A stretch of DNA of 63,011 nt, counting the filler, from Neolecta irregularis DAH-3 (taxonomy: Eukaryota), in assembly GCA_001929475.1 (NCBI GenBank). It is 15 parts of 15 records of this genome, joined end to end, with 100 filler letters (N's around TTAATTAATTAA, not from the genome) between each part and the next. Parts side by side here need not be neighbours in the genome. Positions count along the whole stretch, not along the records: positions 30,438 to 35,843 come from LXFE01003498.1; positions 35,944 to 37,155 come from LXFE01003500.1; 13 more parts are not named here. One strand, 5' to 3'. The first letter of the stretch is position 1. The number at the start of each line of letters is the position of its first letter. A model generated the notes under the pieces. That model did no database searches and had not been told where the DNA came from. It worked only from the letters and a program-made list of their open reading frames with translations. Below, one piece after another: positions 1 through 63,011 of this stretch. The position numbers and the translations under genes were made by a program.

Positions 1-186
1 ATTTGAATTCTCGCAACAGACATGATGGGCGGATGAAATTGAGAAGGTTGGTAGATTATATAAGCATGGGTGATAAGGCTGATGGATTTTGGATGATTCC
101 ACGGGTGGGTCATTATAAATGGTACTTTATCAAAAGGTGAGGATTTTGCAGGTAGGACGGTCACAGATTTGGTGGTGACGTTGGAC
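1..186. repeat. Near-identical direct repeat of 10620-10806
   Basis: Matches 10620-10806 apart from one substitution (CATGGG/CACGGG) and a 1-nt indel. Confidence 0.9.
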
Positions 187-530
187 GATTCCACAGGTGG
201 GACAGAACAATAGGTCCTCTGCCCCTCTTGATCAAGAAATCAACAACTTTAAGAACCCTATCCGCTACTACCCTCCCATCACCACTCATTCTATTGCCAT
301 CCTTGTCACGACTTTAACCCTTGGATTCTGCCCGACAGCTTTCGTCTAATTTAGAACAATATTAAAAGTTTGAAGTAGATACTGTAGGCTGCCATCAGAT
401 ACATTAAATCTGCGGATTATCTAGAGTTCTGAAATTAAAGTAGATTAATATTTTACAAGTCCTTTGATAGGCGTTATTGTTCTTGGTCCCCGGATAAAAC
501 CAACAGTCGCCTAGACATGAATCCCTGGAT

Positions 531-2656
531 ATGAACCTTTCCCGACGCGACAGAACCATTTTATTCCTCATAGTCGCGTTATTTATCTTGACTCCTGATC
601 GATCTTCTTTAAATTCTGGATGGTTATCGGACGGAGGACTAGAATGGGAGTTGGAGCAACGTAATGCATTATTCAACTCATCTTTCAAGCATCCTGGAAA
701 TTTCACCGGTGTAAGAATTACATGCAATGTCTTCAAGTAATACGTCAGGTTGATTTTGAATTGCCGGAGCAAGTGTCGAGGCTTGTTGATATGTTGAACG
801 ATGGACCAGGACCGAGATTCTCGAATATCTCCAGTACCGGAAAACTGAAATGGAATCGTTTAGATTTGGAGAATGTCGCTCACGAGGAAAATGATACGTA
901 CCCGAGTCTGATAACTGCCGAGGCAGGGCTTTTGAATTTATTTCTCAGTTCGAGGGGCGAGGAGGAAGAGATTAAGCAGCTGAAAGTAAGTTCACCTAAA
1001 CACGTCACTGATTTCAGGCAAGAATTACAATCGCAAATAATGGGGAGAGACCATCCGATGAAATTTCGTTACTCGGAATACACTTTCCGAGTTCTGGGTT
1101 GGCTTTGTTGTCCAGTTCATCACGCAAGTTCGCATTGCAAACATCTTTGGCGTCTCACGTTGCTCAGGTACCCCGGGTTTGCTGCTTTACCATTACTCCT
1201 CCCAACGAATGCTTTATTTGAGCTTTCCAAAGATCTGATACTTAAAGTCCTGAATGAAACCATTCACGAGCATGAGGAGCAAGGAATGACGTCACCTTCA
1301 GCCCTCGATCTCGGAGCCCACAGTAGTTCATGTGAATGGCTGTTGTTCCTCCAGTGCAATACTGTTAATCTCTCTACCGAAGAAATCAAAACTATTGAGA
1401 GTCAACTACGCCAACCCTCTGGAGTGCCACACCCTCCAATACCAAAAATACCTTCTTCGGCGATTTTATTTTCTCCAGACTGTGGATCTGCTCTTTCTTG
1501 GTCAGCTGGAGAAACCATCAAAATCGAAAAGTATTATGATCAGGCGAGAAGTATTGCACATCTCACTTCGATTATAACCCTGTGTCAAATTTGGGTGTTG
1601 ATCTCACAAATGCAAAGAACCAACAGCCCTTCGGTAGGCTCTTGAATGTTTACGCAACTCAGATATTAGAGTCTTTCTAAACTCTCTATAATGACAATAC
1701 TGCTTCAGACTTTCATAGACGGATATCTCTGCATAATCGCTCTATCGTTGGCTATCTTTGTCCGTAAGCATCTTGAAGCTTTCATTGCTCTAAAGATATA
1801 GGTCCTTTATTTAGTACGTATATAACCCTTGCATTTTTCACCTTTATCTCTGTTCCCTTATTCGCGATGAGATACGTAATGCAAATTTATCGTCTCCAAA
1901 ATGGATCTGAGAACGATCTCTCGCGAGTTTACACGTTTTTCTACCTAATTCTCCTCTCGACTGTTTTTCTAAGCCTCGCTGCAATGAACTGGGAAATAAA
2001 TTCTCGAAATCGTTTCTTCAATCTCCTGATAATCATGGTGAACAGTTACTGGGTTCCGCAAATTTTTAGAAATGTTATTAAAGGTTTTTTGCAGGTATTG
2101 TAAAACCAAACTAATAATGAAAGGACATCGAAAGAGCTTTGACTGGTCTTATATCCTACCAATGTCACTTCTCCGACTTGGCTTACCTTGTTCAATATAT
2201 CTGAATCCTGAAAATGTGCTCTTCATAGGAGTTAATTATCGTATGCCGATTATATTGGTTTCATGGATAGCAATTCAACTCCTTGTGCTATTCATTCAAT
2301 TCTTCCTCGGTCCCCGGTTCTTCCTTCCTCGAACGGTAATGTCTCGAAATTGCTATCGACTCATAACCCAGTTATTTTCTCCCTCATACGACTATCATAT
2401 CATTCCACCAAGCGATATCGAGAACCCTTCTTCCGTACCATTTAATCAAACTTGTGCAATCTGCATGGATCAAATTGAACTGAGTGAGACTGTAATTGGT
2501 CGAAGAGGTAACATGCTTTGTCCGTGTCAGCATATTTTTCACACATCGTGCTTGGAAAATGTATGCCATACATGTCCAACCATGATACTTATGAAATAGT
2601 GGATGAAGATTCGTCTTATTTGTCCGACTTGCAGGTTTCCTTTACCTGCATTGTAG
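531..2656 (+). CDS. TUL1: Transmembrane E3 ubiquitin ligase Tul1/Dsc1 (multi-exon)
   Basis: N-terminal TM, lumenal domain (CEWLLFLQ, LFSPDCGSAL), TM block (SYWVPQIFRNV, LGPRFFLP) and C-terminal RING-H2 (CAICM...CPCQHIFHTSCLEN|WMKIRLICPTCR), joined across ~35-45 nt GT-AG introns. Confidence 0.9.
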
Positions 2657-3166
2657 TTGCGATGTCAGCCAACAGCATTATCATGAGACATCTATCGCTA
2701 ATTTGTACACACAACATCTCGATAATTGTTCAGCTACTTGTAATTTATTTGCCACAACAAATTTGTTCGGCATTGAGCTGGTTTGCCGAGATATTAAAAA
2801 AACAATATTCTTGACTTTTTCGCCCAAACCAAGATCATGAATTCATGCTCATACTTGCTTTTCGAGATATATAGATTGCAATATCGATGTAGATTACACT
2901 TTTCACCTGACGAACCAGTTTCAACTATAAAATGCCTTGTAGTTATTGATACCTTTCCACTCAGTCTCCCTCTAAATAACTCCTCGCGAAGACTCGCATT
3001 CTTTAAGACCAATATATGGGCCTGAGCTTTTTCAGAAACGCTGCAGGAATGTGCTGTTTTCCAAGGGGTTTAACCTGTTGTAATAATTTCAGACGTATAG
3101 ATTCGTAGCATGTGTTTCCTGAGGGCACTCAAACAACCAGACTTATGAAATGATTTCGTATCGATC

Positions 3167-3333
3167 ACTAAGGATATACCCTGGATACCCATACGGCAAG
3201 GTGGCTTGAAAGTATATATAGGCGGAAGTTAGATATTCCTACCCAAGTACGAATACTTAGGTTGTAAGAAGTACGAATGCTTAGGCTAGTTATAACACTT
3301 GGTCTTGTTGTTCTTCTAAGCGCATAACTTACA
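3167..3333 (+). mobile_element. Degenerate solo-LTR-like element, related to 22385/23073/50759
   Basis: Shares TAAGnATATAnCCT..CATACGG.AGG..GGCTTG start, TATA-like motif, CTTAGG internal repeats, CTTAGGCTAG...TGGTCTT block and CTTACA end. Confidence 0.5.
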
Positions 3334-3617
3334 ATCCCGGTGAATAGCCAATATTCGCCTAGAGTCCTTATAGTGGCTGTCAAGAATTTCCGATTTGAAA
3401 TTATTATTCGGATGGAAGGGACAGCTCAGTAGGTCGATAACCTAATGTCTTATTTACTAGGCCTATGGACAATAATTTATACATCGACGCAACGTCGAGG
3501 GGAACAAACTTATTGACCTACAAATAAAAACGACAACTGCAAAGAAAGAAAAACCTGCTTCAGCCGTAAGACCCAAAACTCCAAAATACTGCAAGACATT
3601 TTTCGGATGAGCGAATT

Positions 3618-4811
3618 CTACTTGTTTGACGATCCCAATTTCCCGACGTCTGTCTCGAAAGTGTTGATGGAGGCTGTGACTGATTCGGAACAGCTGAGAA
3701 GACCATCGCGACTACTTTGACTTCCGGCAAAAGGTTTGTATAATCTCTTGACTTGAACTTGCTCTCGTTTCCTCTCTTCGCCAAGGATATTGCGATCGAA
3801 ATTTGCGGAACTTAGTGCGGAACGAATTGATCGAAGACTGAAATCGATGGGTTTTGTCGGCGGCCGAGTCTTTGTTTCGCCAATTTCCTCTTCAAATACC
3901 ACACGCCCGAGGATCCCGTTTCTTGAGGTATGGAGTTCGGAATCTTCAATTCGTTCGTACCATTCGAGAACGAGGATAGGAGTTGCGCACATCAGAACCC
4001 ATCTATTTGTTAGGATAAACAATGATGAAAGTCGATACCGAATGAAGTCGCCGAATGCGAAAAAGAAGACCATCCAAACGTCTAGACAATAGAACATGAT
4101 TGGAATAATGATGCTGGAGTACGCCAAGAGCGCAATTGGAATGTTTTCCCATTTGTATGCGTGCGAAGCGACGGTAATGCTGTAATAGAGCACATAACTC
4201 AAAAAACACAGGCTAAGGATAATCTGAAATAACTTGGAGAGGGCCGAGACGCTTCCTTCCCATGCGGGCTCATCTAAAAAACAATCGAGGGAGTAGAATA
4301 GTAACTGGAACAACACCAGAATTATACCAACCCATTTGATGACCGTTTTATTTCGTTGTCGACGAGTGAGACGAATTAATATTTGGATATAAGTAATCCA
4401 AAGAAGCGTCGTACTGAATATCCTGAAAATCGCCAAGAAGATGCTGTTTGTAATGAGCTCTCGAGCTCCCTTTCCTGTAACACTTTTCAACTCGTACTGC
4501 CGTTTGAATTCTTGAGTTGTTAAAATCATGGCAATGGTCATTGATATTGTGACCGTAAGAGTTGCGATTTTGAGTAGCCAAGGCCTCCGACGTCGATGAA
4601 AAAGAACGAGGGCGAGGAGGATATAGGAAGTAACGCAAGCACCAGAGACTGCAAATGCCAGAGGAGCATTTGATGCGAAAAAAGGTTCATGGATAGCGTT
4701 GTTTCCTTGACTGCTGATGTTGGAAGGAGGTGGAAGGGTTGAAACTTGTAATGCTGCGAGTTGACCATGGTCGGATATTCCCGAACCTTCTAGATAAGAT
4801 TTTGAGGACAT
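3618..4811 (-). CDS. RIM21: PalH/Rim21 7-TM ambient pH sensor
   Basis: PFFASNAPLAF, RRPWLLK, LEWYERIE...GILGR motifs and multiple TMs; a 36-nt in-frame intron near 4003-4038. Confidence 0.85.
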   Translation of the reverse strand: MSSKSYLEGSGISDHGQLAALQVSTLPPPSNISSQGNNAIHEPFFASNAPLAFAVSGACVTSYILLALVLFHRRRRPWLLKIATLTVTISMTIAMILTTQEFKRQYELKSVTGKGARELITNSIFLAIFRIFSTTLLWITYIQILIRLTRRQRNKTVIKWVGIILVLFQLLFYSLDCFLDEPAWEGSVSALSKLFQIILSLCFLSYVLYYSITVASHAYKWENIPIALLAYSSIIIPIMFYCLDVWMVFFFAFGDFIRYRLSSLFILTNRWVLMCATPILVLEWYERIEDSELHTSRNGILGRVVFEEEIGETKTRPPTKPIDFSLRSIRSALSSANFDRNILGEERKREQVQVKRLYKPFAGSQSSRDGLLSCSESVTASINTFETDVGKLGSSNK

Positions 4812-6181
4812 ACCCCTTTTGATCCTGCTAAAATGCTTGGCTCCGCGTGTAATTGTCGAGACGAAGCAGTTGGCAGTAACCTCAAGGTGCAGTTTGCTTC
4901 AGGAAAATCCGCGCTGCTGTGGCTTGGTGGAGACTTGTCGCTGGCTAACGATCCAAGGTATATGAAATTGTCCTATATTTGCTCAAAACCAGAATACTTC
5001 TAGCTGAGTAAACAGAAAGACATCCTGTTGTTTTCCAGGTCATGTGCGTGGGTAAAAGTATGTCTAAAAGCAGCAAATTAACTGATACATTATCCATTTG
5101 GTGGCTTCTAAACAGTACATATTCCCTTCGTGCTAATAAAGATTAGGATATTCCACCTTCCCTGCCGAAAAAGTGCTGTCAATTGACGGCTGAATTATTT
5201 GACCAATGAACAATAGTCATAGTAAGTCGCCCGATTTCTTCCCAGGCTTACCCCGGTCTTTGCAAAGACGTATTAGCTCGCTACAAAACGGGTTGAGCAG
5301 TGCAATCATTAGATTCGTTTTATATATAAATAATGTTCAAGTTGGCTTTCATGTCTCAAACGTGATACTGTGGTGAAACATAAATACAGCCGAACCTGCT
5401 TATGACGAATGTGGCTTGGCAACGTGTTCATCGTTACAAGGCAGATTCATTACGCGTGATAGCAAAATAGAAACACAGGACACAGGATCCAAATCAATCC
5501 AATCCGAATAAATCAGAGCAATAACTTGATTCAGCAATTTATATTTATATGTATATGATTCGTCTTTGAACGCGTCTCCTATGACTACGAGAGAACGTCC
5601 CATTGTTCAACATGATCGGAAATTATTCAATGAATTCGCTTCGGAATCTCTTATGAAGTGTAGCTGCGCCGGATCCTGTTGCCTGGATATTGAGGTTACA
5701 TTAACTACTTTCAACTGGATCTCACATTTACTATACCTATTGAAAGCATCTGTACTTTTTCAGACAGAGGATCAACGATAGGTCAATTGTATTACTCAAT
5801 AACCACTGGTTTAAAGCCTTATTTCCAGACGAGGATTGGAGGTGGTGGGCACTCTGCATTTTTTGCTCATTTAGCAGAGCGGCATTTTAATTTGTTTTTT
5901 TATAACGAGGTTTGAAAGTAAGGTTTAAATTCGGTAGGTCCCATACAAATCACTGTTAAAGCCAGTTGAATTCGGTATAAGGAATTCGGTATACAGGGAA
6001 TACCACGCTCGCGTGTTGAGTTTGCAGTGCCCAGATTTAGCACCCAGTTGAAGCATAAATTAGAACGCCCCTTTATCCAGCCGGAAACGATCTTTCGATT
6101 CTTCTATTAACTACGACTCTTCCTCATATATTGTCACTCCAAGATGACGGCAGCCTCGTTCCACTGTCGAAAACCAGCCCA

Positions 6182-6601
6182 ATGGCAAGTTCGTAGGACA
6201 ACCCCTTTTCCGAATTTTCTGATCTAGAGAAATGCAGGGACGATATAACGTCTACTCCAGTGGAACCATGACGATGTACGAGACTGTAATCAATGGTCGA
6301 AGATGGATTACCAAGGAGCAACTTGGCGGGTGTATCCAAAAGATGCATGTTCCTGAAGACCTGTATAAACAAGGTCGTCATTTAGGATTAACTGGAAATC
6401 GCCTGTGGCATTTCTACTGGTGTGGAGAAATTCTTCCTGCTCGAAAACGAAGTATGTGTTGATTGAGTGATCACACTGACAGATGTAGAAAGGGCAGTAG
6501 ATCTAGACAGGGGTATCGTAGAGGATAATGTCCAAGCTGGATACCTTGCTCCTGCACAATTGCCCAGGAGAATATCGAGCGTCCCGGAGATGCTGAACTA
6601 A
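6182..6601 (+). CDS. Putative spliced orphan gene (5' end uncertain)
   Basis: ORF MQGRYNVY...ARKR joins via intron GTATGT...CTGACAG to NVERAVDLDRG...EMLN*; no recognisable family. Confidence 0.35.
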
Positions 6602-7058
6602 ATGTGTGGAGAATATTGAAATTATTGTTAGGATAACTTGGTTAATACAAATTCGAACAGCAAAGTCCCAGTCTCGGAAAGTTTCTCGGAAAGATGAGCA
6701 ATAGTCCGGTCATGGCTCTTTCTGAAGCATCAAAATGAATCTATGGAAGATGAGCCTACAAATTTCCTAAACTTTTATTCTCAGATTTACAATACTGTAA
6801 TGTGAGGCGCGTTGTAGATTTGACGACGTATGTGAATGATATATCGAATTTCCACAAGTTTGAGTGTTGAGGGTTAGAATGAGATTGGAAGGGTATTATC
6901 AGTCACGTACTATTCACAAAGTCATAAATGAAATCGAATGTACAAATATCAGCCGGATCGGGTCTGCTGGTGATTTAGATGGTAGGGAAATTACTGAATC
7001 GTCTTTAATCTCCTTTTTACCTTTTCGCTGAAACTAAGGACTATTACTATCTCTATGA

Positions 7059-7214
7059 AATTGTGTCTCGGGCGGTTGAGAAGGATAGATCCTACAAACT
7101 CGGGATGAATTGTGTCTCGGGCGGCAGTTGAAGGATGGATTATACGTCTGGATGAATTGTGTCTCGGGCGGTTGAGAAGGATGGATTCTACGTCTGGATG
7201 AATTGTGTCTCGGC
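7059..7214. repeat. ~47-bp tandem repeat, about 3.3 copies
   Basis: Recurrent AATTGTGTCTCGGGCGG(C/T)..GAAGGAT(G/A)GAT...GGATG units. Confidence 0.85.
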
Positions 7215-7656
7215 ATGAAAAGGATGTGTTGGGTCTTTAGTATCTTATTCTTTTCAAATGGTCTAGGTATATTTGGGACGTGACTCAAACATGATGCGAG
7301 GAATACATATACTGCATGTTATTTGTAAGACGAGTGTGATTAGCGGCAAGGATGTATCCCGGAAGCAGCAGCTTGTTTTATCGTGGAAGCAGTGTCCGGA
7401 CTCCGTACACTGGTTATTGTCGCATTTCTGATGGAAATAAGGCATCAGAACATGACGTACGAGACGGGGGCTAGACCGCGGCCGANNNNNNNNNNAATAG
7501 CAGACCCGACAGCAGACAGACAGACAGCGACAGAGGACCCGGCAGCAGACAGACAGCGACGGAGAGACACGGACGGCGCCTGAACCTCGTTCACATTCAC
7601 GGTCACGCCCGCCGCCGGCCAATCTTATCGCGCGCGCCGTGCCTGCCCGCCCCGCC

Positions 7657-9109
7657 ATGCCCGCCCGCCCCGCCAACGACCCGGACCCAGACCCGGACCT
7701 CGACCTCGACCTCGACCTCTCGTCGTCGCCCAGCATCCACAGCGAGGACGACATCGACTTCGACTATGTCTACGCCCTGCACACCTTCGTCGCCACCGTC
7801 GAGGGCCAGGCCACCGCCGCAAAGGGCGACACCCTCATCCTCCTCGACGACTCAAACTCCTACTGGTGGCTCGTCAAGCTGCTCAAGGACCAGTCCATCG
7901 GTCGCCCCTCTCCGCTCGCCGTGCTGACCTCTTCCCGCAGGCTACCTCCCCGCCGAGCACATCGAGACCCCCAGCGAGCGCCTCGCCCGCCTCAACAAGC
8001 ACCGCAACATCGACCTCGCCTCCTCCATGCTCGAAGACCACCTCGTGCCCCGCCCCTCCACCCGCTCCAGCCAGAAGAAGCTCCTCTTCCGCTCAAAACC
8101 CCTCAAGGCCGTCACCATCGCCGACCACGTCTCCGTCTTCCAGGTCGAACCCCTCGAATACTTGTCCGATTCAGAAAGCGACCTTGCCCCAGACCCCCAG
8201 GACCCCGCTATCCACATCGAGCCTGCAGACCCCAATGTCCTCGACTCCCCAGTCTCCAGAGCCCGCGCAGAGGGCAAAACAATGTCCGCCCTCTTCAACG
8301 ACCCAGAATCAGAAATAAAAGTCACCCTGACCCCAACAATCGCCCAGGAACTATCCTCCATCCCGCCCGCTCACCACACCCGCACGTCCTTTGACTCAAA
8401 CTCCGCATTCCCAGACGACCTGCCCTCCGAGACAAAAAAGAAGAAATCCAGCGTCTTTGGAAGTCTCTTCAAAAAGAAGAAGAAGACGAAAAAGTACGAC
8501 CATGACCCAGATTTTCTTGCAGACACAGAATTGTATGGAGACCGCCAAAGTAGCGTAGACACCTTGGGCGAACCTGCAATCGAGGAAATCCCAGAGGTTT
8601 TCTCCAACCGTTCCATGCGCTCATACTTTTAGAAGCCTCTCTTGAGGATTGATACCTCTTTGAATCAGGATATGAATGATGGAGCATCGCCTGAGAATGA
8701 TGGATCGGTGAATGACGAACCACTCCAAGACGAACTCCAAGACACACTCCAAGACAATCTCCAAGACGAACCCCTAGATCAAGAATCATCTAAACCTCAA
8801 ACTCTACTCGAAACAGACCTCCCCTTCGATTCATCCTACACAACAGAATCTCAAACAACTCCCTCATCGTCTACATCCCTTAAATCTCCAATAGAATGGA
8901 ATGATCCAGCTTTAAGAGCATTCATCAACGATCCCTTTTCAATACTCGAACTCGTTTTTCTAACTAGATATAATACTGCTCCTTCCTCACCTACTACTAC
9001 AAAAATCACCCCGGAAATTGCCGATATTTATTACCCCTCCCGAATTCGTTTGGACAATATTTCGAAACAGCTTGATTCTATCTTGGACCGAGTCTTGGAT
9101 TCACGGTAG
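7657..9109 (+). CDS. SH3-domain polarity protein, Tea4/Bud14 family (compact)
   Basis: SSSPSI..DIDFDYVYALHTFVATVEGQA...LDDSNSYWWLVK...G|YLPAEHIETPSERLARLNKHRN family signature; introns at 7901-7940 and ~8597-8632. Confidence 0.85.
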
Positions 9110-9431
9110 CATTCCCCTCTGGCCCTTCTTTTGTCCCGTCGTTGCGCTTTTGTCCCGTCGTTGCGTTTATTTATATTATATCAATCTTGTCACCCATATA
9201 TCATATGGGATACTAATTATATTAAAATGAAAAAAAGGTACTGGTAACGCGTGTTTACCCCCTGTTTTTCAAATAATCCATGCAATTACTCTTTTAAGAC
9301 TTATCTCGCGATATCTGAATTTCAATCTGGGATTTCTAATGACGATGACATGTATTCTATATTATATAGCTCCTCAAATGACCATTAAACTGATAACATC
9401 TCCACGTGTTCTGCGGATGTCTAGTTCGAAA

Positions 9432-10360
9432 TCATCGTGCGCTAGAAGGTGGAGGTGGATGTTTTCTAAGTTGTCCCACCATCAGATTCGGTCTTGATGG
9501 TCGTAATCTTCTGCGGATAGACACCACATAATACAAGAGCGCAAACGCGGCACCTAAATATAAGCTGGTGCAGACAAGACAAATACCCCCGAGATGACCC
9601 CAATGAGCAGTTTTACTTGAACCACCATATCCTGCCCCGTAAAAGAGATCATATCCAATAAATCCAATTGCACAAAACCAAGCTGGCACGGGAATTATCT
9701 AGATCCGTCAATTTCGCGACATACAGCGACACGTCAAACCCCCCCAACAGAAAAAGTTATTTTTGGCTTTAAAATAGCGACCATCGTGGTAATTCCCACA
9801 AGACTCCCACTCATTCCCAAAGCAGGAGGAACGGGTCTTTCATTGATCATCATTTGATAATACTGAGAGACGATATGTCCCATACCCCCCAGAGCTCCCG
9901 CACCGCAATATAGCACAATAAAACTACGACTTCCCAATAACGATATTGCAAGGCGTCCAAAGGACAAGTAAGTAAACAGATTAAAGAAAGCATGGTCGAA
10001 ATTCACATGCGATATTGTACTCGTGAGTAGATTCCAGATTCTTTTTTCACTTATCGTGGTATCCGCCGACACCATAAAATTCCTTGAAAGAAACATTTGC
10101 ATAGATTGGTCCTGGTTCTTAATAGCGTCCCGCCATAAGTAAAGAACGACTAGACTTCCTCCAATAGTTGCCGCCCAGAACATATGTCCCAAAGAATAAT
10201 CGGGTTTGTTGTCGCTAGTTGTAAGCGGCCTTTGTTGAGGACGATGAAAGATGGGCTTCATGGGTAACGAGAGTGAAAATCTGTTTCTGTTTTTGAGAGG
10301 AGAGTGCAACCGACTAGACTTGAGGCATCCGGAAAGGCCAAATGAATGGCGGAGTAGCAT
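9432..10360 (-). CDS. Rhomboid intramembrane serine protease, probably mitochondrial (PARL/Pcp1-like)
   Basis: Basic presequence, SH..FDHAFFN, catalytic GMSG and AHWGHLGG; two short introns. Confidence 0.85.
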
Positions 10361-10619
10361 TGCAGTGGATGGTGTTGAATGAAAATTTCTGACCATGATC
10401 GATCCCATTAGAAGTACCAAAAGGGTAAGGTGAGACAGTTTTGCATTCACGGTGGGGTAATGAATGGAAATATCAAATTATTTTTTCTTATTAACCTCAT
10501 TTTTGGTCTTATTTATAATATATCCACGTGTGACTTTCAAATACATGAGTATGCATCAGAAGTAGAAACATCCCTTCTATCTTCAGTTGTACCTTATTTG
10601 TTGTAGCGTTGTGGAATAC

Positions 10620-10806
10620 ATTTGAATTCTCGCAACAGACATGATGGGCGGATGAAATTGAGAAGGTTGGTAGATTATATAAGCACGGGTGATAAGGCTG
10701 ATGGATTTTGGATGATTCCACGGGTGGGTCATTATAAATGGGTACTTTATCAAAAGGTGAGGATTTTGCAGGTAGGACGGTCACAGATTTGGTGGTGACG
10801 TTGGAC
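10620..10806. repeat. Second copy of the 1-186 repeat, at a contig end
   Basis: Direct sequence match. Confidence 0.9.
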
Positions 10807-10907
10807 NNNNNNNNNNNNNNNNNNNNNNNNNNNNNNNNNNNNNNNNNNNNTTAATTAATTAANNNNNNNNNNNNNNNNNNNNNNNNNNNNNNNNNNNNNN
10901 NNNNNNA
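10807..10907. other. Artificial contig spacer N44-TTAATTAATTAA-N44; recurs at ~20810, 26061, 27334, 30338, 35844, 37156, 41161, 51060, 55693, 57009, 58287, 60050, 61417
   Basis: Identical six-frame-stop linker within Ns each time. Confidence 0.98.
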
Positions 10908-12321
10908 CCCCCGGCGCCGCCCGCCAGCCCCGAGCTGCCCTCCACCGACAGCATCATCCCCTTCATCGCGCCGCTCGCCTCAAACCTCTCGCACGAAATA
11001 CGCACTCCCCTGCAGGGCGTCATCGGCCTGCTCGACGTCCTCTACGCAACCCTCTACGCCGGCAACCCCCCGCCAGACCGCGACCCCCACGACGCAGACG
11101 TCGTCCAGCTCATCGAAACAATCCAGTCCAGCGGGAAACACCTGATGGACCTCATCGATAACATGAACGAGTACTGCGGCCCCCTCGAACTCGTGGCCAA
11201 AATAGAGCGATCCAGCCTCAGTAGCCCCCTCGCTAGCTCCCCCGCGTCCTCAAACCAACGCAAACGCAGAAGAAGCGAAGACAGCATCTCCCCTCCCCCC
11301 AAAATATTCCTAAAAGACAAAGAAGAAGAAGAAAAGGTCAATCTGTGTAGATTTGTCAAAGATGTCGTGCTGGACGCATGTAAAAGCCACGATGCAGTGT
11401 CCAGGTTTGGCCCGCATCGCGGTATTCGCGACGAACAGGGATCCCTCCAACTTCAATTGACCAGCTCTGACGATAAACGATTGCTTCTACAGGCCATCGT
11501 GGAAGATGGTGTTCCTGAATACATTTGGGTTGATCCTGATAAATTACAACAAGCGCTTATTCACGTCATTGTCAACGCGATAAAATTTACGGAAAGCGGA
11601 TCGGTAATGATTAATACGCGGCTTTCTTCGCCTGGTGAAATTACTTTCTCAGTCATCGATACAGGAATCGGCGTGCCGTCTGAATTAAAACCGCGTCTTT
11701 TTACCCCGTTCTCGCAGGCCGACTCAAGTACTACGCGCTGGAGAGACGGCGCCGGTCTTGGGTTGACGCTTGCTCGCCGTTCTATACGTTCGTTGCGCGG
11801 AGATGTTTGGCTGAATTCTTCTTCTTCTGGTGGTTCTGACTTTCGTATACGTTTTCCTATTGCACCTTATTCGCCCACCTCCTCCCTCTTCACTACATAC
11901 CCCATCAATGTCATGATTGTCGAAGATAACCCTATAAACAGACAAATGGCATACAGCATGTTGAAAAAATTAGGTTGGCTGGCTACTCATGTCACGTTAT
12001 GTGAACACGGCCAAGAAGCTGTCGATAAATTCTCGGGTCAGGAATTGGTCCTAATGGATTGTTGGATGCCTGTTCTTGACGGATTCGGCGCTACCAAACG
12101 GATACTTGAAATTTCTCAAGAACGCGGGTTTTGCACTGAAGTCGTGGCCATCACTGCCGATGCAATGAGCGAAAACCTTGAAAAAACCCTGCGCATCGGT
12201 ATGGCTGGATATGTATACCTAACTCTTGTCCTCAGTTTCGCTTATCCTTTAGGTTGTCAAACCTTTTCAGATAAAAGATTTGGAGCAGGTCGTTGTTCGA
12301 TTATTTGGAAGAAATCAATAA
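10908..12321 (+). CDS. Hybrid sensor histidine kinase (HisKA-HATPase-receiver), 5'-truncated
   Basis: H-box SHEIRTPLQGVIG, N-box NAIKFT, G1 DTGIG, G2 GAGLGL, receiver EDNPINR / MDCWMPVLDG / TADA / KP after the last intron. Confidence 0.92.
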
Positions 12322-12677
12322 CCCGCGGGGAATTCTAATGAATGCCCTTTTCCTCGATTTTAGTGATGCCTTTTACCTCTGTTGAAACCTAGATGCCTCT
12401 CCCTTCGGTTCCAATGATATCCCTTCGTCCGATTCCAATGATACCCTTCCCTCGGTGATATCCGAGATCGTCCCTTTTTTCCTGGTTGGTGCCGGAATAT
12501 ATTATATATATACATCTCTTGGCAAGTACACGTTTCTTTTTCTGCATAACTATATTTTGTTCATTTGTGTTTTGTATTATGAGACTTATTGTGGTTGGCG
12601 ATTGCATTGTTCAAGTACAAAAGTGTAGCATATGAAATGAGAAAAGGTTATGACGACGAGTTTCCAATATCACCTCT

Positions 12678-15500
12678 ATGAAGTCTCTAAACTGTGTGAA
12701 TTAGATTTTGGACATGCCCAGTTGATTGGTAGCTCTAATCAAAGGGTTCCGCGCGTGTAAAGACGGTGGGAATACAGAATATATTGTCTCTGCCATCGCG
12801 CAATGTCGAAATGAAGTTAAATCGCAGGATCCAGATATTAAAGCCACGGCGATTCTCAAACTTGTTTGGGTACGAATATCTGTAGCTCAAACTCAGAAGA
12901 TAGTTGGAAATGATGGGATACGATTTATCATGGGCTAGCTTTCATATCGTCGAAGTCATGTCCAGTCCAAAATACCTTCAAAAACGAATCGGGTATTTAG
13001 CTGCGGTTCAGAGTTTCAACAAGGATACGGACGTTTTAATGTTGACTACAAATCTCATTAAAAAGGTACTGGTTTACTTTTTGTCAATTGATTTACAAAA
13101 GGATCTGAATTCTTCGAATCCCCTTGAAATTAGTATTGCCATCAACGGTCTATCACATATCGTCACACCTTCTCTCGCCCGAGATTTAAACCACGATTTA
13201 CTCTCCATGCTCTCACATTCCCGACCATTTGTGCGTAAAAAGGCGGTTCTGGTGCTTTACAAAATATTCTTACAATACCCTGAAGCCCTGAGAATTGCGT
13301 TTCCCAGATTGCAGGAAAAGCTGGATGACCCGGATCCTTGTAAATCCTCCTGCTATCAAGCATTGATAGAAAAGCGGTTGTTGGAGCTACTGTAAATGTT
13401 GTTTGCGAACTGGCGAGGAAAGCTCCCAAGAATTATCTCGTTCTTGCGCCTCAATTGTTCAATCTCTTGACTACAAGTCAAAACAACTGGATGCTCATCA
13501 AAATTATAAAATTGGTATCCTCAATGTCAATTGAAACTAATTCATCAGTTTACTGCGCTGACACCCCTTGAACCTCGATTAGTCAAGAAACTCGTTCCTC
13601 AACTGACCCATATACTTCAAACCTCCTCTGCAATGTCACTTTTATATGAAGCTATCAACACCGTTGTTTCTGGTGGGATGCTGTCTGGACCAAATGGAGA
13701 TGCTCTCGCTACAATGTGTGTCTCCAAACTCTGTTCATTCTTTGAAGAACCAGATCAAAATTGTATGCCCTACTCATTCTTTGTTACTCACTCTAGTACA
13801 CTATGTAGGTCTACTTGCTCTAGCGAGAATCGCTCCAACGCATAACTACCTCTTGGCAGATATGGATGGTGTTATCCTCGACTGTATTGATGACAGTGAC
13901 ATGTCGATTCGATTGCGAGCCTTGGACCTGGTTCATCTCATCGCTGATAAACGCACTCTTCCAGATATCGTTAAACGCTTAATACGACAGCTTTTGCCCT
14001 CCTCGACACTTGACATTTCGCCGTTTTACCGCGTAGATGTAGTTCACCGTATCCTGGAATTAGGAAAAAAGGACTCTTTTGGAAATATCAGTAATTTCGA
14101 GTGGTTTGTTGCTACACTGGTTGATTTGACCAAGATTTCAAACTGCGAGGAGGAAATTGCCCAGGAAATCATCAATGTGGCCATTCGAGTTCGTAGTGTT
14201 CGGCCTTTTGTCGTTGCACAAATGGAGCGATTAATTTCTGAGGGCGTCGAAGGGAATGTGTGTTTTGCCGTCGGTTGGATTGTAGGTGAATATTGCAGGT
14301 ATCATTTTCGCTGGCATACATTACCTCATTCTCAGTTTCTTGCGAGATCCTGTGACGACAATCCATTACCTTTCTTCACCTCCTACAGGACACATTTCAA
14401 CGGATATTCAGGCTATCTATGTTCATGCGTTAGCAAAAGTTTATACACATTACGTTCGATCATCTCAAGAATGGACAGTATCGCGAAAATCGTCCCTTCA
14501 AATCCTCACCGAAAAGATTATTTCATCTTTGTCCCAATTCACAACGTCATCTGATCTCGAACTTCAAGAGCGAGCTGTTCAGTTTTCCTCCATTTTTAAC
14601 CTCGCTTTAGAATTTCTTTCTTCTGCTCCAGTAGGCGAGATCCTTCACGACAACGGATTCGAAGATGGGAAGCCTCCTCGTTTTATCACCGAAACAATGA
14701 CAGAGTTATTTGGATTGTATGAGCTCGCGCCAGTTGGACCAAGTGCTCAAGCTCGGGTTCCATTACCTCAGGTTGACCTGAATGAATGGATCGTTCGTCC
14801 TTCAAGTCCAGATCCAGTTTTTGTGGAGCAAGATGAAGAGAATGATCTCATTGCTACCAAGGTTCCGAGGGATAATCCACAAGATAAGGAACGAAAGGAG
14901 GCCGAACGACGAGAGCGAATAAGAGATGATCCATTTTACATTGATAGTTTGAATCCCACCATTGGGACTCCTGCTGAGATTGATGTCGATTCCATACCGA
15001 TTATGGAATTAGATTTGGGGACCCCCAAAGGTTTATTTCAGTCAACATTTCACTGACAAAAAGTCATTGTGAAATCAAAGAAGAAAAAGTCTCGAAGGAG
15101 GGATATTTCACCTCCTCGTGTACCAGTTGAGATTATTCAGGAAGAAATGCCTGAAGGAGCCGATTACAGTTCAATTTCCAAATCTGCACCGAAACCCACA
15201 GAGACAAAGAAGAGCTTGTTGCACGTTGACGCTAGCAAATTGCTAGATGTGGACTTTGAACGGGATGAGGAAAATGAACGGCTGAGAGAAGAGGAAGAGC
15301 GGGCTTCCTTGAAGGCTAAGAAATTGGCCAAAATGGAGGGCAAACCTGAGATGGAGGGCAAGAGCGAGACGGAGGGTTTTCTCCATAAGAAAAAGGCAAG
15401 CTTGATCTTGAAAATGCTAACATCGTAGAAACAAAAGGCTGAAAAGGGAGGAGAGGGAAAGAAGAAAAATACAAGGCGGAAAGATGCAGTTATTGAATAA
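12678..15500 (+). CDS. APL5: AP-3 adaptor complex subunit delta
   Basis: MGYDLSWASFHIVEVMSS..QKRIGYLAA, EPRLVKKL, DDSDMSIRLRALDL, DLELQERA, RIRDDPFYI; about 8 short introns. Confidence 0.93.
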
Positions 15501-16068
15501 CCTAGTTATATTGATAATTTCGGCGTTATTGGATAGTCTGGTACTGACACAAGTTTGGAAGAATATGGCCCAGTCTCCAAAATGCCCATTTTGCTCTCTA
15601 TTCCCCCAAAACTAAATTCGTCAAGAAACTTTTCGAGGTATTCTCATAAAATTTGATCATTCCTTTGCCATTTTATAAATATAATGCAAAGATATGAAAA
15701 GAAGCTATTTCCAAGTGTTTCTCGCATTCCAAAGATGTCAGGCTTCAAGAAGTAGCCCCGACAGTACGCCATCTCCAACACACATTTTGAGAATGATGCT
15801 GAGAGTGGATAGGTTGCCTTGTAACCCTGCTTCACTGGCCTCCTCAGCATAGTTGAGTATGCTCCCATAGTACTGGAAAAAGCGAGGGCGAGGAGGTCTT
15901 GAGTTCGACTCTCAAAGGAGGCAAACAATGGACAGTGGCGTCATTCAGGAGGCAAAGCCACTGCTTAATTTTATCATACTGCCTCGGCATCCTCCAGAGG
16001 AGACATGTGACCAACGTAGTCACGATAAAACCTCAACCAAGATCGCTCCTCTTCACCTTTGGCAAAAC

Positions 16069-18011
16069 ATGTCAAAGAACACTACCTATTCCACTGAAGA
16101 TGTTGCGAAACACACCAAGGAAACAGATATTTGGATCGTGATCGACGATGGTGTCTATAATATGACTTCTTTGTAAGTATCATACGCGTATTATCCTGTG
16201 CTCAAGGCAGTCTCGAGGATCACCCAGGCGGCAAGAAAATTCTCCTACGAGTTGCCGGTAAAGACGCGTCAAAGCAGTTCTGGAAGGTGTGCCGATGCAG
16301 CCTTTTGAAAGTCTTACTCAACAGTACCACAACAAATCGGTCTTGACAAAGTATCAACCGAAACTTCAAATTGGTACAATTAGCAGTATGGCAGGTACCA
16401 GCGAGAAGAACGATGAGCAATTGAATCACTCGAATGTCCCCCAACCCGCTCAACCTTCCAGTCGTACTGAGCCTGCGGCAAGTACTTCTGTTGATAGGCC
16501 TGTTGCGAGCAATTCTTCTCAGGCTGATTATTTTGGAGAAATGTTACCATTCTGCGATCCCGCATGGTATCAAGGGTTTCCCTCGTATTGTTTCTACAGC
16601 CAACCTGGATTTGACATATAGCCAATACTACAATTCCTCTCATCGTCGTCTGAGAGAGGCTGTCCGGAAATGGGTAACTGAAGATCTCGAACCCAATGCC
16701 CATGAATGGGATGAAGCGAAAAAGGTGCCAGATTCAGCCTTCCAACAGATGGGCCAAAGAGGATATCTTGCTGGTGTTCTGGGAATGTCATATCCTCAAG
16801 ATTACACGGACATTCGGATTGAAGGTGTTTCGCTAAAAGAATTCGATCATTTCCATGAATTTATCATAACCGATGAGCTTTCACGATGTGGTAGTGGTGG
16901 TCTTGTATGTTTTTATATTTCGCGGGGTCTTACCTATATATAGGTATGGGCTTTGATTGGCGGCTACGCCATTGGTCTCCCGCCGTTGTTGAAATTCGGC
17001 AAGCCGGAGCTTCTAAAGCGTGTTGCCGGAGGGCTTCTCAGGGGGGATAAGCGGATATGTCTTTGTATCACTGAACCAGATGCTGGTAGTGATGTTGCAA
17101 ACCTGACTACAACTGCCAAATTGACAGACGACGGTAAACACTACATTGTAAATGGCGAGAAGAAATGGATCACCAATGGCATTTCGGCTGATTATTTCGT
17201 ATGTCTTCATGATTGATGGGTGATGGATGGCTGATTCTTTCAAAGACTGTTGCCGTCCGAACTGGTGGACCTGGAATGAAGGGGATATCGTTGTTGCTTC
17301 TTGAAAGGGAAATGGGTGGCATCAGTACTAGAGAAATGCTGTGTTCTGGTGTTTGGGCATCTGGAACTTCGTATGTCATCTTTGAAGACGTGAAGGTCCC
17401 AGTAGAGAATCTCCTCGGTGAAGAGAATCAAGGCTTTAAGTGTATCATGACTAGTGAGACTGTTTCTTTAAATCTTTGCTCATTAATGCAGACTTCAATC
17501 ATGAACGAATGGGAATTTGTATTCAAGCTAATCGATTCTCCCGAGTCTGCTTCGAGGAATCACTTAAATACGCTCATAAACGCAAAACCTTCGGGAAGAA
17601 CCTGATTGAACATCCTGTCATTCGAAATAAATTGGCACATATGGCTCGTCAGGTATTTCTCAACATGCTTCTCGCGCTAAGTCTACTCAGATTGAAGCAA
17701 CACACGCTTGGATTGAATCTACCATCTACCAATGCATTTCAATGGACGATAATGAGGCGATGATTCGTCTAGGAGGCACTATCGCCAGTCTCAAAGCTCA
17801 GGCGACTCAAACATTTGCATTTTGTGCTAGCGAAGCAGCCCAAATTTTTGGCGGATTAGCTTATACAAGAGGTGGACAAGGGGAGAAGGTCGAACGGTTA
17901 TATAGAGACGTTAAAGCTTATGCCATTCCCGGTGGTTCGGAAGAAATCATGCTCGATTTAAGCATTAGACAAAGCCTGAGAGTCGCACAAGCTCTCGGTG
18001 CTAAACTTTAG
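16069..18011 (+). CDS. Cytochrome b5 - acyl-CoA dehydrogenase fusion protein
   Basis: b5 haem motif DHPGG...[14 protein letters not shown] motifs [41 protein letters not shown]. Confidence 0.92.
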
Positions 18012-18131
18012 AGGATTGTGGTTAGAATAGTCTTCAGTGTTTGAAATTGTAATGATTCAATTACGCACAAACTTAATATTTGACCTTATTGAAGTGCATT
18101 ACTGTTTGTTCTGTGAGGTGAATTTTGGGAT

Positions 18132-18250
18132 CAGTGTGGCCAACTACTCGACCGACCTCGTGGGGGGTGGGTAAGCACGTGCCGGTGGGTGGATTACTAA
18201 TCCACTAGGTGGCCCACCGGGTGCCACCCATCGAGTGGTTGGTCACACTA
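18132..18250. mobile_element. hAT-type MITE (119 bp) with 20-bp imperfect TIRs and 8-bp TSD
   Basis: Ends CAGTGTGGCCAACTACTCGA ... TCGAGTGGTTGGTCACACTA (17/20 inverted match), flanked by TTTGGGAT at 18124-18131 and 18251-18258. Confidence 0.9.
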
Positions 18251-18379
18251 TTTGGGATAACCACGCAGTATAAATTCAAAACGCTCTCTGTTCAAACTTA
18301 GCCGATAGCCAACCACTTTGATCAGCACATCTCATCCTCACAGCTCTGAGCAACAGAAATCTCTGTAATCAATAAAATA

Positions 18380-20040
18380 ATGACTGAACATCAAACTGCA
18401 CAAGTCCAACAGCAACAATACTTCAGCTATCCTTATCCTTTTGGATTTCAATCGGTGTTTGCTCAGCCAAACATTCCGCAAGCATATCAAGCAAGTGCAA
18501 CTACTTCTCATGCAAACCCAACTGTATATGTTGCAATATCTCCTCCTAGAGTTATGTCTCCCTTGAGACTAACTAGTCCTCCTCCCATTGTAATGTCACC
18601 ACCGCCAATGGCATACTCTCCTCCAGTAAATATCCCTCCTAAATTCATTTACCAAACTCCTTCTGCTCAACAAACTTATCAACAAGCTTCCTATGGTCCT
18701 GGAAAGCCAACTGGCTATATAAATGGACATCCAACCTACGGAAATGGAGTTTATACATATAATCAACCTACAGTTTACCAACACTCTCAAGCAACAAATG
18801 CATACACCCAAGGAAATACCAATCCTACTACTAGTCTTAATGTTACCGCTCCTCAATTCGTTTACAATTGTCAGCAACCCTCACTAGCTCAATCTCAAAT
18901 TAATTCTTCTCAACCAACCCAAATTCACCCGTTTTCTTCAAACAATACTTTAGACATATCAACTACAGCACCAAGTATTTATACTCCAGCTTCAGCTGAT
19001 ATACCTGTTTATACTTCAGATGGCTATACTCCTCATCCAACAGTAACTAGATCCACAGCTCCTACATCTGTATCTGAAGATATTAGAGGTCCTCCTCAAA
19101 AACCCAGGCAAACTGGATATGCTCTCTGGGTTGGCAATCTTGCGCAAGATATAAGCCTTATTGAGTTAAAAGACCATTTTGCAGATGTTGAAGGTTTGAC
19201 TAGCGTATTTCTTTTGAGAGCAAGTAATTGTGCTTTTGTTAACTACGAGGATGAGTATAGTGCCCAGAGAGCTGTCACAAGGTTTAACGATCAAGGTAAA
19301 ATCTTCCGAACTACTTGAATGTTTTTACTGATATCTTAGTTTTCGCAACTACGAGACTGGTATGCAGACTTAGAAGATCCCAGAAACCACAAGAAAAACC
19401 AATGATATCTACACCAGAACAGATTGCTCTCAAGATAAGGTTCTTTATTCTTAAAAGCCTTAGTAAAGAAGACCTTCTTGTAAGTGTTAGAACTAGAAAG
19501 TGGAGTACTCAACCACATAACCAACAACTCCTTAATGAAGCGTTTGAGGCATAGTAGGTTCTTGCTATTTCAGCTTACTTGCAGAAATCAGAAAGAGTTT
19601 ATCTTATCTTTGGAGAAAATAAATCTGGAGAATTTTTTGGATTTGCTAGAATGACTAGCAGAATAACTATATCTATTTCAACATCGCCAGCTTCTTCAAG
19701 TTCTGAAACAATTATGGTCAGTCCTTTTCCAACCACTCAAGTGCAGATTACTGAAGATACTGGAAAGGCCAGGAAAGGCAGAATCATTTTTGATCCTAGT
19801 AGAGGAACTGAATTCTGGGAGGTCATTGAAAAAGAATCACAGAAAGCCGGGTGGTTCAATATTGAATGGCTTAGTACTAATCCTCTTCCATTTTCAATGA
19901 TCAGAGGTATCAGGAATCCTTGGAACATGAACCGAGAAGTGAAGATCTGCAGAGATGGAACTGAAGTTGAGCCAAGCGTTGGAATCACGCTATTGGAAGA
20001 ATTCGAAAAGAGGGGAGGGAGTAACGGGATGTGGATGTGA
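18380..20040 (+). CDS. RRM + YTH domain RNA-binding protein with Q/P/Y/T-rich N-terminus
   Basis: RRM (ALWVGNL, NCAFVNY); YTH (RFFILKSL, KWSTQPHN, NKSGEFFGFARM, RNPWNMNREVKICRDGTEV); two introns. Confidence 0.92.
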
Positions 20041-20935
20041 ATACTCGCGCTTTGTATATTAGTTTGCATTCATAGTGTCTTATCTTCCATCCATATGACT
20101 GTCATAGGTTGTCAATCGTAACTGGATTTTGCTGCCCTGTGAATAGCGCGTGTGAATGAGTCCGCTTGATGTTTGGAGAATTTTACTTTGCCCTTGAATC
20201 TTATTTGTTGAATACGATATAGAGATTCTACATATAATTAATAAAATGAATAGAGGGGTTGTGTTCAAGTTAGAAAAAATATTGATGTGGCTAGCTATTC
20301 GCCCTGGAAAGAAGGGTTGTCGGCTCCTAATATTTCTTCAGACACACTCGACGAACACATTGCGAAAAGTCAATTCGCGTGTTGAAACGCGCAAGTTCTT
20401 TTCAAAACTTGTTCATAGAGCTTGAAATGTTTTCGTTTTTCTTTTAAGGAGTGGAAATAAGAGGAAGGATATTTATGGGTGGGAAAATCCGATATCCTTG
20501 CTTGATCCTTTTCCTGCATTTACAAATATGAATACCCTTTTCCCATGTCCTGCGTATAAGGTACACCAACCTGTATACCCTTACAGAGCCTCAGGATATA
20601 AATATCTCCTCACATCTACTTTTTTCCTCGGAACTCATTATTCCTCGCCTAGATTGTTGTCCATATTCCGCCAAGCTTTGCATTCTCGGTTTGCATTATT
20701 TCGCTATTCAAAAAACCTAGTATATAGCTGCTTATGTTCTACGTGCGACAAGCTTCTCACCTGGCGTCTCGCTTCAACATCATAAACTAATTGACTATTC
20801 TTGCTTCCCNNNNNNNNNNNNNNNNNNNNNNNNNNNNNNNNNNNNNNNNNNNNTTAATTAATTAANNNNNNNNNNNNNNNNNNNNNNNNNNNNNNNNNNN
20901 NNNNNNNNNGTCTTTGTTCACTGCTGAATGGGATG

Positions 20936-22025
20936 TTACTGGTAGGTATCTAGCTTGATGTAATTGAAGTTTCCTATCCTGTGATGATGTCTATAATCTA
21001 CATTGAATATCTTTCGATTAAAAGAACTTAGTAAACCCACAGAAATATTTCCGCTCTGGTCAATGATATTGTTTTCAGAAATACATTTATGAGCGTTGAT
21101 AGGCTTAAAATAATAAATACCCATGCTGCAGATCGCGATATACATGCAGGTATGACTACTTCGAAACATATATATAATGCGTGTATTTCGAAGTAAACGA
21201 CATATATCCACACCCCAGCCCACCCGAAAAGGGGAAAAAATGCGTAGCCGTGGAAAAGAGCAGTGACGAGAAACCCACCCATAAATGCTGCCATTCTGCC
21301 GTATCGTGCAAGAGGATAGCACCCAATAGAAATTACCGACGACCGGTATATTTGGTGCCATGATGTATTCCAATAATCTGCAACCGTCGTAGAGATCCAG
21401 AAACTCGAGAAAAGGGGAGGACTCTTTGGAAACAACATGTAGCGTACACTTTCCATTGAAATAACTGCACATGGAATGCAGGCCATGGATCTGCGGTATA
21501 CCCACAATGGACCGGGTAATCCTCCTAGTGCTAGGAATACTAAGAGCTCGTACCAGGGCGTCGATTCTCGCGGTTTCGTATGAACAGCAATGTCAAAACT
21601 CGGGTATCGAAATTCTGTCAACAGACAAGTCGCATATCGATGCCGGTCACGCAAAGTCCGCATCTCATTATCTCGCATCTTAGGAGGAGGTCGCAGGAGC
21701 ACTATATCTGCCCCCTTCATAGCCATTGCAGCATATCCAAATCGTATTAACGTAGCTAGCATTGGTTCATCAGGGATTGGAGAACATAAGAATCCCACAA
21801 TCGAAATTATCGCGAGACAACTACAAAATCTTTTTCTCGGTGTAGCCAGGAGAAAAAACGATAGGTAAAGGGGTATACAGGATACCCATGGGATGGATGC
21901 AAGAAGGAAGGTAAGTATTGGATGACTTTGAAGGTACTCTAAATCAAGAACAGTAGGTTCAGAATATCAGTTTGAGGTTTCGTTTCCAGTGTATTACCTA
22001 TCACCCGAGCAAAAACTTGCAACAT
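20936..22025 (-). CDS. MBOAT_2 (wax synthase/Tri7-like) membrane O-acyltransferase; termini uncertain
   Basis: PPLFSSFW.STTVADYWNTSWHQIYR and GFLVTALFH motifs; multiple TMs. Confidence 0.75.
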
Positions 22026-22384
22026 CTTGGAAAATGCAGCCGTAGAAATCACCTGAATTCAAGGTCGAAAATAGTAGGTCCCCATGAGCTCTTTCTTATT
22101 CGCTAGACTACGGACGCTAGTCTCTTTTTGACATGATGTTTTCCTTTTGTCGAATTAAATACAGATCTTTCACATGCAGGCTGTAGTTGTAGGGTTTTCG
22201 AGAGATCATCTTGTTTGGATAAAATCAAAAACAAACCTTACATTCTTGGCTTGGACGGATGGAGGGTCTTTGTAGCCTTATAAACAGGCATTACTAGCTA
22301 GAGGATGACACTAAAGCCATATCATTAAGGAATTAGACAAAACAACAAAGAAAGTAAAGAGAAAAACTTTTATGCAAACAACAT

Positions 22385-22617
22385 TGTAAGCATATAGCCT
22401 CGGGTAGAGCTTACCATTACGGAAGGAAGGCTTGCAATAATATTGCAGCATTTTAAATTGTATTATATAAAGTAGATGGGTGTCCATTACCTAGCTAACT
22501 TCAGTCACTTAGGTATATCTGTGCGAAGTTCAGTCACTTAGGCTAGGTATGTCTGTGCGAAGTTCAGTCACTTAGGCTAGAATAAAACCTGGTCTTATTC
22601 GAACTCGAGCTTCAACG
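22385..22617 (+). mobile_element. Solo-LTR-like repeat with internal AGTTCAGTCACTTAGG repeats
   Basis: Starts TGTAAG; contains TATA and AATAAA; clearly homologous to the inverted copy at 50759-50962. Confidence 0.75.
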
Positions 22618-23072
22618 CATACAAACATCCTCCAGACTGTTCCAGACCACAATTCTGACCATTACACAACCGGAGGACCAGTAAAAATAGCATAACCTCC
22701 CCCTTCACACGGTGAGCTAGTCTACGGAGGCCAGACTATGGAAGGAATGTATGGAGCTTTCCGAACAAATGGATTGGGTCTGAGCGCGCGAAAGGGACAA
22801 CTTACAGGCCAATTTTGTTCCATTCAACTGAAAGACGAAAGAGGAGGGACTTCTCTTATTAATTATATTAACAGATTCCTCTGATTGAGAATTATAAGGC
22901 TCTGTAAATCGATTTCTCGGATTCCTCTAACCGGTGTCGCAGAATTTAAAACGGATCCCGGTTCTTGCAGTCTCAGTAGCCAAGATGATTTAGATCTGGT
23001 CAACGCCCTCCATATGTATATCGATATCGATAGAATAAACGTGGTTTCTGTTATTCCGTGATATAGGAACAA

Positions 23073-23356
23073 TGTGAGAGCCATATATTCTTCTGAGTAG
23101 AGCTCAGTACGGAGGATACAGATTAGATATGAATCTATCCGTGGGATATCTCTTTGCCCCTGCCGTATCCTTCAATCACGAGAAGTCAGATCCAGACGCT
23201 ATTGATACAAATAGTTTGCATACGTGTAGAACAATTGAGTTCCCACAATCTAGCTAAAATTCTCATACCTTAAGATAGTATGTCCCTTGCAAGATTTTCG
23301 TATCTTAAGCTAGAAATAAATCCTAGTCTCATTCGTATCAAAGTCTCATACTTACA
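23073..23356 (+). mobile_element. Diverged solo-LTR-like repeat, same family
   Basis: TG...CA termini; start resembles 22385 (GTAGAGCT..TACGGA.G); end block CTTAAGCTAGAAATAAATCCTAGTCTCATTCG...CTTACA. Confidence 0.55.
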
Positions 23357-23509
23357 CCAGTTGCTTTTTTCCTGATATCACCCAGAGAACAAACGTTCTG
23401 ATATAATTACTTTAAATAACATGTGGGAGTATGGAATTCAAAAGGTATTTCCATCACACCGTTATTTTTTGAAAGTCGAACCAGGAAAAACAATCGATTT
23501 TTCGATTTC

Positions 23510-25460
23510 AAATATTTATATCACTCCAGTCCGGAAACAACTCTGCCCCCTTCCTTCACAACAATCCTTGGCATCCTCATTCTTTGGCCGAATTCCAGGG
23601 TATTCCACTCTGCTCCGAGGGGAATTCCCATAGCTCGGTGATATTGTTCCCGAGTTTCATATGGGTATGGTATTGATGGAGTTGTGTATTTCGTATTCTC
23701 ATATCAGCCATCAGTAAGGATAAGAAAACTACCTTTGCTACGCGTTTCTCATTTATAATTACATTCTTCAACTTTCTATCTTTCCGTTTCGATTTATTAA
23801 TCCCTGGAATAACTTTCACGATTTTCCGTTTCTTCATATTTTTGATTCCTTTTCCTGTCCATAAGCCCTACTATGTTAGCGCTGATGTTACTACGGCTAG
23901 AATTAATTACCCATCCTGCCAAAGTCTCGTCAATCTCCTGATCACCCTCTTCACCTTGGACGGCTTTTTTCTCAGAATCAAAATCTCGCACAACATCGTC
24001 TCCTGCAAACGCTCGTTTTACCAAATCTCGCTGTTGAATAGATAGATCTTTGGAATGTGTTATTTGAAGGTGGTCATCGAGATTTATTTCGACTTCGTCT
24101 TCAGACAAATGTGCGTCGTCTTCTCGTGACTGCGATAGCAATTTCTGGTGTTTGCTTGGAATATTTTTAGAACTAGTCTTTATCGATATTTGATTCTCAT
24201 GTGACAGCCAGGGATTTGGCGAGGTATTTTGTACATTTGATGAATTTTCTAATTGCATAATCCATGGATTGGCGCCTGGAGATAATATCCCTAGCTTTTT
24301 TGACGATAAAGTTTGCTCAATATCAACCATCTGGGAAGTCAGTGTTATACTTGAAAAGGAATGCCTTTGTTGTCTTTAAGTTCATTTCATTAATCCCAGT
24401 CCATTCCTCTTCGTCTGCATCTGCAGTAGTCATTCGTGACTCAGATTCTTCAATGTTTCCGTTTGGTCCAGTGAATTTTCTACGGCCGGGAAGTTGTTCT
24501 TTAACGATTTCGGGTTCAAATCCAGAAATTTCCTCATCATTTTTTCGTTTCCGAAGCATCATCGCAGTTTGGATAAATTTCATCCCCATGATCCCAGATT
24601 TCCATTCTAACCCTTCCACTTCTTGTGGTTCCTCCATGACCCGCTCGATCGCTTCCTCCTCGGTGAAATCATCGCTCTCGTTATCTTCGATGCCACGAAT
24701 CTTCCTCCTCAACTCCTCCCCGCGACGCAGCTGCTCTGAGATCATTTGCTGAACACCCTCATCTTTCCTCCCTTTCATCTTCTTCGCCCATTTGCCAGTA
24801 TTCTTATGCCGTAAAGTCATCCGCTCTTTCGCTCTAATTCTTTCTGCCTCTTCATCATCGACAGCGTCTTCATGTATCCTCTTTCGATGAACTCTCCGAT
24901 AACTCTTGCTCTTGATTTTTGCAATCCGTTTTGCGCGCTTTTCCTCACTAAACATCAAATCTCTTTGTAGTCTGAGCGCATCTTGACGTTTTTTGACTTC
25001 AGAAGGTGGAAGTAGGGAAAGTTGTTGCGTTTCGAAAGCCGATATTGATTTTTCGTCTGTGGCGGAGGGCTGTAACAGATCATTAATTTGATTTTCAAAT
25101 GCGTTCATTGGCTTTAAAATTAGCTATATTATCAAAGCGTTGAACACTTGGAAAGATGCGATTAGGCTTGCTGTTGAGTGGCCTTCGGTAACCTTAGGAT
25201 TTACGGGAAATATTAAATGCTCAGCCTACGATCAAACTCGCAGCCTGATTTATTCAAACCTCCCGATTCTGCTTGACCAAATCATTCCATTTAGATACTT
25301 CTTGGTGTGCTACTTCGGTTGCTGCTTCACGATTCAATTTCGCTTGTTGTATCCTTGGTAACGGCGCAGCAAGGGTTGCGGCCTTTTTAGGCCGCAGAGA
25401 TTTGGAAAATCTTGGATCAGCTGCCTGCAGCAGAGTCGACAGCTCGAGTATTTGTGTCAT
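23510..25460 (-). CDS. UTP14: U3 snoRNP/SSU processome protein Utp14 (termini approximate)
   Basis: KRAKRIAKIKSKSYRRV, ERMTLRHKNTGKWAK, AFAGDDVV.DF..EK, NVIINEKR, PLGAEWNT. Confidence 0.92.
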
Positions 25461-25888
25461 GTTGGTAGGGAATGGGGATAGACTGATGAGATCAACTGTG
25501 GAGATTGAAATTTTCTTAACAGCGATAACATTCACGTGACAGGTGAATGTTCCCAGAGTACCAAGCACGGGTTGTTTGTTACTCACTGAATTAATTTTTT
25601 TCTGCTGGTGCGCACCAAATTTCATGAAACTTGACAATTCTTCAAATCCCAATTTTAAGCGCGGGCGAGGTGCACTACTTTCTTGGAATGATTTTTATAG
25701 TCTCATCCCAAATTCTTCAAAAAAGCAAAAACAAGTCCACACCTGTTTTTTCTTTTTCACCAACTTGAGAGGAGAAATCGCCTAAGTCCCTTTCCCACAA
25801 CACCCACAACATAAAGAGATTTGGTGCGCGCCAAACTTGTTGGGTGGGAGTATTATAAAAATAATTTCATACATTGTAGGGTACATTG

Positions 25889-26060
25889 CCCACCTTCCCC
25901 ACTCACCTGTCAGTTCCCTTCTTGCCAATATTTAGATAGATATAAAGAATTATATACCTAATATAGCAATTTATACTTGCTTTTTAACATATTCCTGCCC
26001 TGCCCATCTATACCCTGCATGCCACCACCCAAATTGGTTGTCACATGTTAGGCCCGAACC
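25889..26060 (-). mobile_element. Subterminal fragment of the hAT-like repeat family (homologous to 39884-40051)
   Basis: Reverse complement aligns with 39884-40051 (GGGCCTAACATGTGACAACCA...GCAGGAATATGTTAAAAAGCAAG...GGAACTGACAGG). Confidence 0.8.
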
Positions 26061-26160
26061 NNNNNNNNNNNNNNNNNNNNNNNNNNNNNNNNNNNNNNNN
26101 NNNNTTAATTAATTAANNNNNNNNNNNNNNNNNNNNNNNNNNNNNNNNNNNNNNNNNNNN

Positions 26161-27316
26161 GGATGCTCTGCTGGATGATCTGCCGGATGACGACGCCGCT
26201 CTGCCAGACGCTGCCCACCTCTCGCTGGGCCTCGCGTTCTCGTTTCCCCTCAGGCACACCGCCGACGGCGCAACCATGCTGCCCATGGGCAAGGGCTTCG
26301 ACCTGCCCGACGCCCTGGGCGCCGACCCCGCCGCCCTGCTGCGCACCGCCTTTGCCGCCCGCGGCCTGCACATCGCCCACCTCGCCATCGTCAACGACTC
26401 CGTCGCCGCCCTGCTCGCACACCGCCACTGCCATCCGCACACCGCCCTCGCAATCGTCGTCGGCACCGGCACAAACGCCACCGTCCTGCTGCACCGCCGC
26501 CCGGTCAACTCCGAGTGGGGCATGTTCGGCAAGCGCTCCCTCCCCTTCTCCGCAGTAGACCGCCTCATCGACTCGCGCAGTGACAAGCCCGGGTACCAGC
26601 CCTTTGAGCAGATGACCGCGGGGCGCTATCTGGGCGAAATAGCCAGAGAGTCGCTGCTGTCCGCGCACGCCCTCCACCAGTTTTCATTCGCTTCCTGTCC
26701 GAGGAACTGGAACATCCCCTGGTCGCTGTCGACCGAATCAGCAGCCCAGATAGAGCAGTCAGACGACATCCTGCCCTAGGCTAATGCATAGGTCGGAGGA
26801 TTCCGCTAGAAACCTTTTAGCGCGGTCGTTCCCGTTAGACCATAACCAGACATACACAGCCCATGACATACGCCGTATACGTGAAATATGCACAGACACA
26901 AGCACCCGTGCCGCATCGTTAATAGCTGCTGCAACTATAGCCCTCTTGAAAGCCACAAATAACCTCCCTCTGGCAAATGAAACAGTAGTAGTGCCGTATA
27001 CAGGGAGTGTCATACAGTGCTACCCACAGTTTAGCGAACGCTGTCAACGGTTTATTGATTTGATCTTGAGGGAGGACGGCGTCCGCGAGNNNNNNNNNNT
27101 AATAACCTCCCTCTGGCAAATGAAACAGTAGTAGTGCCGTATACAGGGAGTGTCATACAGTGCTATCCACAGTTTAGCGAACGCTGTCAACGGTTTATTG
27201 ATTTGATCTTGAGGGAGGACGGCGTCCGCGAGGACGTGAGGTTGGAGTTTGTCCAGAGCAGTGGGATTGTAGGGGCTGCTGTATTGGCCGCCGCCACAGC
27301 GGGTGTAGCAGCATAG
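26161..27316 (+). CDS. Atypical hexokinase-family kinase (GlcNAc kinase/HxkC-like), 5'-truncated; 26958-27089 duplicated across an N10 gap
   Basis: FSFP, MGKGF, VNDSVA, VGTGTNA, NSEWGMFG, PFEQMTAGRYLGE, SGIVGAAV. Confidence 0.85.
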
Positions 27317-27434
27317 AGCATATACGAGCATAGCNNNNNNNNNNNNNNNNNNNNNNNNNNNNNNNNNNNNNNNNNNNNTTAATTAATTAANNNNNNNNNN
27401 NNNNNNNNNNNNNNNNNNNNNNNNNNNNNNNNNN

Positions 27435-27779
27435 AGATAGTAGCTGGAAGTCGTACTATAAATTTAGCTCGAAGTTGTGTGAATGAAATCGTTTGATCTG
27501 GTTTCTTTTCATCCAGGACTTGACTATGTCTGGGTTTCCACTCCACGAATGACCTCTGCCATCAGCCATGCTTCCATTGTAGCATCCACTTCTCCATGTA
27601 AACGCCTCCGATCTCCCCCAAATTCTCCCTCAAAGCGTCCCAAGCTCAAACATACCATCCCTTCTAGTTCCACCACAAGCGCCGCTTCCGAATCAGAGGG
27701 AAATAGTCTTCCACCCCCGATAAAATCTCTTGGACTACATTCCACCTGCTCGCTTCCTGCAGAGAAACCGCAGCAGCCG
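27435..27779. repeat. Variant duplicate of 29953-30297 (FAN1 5' region)
   Basis: 345-bp match with about 6 substitutions. Confidence 0.9.
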
Positions 27780-28005
27780 NNNNNNNNNNTTGGGATGGGA
27801 ATTTCTTGACTTGAACTCCAACATTTTCCAGTTACCTGCGATGATTTGCATTCTATGGGGTGTAATAATTATTTTTTTCTGTAGCTGAGACTCAATCATG
27901 TATATTTAGAAGTTCTTCATATCCTCCTCAGTCTGGCGATCCTCCGACGAGAAAACACCGCCGAAATTTCTCCAACTCCATCAACCTCAATCCGTGACGT
28001 TCAAT

Positions 28006-29949
28006 ATGGATCACTCGAACGGCGGCTATGCTCCCATGGAAACAATAGCACAGAGGGATTCTAGGCCTACAAACGGTAGTAGCGGAGGCGCTGACCGAGG
28101 TATGTTGACCCAATTTCAATGTTTATCAAATTCCCCTTGTCTAAACTAAAATATCTATGTTTTTTATCTCTCAACATTTACACAGATTCCTAACAATAAA
28201 TTAGGTCATCGTTCTTCGAGGTCTAATTATGATGAAAGATCGAGTCGCCACCCATCCGATAGACATCGAAGTGATCGCCCTAGAGACTACGACAGAAGCA
28301 GTCGCGAGCACCGAGATCGAGATTCTCATCGGGACCGCGATCGGGAACGCCATACTTCTAGCAGACGGGATGATGATAGGCACCGTTCGAGTCGGTATGA
28401 AGAGAGACACGATGAGCGGCATCGAAGTGAGAGGGATCGAAATGCCCGACCTGAGCGCGAAGCTCCGAGGTGTGTTGTTTTTCAAAGCATTCGAGACAAG
28501 TAGCTGATACATTTCAGACGCAGAGAGGACGAGGGGGCTCGAAGACGAAGCCGCTCGCCTCAGCAAAAAAAGAATAGAGAACCAACTCCAGGTGTGTTCT
28601 TCGGATCGCATTGCTAAAGTCCTAGATTTAGCTGAAACCGTTCCTATCAATTTGAGAAAGCGACGACAAACATACTGGGATGTGAAACCCCAAGGTTACG
28701 AGAATATTAGTGCTGAACAAGCCAAAGTCAGTGGATTATTCCCACTTCCAGGAGCTCCTCGCCTCGGCGCGATGGACCCAACAAAACTGGCTGCACTTGC
28801 AGCCAAACCAGAAGCCCATATTCCTATAGCCACTCCTCTTAAGGCCACTCATGCTCGGCAAAGCCGTCGATTGCACGTCAGCGGATTCCCTAAGAATGTA
28901 TCCGAGGAAATTTTGGCTGCTTTTTTCAATGATTTGATGAATGGTCTGAATATTTCTACAAGTGGCAAAGAACCGGTTTTGGGAGCACAATTAAATGACG
29001 ATAAAACATATGCCTTTCTTGAGGTAGACACAATCTATTTTAATTTCTAAGCAAAACAGTTTCGAACACCCGAAGAAGCGACCGTCGGAATAGCTTTTGA
29101 TGGGACTGATTTCGAAGGTTCTATTCTCAAGCTTCGACGACCGAAAGATTATATCGTACCTGCTAGTAGTGATGAGAAACATATTCCTGGTGTCGTTGCA
29201 ACTACAGTTCCTGATTCTGTCAACAAAATCTATATTGGAAACTTGCCGCTTTATCTAAATGAGGAGCAGATTGTGGAACTGATCGCAGCTTTTGGAGAAC
29301 TCAAATCGTTTCACTTGGTCAAAGATACCGCTACAGAAGAATCCAAGGTAGAGTTATCTGAGCGACCCTTATTAACCTCATAGGGCTTTGCATTTTGTGA
29401 GTACGTCGACCCAACAAATACAGATATTGCAATTCAAGGTCTCCATGGAATGGAACTTGCTGAACAAAATCTGGTTGTTCATAGAGCCAGTGTAGGTACT
29501 TTACAAAAAGATTTAGAAGGCCAAGGAGTGGAAGCAGTGAAGGCGCTTGCCGTTGAGAATGGAACTACGAGTTCAAGGATCTTACAGTTGCACAACATGG
29601 TAACCCCTGAAGATCTCGTCGACAATGAAGATTATGAAGGTAAATTCATTCTCTCTACCGATAGCTAATAGCCAGACATTTGCGAAGATATACGCGAAGA
29701 GTGTCAGAAATTTGGCAAAGTCATTGATGTGAAGGTTCCTCGCCCAGCCGGATCTCGAAGCAATCCTGGAATTGGGCGAGTGTTTATCAGATTTGAGAAT
29801 GAGCAAGGCTGCACAAAAGCATTGAAAGGGCTTGCAGGTAGGCGATTTTGTGATAGGACGGTATTAACCAGCTACTTTGCGGAGGTATTTCTCCTTATTG
29901 CGTGAAGTTTTGACATTTACAGGAAAACTATGACGTTAATGCCTGGTAG
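28006..29949 (+). CDS. U2AF2: Splicing factor U2AF large subunit
   Basis: RS/RD-rich N-terminus, ULM RKRRQTYWDVKPQGYE, RRM1 (RQSRRLHV), RRM2 (NKIYIGNLP), UHM (LHNMVTPEDL...DIREECQKFG...AGRRFCDRTV). Confidence 0.95.
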
Positions 29950-30066
29950 AAGAGATAGTAGCTGGAAGTCGTACTATAAATTTAGCTCGAAGTTGTGTGA
30001 ATGAAATCGTTTGATCTGATTTCTTTTCATCCAGGACTTGACTATGTCTGGGTTTCCACTCCACGA

Positions 30067-30337
30067 ATGTCCTCTGCCATCAGCCATGCTTCCATTGTAG
30101 CATCCACTACTCCATGTAAACGTCTCCGATCTCCCCCAAATTCTCCCTCAAAGCGTCCCAAGCTCAAACATACCATCTCTTCTAGTTCCACCACAAGCGC
30201 CGCTTCCGAATCAGAGGGAAATAGTCTTCCGCCCCCGATAAAATCTCTTGGACTACATTCCACCTGCTCGCTTCCTGCAGAGAAACCGCAGCAGCCGGAA
30301 CTAAAGAATTCGATCTATGTTGACGCTTTTGAGACGG
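30067..30337 (+). CDS. FAN1: Probable Fanconi-associated nuclease 1, N-terminal fragment (3'-truncated)
   Basis: Low-complexity N-terminus with NLS followed by SIYVDAFE, resembling the start of the conserved region of fungal Fan1. Confidence 0.5.
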
Positions 30338-30437
30338 NNNNNNNNNNNNNNNNNNNNNNNNNNNNNNNNNNNNNNNNNNNNTTAATTAATTAANNNNNNN
30401 NNNNNNNNNNNNNNNNNNNNNNNNNNNNNNNNNNNNN

Positions 30438-31758
30438 GGAGAAAACGTCACTTCCATTACATTCGTCGTGTACGCGCAGGGCAAGTTTAACATTGGGATC
30501 AGATACTCGTTCAACAGGTCCAAAAATGTAGGCTGTTAAACCGCCAATGGGAGGAAGAAAAATCTTTAGGTCGTTTCTGGTTATGAGTTCAGGATAAGAA
30601 CCCCCAGTGTCTTCAAATAGAGCACGTCGAAGTGTTCCCTCATCGATTCCAAACCGCTTGGCTACTCCGGGCAGAAACCAAACTTGTTGTGAATTCTACG
30701 AATGGTAAAGGAAATGCACACCTGGTTCAACAGCGACTTTTGTGACGGCGATTTCGCCTGTTTTGTTGAGAACAACATGACCATCTATTCGAAGTCGGCC
30801 AGTTTTGACAGCATCTTCAATCTCATGGAGTTTCATATGAGCTTTAGTGATAGCGATTGTTGGTCGAATATCGATTCCCTTGTTGATATAGTCACTGTAC
30901 AATCGAGTAGTCATGTGCCCGAATGGATCCATTGCGACAATTTTCTCTGGATCACCCCATTGAGGAAATGGGCCAACTTGCACGGGAGGCTCAGAAAAAG
31001 CAAAGTTTGGACGGTGATTGACGGGAAGATCACCCATGGCGACAGCAAGCGAGTGATAAATCGAATATGATCCTCCATGAGCTCCGATAGCTTTGCATCA
31101 GCGTGACTTGTGTTTGAATACACATACCATTGCGTTTTCGAAGGGTGCTGGGTTGACGGGAGACGACGACTAAGCGGTTAGAAGAGAGATAAATGCTCAC
31201 ATACTTGGTCCTCGAATGAGAGGATCAAGATGGCCCCAACTCAATGGAAATGGGTCTATCTGTCAGATTGAAATTAAGAAGCAACATACCAATATTCGAT
31301 TGTCCCGGATAAGTCGTCAAAATAACTCTGCTTCCCCAGGGGCTGGAAGAATAAAGCTTTCTTGGTACCGCACTAAGGGGACCAGGTGAGGACGAAGGGC
31401 TAATCGGAACGACTTGTAGCTTCTTTGGGGTATCGACAGGCTGATCGGCAACGATAGTATCGAGATTGACATCAATAGTTCCGGGAGCTGTTGGAGCAGG
31501 CGATAAACTTTGCAAAGAGCTGGAAGAGAATGTGCGCTGGTGCATTGGAGAGTTTTGAGAATCGACTTGGAGTTTCAGATTTTCAACAGCCGAGACGATT
31601 GACGAAAGAGTAGAGTTGAGCTATATGTGAGACCACGCTGATTTCCTATAGGACTTGGGTACCTTTTCCGAAAGCTCTTTCTGACCCCGTTGCAACTCTG
31701 TAATTGCCTGAAGAAGCAGCGCATTGCTTTCAGTCAGCGTTACAGGACTATCAGTCAT
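30438..31758 (-). CDS. urg1: Urg1-like GTP cyclohydrolase II family protein (3'-truncated)
   Basis: RVILTTYPGQ, KIVAMDPFGH, DIRPTIAITKAHM, VWFLPGVAKRFG, FLPPIGGLT, RVHDECNGSDVF. Confidence 0.88.
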
Positions 31759-32107
31759 AGCGGCCTGATTGTTTGTGATCTTGAAGGAATCAACAGGCAC
31801 ATTAAGGGAGGGTGGCATGTACCAAAGAGAGCACAAGAGGGTCGCGGGGCAGGTTTATACCGCCGTGTCAGATGATTAGCGCCTTGTTAATAGAAGAAAG
31901 CCCCAGATGTGATAGTGTTAAAATATGGACTGAGGGGAGAGGAGACCTATTATTGCACGGATATGTGGGATAAGCATTCTGTATACAGACTATCGACTCT
32001 ACACTTGGTCTTTATGATGTCGGCAAAATTGATGTTTTTTTCAGGAATATCCATAAAATATAATACCTGTTTGCCTTGAGCCATGATGATTGAGAGTCAC
32101 GATGACC

Positions 32108-32204
32108 AGTCAATGTTAATTACGATCAATCAATGTTAATTACGATCAATCAATGTTAATTACGATCAGTCAATGTTAATTACGATCAGACAATGTTGAA
32201 TTAC
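32108..32204 (+). repeat. 20-bp tandem repeat (CAATGTTAATTACGATCAAT), ~4.7 copies, overlapping the WAPL start codon
   Basis: ATGs at 32113, 32133, 32153, 32173, 32193. Confidence 0.92.
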
Positions 32205-34594
32205 ACCAAAAAACGCCCAATCATAACTTATGGCAAGCGAAACAGAGCGATTGCGAAAGAAGATTTCTTAGACGACATTGATTCGGACGTGCCTCAACCG
32301 CCAGTTCTCAATTATTTATCACAAACCACAAAGGTCAATAGCGGTGCAGATAAAGACCTGTTTGAATTCAATGAAGAAGACGAACAATTTTCTATACCCA
32401 AAAAAAGGAGGAAAAAGGAGAGCGTGAAGACTCCACCAAAGAACATCAAGCAGGATTCAGCGGAAAGTGCGAAAAGTCCCGCAAAAGTCAAAGACAAGGA
32501 GGCTGCTAATGCGAGAAGTCAGAGAGCTCAGAGACGACTATGTCGATCGAAACCCTCAAGGCGAATCGAAACTAATACCGGATTAGAGGATGAGGATACA
32601 CCAAAACCGTCACGAGAACATGGAAGTATTCATAATCGCCAGAAGAAACCCCGCAAGTCTCCTGCAAAGAGTATATCTTTGCTATGGGTATCTGATAATA
32701 AATAGCTTTCCGCAAAGGAACACCCGTCTCTCATATCTCACAAACGCCAGAAATTGAACCTCAATCAAGTATAATCCCTGAATCGTCTCCGTCGCACATA
32801 CCCGTTCGAAATAAAACTCCACCGATGCCGGACTTTTCGACTCCCGCCAAGCCTTCCTCGCGGCCTCATTCTCCGCAGACTCCTTCGAATTCTCAGGATT
32901 CTGTCTGGGACTTGATACCAGAAACGCAGATTACCCCTCTTCGGAACTCGTTGATGAAGAGTTTAAAAGCTCCTTCGCCGTCGCCGTCGCCTCAACGAGG
33001 ACCTGTTCTTGCGGTTCTTCCATCATTGCCAGCTGTTGCGTCAGAGACTTTTCAGCGCACATTGCCTTTGAAAGAAGCAAGAGTAACTTATGCTCGTGTA
33101 CGGTCATTTCTAGAAACCCCTCTAGACGACCCACCAATCGTCGCCGTCGCCCGTGAGAACCCAATTGAAGAAGATACCCAGGTTCATGCTAGTATCCATG
33201 ACCTGCGAGCTGCGGGGGGCACAAAGCGCTTCCTTGATGAACTTTGCGATCTTCTCGACGGGGCTGATGCCTCGATTCCCATTCAAAGATCAAGGTAAAT
33301 AATCTCGTGACAACGCTGAACCGCAATAGTTTGCTTGAACTTTGTAGAAAACTCTGCGAACGGGAATATTTTGCTAATTTCCGGGCATATTCCGCCAACC
33401 TGCGCATTTTTTCAAATTTGCCGTTGAAAACCGATTCTGTAATTTTCTTTGTTTCCCTTTTAATATTGATAGATTGTTTGTTTTGGGCTGACGTTTATTG
33501 CGTGTTTGGTTCTTCAACAGGGGACATTTTCCGAGAAATTAATCTGCGAGTATGGGATTTTTCAATTTTTGTTGCGGATGGTTGATCGAGATTTGGATAT
33601 TGCGAGGGAAGGTGAAAGAGTTGGGTTGAGCAAGGTTTCCCAATCGACAGTCATGCAACTGCGATCTTGTGTCCAAAAAGTGATATTTCAAGACCGGGAT
33701 GTTTCTGTGGTGAGTAAATGAAGGAAGATTATTGATTGTAGTTGTCTGTGCGGAAATTGGCTTTTGTAGGGGTGAGTTTGGTGGTAGTTGGACATGCCGA
33801 GGATGACCAAGTTATTCTTTTTCGCAAAGAGGGGATTCAAAAGTGTATTTTGTGTGTCTGTTTAGAGGTTTGTCGCGTTGCGCTCGTTGTTAATTATAGG
33901 ATCCATTTGAAGCCGAACTTGCGCTTAGAGTATGCGAGTTGGCATCAAGTGGACATGCTGTTGAGATTTCCGAGTCCGCGGCAATCCATCTGTCGAAATT
34001 ATTAGGCGATCTACTTTCTTCACCGAGCCAAGAAGACTTGATACTTTTGTTACTTCGGTTTCTAATCACCGTCACTGGAATTAACCCAATTGCATGTGAA
34101 CAAATAGCCTTGTCGGGTTCTCTCAAACTCCTCACTATGGAAATACTTTGTCTACGCGATCGAGCGGATGCCGATGATACTGTCCGTGAAAGACTACTTT
34201 TAATCCTGGGGTTGATGATCAATTTTGCCGAGGAAAGTGATGTCGTTCGAGAAGCGATGTGTCAAAGTACGTTGTCTGATTCTGCGACTGTTGGCAGAGT
34301 CTTGCTAGACACATTTATATGCGCAAGTATCGTATGACTTTAGATATTTATTAATAGGCACCGAAAGAAGTTGATGGATATCTAGGATTACTACTTGCTC
34401 ATCTGATATCCCATTCAACATCGTTCCGAGCCATCGTCATCCAAAAGCTCGACGGTCTTGGTTCTCTTATCCGAGTTTTACAAGACTTTTCGTCAAATAT
34501 GGAGGCGAATGTTGGATCTTCAATGAGGGGTGTCATTTGTCGAGCTGTAGATTTGTTGAAGCCTCCTACCGAACCTCCTCCTAACCCAAAGTAG
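32193..34594 (+). CDS. WAPL: Cohesin release factor Wapl/Wpl1
   Basis: N-terminal TYG, TYARVRSFL, SIHDLRAAG..RFLDE, helical domain with LLILGLMINFAEES; multi-exon. Confidence 0.8.
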
Positions 34595-34711
34595 ATTTGT
34601 TGATTAAATTAATATTTTGATATCGATCAGTAGATTTAGATCAGTAGATTCATTATCGATCTGTAGATTATGATATTCGATTTTAATCACGAGATTTAAG
34701 CTGCACCTGCC

Positions 34712-35438
34712 ATGTCACCCAAAAACCCACCTAAACAACGCAAGATTGCAGTTCTGGGATCTCGGTCCGTGGGTAGGCAATATTTGCGGCCTCTTTGAAG
34801 GGTGTAGGAAAATCTTCGCTGACGGTGCAATTTGTGGAGAATCACTTTGTGGAAAGTTACTACCCGACGATTGAGAATACGTTTAGCAAGATCATCAAAT
34901 ACAAGTCGCAGGAGTTTGTGACGGAGATTATTGATACTGCTGGCCAGGTACTGGGCCTTGGGGTGTGCTCACAGCAGGATGAATATAGCATCCTGAACTC
35001 GAAGCATGCTATTGGGATCCACGGATACGTGCTTGTCTATTCTGTGACGTCGAAATCGAGTTTTGAGATGGTCAAGATTATCCGGGACAAGATCCTGGAC
35101 CACTCTGTATGGCTGTAGGCTGTGGAGCTTACGCAAGGGGTTGGGCTGGGTTCCGATTGTGATTGTGGGCAACAAGAGCGATCTGCACATGCAGCGGTTG
35201 GGCATTGCAAGACGGGGCTGAGATGTAGGCAAATCCAGCCGGAGGAGGGCCAGGCGCTGGCTGAAGAGTGGAAATGCTCGTGGACGGAGGCTACGGCGCG
35301 GCACAACGAGAACGTCAGCAAGTGCGCTGTGTGTATTGCTGCTTACGAGCAGCCAAGGCGTTTGAGCTGTGCATTGCGGAGATTGAGAAGCCGTCTGCCA
35401 AGGCGCTGCCGGAGAGCAAGGGCTGTGCGATATTTTAA
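34712..35438 (+). CDS. RHB1: Rheb small GTPase
   Basis: GSRSVGKSSLT, YYPTIENTF effector loop, DTAGQDEYS, GNKSDL, C-terminal CAIF CaaX; five introns of ~30-36 nt. Confidence 0.96.
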
Positions 35439-35475
35439 TATATGCAGTACCTAGATCTACGCTATAAATTAATGC

Positions 35476-35693
35476 TCACGTTGTCTTTGCCCGAGCGGCC
35501 GCCCTGATCTCCCGGTCGACGTCTGCGAGCTGGCGCGCGGCGTTGACGGCCTGGACGAGGTTGATGAGCTGCTTGCCGGCGCAGACGGGGAAGGTGGCAG
35601 CGGCGATGAGGTACGGGTAGGACAGCGGGATGCCGCAGAGGTATCCTGGCGTGAGCAGGGCTGGGGGGGGGCGGGAAGGGCACCGAGGCGCGG
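35476..35693 (-). CDS. PIS1: Phosphatidylinositol synthase, C-terminal fragment
   Basis: FPVCAGKQLINLVQAVNAARQLADVD matches the PIS C-terminal consensus. Confidence 0.72.
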
Positions 35694-35703
35694 NNNNNNN
35701 NNN

Positions 35704-35843
35704 CCACGATGACCAGTCAATGTTAATTACGATCAATCAACGTTAATTACGATCAATCAACGTTAATTACGATCAGCCAATGTTGAATTACACCAAAAAA
35801 CGCCCAATCATAACTTATGGCAAGCGAAACAGAGCGATTGCGA
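35704..35843. repeat. Variant copy of the WAPL start region (32098-32256)
   Basis: Same flanks, one fewer 20-bp unit, ATG->ACG in two units. Confidence 0.9.
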
Positions 35844-36027
35844 NNNNNNNNNNNNNNNNNNNNNNNNNNNNNNNNNNNNNNNNNNNNTTAATTAATTAAN
35901 NNNNNNNNNNNNNNNNNNNNNNNNNNNNNNNNNNNNNNNNNNNCGCAGGCCGAGAAGGCGCGGCTGCGGGACCGGCAGCGGGGCCAGCAGCGGGCAGCCA
36001 TGGTGTGCTGTTCTCGTTGACCTTCTT

Positions 36028-36150
36028 CTTCGAGTATACCCGGCCCTCCTTCCTCGTACTATACCCGGCCCTTCGAGTTATACGCCCTCCTTCGAGTATA
36101 CCCGGCCCTTCGAGTTATACGCCCTTCCTCGTGCTATACTCGTCTATACC
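36028..36150. repeat. Imperfect tandem repeat CTTCGAGT(T)ATAC(C)CGGCC
   Basis: About 6 degenerate units upstream of ORF 36160. Confidence 0.75.
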
Positions 36151-36159
36151 CCCGCCACA

Positions 36160-37041
36160 ATGCCCCGCTCTCCCGCCCTCCGCCTGCGCCCCGCGCCCGT
36201 CCCGCGATCCGTCCCGCGCATCCCCCGCCGCCTCCTTTTTGGCCGCGTGCGCACCGTCACCCCCGTTCCCGATGTGCGCCCCGGCTTCGACGCCTATCTC
36301 GTCACCGACACCGCCCGCCCCTCGCGCCTGCGCCCCCTCCTCGCCCGCGCCGCCGCCGCCCTCTTTGGCACGCCCCTGCCGCGCCACCCAGACCTCTGGT
36401 GCGCGGACCCCGCCCTCCTCGCCGCCGTCGCCCGCCCGCAGTTCCACGCCGCCGCCAAGCTCACCATCCAGGACTACTTTGCCACCGGCAAGTCCCTCAC
36501 CAACGAACTCAAGCTCCACGCAGACCCCGCCCGCCTTCCAAAGCTCGGAGAAATAGCCTCCCTCGACTTCCTTGCCCTCCACGGCCAGGCCGGCGACTTG
36601 GAGTTCTGGGAATGTCTCCTCAAAGCAGACAAATCCCTCTTGCTCTCCCTCCTCGCCCAAAAATTCGCATTCGTCTTTCACGAAATGCAAAATTCTCTCT
36701 TCACCTGCCGCGTCGAGCTCTTGCCTGAATCCACCGCCCCGCCAGAATACACACAGAAACTAGTCACCATGCGTCGTCACTGTATCACTCGCACCCTCCT
36801 CACTTACCGCGTCACCGATGCAAACAACAACTCCGCCATCGTAAAGTTGGCTACTCCCTGGATTAATATGTACTGCGGAGAATTCAATCTAATGGATCCA
36901 GACGATCCGGATTATTGTAATTGGTTGGTTGCTGATGTAGATGGTATAGTAGATGATAAACTCTGGGATTTCGTAAAGAGCAATATGGTGATGACTGGTG
37001 AATTAGAGAATAAAAGGTGGTATGCTATGGGTGAGAGGTGA
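36160..37041 (+). CDS. Intronless hypothetical protein, likely mitochondrial
   Basis: 293-aa ORF with an Arg-rich, acid-free N-terminus and strong codon periodicity. Confidence 0.7.
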   Translation: MPRSPALRLRPAPVPRSVPRIPRRLLFGRVRTVTPVPDVRPGFDAYLVTDTARPSRLRPLLARAAAALFGTPLPRHPDLWCADPALLAAVARPQFHAAAKLTIQDYFATGKSLTNELKLHADPARLPKLGEIASLDFLALHGQAGDLEFWECLLKADKSLLLSLLAQKFAFVFHEMQNSLFTCRVELLPESTAPPEYTQKLVTMRRHCITRTLLTYRVTDANNNSAIVKLATPWINMYCGEFNLMDPDDPDYCNWLVADVDGIVDDKLWDFVKSNMVMTGELENKRWYAMGER

Positions 37042-37155
37042 ATATGATGAATATGAATATGATGAATATGATGAATATGAATATGATGAATATGAATATT
37101 AATATGATGAATATGAATATGAATATGAATATGATGAATATGAATATGAATATGA
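37040..37155. repeat. (GAATAT/GAT)n microsatellite at a contig end
   Basis: Directly visible. Confidence 0.95.
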
Positions 37156-38459
37156 NNNNNNNNNNNNNNNNNNNNNNNNNNNNNNNNNNNNNNNNNNNNT
37201 TAATTAATTAANNNNNNNNNNNNNNNNNNNNNNNNNNNNNNNNNNNNNNNNNNNNGTTTCACTGCTTCGAATTTGGTCACTATTTATCAAAGGATGTTTT
37301 TCGTCACCAACACTATTCAGAATGCTCCCGATCACCGTGAAGAAAGACTGAAAATCTTTATCAACTGTTATTGTAAAATGTTCAACTATCACAATGGAGT
37401 TCTGGATTTCATTTTTGGCTTTCCAACAGGAGAAAGGGCTCGGCAGATAAATACCCTTGCTGAAAGGACACAATCCTTTCTCGAAATGTCACTCTCTATT
37501 ATCATGAGAAATGATTTCGATGTAGTCATGAGCTTCGAGTGTTCACGCACTTCGACTGTCCGGAAGTAGTACTCGGGTAAAGTTGGGTTAAATAGCCAGT
37601 TCGTGTAGATAGATACTCGGAATAACAGTAACTACGTGAATTCAATACTTGGTTATATCCTGGCCTGCTAATCAAACCAGACGCTACTTACAACATATAC
37701 AGGCATGTGCTCAATCCTTACTTCTTTTTGCTCCCCCTCTTATGTTTCTTGTGGCAAGGCCTGTGATATGACTCGTTGGGCAAGGTGGTGCCCTTGCCAC
37801 AATGCGGAATGTCGTGGGATACCGGCTGAATACCCCACCCCAAATCCCTAGGGTAACCCTAACCCTAGTCGATAAGCCATATTCGGTTCTGAGACTATAT
37901 TTGGGATTTCCAGCCTGGCAGTTTGGTGTCAAGTACTAATAACTTGTAATTATGGTATTTGGCCAGCGCGTGCAAAAATTGGTGTAAGCATTTGAGTTGT
38001 GAATTAGATAATGTGAACGACATAAATGAAATCCTTTTTTATAGATATTACCCCTGGCGCTTTGTGAATAATGACCAAATACATTGATATAGCTGACCAA
38101 CATACAATGTACAAGAAAGTGCAATCAGGAATACAGAATGTAAGAAGTTGTCCCAAGGCCATGCAATCTTAAATATGCAAGATTGGGAGTATAACAACGA
38201 AGCTTGAGATAAAGAAACTAAGGGTCTTGCTCACAGATACATAAATGTAGGTCAAAAAAGATCAAGGGGGCCGGAGGATCTGAGGTAACTCTGTATAGAG
38301 ACCAAAGATGGTATCTCGTTCATTCTGCGTTGGCAAAACTTTGCGCTTTGTCCCATTCTGTGCTACAGCTAGGATTGAGATTGTTTTTGGGTGTCCACTT
38401 TAATCACGGGAATTTAGCATTTTATGGATCATGTGATCTACCGTAACTTCTTGTAGATT

Positions 38460-39801
38460 ATGGCAATCTGTGGAGGATCTCGATTATTGTGCAAGCCGGC
38501 TAGTGCGTTCAGTCTTTATATACACTATCCTTACTGTTCTCGCATATGTTCTTTCTGCGCCTTCAACAAATATCGCTTACCATGCAATCTCGATTATCGC
38601 CGTCTAGAAAACGCATATTTTACCGAGCTCCAACATGCGCTGCAGATATACAATTATTCACGCTCTCCCATCAGATCTGTTTTCTTTGGCGGTGCTCACA
38701 TTTTCGAGACTATCTAGCTCATTTTTAGGTGGCACTCCGAGCCTTGCTCGCTCTTCCTTATTCTCAGGGATTTTCGAAGTACTATCTCGACATGGATGTC
38801 AAGTTTCGGAAGAAACAGAAGTGACGATGGAAGCGAATCCTTCCTCATATTCTTCTAGTTGCATTATTTCTAGCTTGGGATTTACGAGACTTTCGATGGG
38901 GGTACAATCTTTTGATGATGAAATCTTGCGACTTTCAAACCGAGATCACAATGCCAAGGATGCTCTCAAGATACTGGGCACCATAAGTTCTGGACAGCAG
39001 TTGCGTCATGGATTCTCTTTTGATCTCATGTTTGGATTTCCAAACCAAACCTTGGCTTCTTGGAAGAACGACCTTGATAAAGCACTTCCATTTGCCCAGA
39101 TTGGACGTCACATTAGTCTTTATGAACTGACGCTAGAACCTGGGACACCATTGCATCGTTCGGTTAAGAATGGATTGCTTCAACTTCCGAATGAAGATCT
39201 CAAAGAAGAAATGTACGACTATGCGGTTGACCGAATGCGCCAAATCGGGATTTATCGCTATGAGGTGTCAAACTTTGGAAGAACTAGTCGAAATAATTTT
39301 GCGACTTGGCAAGGCGTTGATTATATTGGAATTGGGCCAGGAGCTCACAGTAGAATCAAGGGTACAAAAGGTGGGAAAACTCGAATTATCAGAGTACCTT
39401 TCTAAGCTCAAAGCCTAGACTGACTTTAATAGATACCAGAGCCGGGAAGATGGATTAATATGGTAGAATCTCAAGGCCATGGAACAGCTAAATCAACGAC
39501 GATTAGTCGCGAGGAGTATATGGAAGAACTTATTGTATCCGGTTTACGGACAGTCCCAGGTGTCTCAAGACAAACCTTTCAAGAATGTACAGACAGATGT
39601 CTGGATAATACCTTGGTTCTCAACCGAGTTCAACAATTGTGCCAGGATGGATTCCTCGAGATGTTTGAGAACTGCGATGGATTAGAAGACCTAGATATTC
39701 CTAGTTATTATAACTATATAAAGGGTGGAGTGAGAGCAACCGACAAAGGCCTCATGGTTGTAGATAGTCTGCTGCCTGAGATACTTTTTTGCAATAAATA
39801 A
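38460..39801 (+). CDS. HemN/HemW-like radical SAM protein (RSAD1 family)
   Basis: LYIHYPYCSRICSFC, FFGG|GTPS, MEANP, RLSMGVQSF, YEVSNF, YIGIGPGAHS. Confidence 0.92.
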
Positions 39802-39844
39802 GGAAAAGAAATTAGCTCTTAGCGACTCCGTACATGCCAGCGTC

Positions 39845-40235
39845 CAGTGTTGGAGACGGGCCAAAGCCATGGGCTTTTCTGAGGGTCCGGGCCTAACATG
39901 TGACAACCATTTTAGGTGGCCTTCAGGGCAGAGATGGGCAGAGAAGCAGGAATATGTTAAAAAGCAAGTTTAAATTACTATATTATGTATATAATTCTTT
40001 ATATTTATTTAAATATTGGCAAGGAACTGACAGGCGGGCTGGCAAGGTGGGTGGACCAAATAGGCCAAATGGGTGTGGGAGACGGGAAAGATGGGTCAGC
40101 CGCGCAGGAAAGATGGGAGAGGCGAGAGAGATTGGCGGGCGAGGCATGTGAGGCGGGCGGGATGTGTGGGAGGGGCAGGACAGGCAGGACGGACAGGACG
40201 AGTGGGACGCGCGGGACAGGCCGGACGGGCGGTAG
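39845..40235 (+). mobile_element. hAT-like transposon end with G-rich subterminal repeats
   Basis: Begins CAGTGTTGGAGACGGGCC; internal homology to 25889-26060; end similar to 55952. Confidence 0.65.
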
Positions 40236-41260
40236 AATTCTGGATCTCATTTGTGGCTTTCCAACAGGAGATTAATTCTGATCCTAACCCCCACTAATTT
40301 GTTTCTCAAATTGGCATTTTGTACTGTCATGAGTTGTAATTTCAATTTAGTCTGACATCGCTAGTCAAAGAGTTTGCGAGGACAGGTCAAATTATCACTA
40401 AAGAAGATGATGAATATTTGGCAAGATTTAAGTATCAAATTTTGTTTATGGTTAATATTTGACTTTTGTTGCGCTGGGTTCTGGTTTTCTCTGGGTTCTA
40501 TTTACAAGCTGGATGATTTGTATTCCTAGGTTTGGACTTGGAGTTAGAGAGGAAGCCAGGCTGGTTATGAGTCAACATGAATGACAATCAGGTGCACAAT
40601 TTGTACAATTGTAAAATTAAGTATGTTGAACAATCAGAAATAGATATAGTTCAAGGGTTGGCACGAATTATACAGGTTCAGGACATCTCAATTTAAAATT
40701 TCCCGATCGGTAATTAACCGCCACATGAATTCCGCGCAGAGAAGACCATCATGTGAATCTCTGCAACCATAACCAGCGCGTTATGCAAAAACTCATCTAC
40801 CTGCACAACCACCCCATCAAATTTATTGCTCATGGTACAGTTGGAATACTCACGATCAGCAAAATCTGCTGACACCAAATTGTCTGGGGAAATTGTCTAG
40901 GAAAATTGTCTTAGAGCGCAATAAAAGGCGTTTTGCTTCCATGTACATAAGCAGGCCTTTTTCCCACTATGGAAGGCTGGGCTTTTCACCATCTATCTGA
41001 ATAGAATCAGTTACTCTCCAAGGTACTCTACGCTAATCAGGAAGCAACCAACGGCCTCGTATAAGAGTAAACCTTATTACAGGTAGCTACACTCACAAGT
41101 ATGAATACAAAATTGGCTCAGTGCTCCCTTGCCATAGTCTTCTTTGTAATACTGCTCAGCNNNNNNNNNNNNNNNNNNNNNNNNNNNNNNNNNNNNNNNN
41201 NNNNTTAATTAATTAANNNNNNNNNNNNNNNNNNNNNNNNNNNNNNNNNNNNNNNNNNNN

Positions 41261-42656
41261 TAATTTTGACAATCTTTGAACCATCTGCTGAATGCTCTTC
41301 AAAGAGATCTGCATTCCCGAGTTTGTCATCACTGAAAGAATCAATATCAGCGATTGGTTTACATCCAAGTGTCTGCATAGTCATTTCAAAGTAAGACTAA
41401 ACGACCTACCTTGCAGACAAATTCGACTTCATCTCGTTCAATATCCTTGACGACAGCAATCTTTAATTTCGCGAGGAAATGCAAACTAAGGTCATTCACG
41501 GCGTCTCGAAGAATCGATTTCTGAATAAGGAGCACGTTACATCCCGACTTTTTGATCTTTTTTACAAGGTTGAGTAGATAGGTTCGTTCTTCTTTGAGAA
41601 TTTTGTCCATTTGTCGATAATCATTCACAACAATCTGGTTTTCCATCTATCATATCAGTTTATTGTTGAGGTAAATCAAACATCGGGTTTTGGAGGGCTT
41701 AATTGAAATTGAATCAGCGCAATTTTGGCCTTTTCAACTCGCGAAGGTCCGCCTGCATTCTTCATTACAGGCTGAGTAAGAACCAATCCATCAATCATTT
41801 CCGTATCATCAATTGTTCCTCCAACTTTTTTTATTAGGCGAATATCGTTCAGGTCGACATTTGTAGATGATTTAAGATCGATCAGACGGGTGATGGCATC
41901 GACTGCCATAGGAGCCAACAGACTTGAATGCTGGGCAACGATCTGAAATATAAATTATAACCAGAGCGAGATTGAAAAAAAACCTTCGAGTTCAGAGAGG
42001 TAGATGCGACTTTCAAAAGGCTGACCCGGTCGCTCAGTTCGATTTTCTTGGAAATTGATTCGAGATGCTCGACACCTAGAGCGCTGGCTCTTTGAAAGGC
42101 TTCAGCAATGGTGGTTGGATGAATTCCTCGATGTCAGTCATGATCATTATGGACAAAACACCTCTTCGAAGGAGTTTTTCTGCTGCCGAGAGAAGTGCTC
42201 CAGTCAATATTACAACTGTAGTGGTGCCATCTCCTGCTTCTACATCTTGTGCGGCAGATACGTCAACCAACTATGAGTCAGATGGAGAAAATAAATACAA
42301 AAACACCATCCTAGCAGCTGGATGAAGCACAGACATATGTTTCAAGATAGTAGCACCGTCGTTCGTAATGATGACTGGAAATCAGAGCTGCGACCTTTAA
42401 ACGGATACCTTCGCCCTTGGCCGTTTTAATCTATATATCAACAACCAGCCCTTTACAGCAAATCATACCATCTTATCCATTCCCTTCGGTCCTAAGGAGG
42501 TTCGAATCGCATTGCTGATGGCTAGTTCAAATAAATCCCAATTGCCACAACTTTTTCAAAACCTTTTGCAGCCGCAATATTGCTAGCGCGCACACTTGTT
42601 GGCTTTTCTTTATCCTGGAATACTTGATCCCGGGGCTGGCGAGGGGGGTTTGCCAT
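41261..42656 (-). CDS. CCT4: T-complex protein 1 subunit delta (3'-truncated)
   Basis: [53 protein letters not shown]. Confidence 0.96.
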
Positions 42657-42785
42657 ATTTTATTGGTATAGAGAGGAATTCGCGCCCCACCAGAAAATGT
42701 CAAGTCTGAACTTTGAAACCCCGCTGGTCTTGCCAGTATTCGACGACGCGTCATCTAATATCTTCATAAAAAACATTTCATTGAC

Positions 42786-44275
42786 ATGCCGCCTAAATCT
42801 GACTGGGAAAAACACAAACGGTCTCTCTCAGAAGAACCAGAAGACAAAGTTGTTCCATTAGATGAAGGAGACATCGCACTGCTTAAGTCTTATGGTGCCG
42901 GTCCATACAACCTTTTATTGAAAAAGATCGACACTGAGATCAAGGACATACAGAAGCGAATCAATGAAAGGATTGGAGTCAAGGAAAGTGATACAGGGCT
43001 CGCTCAACCGCATTTGTGGGATGTAATGGCAGACCAACAACGGTTATCCGAAGAAGGTCCGCTACAGGTTGCAAGATGTACAAAGATTCTGGACACTGCA
43101 AATGAGAACAAGAAACAATATGTCATCAACCTGAAGCAGATTGCAAAATTCGGTATGAGTTCTGATACATTGGTTATTAATTGACTCGTAGTTGTCGAAT
43201 TAGGTGAACGAGTGAGCCCTACGGACATTGAAGAAGGAATGCGGGTCGGGTACGAAGCACAGTATTACATCTTTTGATCCTCAGCGTTGAACGGACGAAA
43301 TACAAGATTAGCATCCCTCTTCCCCCTAAAATCGACCCAAGCGTGACAATGATGCAAGTGGAAGAAAAACCAGATGTTACATACTCTGATGTCGGCGGTT
43401 GTAAAGAACAAATCGAAAAACTGCGGGAAGTGGTGGAACTTCCTCTCCTCAGTGTATGATATCTCGCTGTTGTAAAATTGACGAGCAGCCTGAACGATTC
43501 GTAAACCTCGGAATTGATCCTCCAAAAGGCGTGCTCCTTTATGGCCCTCCGGGAACCGGAAAAACTCTTTGCGCAAGAGCTGTTGCAAACCGAACAGATG
43601 CAACATTCATCCGTGTAATTGGTTCCGAGCTCGTTCAAAAGTATGTTGGCGAAGGAGCGAGAATGGTCAGAGAGCTCTTCGAAATGGCGCGAACAAAGAA
43701 AGCTTGTATCATTTTCTTTGACGAGATCGATGCCATTGGAGGGGCGAGATTCGACGATGGTGCTGGTGGAGACAACGAGGTTCAAAGAACGATGTTGGAG
43801 TTGATTACCCAATTGGACGGATTCGATCCAAGAGGCAATATCAAAGTTATGTTTGCGACGAATATACCATCGATTCTTGATCCAGCCCTTCTTAGACCAG
43901 GTCGAATTGATAGAAAGGTAGAGTTTGCACTGCCTGATCTTGAAGGCCGAGCGAATATTCTGCGCATCCACGCAAAAAGCATGGCTACCGAACGGGACAT
44001 TCGTTGGGAACTTATCAGTCGTCTTTGTCCTAATTCTACCGGTGCGGAGCTTCGAAGCGTCTGTACTGAAGCTGGTAGGGGGTTTCTTTTGCTGTGTAAC
44101 TGATTTTTTAGGTATGTTTGCCATTCGAGCCAGGAGAAAGGTTGCAAGTGAGAAAGATTTCCTAGAAGCGGTGAACAAAGTCATCAAAGGTAAAATCTCC
44201 TCATCAAATTTTCCAATCTGACTTTTAGGCGGGCATAAATTCAGCAGTACGAGTCAGTATCTTCCTTATCAGTAG
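42786..44275 (+). CDS. RPT1: 26S proteasome regulatory ATPase Rpt1 (subunit 7)
   Basis: [43 protein letters not shown]. Confidence 0.97.
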
Positions 44276-45128
44276 AGCTCGTTGGTTTCGGGATATAATC
44301 GCACAATTCATATTCTTTGATATATCATAGTTTCATTTTCTCGAATGCTATTATTCATCTCATCCTTGTGGAACTACAAAACTCAATCAGGAATATTTGA
44401 GCCCGTAGTCTGTGGCTTTTCATATGCAGTCACAATTCATAGCTACATAAGGAAATCATTCTGCGCTTGTTCGTTGATCACATACTGTGCTCAAATTTAT
44501 TGCCTTGTCTTCCATTAAGCTCTCACAGCTACGTATCTCATTCACAACTCTTTGGAACATGTTATCCGAAATGGAATTCCAAGATATATCAAATGAATGT
44601 TAAATTATCCAATGCCCAAAAAATGGTTTCCAATGGATACCCAATCGTTCCAAAATGAAGCATTGGCATATCATATTCATGACNNNNNNNNNNATGGTTT
44701 CCAATGGATACCCAATCGTTCCAAAATGAAGCATTGGCATATCATATTCATGACTTGCATGATAATCGCAGTTTATAACGTCGTACTCAAAAGATTTAGC
44801 GTACGACAGTCTAAGGGTTTGCGCTTGCTAGTCTCTATACAAGTTATAGTCTCTACCTGGTCCTAGGCATTTGTTCTTGCGTCACAAAAGTCCAAGGAAT
44901 TCCTTAAAGTCAATTCAGCTTTCCTGATTCATGTCATATTGAAAGTTATTCTTGTTGGTAATGAAGAAAAGCGTTTCACAGGAATTGCGAAATGTGGGAT
45001 TGTTCGCGAATACGGCTGATTACCAAGTCATTCGACTGACCAAGAAATTCTGAAATGCGCACTTACGGATAGATACCTCCCTATATATAGGACTTGCCAT
45101 TCGCTTTGTTGTGACATCCACACAAATC

Positions 45129-45326
45129 ATGCTTTTGAATCACATCCTCTCATTCGTATTTTTGGCATCTTGCTTGGCTGCGTTAGAATCTCCAGTCCCC
45201 AAGCTCAGGCGGCCGGCACATTGCTATCTTCGCAAAGTTCCAGAAGGACATTCATGCACTGAATGTTGCTATGGGTGTGGATTCGCCGGAGATCGAACCT
45301 GTTGTTCCAGGGGCGTTAGGTGCTAG
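45129..45326 (+). CDS. Small secreted cysteine-rich peptide (65 aa)
   Basis: Hydrophobic signal peptide, KLRR dibasic site, 8-Cys mature region; TATATATA about 45 bp upstream. Confidence 0.75.
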   Translation: MLLNHILSFVFLASCLAALESPVPKLRRPAHCYLRKVPEGHSCTECCYGCGFAGDRTCCSRGVRC

Positions 45327-45905
45327 ATCAAGGCGGTTGAAGAAGGGGGCCATGCAAAGGTGTAAGCTATGCGCTTAGAAGGCCGTAAATATCCATTAAG
45401 CCACTTGTCTTATTGGTAAGAATATACCTCGTATTCTGACAGTTACCCTGTTCCGTCTCATGTATTGACAAACGCAGATCGTTCCTTTCGAATAGCTTTT
45501 TGTTAAACCAGTGTCGCCTCTACATGGGTTTGTATAGGATCCTGGGCCATATTGAAATTCTCTATATAACACAACATAATTCGATCATGAGAACCTCTGT
45601 TTGAATAATGTTTGTAAATATGAAATGGCATTTCCACTTATCAGATATGCACAGACCAGAATACTCAATTATTAATTATTTCTATTTCAAAATTCACCTT
45701 GAAAAGCACCGATAATAATGCGAATACATATGGAGGTGGGCGAGGAGGGGTTGAGGTGACAGTCATCAAACAAAGCTAGACTGCGTACGACATCGCTCCT
45801 TGATGCCCAGATTCTGGTTAGTAACAGATCCCACGTCTTCCAAAGACCACTTGATGCAATTTATATTTCCGCCTACTCCTCTAAAGATTACGCGGCGAAG
45901 GCAAT

Positions 45906-46533
45906 ATGGTTCTAGTCAAAAAGTCCCGGAAACAAAGCAAGCTTTCTATTCAGCCGGTTCAACCCCCATTTGCGCCAACTGTATCGCGACGTCTTCCGCC
46001 GTCGGTCTTGTCTATTGAAGAGCCACAGGTAGAAGAAGTCGTGTATAAAGAGTCAGAACCTGCGCCTTCTCTTCGATATTCGCAAAGTTCGCTGCTTAGT
46101 TCTTCCTCGAGTGTTAAACATGGCCCTGAACTTCCGCATGTCATCTCGAAACATGCCCCTTTGGTCGTCTCATCCGCTAAGGAAGACTTGGTGGACCCAC
46201 TCCAGTCTACCCCTACCAAGGTCTTGAAAAGGAAGCCTGTAAGCTCGGCTGCGAAAAGTATTTGTATATTGTAGAGGATTACTCAAACTCAGCAGATGTA
46301 ATCAACGAAAACATAACGGGAAGCTCGAACAAGCTAGGAGACAGACCTCCACATCCCTTGTTCTTTCCTATTCTTGGTATATTTCTTGCATATGTCGCGA
46401 GCAATCTCATTTGGCCGGGTAAGTTTGTATAACGAGATATGCTGAAAAGGTAGACATTTCTTGGATTTTCATGTTATTGTTTCCCACTATGATCATTATA
46501 GGGTCTCAGCTCTGGAGTCGATCTGGCAAGTGA
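45906..46533 (+). CDS. Hypothetical protein: S/P/K-rich region with a C-terminal TM hairpin (3 exons)
   Basis: Two GT-AG introns join to LFFPILGIFLAYVASNLIWP and ISWIFMLLFPTMIIIG segments. Confidence 0.6.
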
Positions 46534-47714
46534 TGATAATATGTTACGCGTTCGTGTAGATTTCGAATTGTCTTCTGTTTTATTATGTGTGTATGTGTGG
46601 GTGTTTTGTTTGGTTACAAAATGCTTTATCCAAGGGATTGTGATATATTCTACTTCAACCTAAGTCTCCTGAGCGGCAAGTCCGGACACCGAACGCTCAC
46701 AATATAGGTAAGGCTAGGCACTACGTTGCATCTACTTGTGTTATAGGCTGGTTCTAAGTTGCTTCTGGCTTTTCTCAGTGAAGTGTGCCCTAGTGGCCTG
46801 ATTACAGATACGCCCTCCATCCTGATGGGTAAAATTGTTTCATTAATCTCCTTCTCCAGTTGTGAATACAACCATTATTTCCAAAAGTAGTCATCGAGTA
46901 CAATTTTCTGTAATGTTCGGTAATCAGTCAATATGCATTAGAATCTTTGGATCATGTTCATGGTCCATTTATTCTTCAAAGAATTTTCATGCGATCCTCT
47001 GACAATATTATGTACTTTATACTGAACTGTGTATGAGAGCAACCCAAGACATCCAGGTCATTTTTGAATATCACCTTCAACGTATTAGTATTGAGAAGCG
47101 TAAAAATGCACTAAATGAGACTGTGCTCAGTGATCAATTGGGTCAGGGGTCAGCAGAAGAGCAGGGATCTATCAATAAGCCATGTTCCCTTAGACTTATG
47201 AAGCAAATAAGGGTTGTGTTAAAAGTACCCAGATACAGGGGAATGTTCGCACTTTTAATATTATAAAGGGGGATCTTTGCAAGTCGCAATTTACTGCAAG
47301 CACAAATACGATGGTTCGATGAAGGTACTCTCTGCTACGACGAAGAAATATAGCACAGTTATCAGACAGCTTTGTAGCGAAACCGAACTTGGCGCAGCTG
47401 GTAGCGTAGAGGACTGTAAAGGATTCAGTTTATCCTTTGGTCGCCAGTTCAAGTCTGGCAGTTCGGAATTTATTTTGCTCCCACAAACCCTGCTCTGTCT
47501 CTGTATATATATATTATGAGGCCGTAATCTAGTAGAATACATAATTTGTTTGGTGTTTGGAGCACATTTGCTGACAACGATCTCGGCTATGCGCTCCTTT
47601 ATATGGCATCGGAAACGGCCTTAATTCGGCAGTTACCTTTGACGTAATCCGGAACCCCAGCAACCGAATATATAATCTCCTCGATCCTGGCTATGCGACC
47701 AACCGCTTCAAGTA

Positions 47715-48689
47715 ATGATACCCAGATTCCAAACTCGAAATATTGCCAAGATTATACAGTCAACTGAACAAAAAGAAGGAGTCGGTGCGCGAGTCCGTCG
47801 AAGTATCGGGTCCGTCGCCCTTCCCGAGTTCTCACCGTTCCTTATGCTGGATCATTTTAAAGTGGAAGAAGGGGCTGGATTTCCTGACCATCCTCATCGG
47901 TATTCCTCTTGCAGAGTTGTCGATGTTGCTGACGCGGCAATCTAGAGGTCAGGAGACCGTAACTTATATGCTCAAGGGAGCTTTCGATCATGAAGATTTC
48001 ACTGGTCATCGAGGGAGAATCAATGCCGGTGATTTGCAGTGGATGACTGCCGGAAAAGGAATAGTTCACTCAGAAATGCCTGTGCCGGGGGAGGTTAATG
48101 AGGGGTTACAGCTTTGGGTCGATTTACCTTCGGAGAAGCGACTTTGCGAGCCGAGGTATCAAGAGTTGAAAAGCGATGATATTCCGAAATGGAGAGGCGA
48201 TAACAACGTTGTCGTCAAAGTTATCGCTGGAAGAGCGGGAAATATCAAGAGTCCTGTTCAGACATACACAAAGACTTGGTATCTCGATATCACGATTGAA
48301 AGGGGTGGACAGATCAGCCAGGTACGTTTGTTTTCGTTGTCTATTTTTTAACAATCGAGATAATTCCGCACAATTGGAATGCGTTTATTTACACCATTCA
48401 GGGAAATGCCTCGATTTCCTCCCACCAAGTCGGACCATTCCATACTGTCGTCCTCGATCTTGCTGGTGAAGGAGTGACTATCTCCAACGAGTCAAAGGAA
48501 ACCGTGCGAATGGTTCTTATTGCTGGAGAACGGCTTGACCAGCGTCAAAGGACTTATCAGCACGGACCATTTGTTATGGACGACCAGGCCGGAGTCATGA
48601 GAACTATTCACGATTATCAAACAGGTACAAATGGATTTGAGCGGGCTAGGGACTGGAGGAGTGAAATTGGGAGTCGGATGACTGGATAA
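47715..48689 (+). CDS. Pirin-like bicupin protein
   Basis: EGVGARVRRSIG, PFLMLDHF, GFPDHPHRGQET, MTAGKGIVHSE, HGPFVM. Confidence 0.95.
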
Positions 48690-49603
48690 CATTATTCACC
48701 ACGCTATAATCATGTATTTTTCTGTAGAATGGGACTAATCTAATGATGCTTATATCCAACAGTATCTGGACTGCATACAATGAAAGGCTTATTTGTCACT
48801 TGTTTTCCAGGTGAAAACACTACTGATTGAAGTGCTGCCTTCCATAACCTCTGTACTTCATGAGATTCGCACCTAGTACTTTATCTTGGAGAGACCAACG
48901 TTTTCCTGCAAAATCTCCTCCCAAGCCTGGGAAAGCAAAGGTTAAATCGACGGCGAGTGATGTGCCGGCAAAAGAAACCGTCTATGGAAGAATTTCAAAC
49001 ATCCCAAAGGTTGCTACCGGGTTGCCTTCCAGAGAGAGCTTAAGCGGCTACAACCGTCCAAACATGAACTAGGACCGACAGGTTAATATATGTAGTCATG
49101 AACCAGGTAATAATTTTGCAGGTCTCTCATAACTGAGGTTGCATTATTCAAATTCTGTTACATTTGATTTGGTACGGGACATGTAGGTTGTACCGTAGTC
49201 CTAGGTGAACAGATGAACCGATAAGCAGATACAGATTTTATTCTTGAGGCGCGCTTACCACTGCACAATTATATATACATATCCATCATTTCTAAATTGA
49301 AAATCTACATCGGCTTGAAAAGTATCGTTCACGTGACTTTTATCAACTTCTCTTGCGGTCAATCCAAAACGTATCATCAAATCGTAAGCAACCTGTCGCA
49401 AGAAACTCGTACACGTGGTATTTTCTGGTTATCTGATGGGTTTTCTCTTCCTTGATTTTACTACAATAACGTGGCTCATTCTTGGAAATCTATAAGTAGT
49501 TCTGTATCTGCACATTTGTAGGCCGGTTGAATGCTCTATCCTTCCCGCTAAGAATCAAAGAATCTTTTTCCTCTTTTTCCGCTGTTTCCAGAATCCTAAA
49601 ACC

Positions 49604-50290
49604 TCAAATGTGCTGACAAACCCAAAGTCGAAAATCGTCTGGAATACTCACGTCGAGAGAGCCATCAAATTGAAGATTGGAAGAGCTCTGCTGTGGAATT
49701 GCGTTGAAAAATATCGCACAAAAAGCCTCGTCACCATTTGCACACTTTGAGTACACCAGAGTAGGGTCCTGTTCTGGTTGGGTTAGTCCAAACTTTTCTT
49801 GCGCCTTTTCCAAATAATTTTCGACGACTGGATTCTTTAGGAGAGAATCATCAATTGCTTTAGTTGAGACAAATGAAAGCTTATTCAGCCTGTCTCGATC
49901 GAAAGTCCACCTCATGATGACCCAGTGGCCCTCTGATAGCATGAATGCTTGGCTTAAAAGCTGGATCTGCCCCACTTCATCAGTCTTCCGTTCCAGATCA
50001 TCCAATGTTTCTGGGAGTGTGGAATGGTACGTTTGAAAGAATGTAGCGGCTGCATGTGCGTAAACCATTGAGGCATCCAGTGGTTTCTTGTCGAGAATGT
50101 ATCGGATCATCCTGACAATCTCACCCTTGAGCCATATATTCTTCCAGTGAGTCTGGTCAATCGACAGATACGGGAAGCCGTCACGTCCTGTCCTAGTAAA
50201 AGTCTCTATGACAATTCTAAATGCAGATAACGCGTGTTTCCCATTATCGACAGGGAGTTCAACGACTCCGTCCAGTGTTCCATCGATTCA
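49604..50290 (-). CDS. Orphan ORF (~225 open codons), 5' end unresolved
   Basis: Frame stays open upstream of MIRYILDKK to about 50290; no family recognised. Confidence 0.4.
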
Positions 50291-50758
50291 AAATGCCCTT
50301 AAGGTTTATAGGAGTTTCATAGTTGTAGTTGGGTAGTAATAGATTGGTTGTTTCTTGGTGAGCACGGTAGTATTGCGCTTCCGGATCTTTGGAAATCTGG
50401 GTACAGAAGAATAGTAATACAATTGGCTATCTGACACGAGAGGAATCGGGCCATTGCTGGCAAGGCGGGCCTATAGGTCTATGTAGAGGAGACACAAGGA
50501 AAAACAATATTGAAACAAGGTGGTGGGTCAGGAAATACCACTTCTGAGAGCTGATACCTCTTGAATTCCTACATAAAATAGTAATTGAAATAAACTGAGA
50601 CTGAGAGGGGAGGCGGAAGCAGCTTGATGTCGTGGAGTTGTCTCGAAACTAGGAAATCTATGGAGTTGAAAGTGAGATACGGGAAAGGAAAGTGTTCCGA
50701 ACAAGTGTAAATTTCACTAGCTCCGCAACAAGTACTTTCTCTATAGACAGGGTGCAAG

Positions 50759-50962
50759 TGTTGAAGCTCGAGTGCGAATAAGACCAGGTTTATTATACTT
50801 GCCTAAGTGACTGAACTTCCGCGGACATATCTAATCTAAGTGACTGAACTTGGCAAGGTAATGAACGCCTATCTATTTTATATAATACAAATGAAATGCC
50901 GCAATATTATTGCAAGCCTTCTTTCCGTAATGGTAAGCTCTATCCGAGGGTATATGCTTACA
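50759..50962 (-). mobile_element. Solo-LTR-like repeat (inverted relative to 22385-22617)
   Basis: TG...CA termini; clear homology with one fewer internal repeat unit. Confidence 0.75.
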
Positions 50963-51159
50963 CAGGGCCGAATAATTTTGAAAGTATCGGGATGACATTG
51001 TCCATTGTGCCTTCTCCAGAATTCGGGTTAGTCTGTCGCACTCAGGGTGTAGTTGTAGANNNNNNNNNNNNNNNNNNNNNNNNNNNNNNNNNNNNNNNNN
51101 NNNTTAATTAATTAANNNNNNNNNNNNNNNNNNNNNNNNNNNNNNNNNNNNNNNNNNNN

Positions 51160-51970
51160 GAATATCGCTGCTGTCAAAGACCAGGTCGTAAACACGCACA
51201 AGATCATGTCCATGTATCTGGCGCTACGCGACGAATTCTGTAGACTCCGAGCGGCAGCGCTCAAGGAGCACGACCTCGCTACTATTCTTACCAAAGAACT
51301 CCATCTTCTCCGCACTCAGCTGGCAGAACATATAGCCAAAAAAAAGGAGTCTGTCGATGCAGAGGTTGGGGAGCGTGCGAGGGCGGTTCTGGTATCTATT
51401 TTGGCGAAATGAATTTTCTAATATTCCCCAGGCAGAAAACAAAAAATTGCAGCTGGAAAATGCAAAACTAAAAGAAAGCAATGCGAGACTCCGCGCAGTT
51501 GTTGTCAGCATCCCCGATCTCAAACAGATCAGTACGGCAATCCTCGATATGAGACGCCAATTGCATCTTAAAGACGAGGCAATCACCGACCTGCATGTTT
51601 CTTTTTTCCATCTCGGTCATTATTAACCTTTAGACGTTCCCAACTCGTTTCAACCTGCAATCCCGATGAGCAAACCCGCAACCCACCTCTGCCACACACT
51701 CCTGTATCCTTGGTCGAGCCCGCAGACAAACCCCCAGAACCATCCTCCCTCCCAGTCACCACTATCCAATTCCCGTCAAACGACCCGCACCCTACAGACT
51801 GTACGACCATTAATCTCAACATATCTTTCCCAACAAATCCCAATTTTGCGGAAACAACACAAAAGCATTTAGATCAATACCAAGAAGACGATATTTTAGA
51901 AGATTTATTTCGAGAAGATTACGAGGTTGCTTCAGTACCCAACTATCAGGAGACGAAAAGTAGAGCATAG
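51160..51970 (+). CDS. Coiled-coil hypothetical protein (5'-truncated, spliced)
   Basis: Heptad-rich ORF segments joined by short introns. Confidence 0.5.
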
Positions 51971-52037
51971 CAGGTTGTATTTCGGGCTTTAGCATTGCTG
52001 TATATATTAGCATGAAGCATTAAACATCAATTCGTTT

Positions 52038-52175
52038 TATGATTTTATACTATTCAATGATGACTCTACTATTCCAGGATGATTTTATACTATTCAATGA
52101 TGATATTATACTATCCCAAGATGATTTATACTATTCAATGATGACTACTATTCAATGATGATTTATACAATTCAA
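52038..52175. repeat. AT-rich tandem repeat (ATGATTTTATACTATTCA)
   Basis: About 6 imperfect units. Confidence 0.85.
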
Positions 52176-52286
52176 TTCGTTAATTTAATTCTTAATTCGA
52201 TAGGTGTAATTGCTTTTATTATTTACCCTACTGAAATGCAAGAATGCATGTAATCAAACGCCTCATGTACTCCCCTCGTCATCTAC

Positions 52287-53026
52287 CTATGATTGTTCCC
52301 TCCTCAAAAGATCTCGCGACAACTTCTTTTGTAGAATAGTTTCCAAGCCTTCTCGTCCCTTTGATGCATTCTGTTTAAACCTTTCAATACTCCAATCTTC
52401 AATCGCTGTACAGATCCTTGTTAAAGCGCCATAAGCTGTTATTCGAGCATCTTGCTGAAAAAGAGTTTGTGTAGCGGGCGAAACCGGATTAGGACAGTAC
52501 TTTACTGTCTCTTGAATAGAGAGGATATTAGACAATGTCAAATTTACTGATCTCATGCACAGCTTGCTGATTAGCCAGGTCGAGCACATATATCCATACA
52601 GTTTGATTTCTGGGATCGACTTGACTCACTTCCCGGACATACGAATCTTCGGTTCCACCCACCATTTTTATTATCCACTTTGGAACAGATTGACGACATG
52701 TAATAAGCCGTTCGGTGACGAGAACGCCAGTTTCGGGATCTATATAACTGAAAAAAAAAATCAATGAAAGTCTTGGAAAAAAAGCACTTACCGGTCTAGA
52801 ATATCGACGGCGACAACNNNNNNNNNNAGTGACGAGAACGCCAGTTTCGGGATCTATATAACTGAAAAAAAAATCAATGAAAGTCTTGGAAAAAAAGCAC
52901 TTACCGGTCTAGAATATCGACGGCGACAACATGTTTGCATGTGTCGTTTGGATATTTCGACCAGTTTGCAGCGGATACGTGCTGCCAGTTATAGTTGAAC
53001 GTATGAAACGATTCAAAAATCTTCAT
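52287..53026 (-). CDS. UPS2: PRELI/Ups2-type mitochondrial lipid transfer protein
   Basis: MKIFES.HTFNY.W..VSAANW.KYPN, HVVAVD.L.R, TERLITC.Q..P.W, F.QNA.KGREG; includes an N10 overlap duplication. Confidence 0.92.
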
Positions 53027-53255
53027 TGTGGGTAATTTGGAGATGGGCGGCGATGGTGATACAAAGGTAAAGAATGTCAGAATCTGAATATTTCGGAAAA
53101 AAAGACCCATGAAAACAGCGACATTTTCGAAATACGTTACATTGGTTTATATATAAAATAAGCGTATTCAAAAACATGGAATACAGATTTTATGTATATT
53201 AAAATGACTGTTGGACACGTTTATTGAATTCGCGTTTTAAAGTCAACAACACAAA

Positions 53256-54100
53256 ATGTCGCATTTTCAAGATTCCAATCCAATAATTTCGTCGCTTCCT
53301 AAAATGAACGTTGCATTCGATGATTTAAAAGCCAAAATGGCGAAATTTACTATTGAATTTGATGATTTTGTGAAAGAGGGACGGGAACGAATTCTTTTGG
53401 AGCGAAATGGATTTGCCAAGACGGCTTCTGAAGATCGTGAGAAGGAGAAGGGATTGAGGAAGCAGATTGAGGGCATCAGACATAAAGAACGTGAAACACA
53501 GCAAGGTTTATTATTTTTTGGGGGATCGAGTTGGGTTTATGAGTAGCTATTGCAAAGGAACGCGAAGAAGTTGAGGAAGCTGAAAAAACAAATGCTGCGC
53601 TTCATCGTAAAAAAGAAGAAATGATTGAACGGAAGCAAATTTTGACGGTGCAAATTGAGGAAGGCAAGATTGGTATTCAAAAGAAACGAGAGTGTACGTT
53701 TACCTTGTTTATTTCTTATTATCTGACTTGCAGTTCGAACTGCCGAGCGACAGACATTAGCTTGTCAGTCTTCAAAGAATACACCTGAACTTGAGTTTTG
53801 GGAAGATCATTTGGGAATGAAGATTCTTGGGTTAAAAGACGATTTTCTTCAAATTGTGTTTACTCATATTAATGAACATGATTGGCAGAGGGAATATTAT
53901 GTAACCTTGGATCTATCAGAGAGGAATTACCAGGGTTTGCATAAATATTTCACGATACTTACTTTATAGTACCCGAATGCAAACCTCTGTTAAACCAACT
54001 TGCCGCCCTTGTAGATCGACTAAATGAAACGCGAGATTTTCCAGACTTTTTAAAGAGAGTGCGAAAGGGATTCAAGGAATATGCTGTACATCATCCCTAG
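53256..54100 (+). CDS. SPC25: Kinetochore Ndc80-complex subunit Spc25
   Basis: FDDLKAKMAKFT..FD, coiled coil, PELEFWEDHLGMKI.G, LNETRDF..FLKRVRKGF. Confidence 0.88.
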
Positions 54101-54133
54101 TGTTTTCTGTAATCTAGTTTGCAACCTCTGAAA

Positions 54134-54754
54134 ATGTTGAGATTCATTATTTCACGTAAATCGCGGCATTTTACTCCCATTTGTCGTTTCGAGTTATCTT
54201 GCAGGCATAACACGACGACAGCAAAGCCTGTTGACTTGCTGGAACCTGAAGAAAAGATATATATTGATCGGCCATTGCCTAGTGTGACTGCAGGCAGAAA
54301 TGTCCGGATAGCTTGGTTCATAGGGGCTTTGGCAACCTGGGGGGTTTCTCTAGCAGCGGTATATTTGCAAAAGATCTAGTTGATATGGCAGATTTTCAAT
54401 TATGAAAAACAGTCGTCGCCTGTAGTCCATTCTACGTTGTACTCGTTGAGGAGAAACGCGATTGCAAAAGAAATCCTTGGCGACGACATTCAGCATTCTT
54501 CGAAATGGCCTTGGATTACAGGGACTATTAATCCGCAGCACGGAAAAATCGACATGAGTTACAAGGTCAAAGGCGAGCGTAGGTATGCACTATCCGATCT
54601 CGTTTATGGTATAGGCGGAGAAGGACTGATGACGTTTCATTGTATAAGAAGATCTAAGCGGTCTGAATGGGAAGTGATTACATGGAAGATTACGGATTCT
54701 ACTGGCCGAGCTGTTGATTTGGGAGAAGACGCGCAGCTTCCAGAGGATAAATAA
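54134..54754 (+). CDS. COA1: Cytochrome oxidase assembly factor Coa1-like
   Basis: Presequence, RPLP, TM, NYEKQSSPVV.STLY.LR...LG, WPWI.G.IN..HG.ID..Y.VKG. Confidence 0.82.
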
Positions 54755-54901
54755 CGCAGGTAAATATTAAAAAGAAAGGAAAAGGAGCGGCGGAGAAGGA
54801 TATTACAAAGGTAGGCAAACGAGTGTAGACATTTCCCGAATATCCAAAAGAAAGAAACAGATCTGTAAGTAGTAAACACCCAAACCAACCCCAAGAGAAT
54901 G

Positions 54902-55692
54902 TCAAAAGTCAACGGACGGGCCATACCCTGCACTGTTGCGCGATGGTGACCATGCTGGTGGAGCCTGTTGTGTTGCTGTGCGCCTGTAGGCGGGCCCCTG
55001 GCGCGGGGGGACGTATTCGGTTTCTGTGGGCGACGACAGCGTTTCTGGTAGGTTGTCGTTGTATGATGACGACGAACGAGAATAGCGCGAGAGGACGGAA
55101 TCTTCCCGCGAGAGGGCAGCGCCGCTGAAACTTGTAGTGATGCCGAGGCCATTGTCGACCTGATGGGTAGGACCAGTGGGAGTCTGGGGGTTGCTCTCGA
55201 TTGAGGGAGCAGTAGTAGTGTGTTTGTATACAGGCGCAGTAGATTGGTTGTAGGGAGCGGTAGATTGGTTGTAGGGAGCGGTAGATTGGTTGTAGAGAGC
55301 CGTAGGGCTTCTGTATGTAGGACCAGTGGGAGTCTGCTGGTTGCTCTGAGAACCAAGAGTCTGCTGGGTGCTCGAGGGAGATCCAGGAGGCGATCCCAGA
55401 GTCTGCTGGCTGCCCAGAGATCCCAGAGTCTGCTGGGTGCTCAGAGATCCAACAACCTGCTGGCTGCTCACTGTAGGCGATCCAGGAGGCGATCCCAGAG
55501 TGTGCTGGTTGCTCTCTGTAGGCGACTCCGAGTGGCTCTCAGCCGGATCGTAGTTCATCAGCGGCGTCGACCCGGTGCCATTGCTGCGGGACGCAAACCC
55601 CTGGCCGACTGAATGGCGAGTCGTGCGGTTCGCCGCATGGTGCCAGCCGCGGTAGCCGCCGGGGTCCGCGCCGTCGGCCGCCGCCGGGAATC
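54902..55692 (-). CDS. Low-complexity S/T/P/Q repeat protein, C-terminal part
   Basis: Frame open to the contig end (..GGYRGW..MNYDP..); internal repeats QQTLGSPPGSP and YNQSTAP. Confidence 0.65.
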
Positions 55693-55951
55693 NNNNNNNN
55701 NNNNNNNNNNNNNNNNNNNNNNNNNNNNNNNNNNNNTTAATTAATTAANNNNNNNNNNNNNNNNNNNNNNNNNNNNNNNNNNNNNNNNNNNNGAGTTAGA
55801 GAGGAAGTGGATGCGAAGTTGGTTGAGGTCGTGCGAAAAGAATGCGTCGGTGTAAGCCTATGTCTTAGTAGGCTTACTACATTCTAGTGGCTCGAAGGAA
55901 TGGAGCCAAGATAAGAACCGTCATTAGGTGGTAATAGGGAATGACGAGGAA

Positions 55952-57008
55952 GAGTGTTGGCAATGGGCCATGGGCTTAGCCCGGCCCATTAAAAGCCCGC
56001 GGGCTTAGCCGATGGGCCGATGGGCCAAAACGGGCTTTTTCACGTGATATCAAATAATACCATGCAGCCCTTCTCCTCCCACATCTCCGTCCTAACCGCC
56101 TTCCTACCGGCCTCGCCTGCCCGCCTCGCCAGTCCATCTTGCCCGCCTCTTCCATCTCACCCTCCTCACGCTCTTCTCGCCCGCCTCTCCCGTCTATCTC
56201 TCCCCGTCTCGAGCAGCAGTGCACGGCCAGGGCGAGTAGCGCATCGGCAACTGCAAAGGCGACGCTGCGCCAGGCTGCCACCGAAGAGTACAGCCGCGGG
56301 TTCGCGGGCAGCGGGCGGCGAGCAGCCAGCGTCCACAGCAGCAGCACGCCCAGCTCCGCGCCCGCAATCGCTGCCGCCGCACACAACGCCGCCGCGTGCA
56401 GCAGGTGCGGCCATGAAAACCCTGGCAGCGCGCTAGTGTCCTATTACCTTGCCAGTGATAGGTTTACAGTCGGCATGTGACTGGAGTCGCATGTACACCT
56501 ATGGACTTATATATCCACGTATTCAAAATGAGATTTGTCACACTTTGAAGCACGAGCCATAGCATCCATGTAGCATCCACAAGTACTACAAAAAGGATCT
56601 TTCCTTGGGCAGTTCTCACTCGCCCGAAACCAGATCGGGAAACACCCTCGTATAGAAACGTTAGCCGAGGCGACGAAATCAGGACGGGTAGCAACATTCT
56701 CCTCTCTCTGCTGATACAAGGCTAACTGGGTCAATAAGTGATAGAGATGAGTATGAAAATCCTGGACCCATTGCACCCAGATCATCCTTTGGCTGAGGTT
56801 CCAATAACCTACTTGATACAGCAACAAACCACCTATCCAACTCCCAGTCGCCTAGCTCTTGATATCTTGACAATACCAGCATCAAGTGCTAATNNNNNNN
56901 NNNACCACCTATCCAACTCCCAGTCGCCTAGCTCTTGATATCTTGACAATACCAGCATCAAGTGCTAATTGTGAAAGAGCATTTAGTGAAGCAGGTGATA
57001 TGCTTGAG
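55952..57008 (+). mobile_element. Decayed hAT transposon: terminal motif and C-terminal dimerisation domain
   Basis: End GAGTGTTGGCAATGGGCC with GGGCC/GGGCT subterminal repeats; TYPTPSRLALDILTIPASSANCERAFSEAG at ~56830-57008. Confidence 0.85.
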
Positions 57009-57169
57009 NNNNNNNNNNNNNNNNNNNNNNNNNNNNNNNNNNNNNNNNNNNNTTAATTAATTAANNNNNNNNNNNNNNNNNNNNNNNNNNNNNNNNNNNN
57101 NNNNNNNNGGGGACGCGGGAGGAACAGGGGACGCGGGAGGGGGGGTTGATCCAAAAGGGAAGTGCCAAA

Positions 57170-57330
57170 ATTTAGTGATCCAACCAACGTAGAAAATTTA
57201 GCGATTGCGATTGAAGCGAACATGTGATCCGGAAGTAGTGCCGCGATTGAAACGAGCATGTGATCCAACGTAGTGCAAATTTAGCGATTGAAGCGAGCTG
57301 TGATCCGGAAGTAGTGCCGCGATTGAGCCA
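57170..57330. repeat. Imperfect ~35-40 bp tandem repeat (GCGATTGAA.CGA.CATGTGATCC...GTAGTGC)
   Basis: About 4 units downstream of the PP2C gene. Confidence 0.75.
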
Positions 57331-57361
57331 AGATCTAATACTCGATCTGCAGGGGGTTCGA

Positions 57362-58286
57362 TCACTGCAAGACGGAGACGACCACAGTGATGTCGTCGCG
57401 CTTGCCGCCCTGGTAGGGCAGCCCGTGCTCGAGGGCCTTGCCCTGCGGTCAGACGGTCGATGGCAAACGCACCATAAAGGGGCTTTCGGCCCAGGGGTCT
57501 GCGGCGACGGCCGTTGCCTGGGCGCAGAGGGTGTCTGCGATGGCCTGCTGCCTGGAGACGCCTGGCGGGGCGGCGCACGCATTGACGAGGGCGAGGATGT
57601 CGCAGTCCCAGAGGTTGTCGTGCAGGCCGTCGGTGGCCAGGATGACGATGTCGCCGGCGCGCACGGGCAGGGCGGCGACGGCGGCCTGCGCGGCGGGCGT
57701 GTCGGGCGAGTTTGTGCCGAGCTGCCTGCGCGTCAGCGGGGCGGGAAGCGGGGGCGGGCGGTGCTTGGGGCAGTCGAACCAGTGCTCGTCGGGGCGGCTC
57801 TGCCACAGCAGCCGCGAGTCGCGGATCACCGAGCAGCGCGAGTCGCCGATGGTCAGGCACTGTAGCGATGTGTGGCGCAGCGGCAGTGGCGCACGCAGCG
57901 GTACGTGGCGCAGCGGTGCGTGGCGCAGCCGCACTAGCGCGAGCGTGGCGCTGCCCACAAACGGGCGCGCGGCCGTCTGCGTGTGCGCGTACGCGGCCGC
58001 GACGCTTTGGACGAAGCCGCGCATGTGGCGGGTGCGCGCCCAGCAGTGCAGCAGGAGCTGCGGCAGTCAGCCAGCCCGGCCGCCGCGCAGACGCACCCGC
58101 GCCCACAGCGCAGGGCGGCCGAGCGGGCGGGTGTTCCACGCGCCCACGCCGTCCGCCACGCCCAGGGCATCGCGCGCAACCAGCAGCGCGTCGTCGCCGC
58201 AGGACACGCCCGCGAGCAGGTAGCCGGGGGGGAGTGGTGATCCGCTTAATCCGGCGGAAGATCCGCTTAATCCGGCGGAAGATCCG
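57362..58286 (-). CDS. PP2C-family phosphatase (Ptc7/Azr1-like), 5'-truncated
   Basis: CGDDA, GVADGVGAW, GSAT, IGDSR, HWFDCP, LATDGLHDNL, GGKRDDITVV; 30- and 39-nt introns; 21-bp repeat encoding GSSAGLS. Confidence 0.9.
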
Positions 58287-58386
58287 NNNNNNNNNNNNNN
58301 NNNNNNNNNNNNNNNNNNNNNNNNNNNNNNTTAATTAATTAANNNNNNNNNNNNNNNNNNNNNNNNNNNNNNNNNNNNNNNNNNNN

Positions 58387-59229
58387 GCTTCTAAAAATTC
58401 CTCTTTTTCCCAAATTGATTCAACAATCTCCCCAATCGTTTCGCATTCTTTCAGTCGCGAGGCAACCCCCATCGCATCAATTGACCTCGATAATCTGACT
58501 TGACACGCTTGCCATTTCATACTCTGAATGCAGGTTAGTTCATGTTCTTTTCAAAAGCTACCTTTATCCTCGTCGTGTATTCCTCCATGTTGGTTTGTTC
58601 ACCTTCAACGTATAATAACCCAGGATATCCGGGCTTCGAATATCCCTTGATCCCCAATTCATCTGCGAAAGACACAATATCTTTACGTTTTTGAGTTGAA
58701 AGTAAATGATGGAACCAGAATATTACTCTCGAGTACCGATTCGATGAGACCTTCATGGTATCTGACGGTGGCTTCCATGAAGATAGAATCGCAGCGATTA
58801 TTATATCTAAACATTCAGTGCCTTTCAATAAGTTTTAGATTCTTTGTGAGATATCTTGCCTACAGGAATATTGCCAAATTCAAGTCCCAAGATAGGTGGA
58901 ATGACTTTTATTTCAGGATAAACTAAAGGGTATGACTCTGGTAACGAAAATTTGAGCTGAACTGAATCGCCACTCCTCTCTCAACATTTTTCGAGAGAAC
59001 AGCAACGTACTTTGGAAAAGTCGAGATGATCGCAAACATTAGATTCATGTTGATATTTTCGAGTAGACTGTCCGGAAAATTGATCAACTCCTGGGTAAAT
59101 ATTAGTTTGTAGCCGAGAAACACGAGGACATGCTTCAAGAGTAACGTGTGGCTTTAGAAGAATGAATTCTTCGGGATACATTGCTTTTATCAGTGCCAAT
59201 TCATCGAGTTGGCGGCGAAGCGTAATCAT
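58387..59229 (-). CDS. RWD + DUF1115 protein (RWDD2-like), 3'-truncated
   Basis: QLDELALIKAMYP, WFHHLLSTQKRK, GYSKPGYPG.L.VEG. Confidence 0.85.
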
Positions 59230-60149
59230 GGTTTCTAATAGCAGTCACCTGCAATTTCGATCTGGTCTCTTTGTCATTCATTTCCAATACAACTCATTTC
59301 CAACTTGTAATCGTGTGCTTAAAGTTTGGTATAATCAAAGAACAAAATACGCTACTGTAATTACCGTCCCCTGTGATAGCACCTGGAGACAACCTCCAGA
59401 AAAGTCGAGGACCCATCAACCTACACCAATACCACTTCTTGGTCAAAAGTCTTTCTTCTAATCTTAGTTATATGATTATTCATCAGCATTACAAGAGGTT
59501 ACACTTGTCATTCGGAGATTGTGACTTACAGCTCTGTAGATCTGGCAATGATAACCCATTAGTTGTGTTATGGATTGGCTTGCCAATATTAAGTATCTTT
59601 CTAGTATACTTTTGTAACAATGCCTTGATAGGGAATCCACAAATATTAACAAAGCAGTCTGTGGAATATGCTCTTATTTAAGCCAGAAACAGATAACTTA
59701 CCCCTCAAGAAGAAATCATGGAGGTGTCTCATCACGAAGAACTCACCCATTATCAATGCAGACCCATATCCGTGCTTCAAACCAGAATCTTGATCTTGTT
59801 NNNNNNNNNNCAACTTACCCCTCAAGAAGAAATCATGGAGGTGTCTCAAATCGAAGAACTCACCCATTATCAATGCAGACCCATATCCGTGCTTCAAACC
59901 AGAATCTTGATCTTGTTCAACCTCCTATCATTTCACCTGGCATTGCACTAACTCATGATAACCTGAGCCGCCCACAATCACAAAGGCATATTCAACGAGA
60001 CCACGTGGGGACTCCTGAACCTCCAGGGATAAGTTATCCAGGCCAGACTNNNNNNNNNNNNNNNNNNNNNNNNNNNNNNNNNNNNNNNNNNNNTTAATTA
60101 ATTAANNNNNNNNNNNNNNNNNNNNNNNNNNNNNNNNNNNNNNNNNNNN

Positions 60150-61145
60150 ACACCGTTTCTCGAGAAGGTACCAGAGCGTCTGGAGTCAATCACTGAATAC
60201 CAGGGAAATTACAAGCGATTATCATGGATGCATTATGTCAAATTACGGGAATACAAGAAAGCTTCAAGAACATTACAAGAAATTCAGGAACCCGACCTTT
60301 GGAATCGAAAGGTAGAATTTAGTATCGCAAAACTGTGTGCATCCATCGAAGATCAACCTACAGACGTCCTCACCCAATCCCTCAACATTCTAGGAATTCA
60401 GTCAAAATTCCGGGAATCTCTCAAACCCACAATAAACGAAGCAATCGACTCCGAGGCCGCAGTACAATTAGTCATGGCTGAAAATAAATGGTCAAAAAAA
60501 GCGCCTTATCACGGAGATCTATTACGTCGTCTTGTTCGAAGGGTCTTATCAGATATAATACTTGGTATTGAAGACATGATTGACGCTCTCACGCTTCATA
60601 TCGGACCTCCAACTCGCTTTTATACCGCACTGCAACTGCTAAATATGGCTGACATTTCCGAAAGTCGACGCAATCTGGCAATGAGAACTATCTGGAGACG
60701 TATTTTTTTGGCAGACGATTGGATCAAGATCGTAGATACCAAGAATAAAAGCGACGATCAGGTTAGCAAACAGACAAGACAGACAGCCCTGTATGAGGTT
60801 ATTTCGAGGGGAGTGGCAGATGGTTTGTTTCTTTCACCAACTAGAAACCATTCTAATATCTAAGAATTATTTCAATCTAGAACTAAACTTCGCCCATTTT
60901 TTCCAGGAGAAGCGTTATTTCTTCCGACTGATGAAGATACTTTACGTTCGCGATTTCGCAATTCAAAGGAACAAGAATTTATAGGGCTGCTGGGAGAATG
61001 TGACGCTGAAAACCAGCTTCTCAGGCGGTACGAAGAGAAGGCTAGATTGAGTGTGTGGGCTAATGGATTGGTCAAAGATGCAGAAAGTCACTTGTTGCAT
61101 GATGGTTTTGCGCTGATTGATGCTGAAGATATCATGGATGAGTGA
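60150..61145 (+). CDS. NUP133: Nucleoporin Nup133, C-terminal part
   Basis: LSWMH, LWNRKVEFSIAKL, IDALTL, TIWRRIFLADDW..I.DT.NKSD..V. Confidence 0.85.
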
Positions 61146-62118
61146 AATGATTTAATTATTTGTACCCCTATTCCTTGCTATATAATTATGTCTGTGCCAG
61201 ACATCAATACGAAATTTTGCAATCTGTGAAGCATAATGGCATGATAGATTTTCTTAAAGGTAGCTCATTAGATAGACGAATGATAGGTTTGCTTTGTCAA
61301 TTACTGCATTAGTGATAACGGCCCCGTGGTCATCTGTGAGAAACTTTGCTGTACGAATTGCTCAAAAACTTGATGAAAGAGTAGGAAAAGCTACTGTATT
61401 TGCAGTATTTAGAGCTNNNNNNNNNNNNNNNNNNNNNNNNNNNNNNNNNNNNNNNNNNNNTTAATTAATTAANNNNNNNNNNNNNNNNNNNNNNNNNNNN
61501 NNNNNNNNNNNNNNNNTGAGGCTTATCAGCTGAGGTATCATTTGCATGCTGATCCTGAGGGATCATCCTTTGTCCCTCTGCCTTATCAATCTCTTTGGAC
61601 TTCTCTTGACGCAATTGCTGCGCCAATTCCTGCTTAGCCTGCTTTAATTCTTGCTTGGCTTGTTCTTGATTTTTGTTTTCTTTAGTTCCCATATGAGGTT
61701 GGGGTGTTTGTAGGTTAGGATTGGAATCTGTGTAACTCTATGCATGCATATTCCTTTGTTGTTCCCACTCCGCATGGGCTTCTCTCTTCATTTGTCATTT
61801 ACCCCACTCAGTGTGGGCTTCTCTCTTCACTAGTTGCTTTTCCCTATCTCACACTGTAGTCGTAATTTCTCGCTTACAATGCTGCTGACACCTTTGGAGT
61901 TCAGAATAACTCGCTACCAACAACTGCCCTGAGGGAATAACTACATGACATTGTTGTATGTATTTCTACACTTGCTGCGCATGCGCCAACCAGTAGGCTA
62001 CTAGTTAGTATATGTAATCAATGTCTACATAGCCCTGAGTGATACTCACTCAGAGGTATAGGTATGAGAGAGGACGAGAACTTGGATAAGTTCTGGATAA
62101 GAGGGCTCAACTTGCACA

Positions 62119-63011
62119 ATGAGCAAAAAGATTTATGAGGTAAAAGAATTGATAATTTCTGAGTACAAATGCCACATATATATATGAATATAATTTTTCC
62201 TAATGAGGTAGTTAATAGATGATATGCTTTGAACAGGATTTAGAGACTACTCCATTAACTCCTATTAGGCCTGTTATCTTAATTCTGTAATCTCCGCTTT
62301 AGTGACAAAAGTTCGGATACTACCTCATGTTCATCACAGGCCTCATCTTATGTATCCGACAAAGTTAATGGTACTCAGGAGCTTACTCGACGAACCTGGA
62401 TGGAAGTAGAGTCTTGCGACCTTAGAGATTGGGGAGAAAGACCAGCGAGAATCATAGGCAAAATTCATAGATATTTCTTTCAACAGCTAAATGACCAACT
62501 CTATTGACTAGGTATGAAGGAAGATTACGATAGCTGGTGGGTTGCACTATGCCGGAGACAAGAAGTATACTGGGTTTGGCTAAGGGGGACTAACTTTGAT
62601 CTCATATGTTTAAATTATGAGCAGTGTNNNNNNNNNNTCCAACTCTATTGACTAGGTATGAAGGAAGATTACGATAGCTGGTGGGTTGCACTATGCCGGA
62701 GACATGAAGTATACTGGGTTTGGCTAAGGGGGACTAACTTTGATCTCATATGTTTAAATTATGAGCAGTGTCATGAATCACCACCGAGAATCCCTGACTT
62801 CTATTATGGGTTACAATACTTAATGGAAATGCATGTTAAGTTTCCGTGCTTGGTTGATAAATTGCTCTGGAATGCATCTTGGAGGGTACAGATTAATTAT
62901 GAGACACTGATTCTTGACTGGAATAATCTAAGGAATAATGGACCAGTGTGGTATGGATTCTTTGTTTTCAACACTTCAATACTTTTAATCAACAATCAAT
63001 TAACTCTATCT
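62119..63011 (+). CDS. Putative multi-exon hypothetical gene, runs off the window end; possible chromo-shadow-like segment
   Basis: Open frames 62293-62457 and 62512-end (N10 overlap at 62628) can be joined by an intron. Confidence 0.4.

Follow-up and report, generated by a model that had tools for sequence, protein, structure and literature searches.

Polarised GC-rich islands in the genome of Neolecta irregularis and their likeness to hotspot-type footprints

INTRODUCTION

GC peaks at sites of recombination are usually ascribed to GC-biased gene conversion, which is strand-symmetric, and strand-specific repair mutagenesis has so far, to our knowledge, been only a faint signal in pooled data. 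At human hotspots of meiotic double-strand breaks, as set out in the text of Hinch et al. 2023 (PMC7615360), resection extends over 1-2 kb, a symmetric centre lies between strand-asymmetric flanks of +/-2 kb, peaks of C>G and A>G are attributed to Rev1 and Pol eta, and insertions are frequent. Recombination hotspots of Cryptococcus are described as marked by GC peaks (PMC3390403), and the "GC skew" in a paper on gerbil GC-rich regions denotes weak-to-strong bias, not G versus C (PMC7403616). A paper on S. japonicus replication origins leaves skew unmentioned in its main text (PMC3446301), and for the centromeres of Candida a replication cause of the 74%, 3-kb skew jump has been rejected on grounds of size and range (PMC3459929).

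Here, we analysed a window of 63,011 nucleotides of Neolecta irregularis DAH-3 (assembly GCA_001929475.1; 15 parts joined end to end), together with a wider sample of the genome. A sequence-only reading of the window had reported GC-rich sequence at assembly breaks, G-rich on the left and C-rich on the right whatever the gene orientation. This pattern is real, and it depends on position and not on gene direction.

RESULTS

Composition and polarity at breaks in the window

The genome totals 14,182,604 bases in 4542 contigs. Breaks in the window are mostly linkers (N44-12 nt-N44) that join separate scaffolds, and N10 runs are within-scaffold gaps. GC had been said to rise toward many breaks; it does so at a minority, with 9 of 44 piece ends at GC of at least 0.55 over 400 bases and, among scaffold ends chosen blind to GC, 6 of 52 at GC of at least 0.58. 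The polarity on the + strand, claimed to be always the same, holds at eight of the nine GC-rich piece ends, the exception being 57109.

All seven of the listed stretches longer than 300 bases are skewed as described (overall p 2e-3 to 2e-18; six with p<1e-5, the seventh with p=0.002). G prevails in 35000-35693 (GC 0.59, G257:C153), 54900-55692 (GC 0.61, G291:C190) and 57400-58286 (GC 0.73, G365:C286), and C in 7600-8500 (GC 0.63, G179:C386), 10908-11300 (G80:C173), 26161-26750 (G155:C245) and 35944-36850 (G193:C395). The short stretch 7440-7485 is not significant on its own (G17:C12, p=0.46), and the wider 6800-7485 is significant (G190:C107 at GC 0.43). Outgoing arms, which had been called C/A-rich, are mostly C-rich, fourfold sites and introns showing a small and inconsistent A-T skew. 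Tandem duplications lie at 7059-7213, 36021-36125, 55239-55512 and 58239-58286.

Genes of the window have introns of 30-45 bases and belong to ordinary fungal Pfam families; the gene at 57400..58286 has no Pfam match and is probably PP2C-like. Contamination or chimerism, which the sequence-only reading had named as a possible source of the GC-rich ends, is not their explanation: their genes are ordinary fungal ones whose introns are just as tiny, islands also occur unbroken, and a spliced contig crosses the gradient. Spliced contigs join the GT-AG introns 7899-7940 and 8594-8631 and differ almost nowhere from the genome.

Two half-islands around the Rheb-like and PIS1-like genes

The interval 34700-37041, presented as a single island, is two half-islands placed adjacent by sequence joining: the junction 35843|35944 is artificial, and the G side and the C side are not neighbours (Table 1). 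The polarity claim survives the separation of the scaffolds, because flipping a scaffold leaves its polarity unchanged.

On the G side, two convergent genes both lie left of 35693. The first, called Rheb-like from its likeness and after its naming in the sequence-only reading, has five introns of 30-35 nt each, the last one GC-AG in the spliced frame; its sense strand is G-rich at fourfold sites (G47:C13) and in introns (G52:C27), and its GC3 climbs from 0.56 through 0.65 to 0.79. The PIS1-like exon is C-rich at sense fourfold sites (C21:G8). This pair had been the ground for claiming independence from gene orientation; the Rheb-like gene agrees with the claim and is the only clear test in the window, where most cases are genes with a C-rich sense strand.

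The 140-base piece behind the N10 gap is not the true continuation of PIS1 and is a near copy of 32124-32256 (95.5% over 133 bases, blastn) with a 20-base tandem repeat (TRF). The true continuation is a 508-base contig, C1567, which was found via a Pfam CDP-OH_P_transf match (L160) and has an exact 17-base overlap at 35677-35693. GC3 in L160 is 0.97 (C39:G29), with near G:C parity at its 5' (far) end, and therefore the centre of the PIS1/Rheb island would lie ~0.5 kb or more beyond the break at 35693. A homolog search with the PIS1 3' exon gave no result. Metagenome PIS1 loci (n=80) are only 55-69% identical and none has Rheb beside it, and the 23 long ones, profiled by eye, show no clear island at PIS1. 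Islands account for part of the assembly fragmentation, with genes such as PIS1 split at them.

On the C side, the arm carries short tandem duplications at 35961-36125, and its ORF has fourfold counts by thirds of C64:G13, C40:G1 and C13:G2 and GC3 of 0.91, 0.72 and 0.49. This ORF (Atlas score 0.88) matched only itself in a homolog search and has no Pfam match; it is possibly MBA1/Tim44-like, which we offer as a lead only.

Table 1. Features of the window discussed in the text (positions along the window)
Feature	Coordinates	Strand	Remarks
Contig C4081	1-10806		
Two-sided island around true in-scaffold gap 7486-7495	6800..9109	.	
Left side of 7486-7495 island			Non-coding, G-skewed, with 46-base repeat
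SH3-domain gene, right side of 7486-7495 island	7657-9109	+	C-rich; introns confirmed by spliced contigs
Outward arm within histidine kinase gene	10907..11300	+	Pfam, composition
Outward arm within hexokinase gene	26161..26779	+	Pfam, composition
Contig C4107	30438-35843		5406 bases, ending at 35843
Rheb-like small GTPase gene	34712..35438	+	Pfam Ras; 187 aa; points toward island centre
PIS1-like (phosphatidylinositol-synthase) gene: 3' exon, last intron, end of preceding exon	35476..35693	-	Points away from centre
140-base piece behind N10 gap	35704..35843	.	Near copy of 32124-32256
Artificial linker	35844..35943	.	Joins two unrelated scaffolds
Outward arm, island other than the PIS1/Rheb one	35944..36850	+	C-rich on +
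293-aa ORF	36160..37041	+	Points away from its own island centre
Arm entering a break	54900..55692	.	G-rich on +; 21-, 27- and 96-base repeats
Very GC-rich (0.73) arm in minus-strand gene	57400..58286	-	21-base duplication at break

Position sets the sign of the skew across the genome sample

Because assembly breaks could bias selection, the sample was drawn wider than contig ends and comprised loci at G/C-only runs (blind to G versus C), neutral-word loci, contigs taken by number, the 131-kb contig C2555 and the window itself. Genome-level numbers rest on these 148 segments, 604 kb (4.3% of the genome), which are enriched for G/C-only runs. Among the 45 GC-rich regions found, 17 are fully enclosed, and 14 of the 17 are G-left/C-right. 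When three nearly enclosed regions are included and only GC is used to place the centres, a switch from G to C on the + strand is seen in 17 of 20 unbroken islands, compared to 30 of 56 control points (p=4e-7). The recurrent point sources of strand-asymmetric, GC-raising substitution that had been proposed, independent of orientation, are supported in a sample of many contigs.

Genes were called with a small custom predictor whose fourfold G/C choice was symmetrised. Of 182 predicted exons compared to Pfam, 81 had matches (34/86 and 47/96), and only these entered the strict orientation test. It covered the interval 0.3-2 kb away from each centre or GC-rich end and scored flanks that offered 10 or more G+C sites. 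In Pfam-confirmed exons, the sense strand of genes pointing toward the centre has G>C in 21/21 flanks, and that of genes pointing away has C>G in 30/31; with all predicted exons (HMM-only), the counts are 22/26 and 34/35, respectively. Skew sign had been set against the coding strand as the decisive comparison, and in the 604 kb it is position, not gene direction, that sets it.

Sense skew at 0.3-1 kb is +0.49 in away-genes and -0.49 in toward-genes, with a background of +0.12. The 36 background genes have no 5'-3' gradient (0.10, 0.10, 0.11, 0.11, 0.06). Close to islands, toward-genes are G-rich at their 5' ends (-0.27) and away-genes C-rich at their 3' ends (+0.44). Five long exons span a centre and change sign internally, with G prevailing in the 5' part and C in the 3' part, and three other long exons lie in a single arm and are C throughout, these eight having been selected after profiles were inspected.

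Anatomy of the islands

Islands are patches of 2-3 kb in which silent positions take G to one side and C to the other side of a fixed point, with fourfold GC up to ~0.9 compared to a background of 0.38. Fourfold C on the outward strand declines from 0.56 (0.5-0.75 kb) through 0.37 (1-1.3 kb) to 0.23 (2-2.5 kb), and fourfold G is flat at 0.13-0.18 over the whole 0.5-2.5 kb. Only within ~0.4 kb of the centre are G and C raised together; from ~0.8 to 2.5 kb only outward-strand C (inward-strand G) is raised, twofold sites included. Twofold sites, which can change silently only by transition, have an outward P(C) of 0.81 and P(G) of 0.79 in the core. At 0.8-1.2 kb the two values diverge to 0.60 and 0.38, a difference of 0.22 (bootstrap 0.15-0.28), with a background of 0.35/0.36, and the pattern recurs at 34 broken ends. 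Orientation-corrected excess skew declines from 0.40 (0.5-1 kb) through 0.30, 0.24 and 0.24 (2-2.5 kb) to 0.11 (2.5-3 kb) and 0.02 (3-4 kb), and it is ~0 in most bins to 20 kb, with few flanks beyond 7 kb. C2555 has local blips, some of them skewed with little GC gain, and flat runs of 28-38 kb.

Introns share the skew sign of exons in weaker form. DNA classed as non-coding, in which missed exons are included, has a skew of ~0 around the first 17 GC-defined centres and of +0.13 to +0.18 at 0.3-2.5 kb from ends. Amino-acid use is shifted as well, alanine rising from 6.9% far from islands to 10.7-11.7% near them. A CpG-island or methylation reading was rejected, the CpG o/e ratios of 1.01 and 0.90 giving no contrast.

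Strand-symmetric GC bias alone fits the composition poorly (deviance 455, 287, 150 and 56, versus 72, 27, 33 and 6 for the best models). Several strand-specific combinations of mutation classes fit about equally at equilibrium, with an optimiser that sometimes did not converge, and between 0.4 and 1.2 kb inward T>G was frequent in the best fits, so that the human-type pair of A>G plus C>G is not singled out. We therefore rejected the naming of mutation classes through these fits, since composition does not identify them. From 5811 runs of twelve G/C, 8-12 runs per island and a GC-rich share of 2.3% of the bases in neutral loci, we arrive at a rough figure of ~300-700 islands per genome.

Island centres

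Short tandem duplications take up 17% of the bases within 150 of the switch, compared to 0.24% in the background, and occur at 12/20 centres versus 6/248 control windows and 1/200 shuffles. The switch falls between genes at 14 of the 20 centres, with a predicted start no more than 450 bases downstream at 11 of the 14, and inside predicted genes at the other 6.

The sequence-only reading had expected a cis-element in the island centres. No shared motif at the 20 assembled centres survived controls, and their recurrent features are the duplications and the frequent promoter position. The best word, TCCACCA, chosen post hoc, is present at 9/20 centres and was rejected, being present also in 35/248 background windows, 5/20 flanks and 7/34 independent ends. 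Among the S. pombe hotspot motifs that were scored (CRE, CCAAT, oligo-C and others), CRE is at 3/20 centres with 3.2 expected, and oligo-C is at 9/20 centres versus 4.3 expected and at 7/34 independent ends versus 9.1.

DISCUSSION

Break repair as a probable source of the islands

We favour the view that each island is probably the footprint of a long-lived, fixed hotspot of meiotic double-strand breaks, shaped by strand-specific mutation in resected DNA together with a GC bias at the centre. After a break, 5' ends are resected; the inward-running strand is therefore the exposed one, and the outward strand is newly made. Spo11 would cut near the centre, often at a promoter, and resection of 5' ends over 1-3 kb would leave the inward-running strand single-stranded, so that damage to the exposed strand and error-prone fill-in would place C in the newly made outward strand. 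The classes on the exposed strand might be A>G and C>G, as proposed for Pol eta and Rev1 at human hotspots. The symmetric core could come from GC-biased conversion or from overlap of the two arms, the duplications from slippage or end-joining at break ends, and extreme GC, by lowering short-read depth, may have caused assembly breaks at many centres.

The asymmetry is indeed confined to a resection-like 1-3 kb around a symmetric core, and duplications sit at 12/20 centres. Range, shape, sign and duplications fit the human hotspot pattern, with the strand match inferred from the text of that paper (PMC7615360). Several observations speak against a hotspot origin: polarity is absent from 3 of the 20 unbroken GC patches, the skew is weaker in non-coding DNA than at fourfold sites and in introns, equilibrium fits do not favour the human-type mutation pair over others, and outward C is likewise the leading-strand direction in yeast. 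The gene content does not discriminate between readings: a Spo11 candidate (TP6A_N match on C1346 with a C-terminal frame), three IMS loci for Y-family polymerases and six MutS_V loci, all at the level of Pfam families, are ordinary.

More tentatively, one strand-specific process, the entry of C into the outward strand at fill-in of resected meiotic breaks, might by itself give the skew together with the larger part of the GC gain, the core being overlap of the arms only; we think this single-process version possible but doubtful. If it is true, GC peaks here stem from directional repair mutagenesis and not from GC-biased conversion, and a single genome sequence would be enough to read off a hotspot map of several hundred sites, complete with their centres and resection lengths.

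Origins, transcription and other explanations

The sequence-only reading had left the source open between replication origins and recombination or conversion hotspots; break repair suits the short range and large size better, and origins suit them less. An origin-based explanation, which we consider unlikely, holds that islands are fixed GC-rich origins where the first 1-3 kb of each leading strand falls under a different, C-misincorporating regime. We know of no origin process that raises fourfold GC to 0.9, which counts against it, as do the absence of a saw-tooth or terminus signal along the 131 kb of C2555, the lack of polyG or polyA excess at centres (1/20 and 0/20), the 6/20 centres within predicted genes, and an A-T skew that stays small and inconsistent though outward C is enriched. 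The rough count of 300-700 islands is origin-like, and their outward-C polarity is the leading-strand direction of yeasts too, the leading (outward) strand being described as C- and A-rich in S. cerevisiae, K. lactis and C. albicans (PMC3459929); origins reported as GC-rich in S. japonicus (PMC3446301) also keep this explanation alive. However, the yeast jump is given as 9% with decay over ~20 kb (PMC3459929), compared to ~0.8-1.0 and gone by 3 kb here.

Transcription is a still less probable source, whether as an extreme form of the 5'-C/3'-G gene pattern described in many fungi (PMC3315797) or as strong bidirectional or antisense transcription from promoters. The place of 11/14 intergenic centres just upstream of a gene agrees with it, but the 36 background genes lack a gradient, toward-genes begin G-rich and away-genes end C-rich, and five exons turn from G to C in the 5'-to-3' direction, the reverse of the fungal pattern. 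Since background genes are flat and island genes can be reversed, the gene-anchored pattern of McLean and Tirosh does not explain the islands, and it would take hidden antisense transcription starting at the centre to rescue a transcriptional source.

Selection on local DNA or chromatin, through nucleosome exclusion or strands that form G-quadruplexes or R-loops around a functional site, would suit centres that are often promoters and G-rich strands that converge on them; we rate it as very improbable, given that the shift is most marked at silent sites, fades gradually over kilobases, alters amino-acid use and comes with no motif. An artefact, from contaminant or chimeric GC-rich DNA or from breaks selected by strand-specific sequencing dropout, is hardly credible: GC-rich parts do occur at assembly breaks, and a GC-rich-stretch contig has a depth of 143 versus 356-426 beside it (in a DNA run that is maybe the assembly's source), but unbroken islands within long contigs carry the same polarity, smooth gradients run through single exons of ordinary fungal genes, and the spliced contig covers GC-rich and AT-rich parts of one gene, so that low depth or dropout explains the positions of breaks and not the islands.

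Comparison with known systems

Whatever its source, the strand-specific force almost saturates silent sites at single loci and has shifted the amino-acid use of housekeeping genes. If the islands are break hotspots, these hotspots are very long-lived, resection length becomes readable from sequence alone, and the origin of GC peaks can be put to a test; if they are origins, the footprint is a new and very strong one. The open literature searched, including the main text of the genus genome paper, yielded no account of such islands.

Among described systems, gene-end skews (McLean and Tirosh 2011, PMC3315797) are similar in that G versus C is affected and A versus T little, fourfold sites included; in the account given there they are tied to gene ends, whereas background genes here are without the pattern and island genes can reverse it. 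The centromere jumps of Candida albicans (PMC2924309; PMC3459929) resemble the islands in their size of 74%, return to baseline at ~3 kb, raised GC and unsettled cause. As described in these papers, however, they occur once per chromosome and pass from negative to positive skew, outward G-rich, whereas Neolecta islands number hundreds, lie in and between ordinary genes and are outward C-rich; instead of one gene-free site per chromosome, our enriched sample of 604 kb contains 45 GC-rich regions, which lie in coding DNA. Yeast origin skews share the mirror symmetry around a point and the C-rich outward strand (PMC3459929), with a report of the sign being opposite up to 200 bases from Mcm sites (PMC10945306), but the skews described are about ten times smaller and reach ~20 kb (PMC3459929; PMC10945306), and a small jump that decays between origins is not what we see here.

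Hotspots of GC-biased conversion, such as the GC peaks at Cryptococcus MAT (PMC3390403) and the gerbil GC-rich regions (PMC7403616), are like the islands in their local, extreme silent-site GC and its spill-over into amino acids. GC-biased conversion is strand-symmetric, whereas a symmetric-only model fails here, so that it does not account for the islands by itself. Also close are the human meiotic break hotspots of Hinch et al. 2023 (PMC7615360), for which the text describes a symmetric centre, asymmetric flanks to ~2 kb, and insertions and side-by-side duplications at breaks. Their mutation classes are given as A>G and C>G, whereas twofold sites here show a strand-specific transition bias from which classes are not identifiable, and their signal is described as emerging only when rare variants are pooled across short-lived PRDM9 hotspots (PMC7615360). 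The islands of Neolecta, known from the sequence alone, are in contrast fixed in the reference at single loci, with fourfold C:G near 3:1. We regard them as real and striking, and probably as an extreme, new variant of known hotspot-type footprints.

An assembly break within PIS1

PIS1, the phosphatidylinositol-synthase-like gene convergent with Rheb (a Rheb-like small GTPase gene), is divided between two contigs, with an exact overlap of 17 bases between window 35677-35693 and the sampled segment L160 on contig C1567 of the genome assembly. Behind the gap that follows the 3' part of PIS1, the scaffold holds a misplaced repeat copy instead of the continuation of the gene. The last Rheb intron has GC-AG boundaries; a GT start was rejected, since the resulting reading contains stops.

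Positions of features
Feature	Location	Strand
Rheb last intron (5' end GC)	window 35318-35352	+
293-aa ORF	window 36160-37041	+
17-18-base G/C word	L026/L027 C114:15065; L043 C928:17847; C2646:17017; C3310:12111; others	

Repeats and GC-rich patches

Dispersed repeat pieces with high depth and many loose ends in both sequencing runs lie at window 154-330, 3200-3340, and 10554-10760. Elsewhere, at least eight contigs share a near-identical G/C word that probably belongs to a dispersed repeat; the DNA around it is otherwise of average GC. Two weak sites in C2555 (86-96 kb; skew ~0.4, small GC gain) may be islands that are young or weak, where skew precedes GC. Tiny contigs containing long poly-G or poly-C runs (L024 C360, C414, and L131 C619) represent either island centres or sequencing artefacts. 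Within a 1.2-kb scaffold, a small patch at window 56001-56440 (GC 0.66, + strand C-rich) carries a minus-strand frame whose sequence suggests a membrane-protein fragment, with no second copy in the window.

An ORF at the scaffold end

A TGAATA-type microsatellite, purely G over C, occupies the scaffold end (window 37039-37155), directly past the stop of the 293-aa ORF. Homologs of this ORF were not detectable; an Atlas lead (score 0.88) points to MBA1/Tim44-like mitochondrial proteins as a possible identity.
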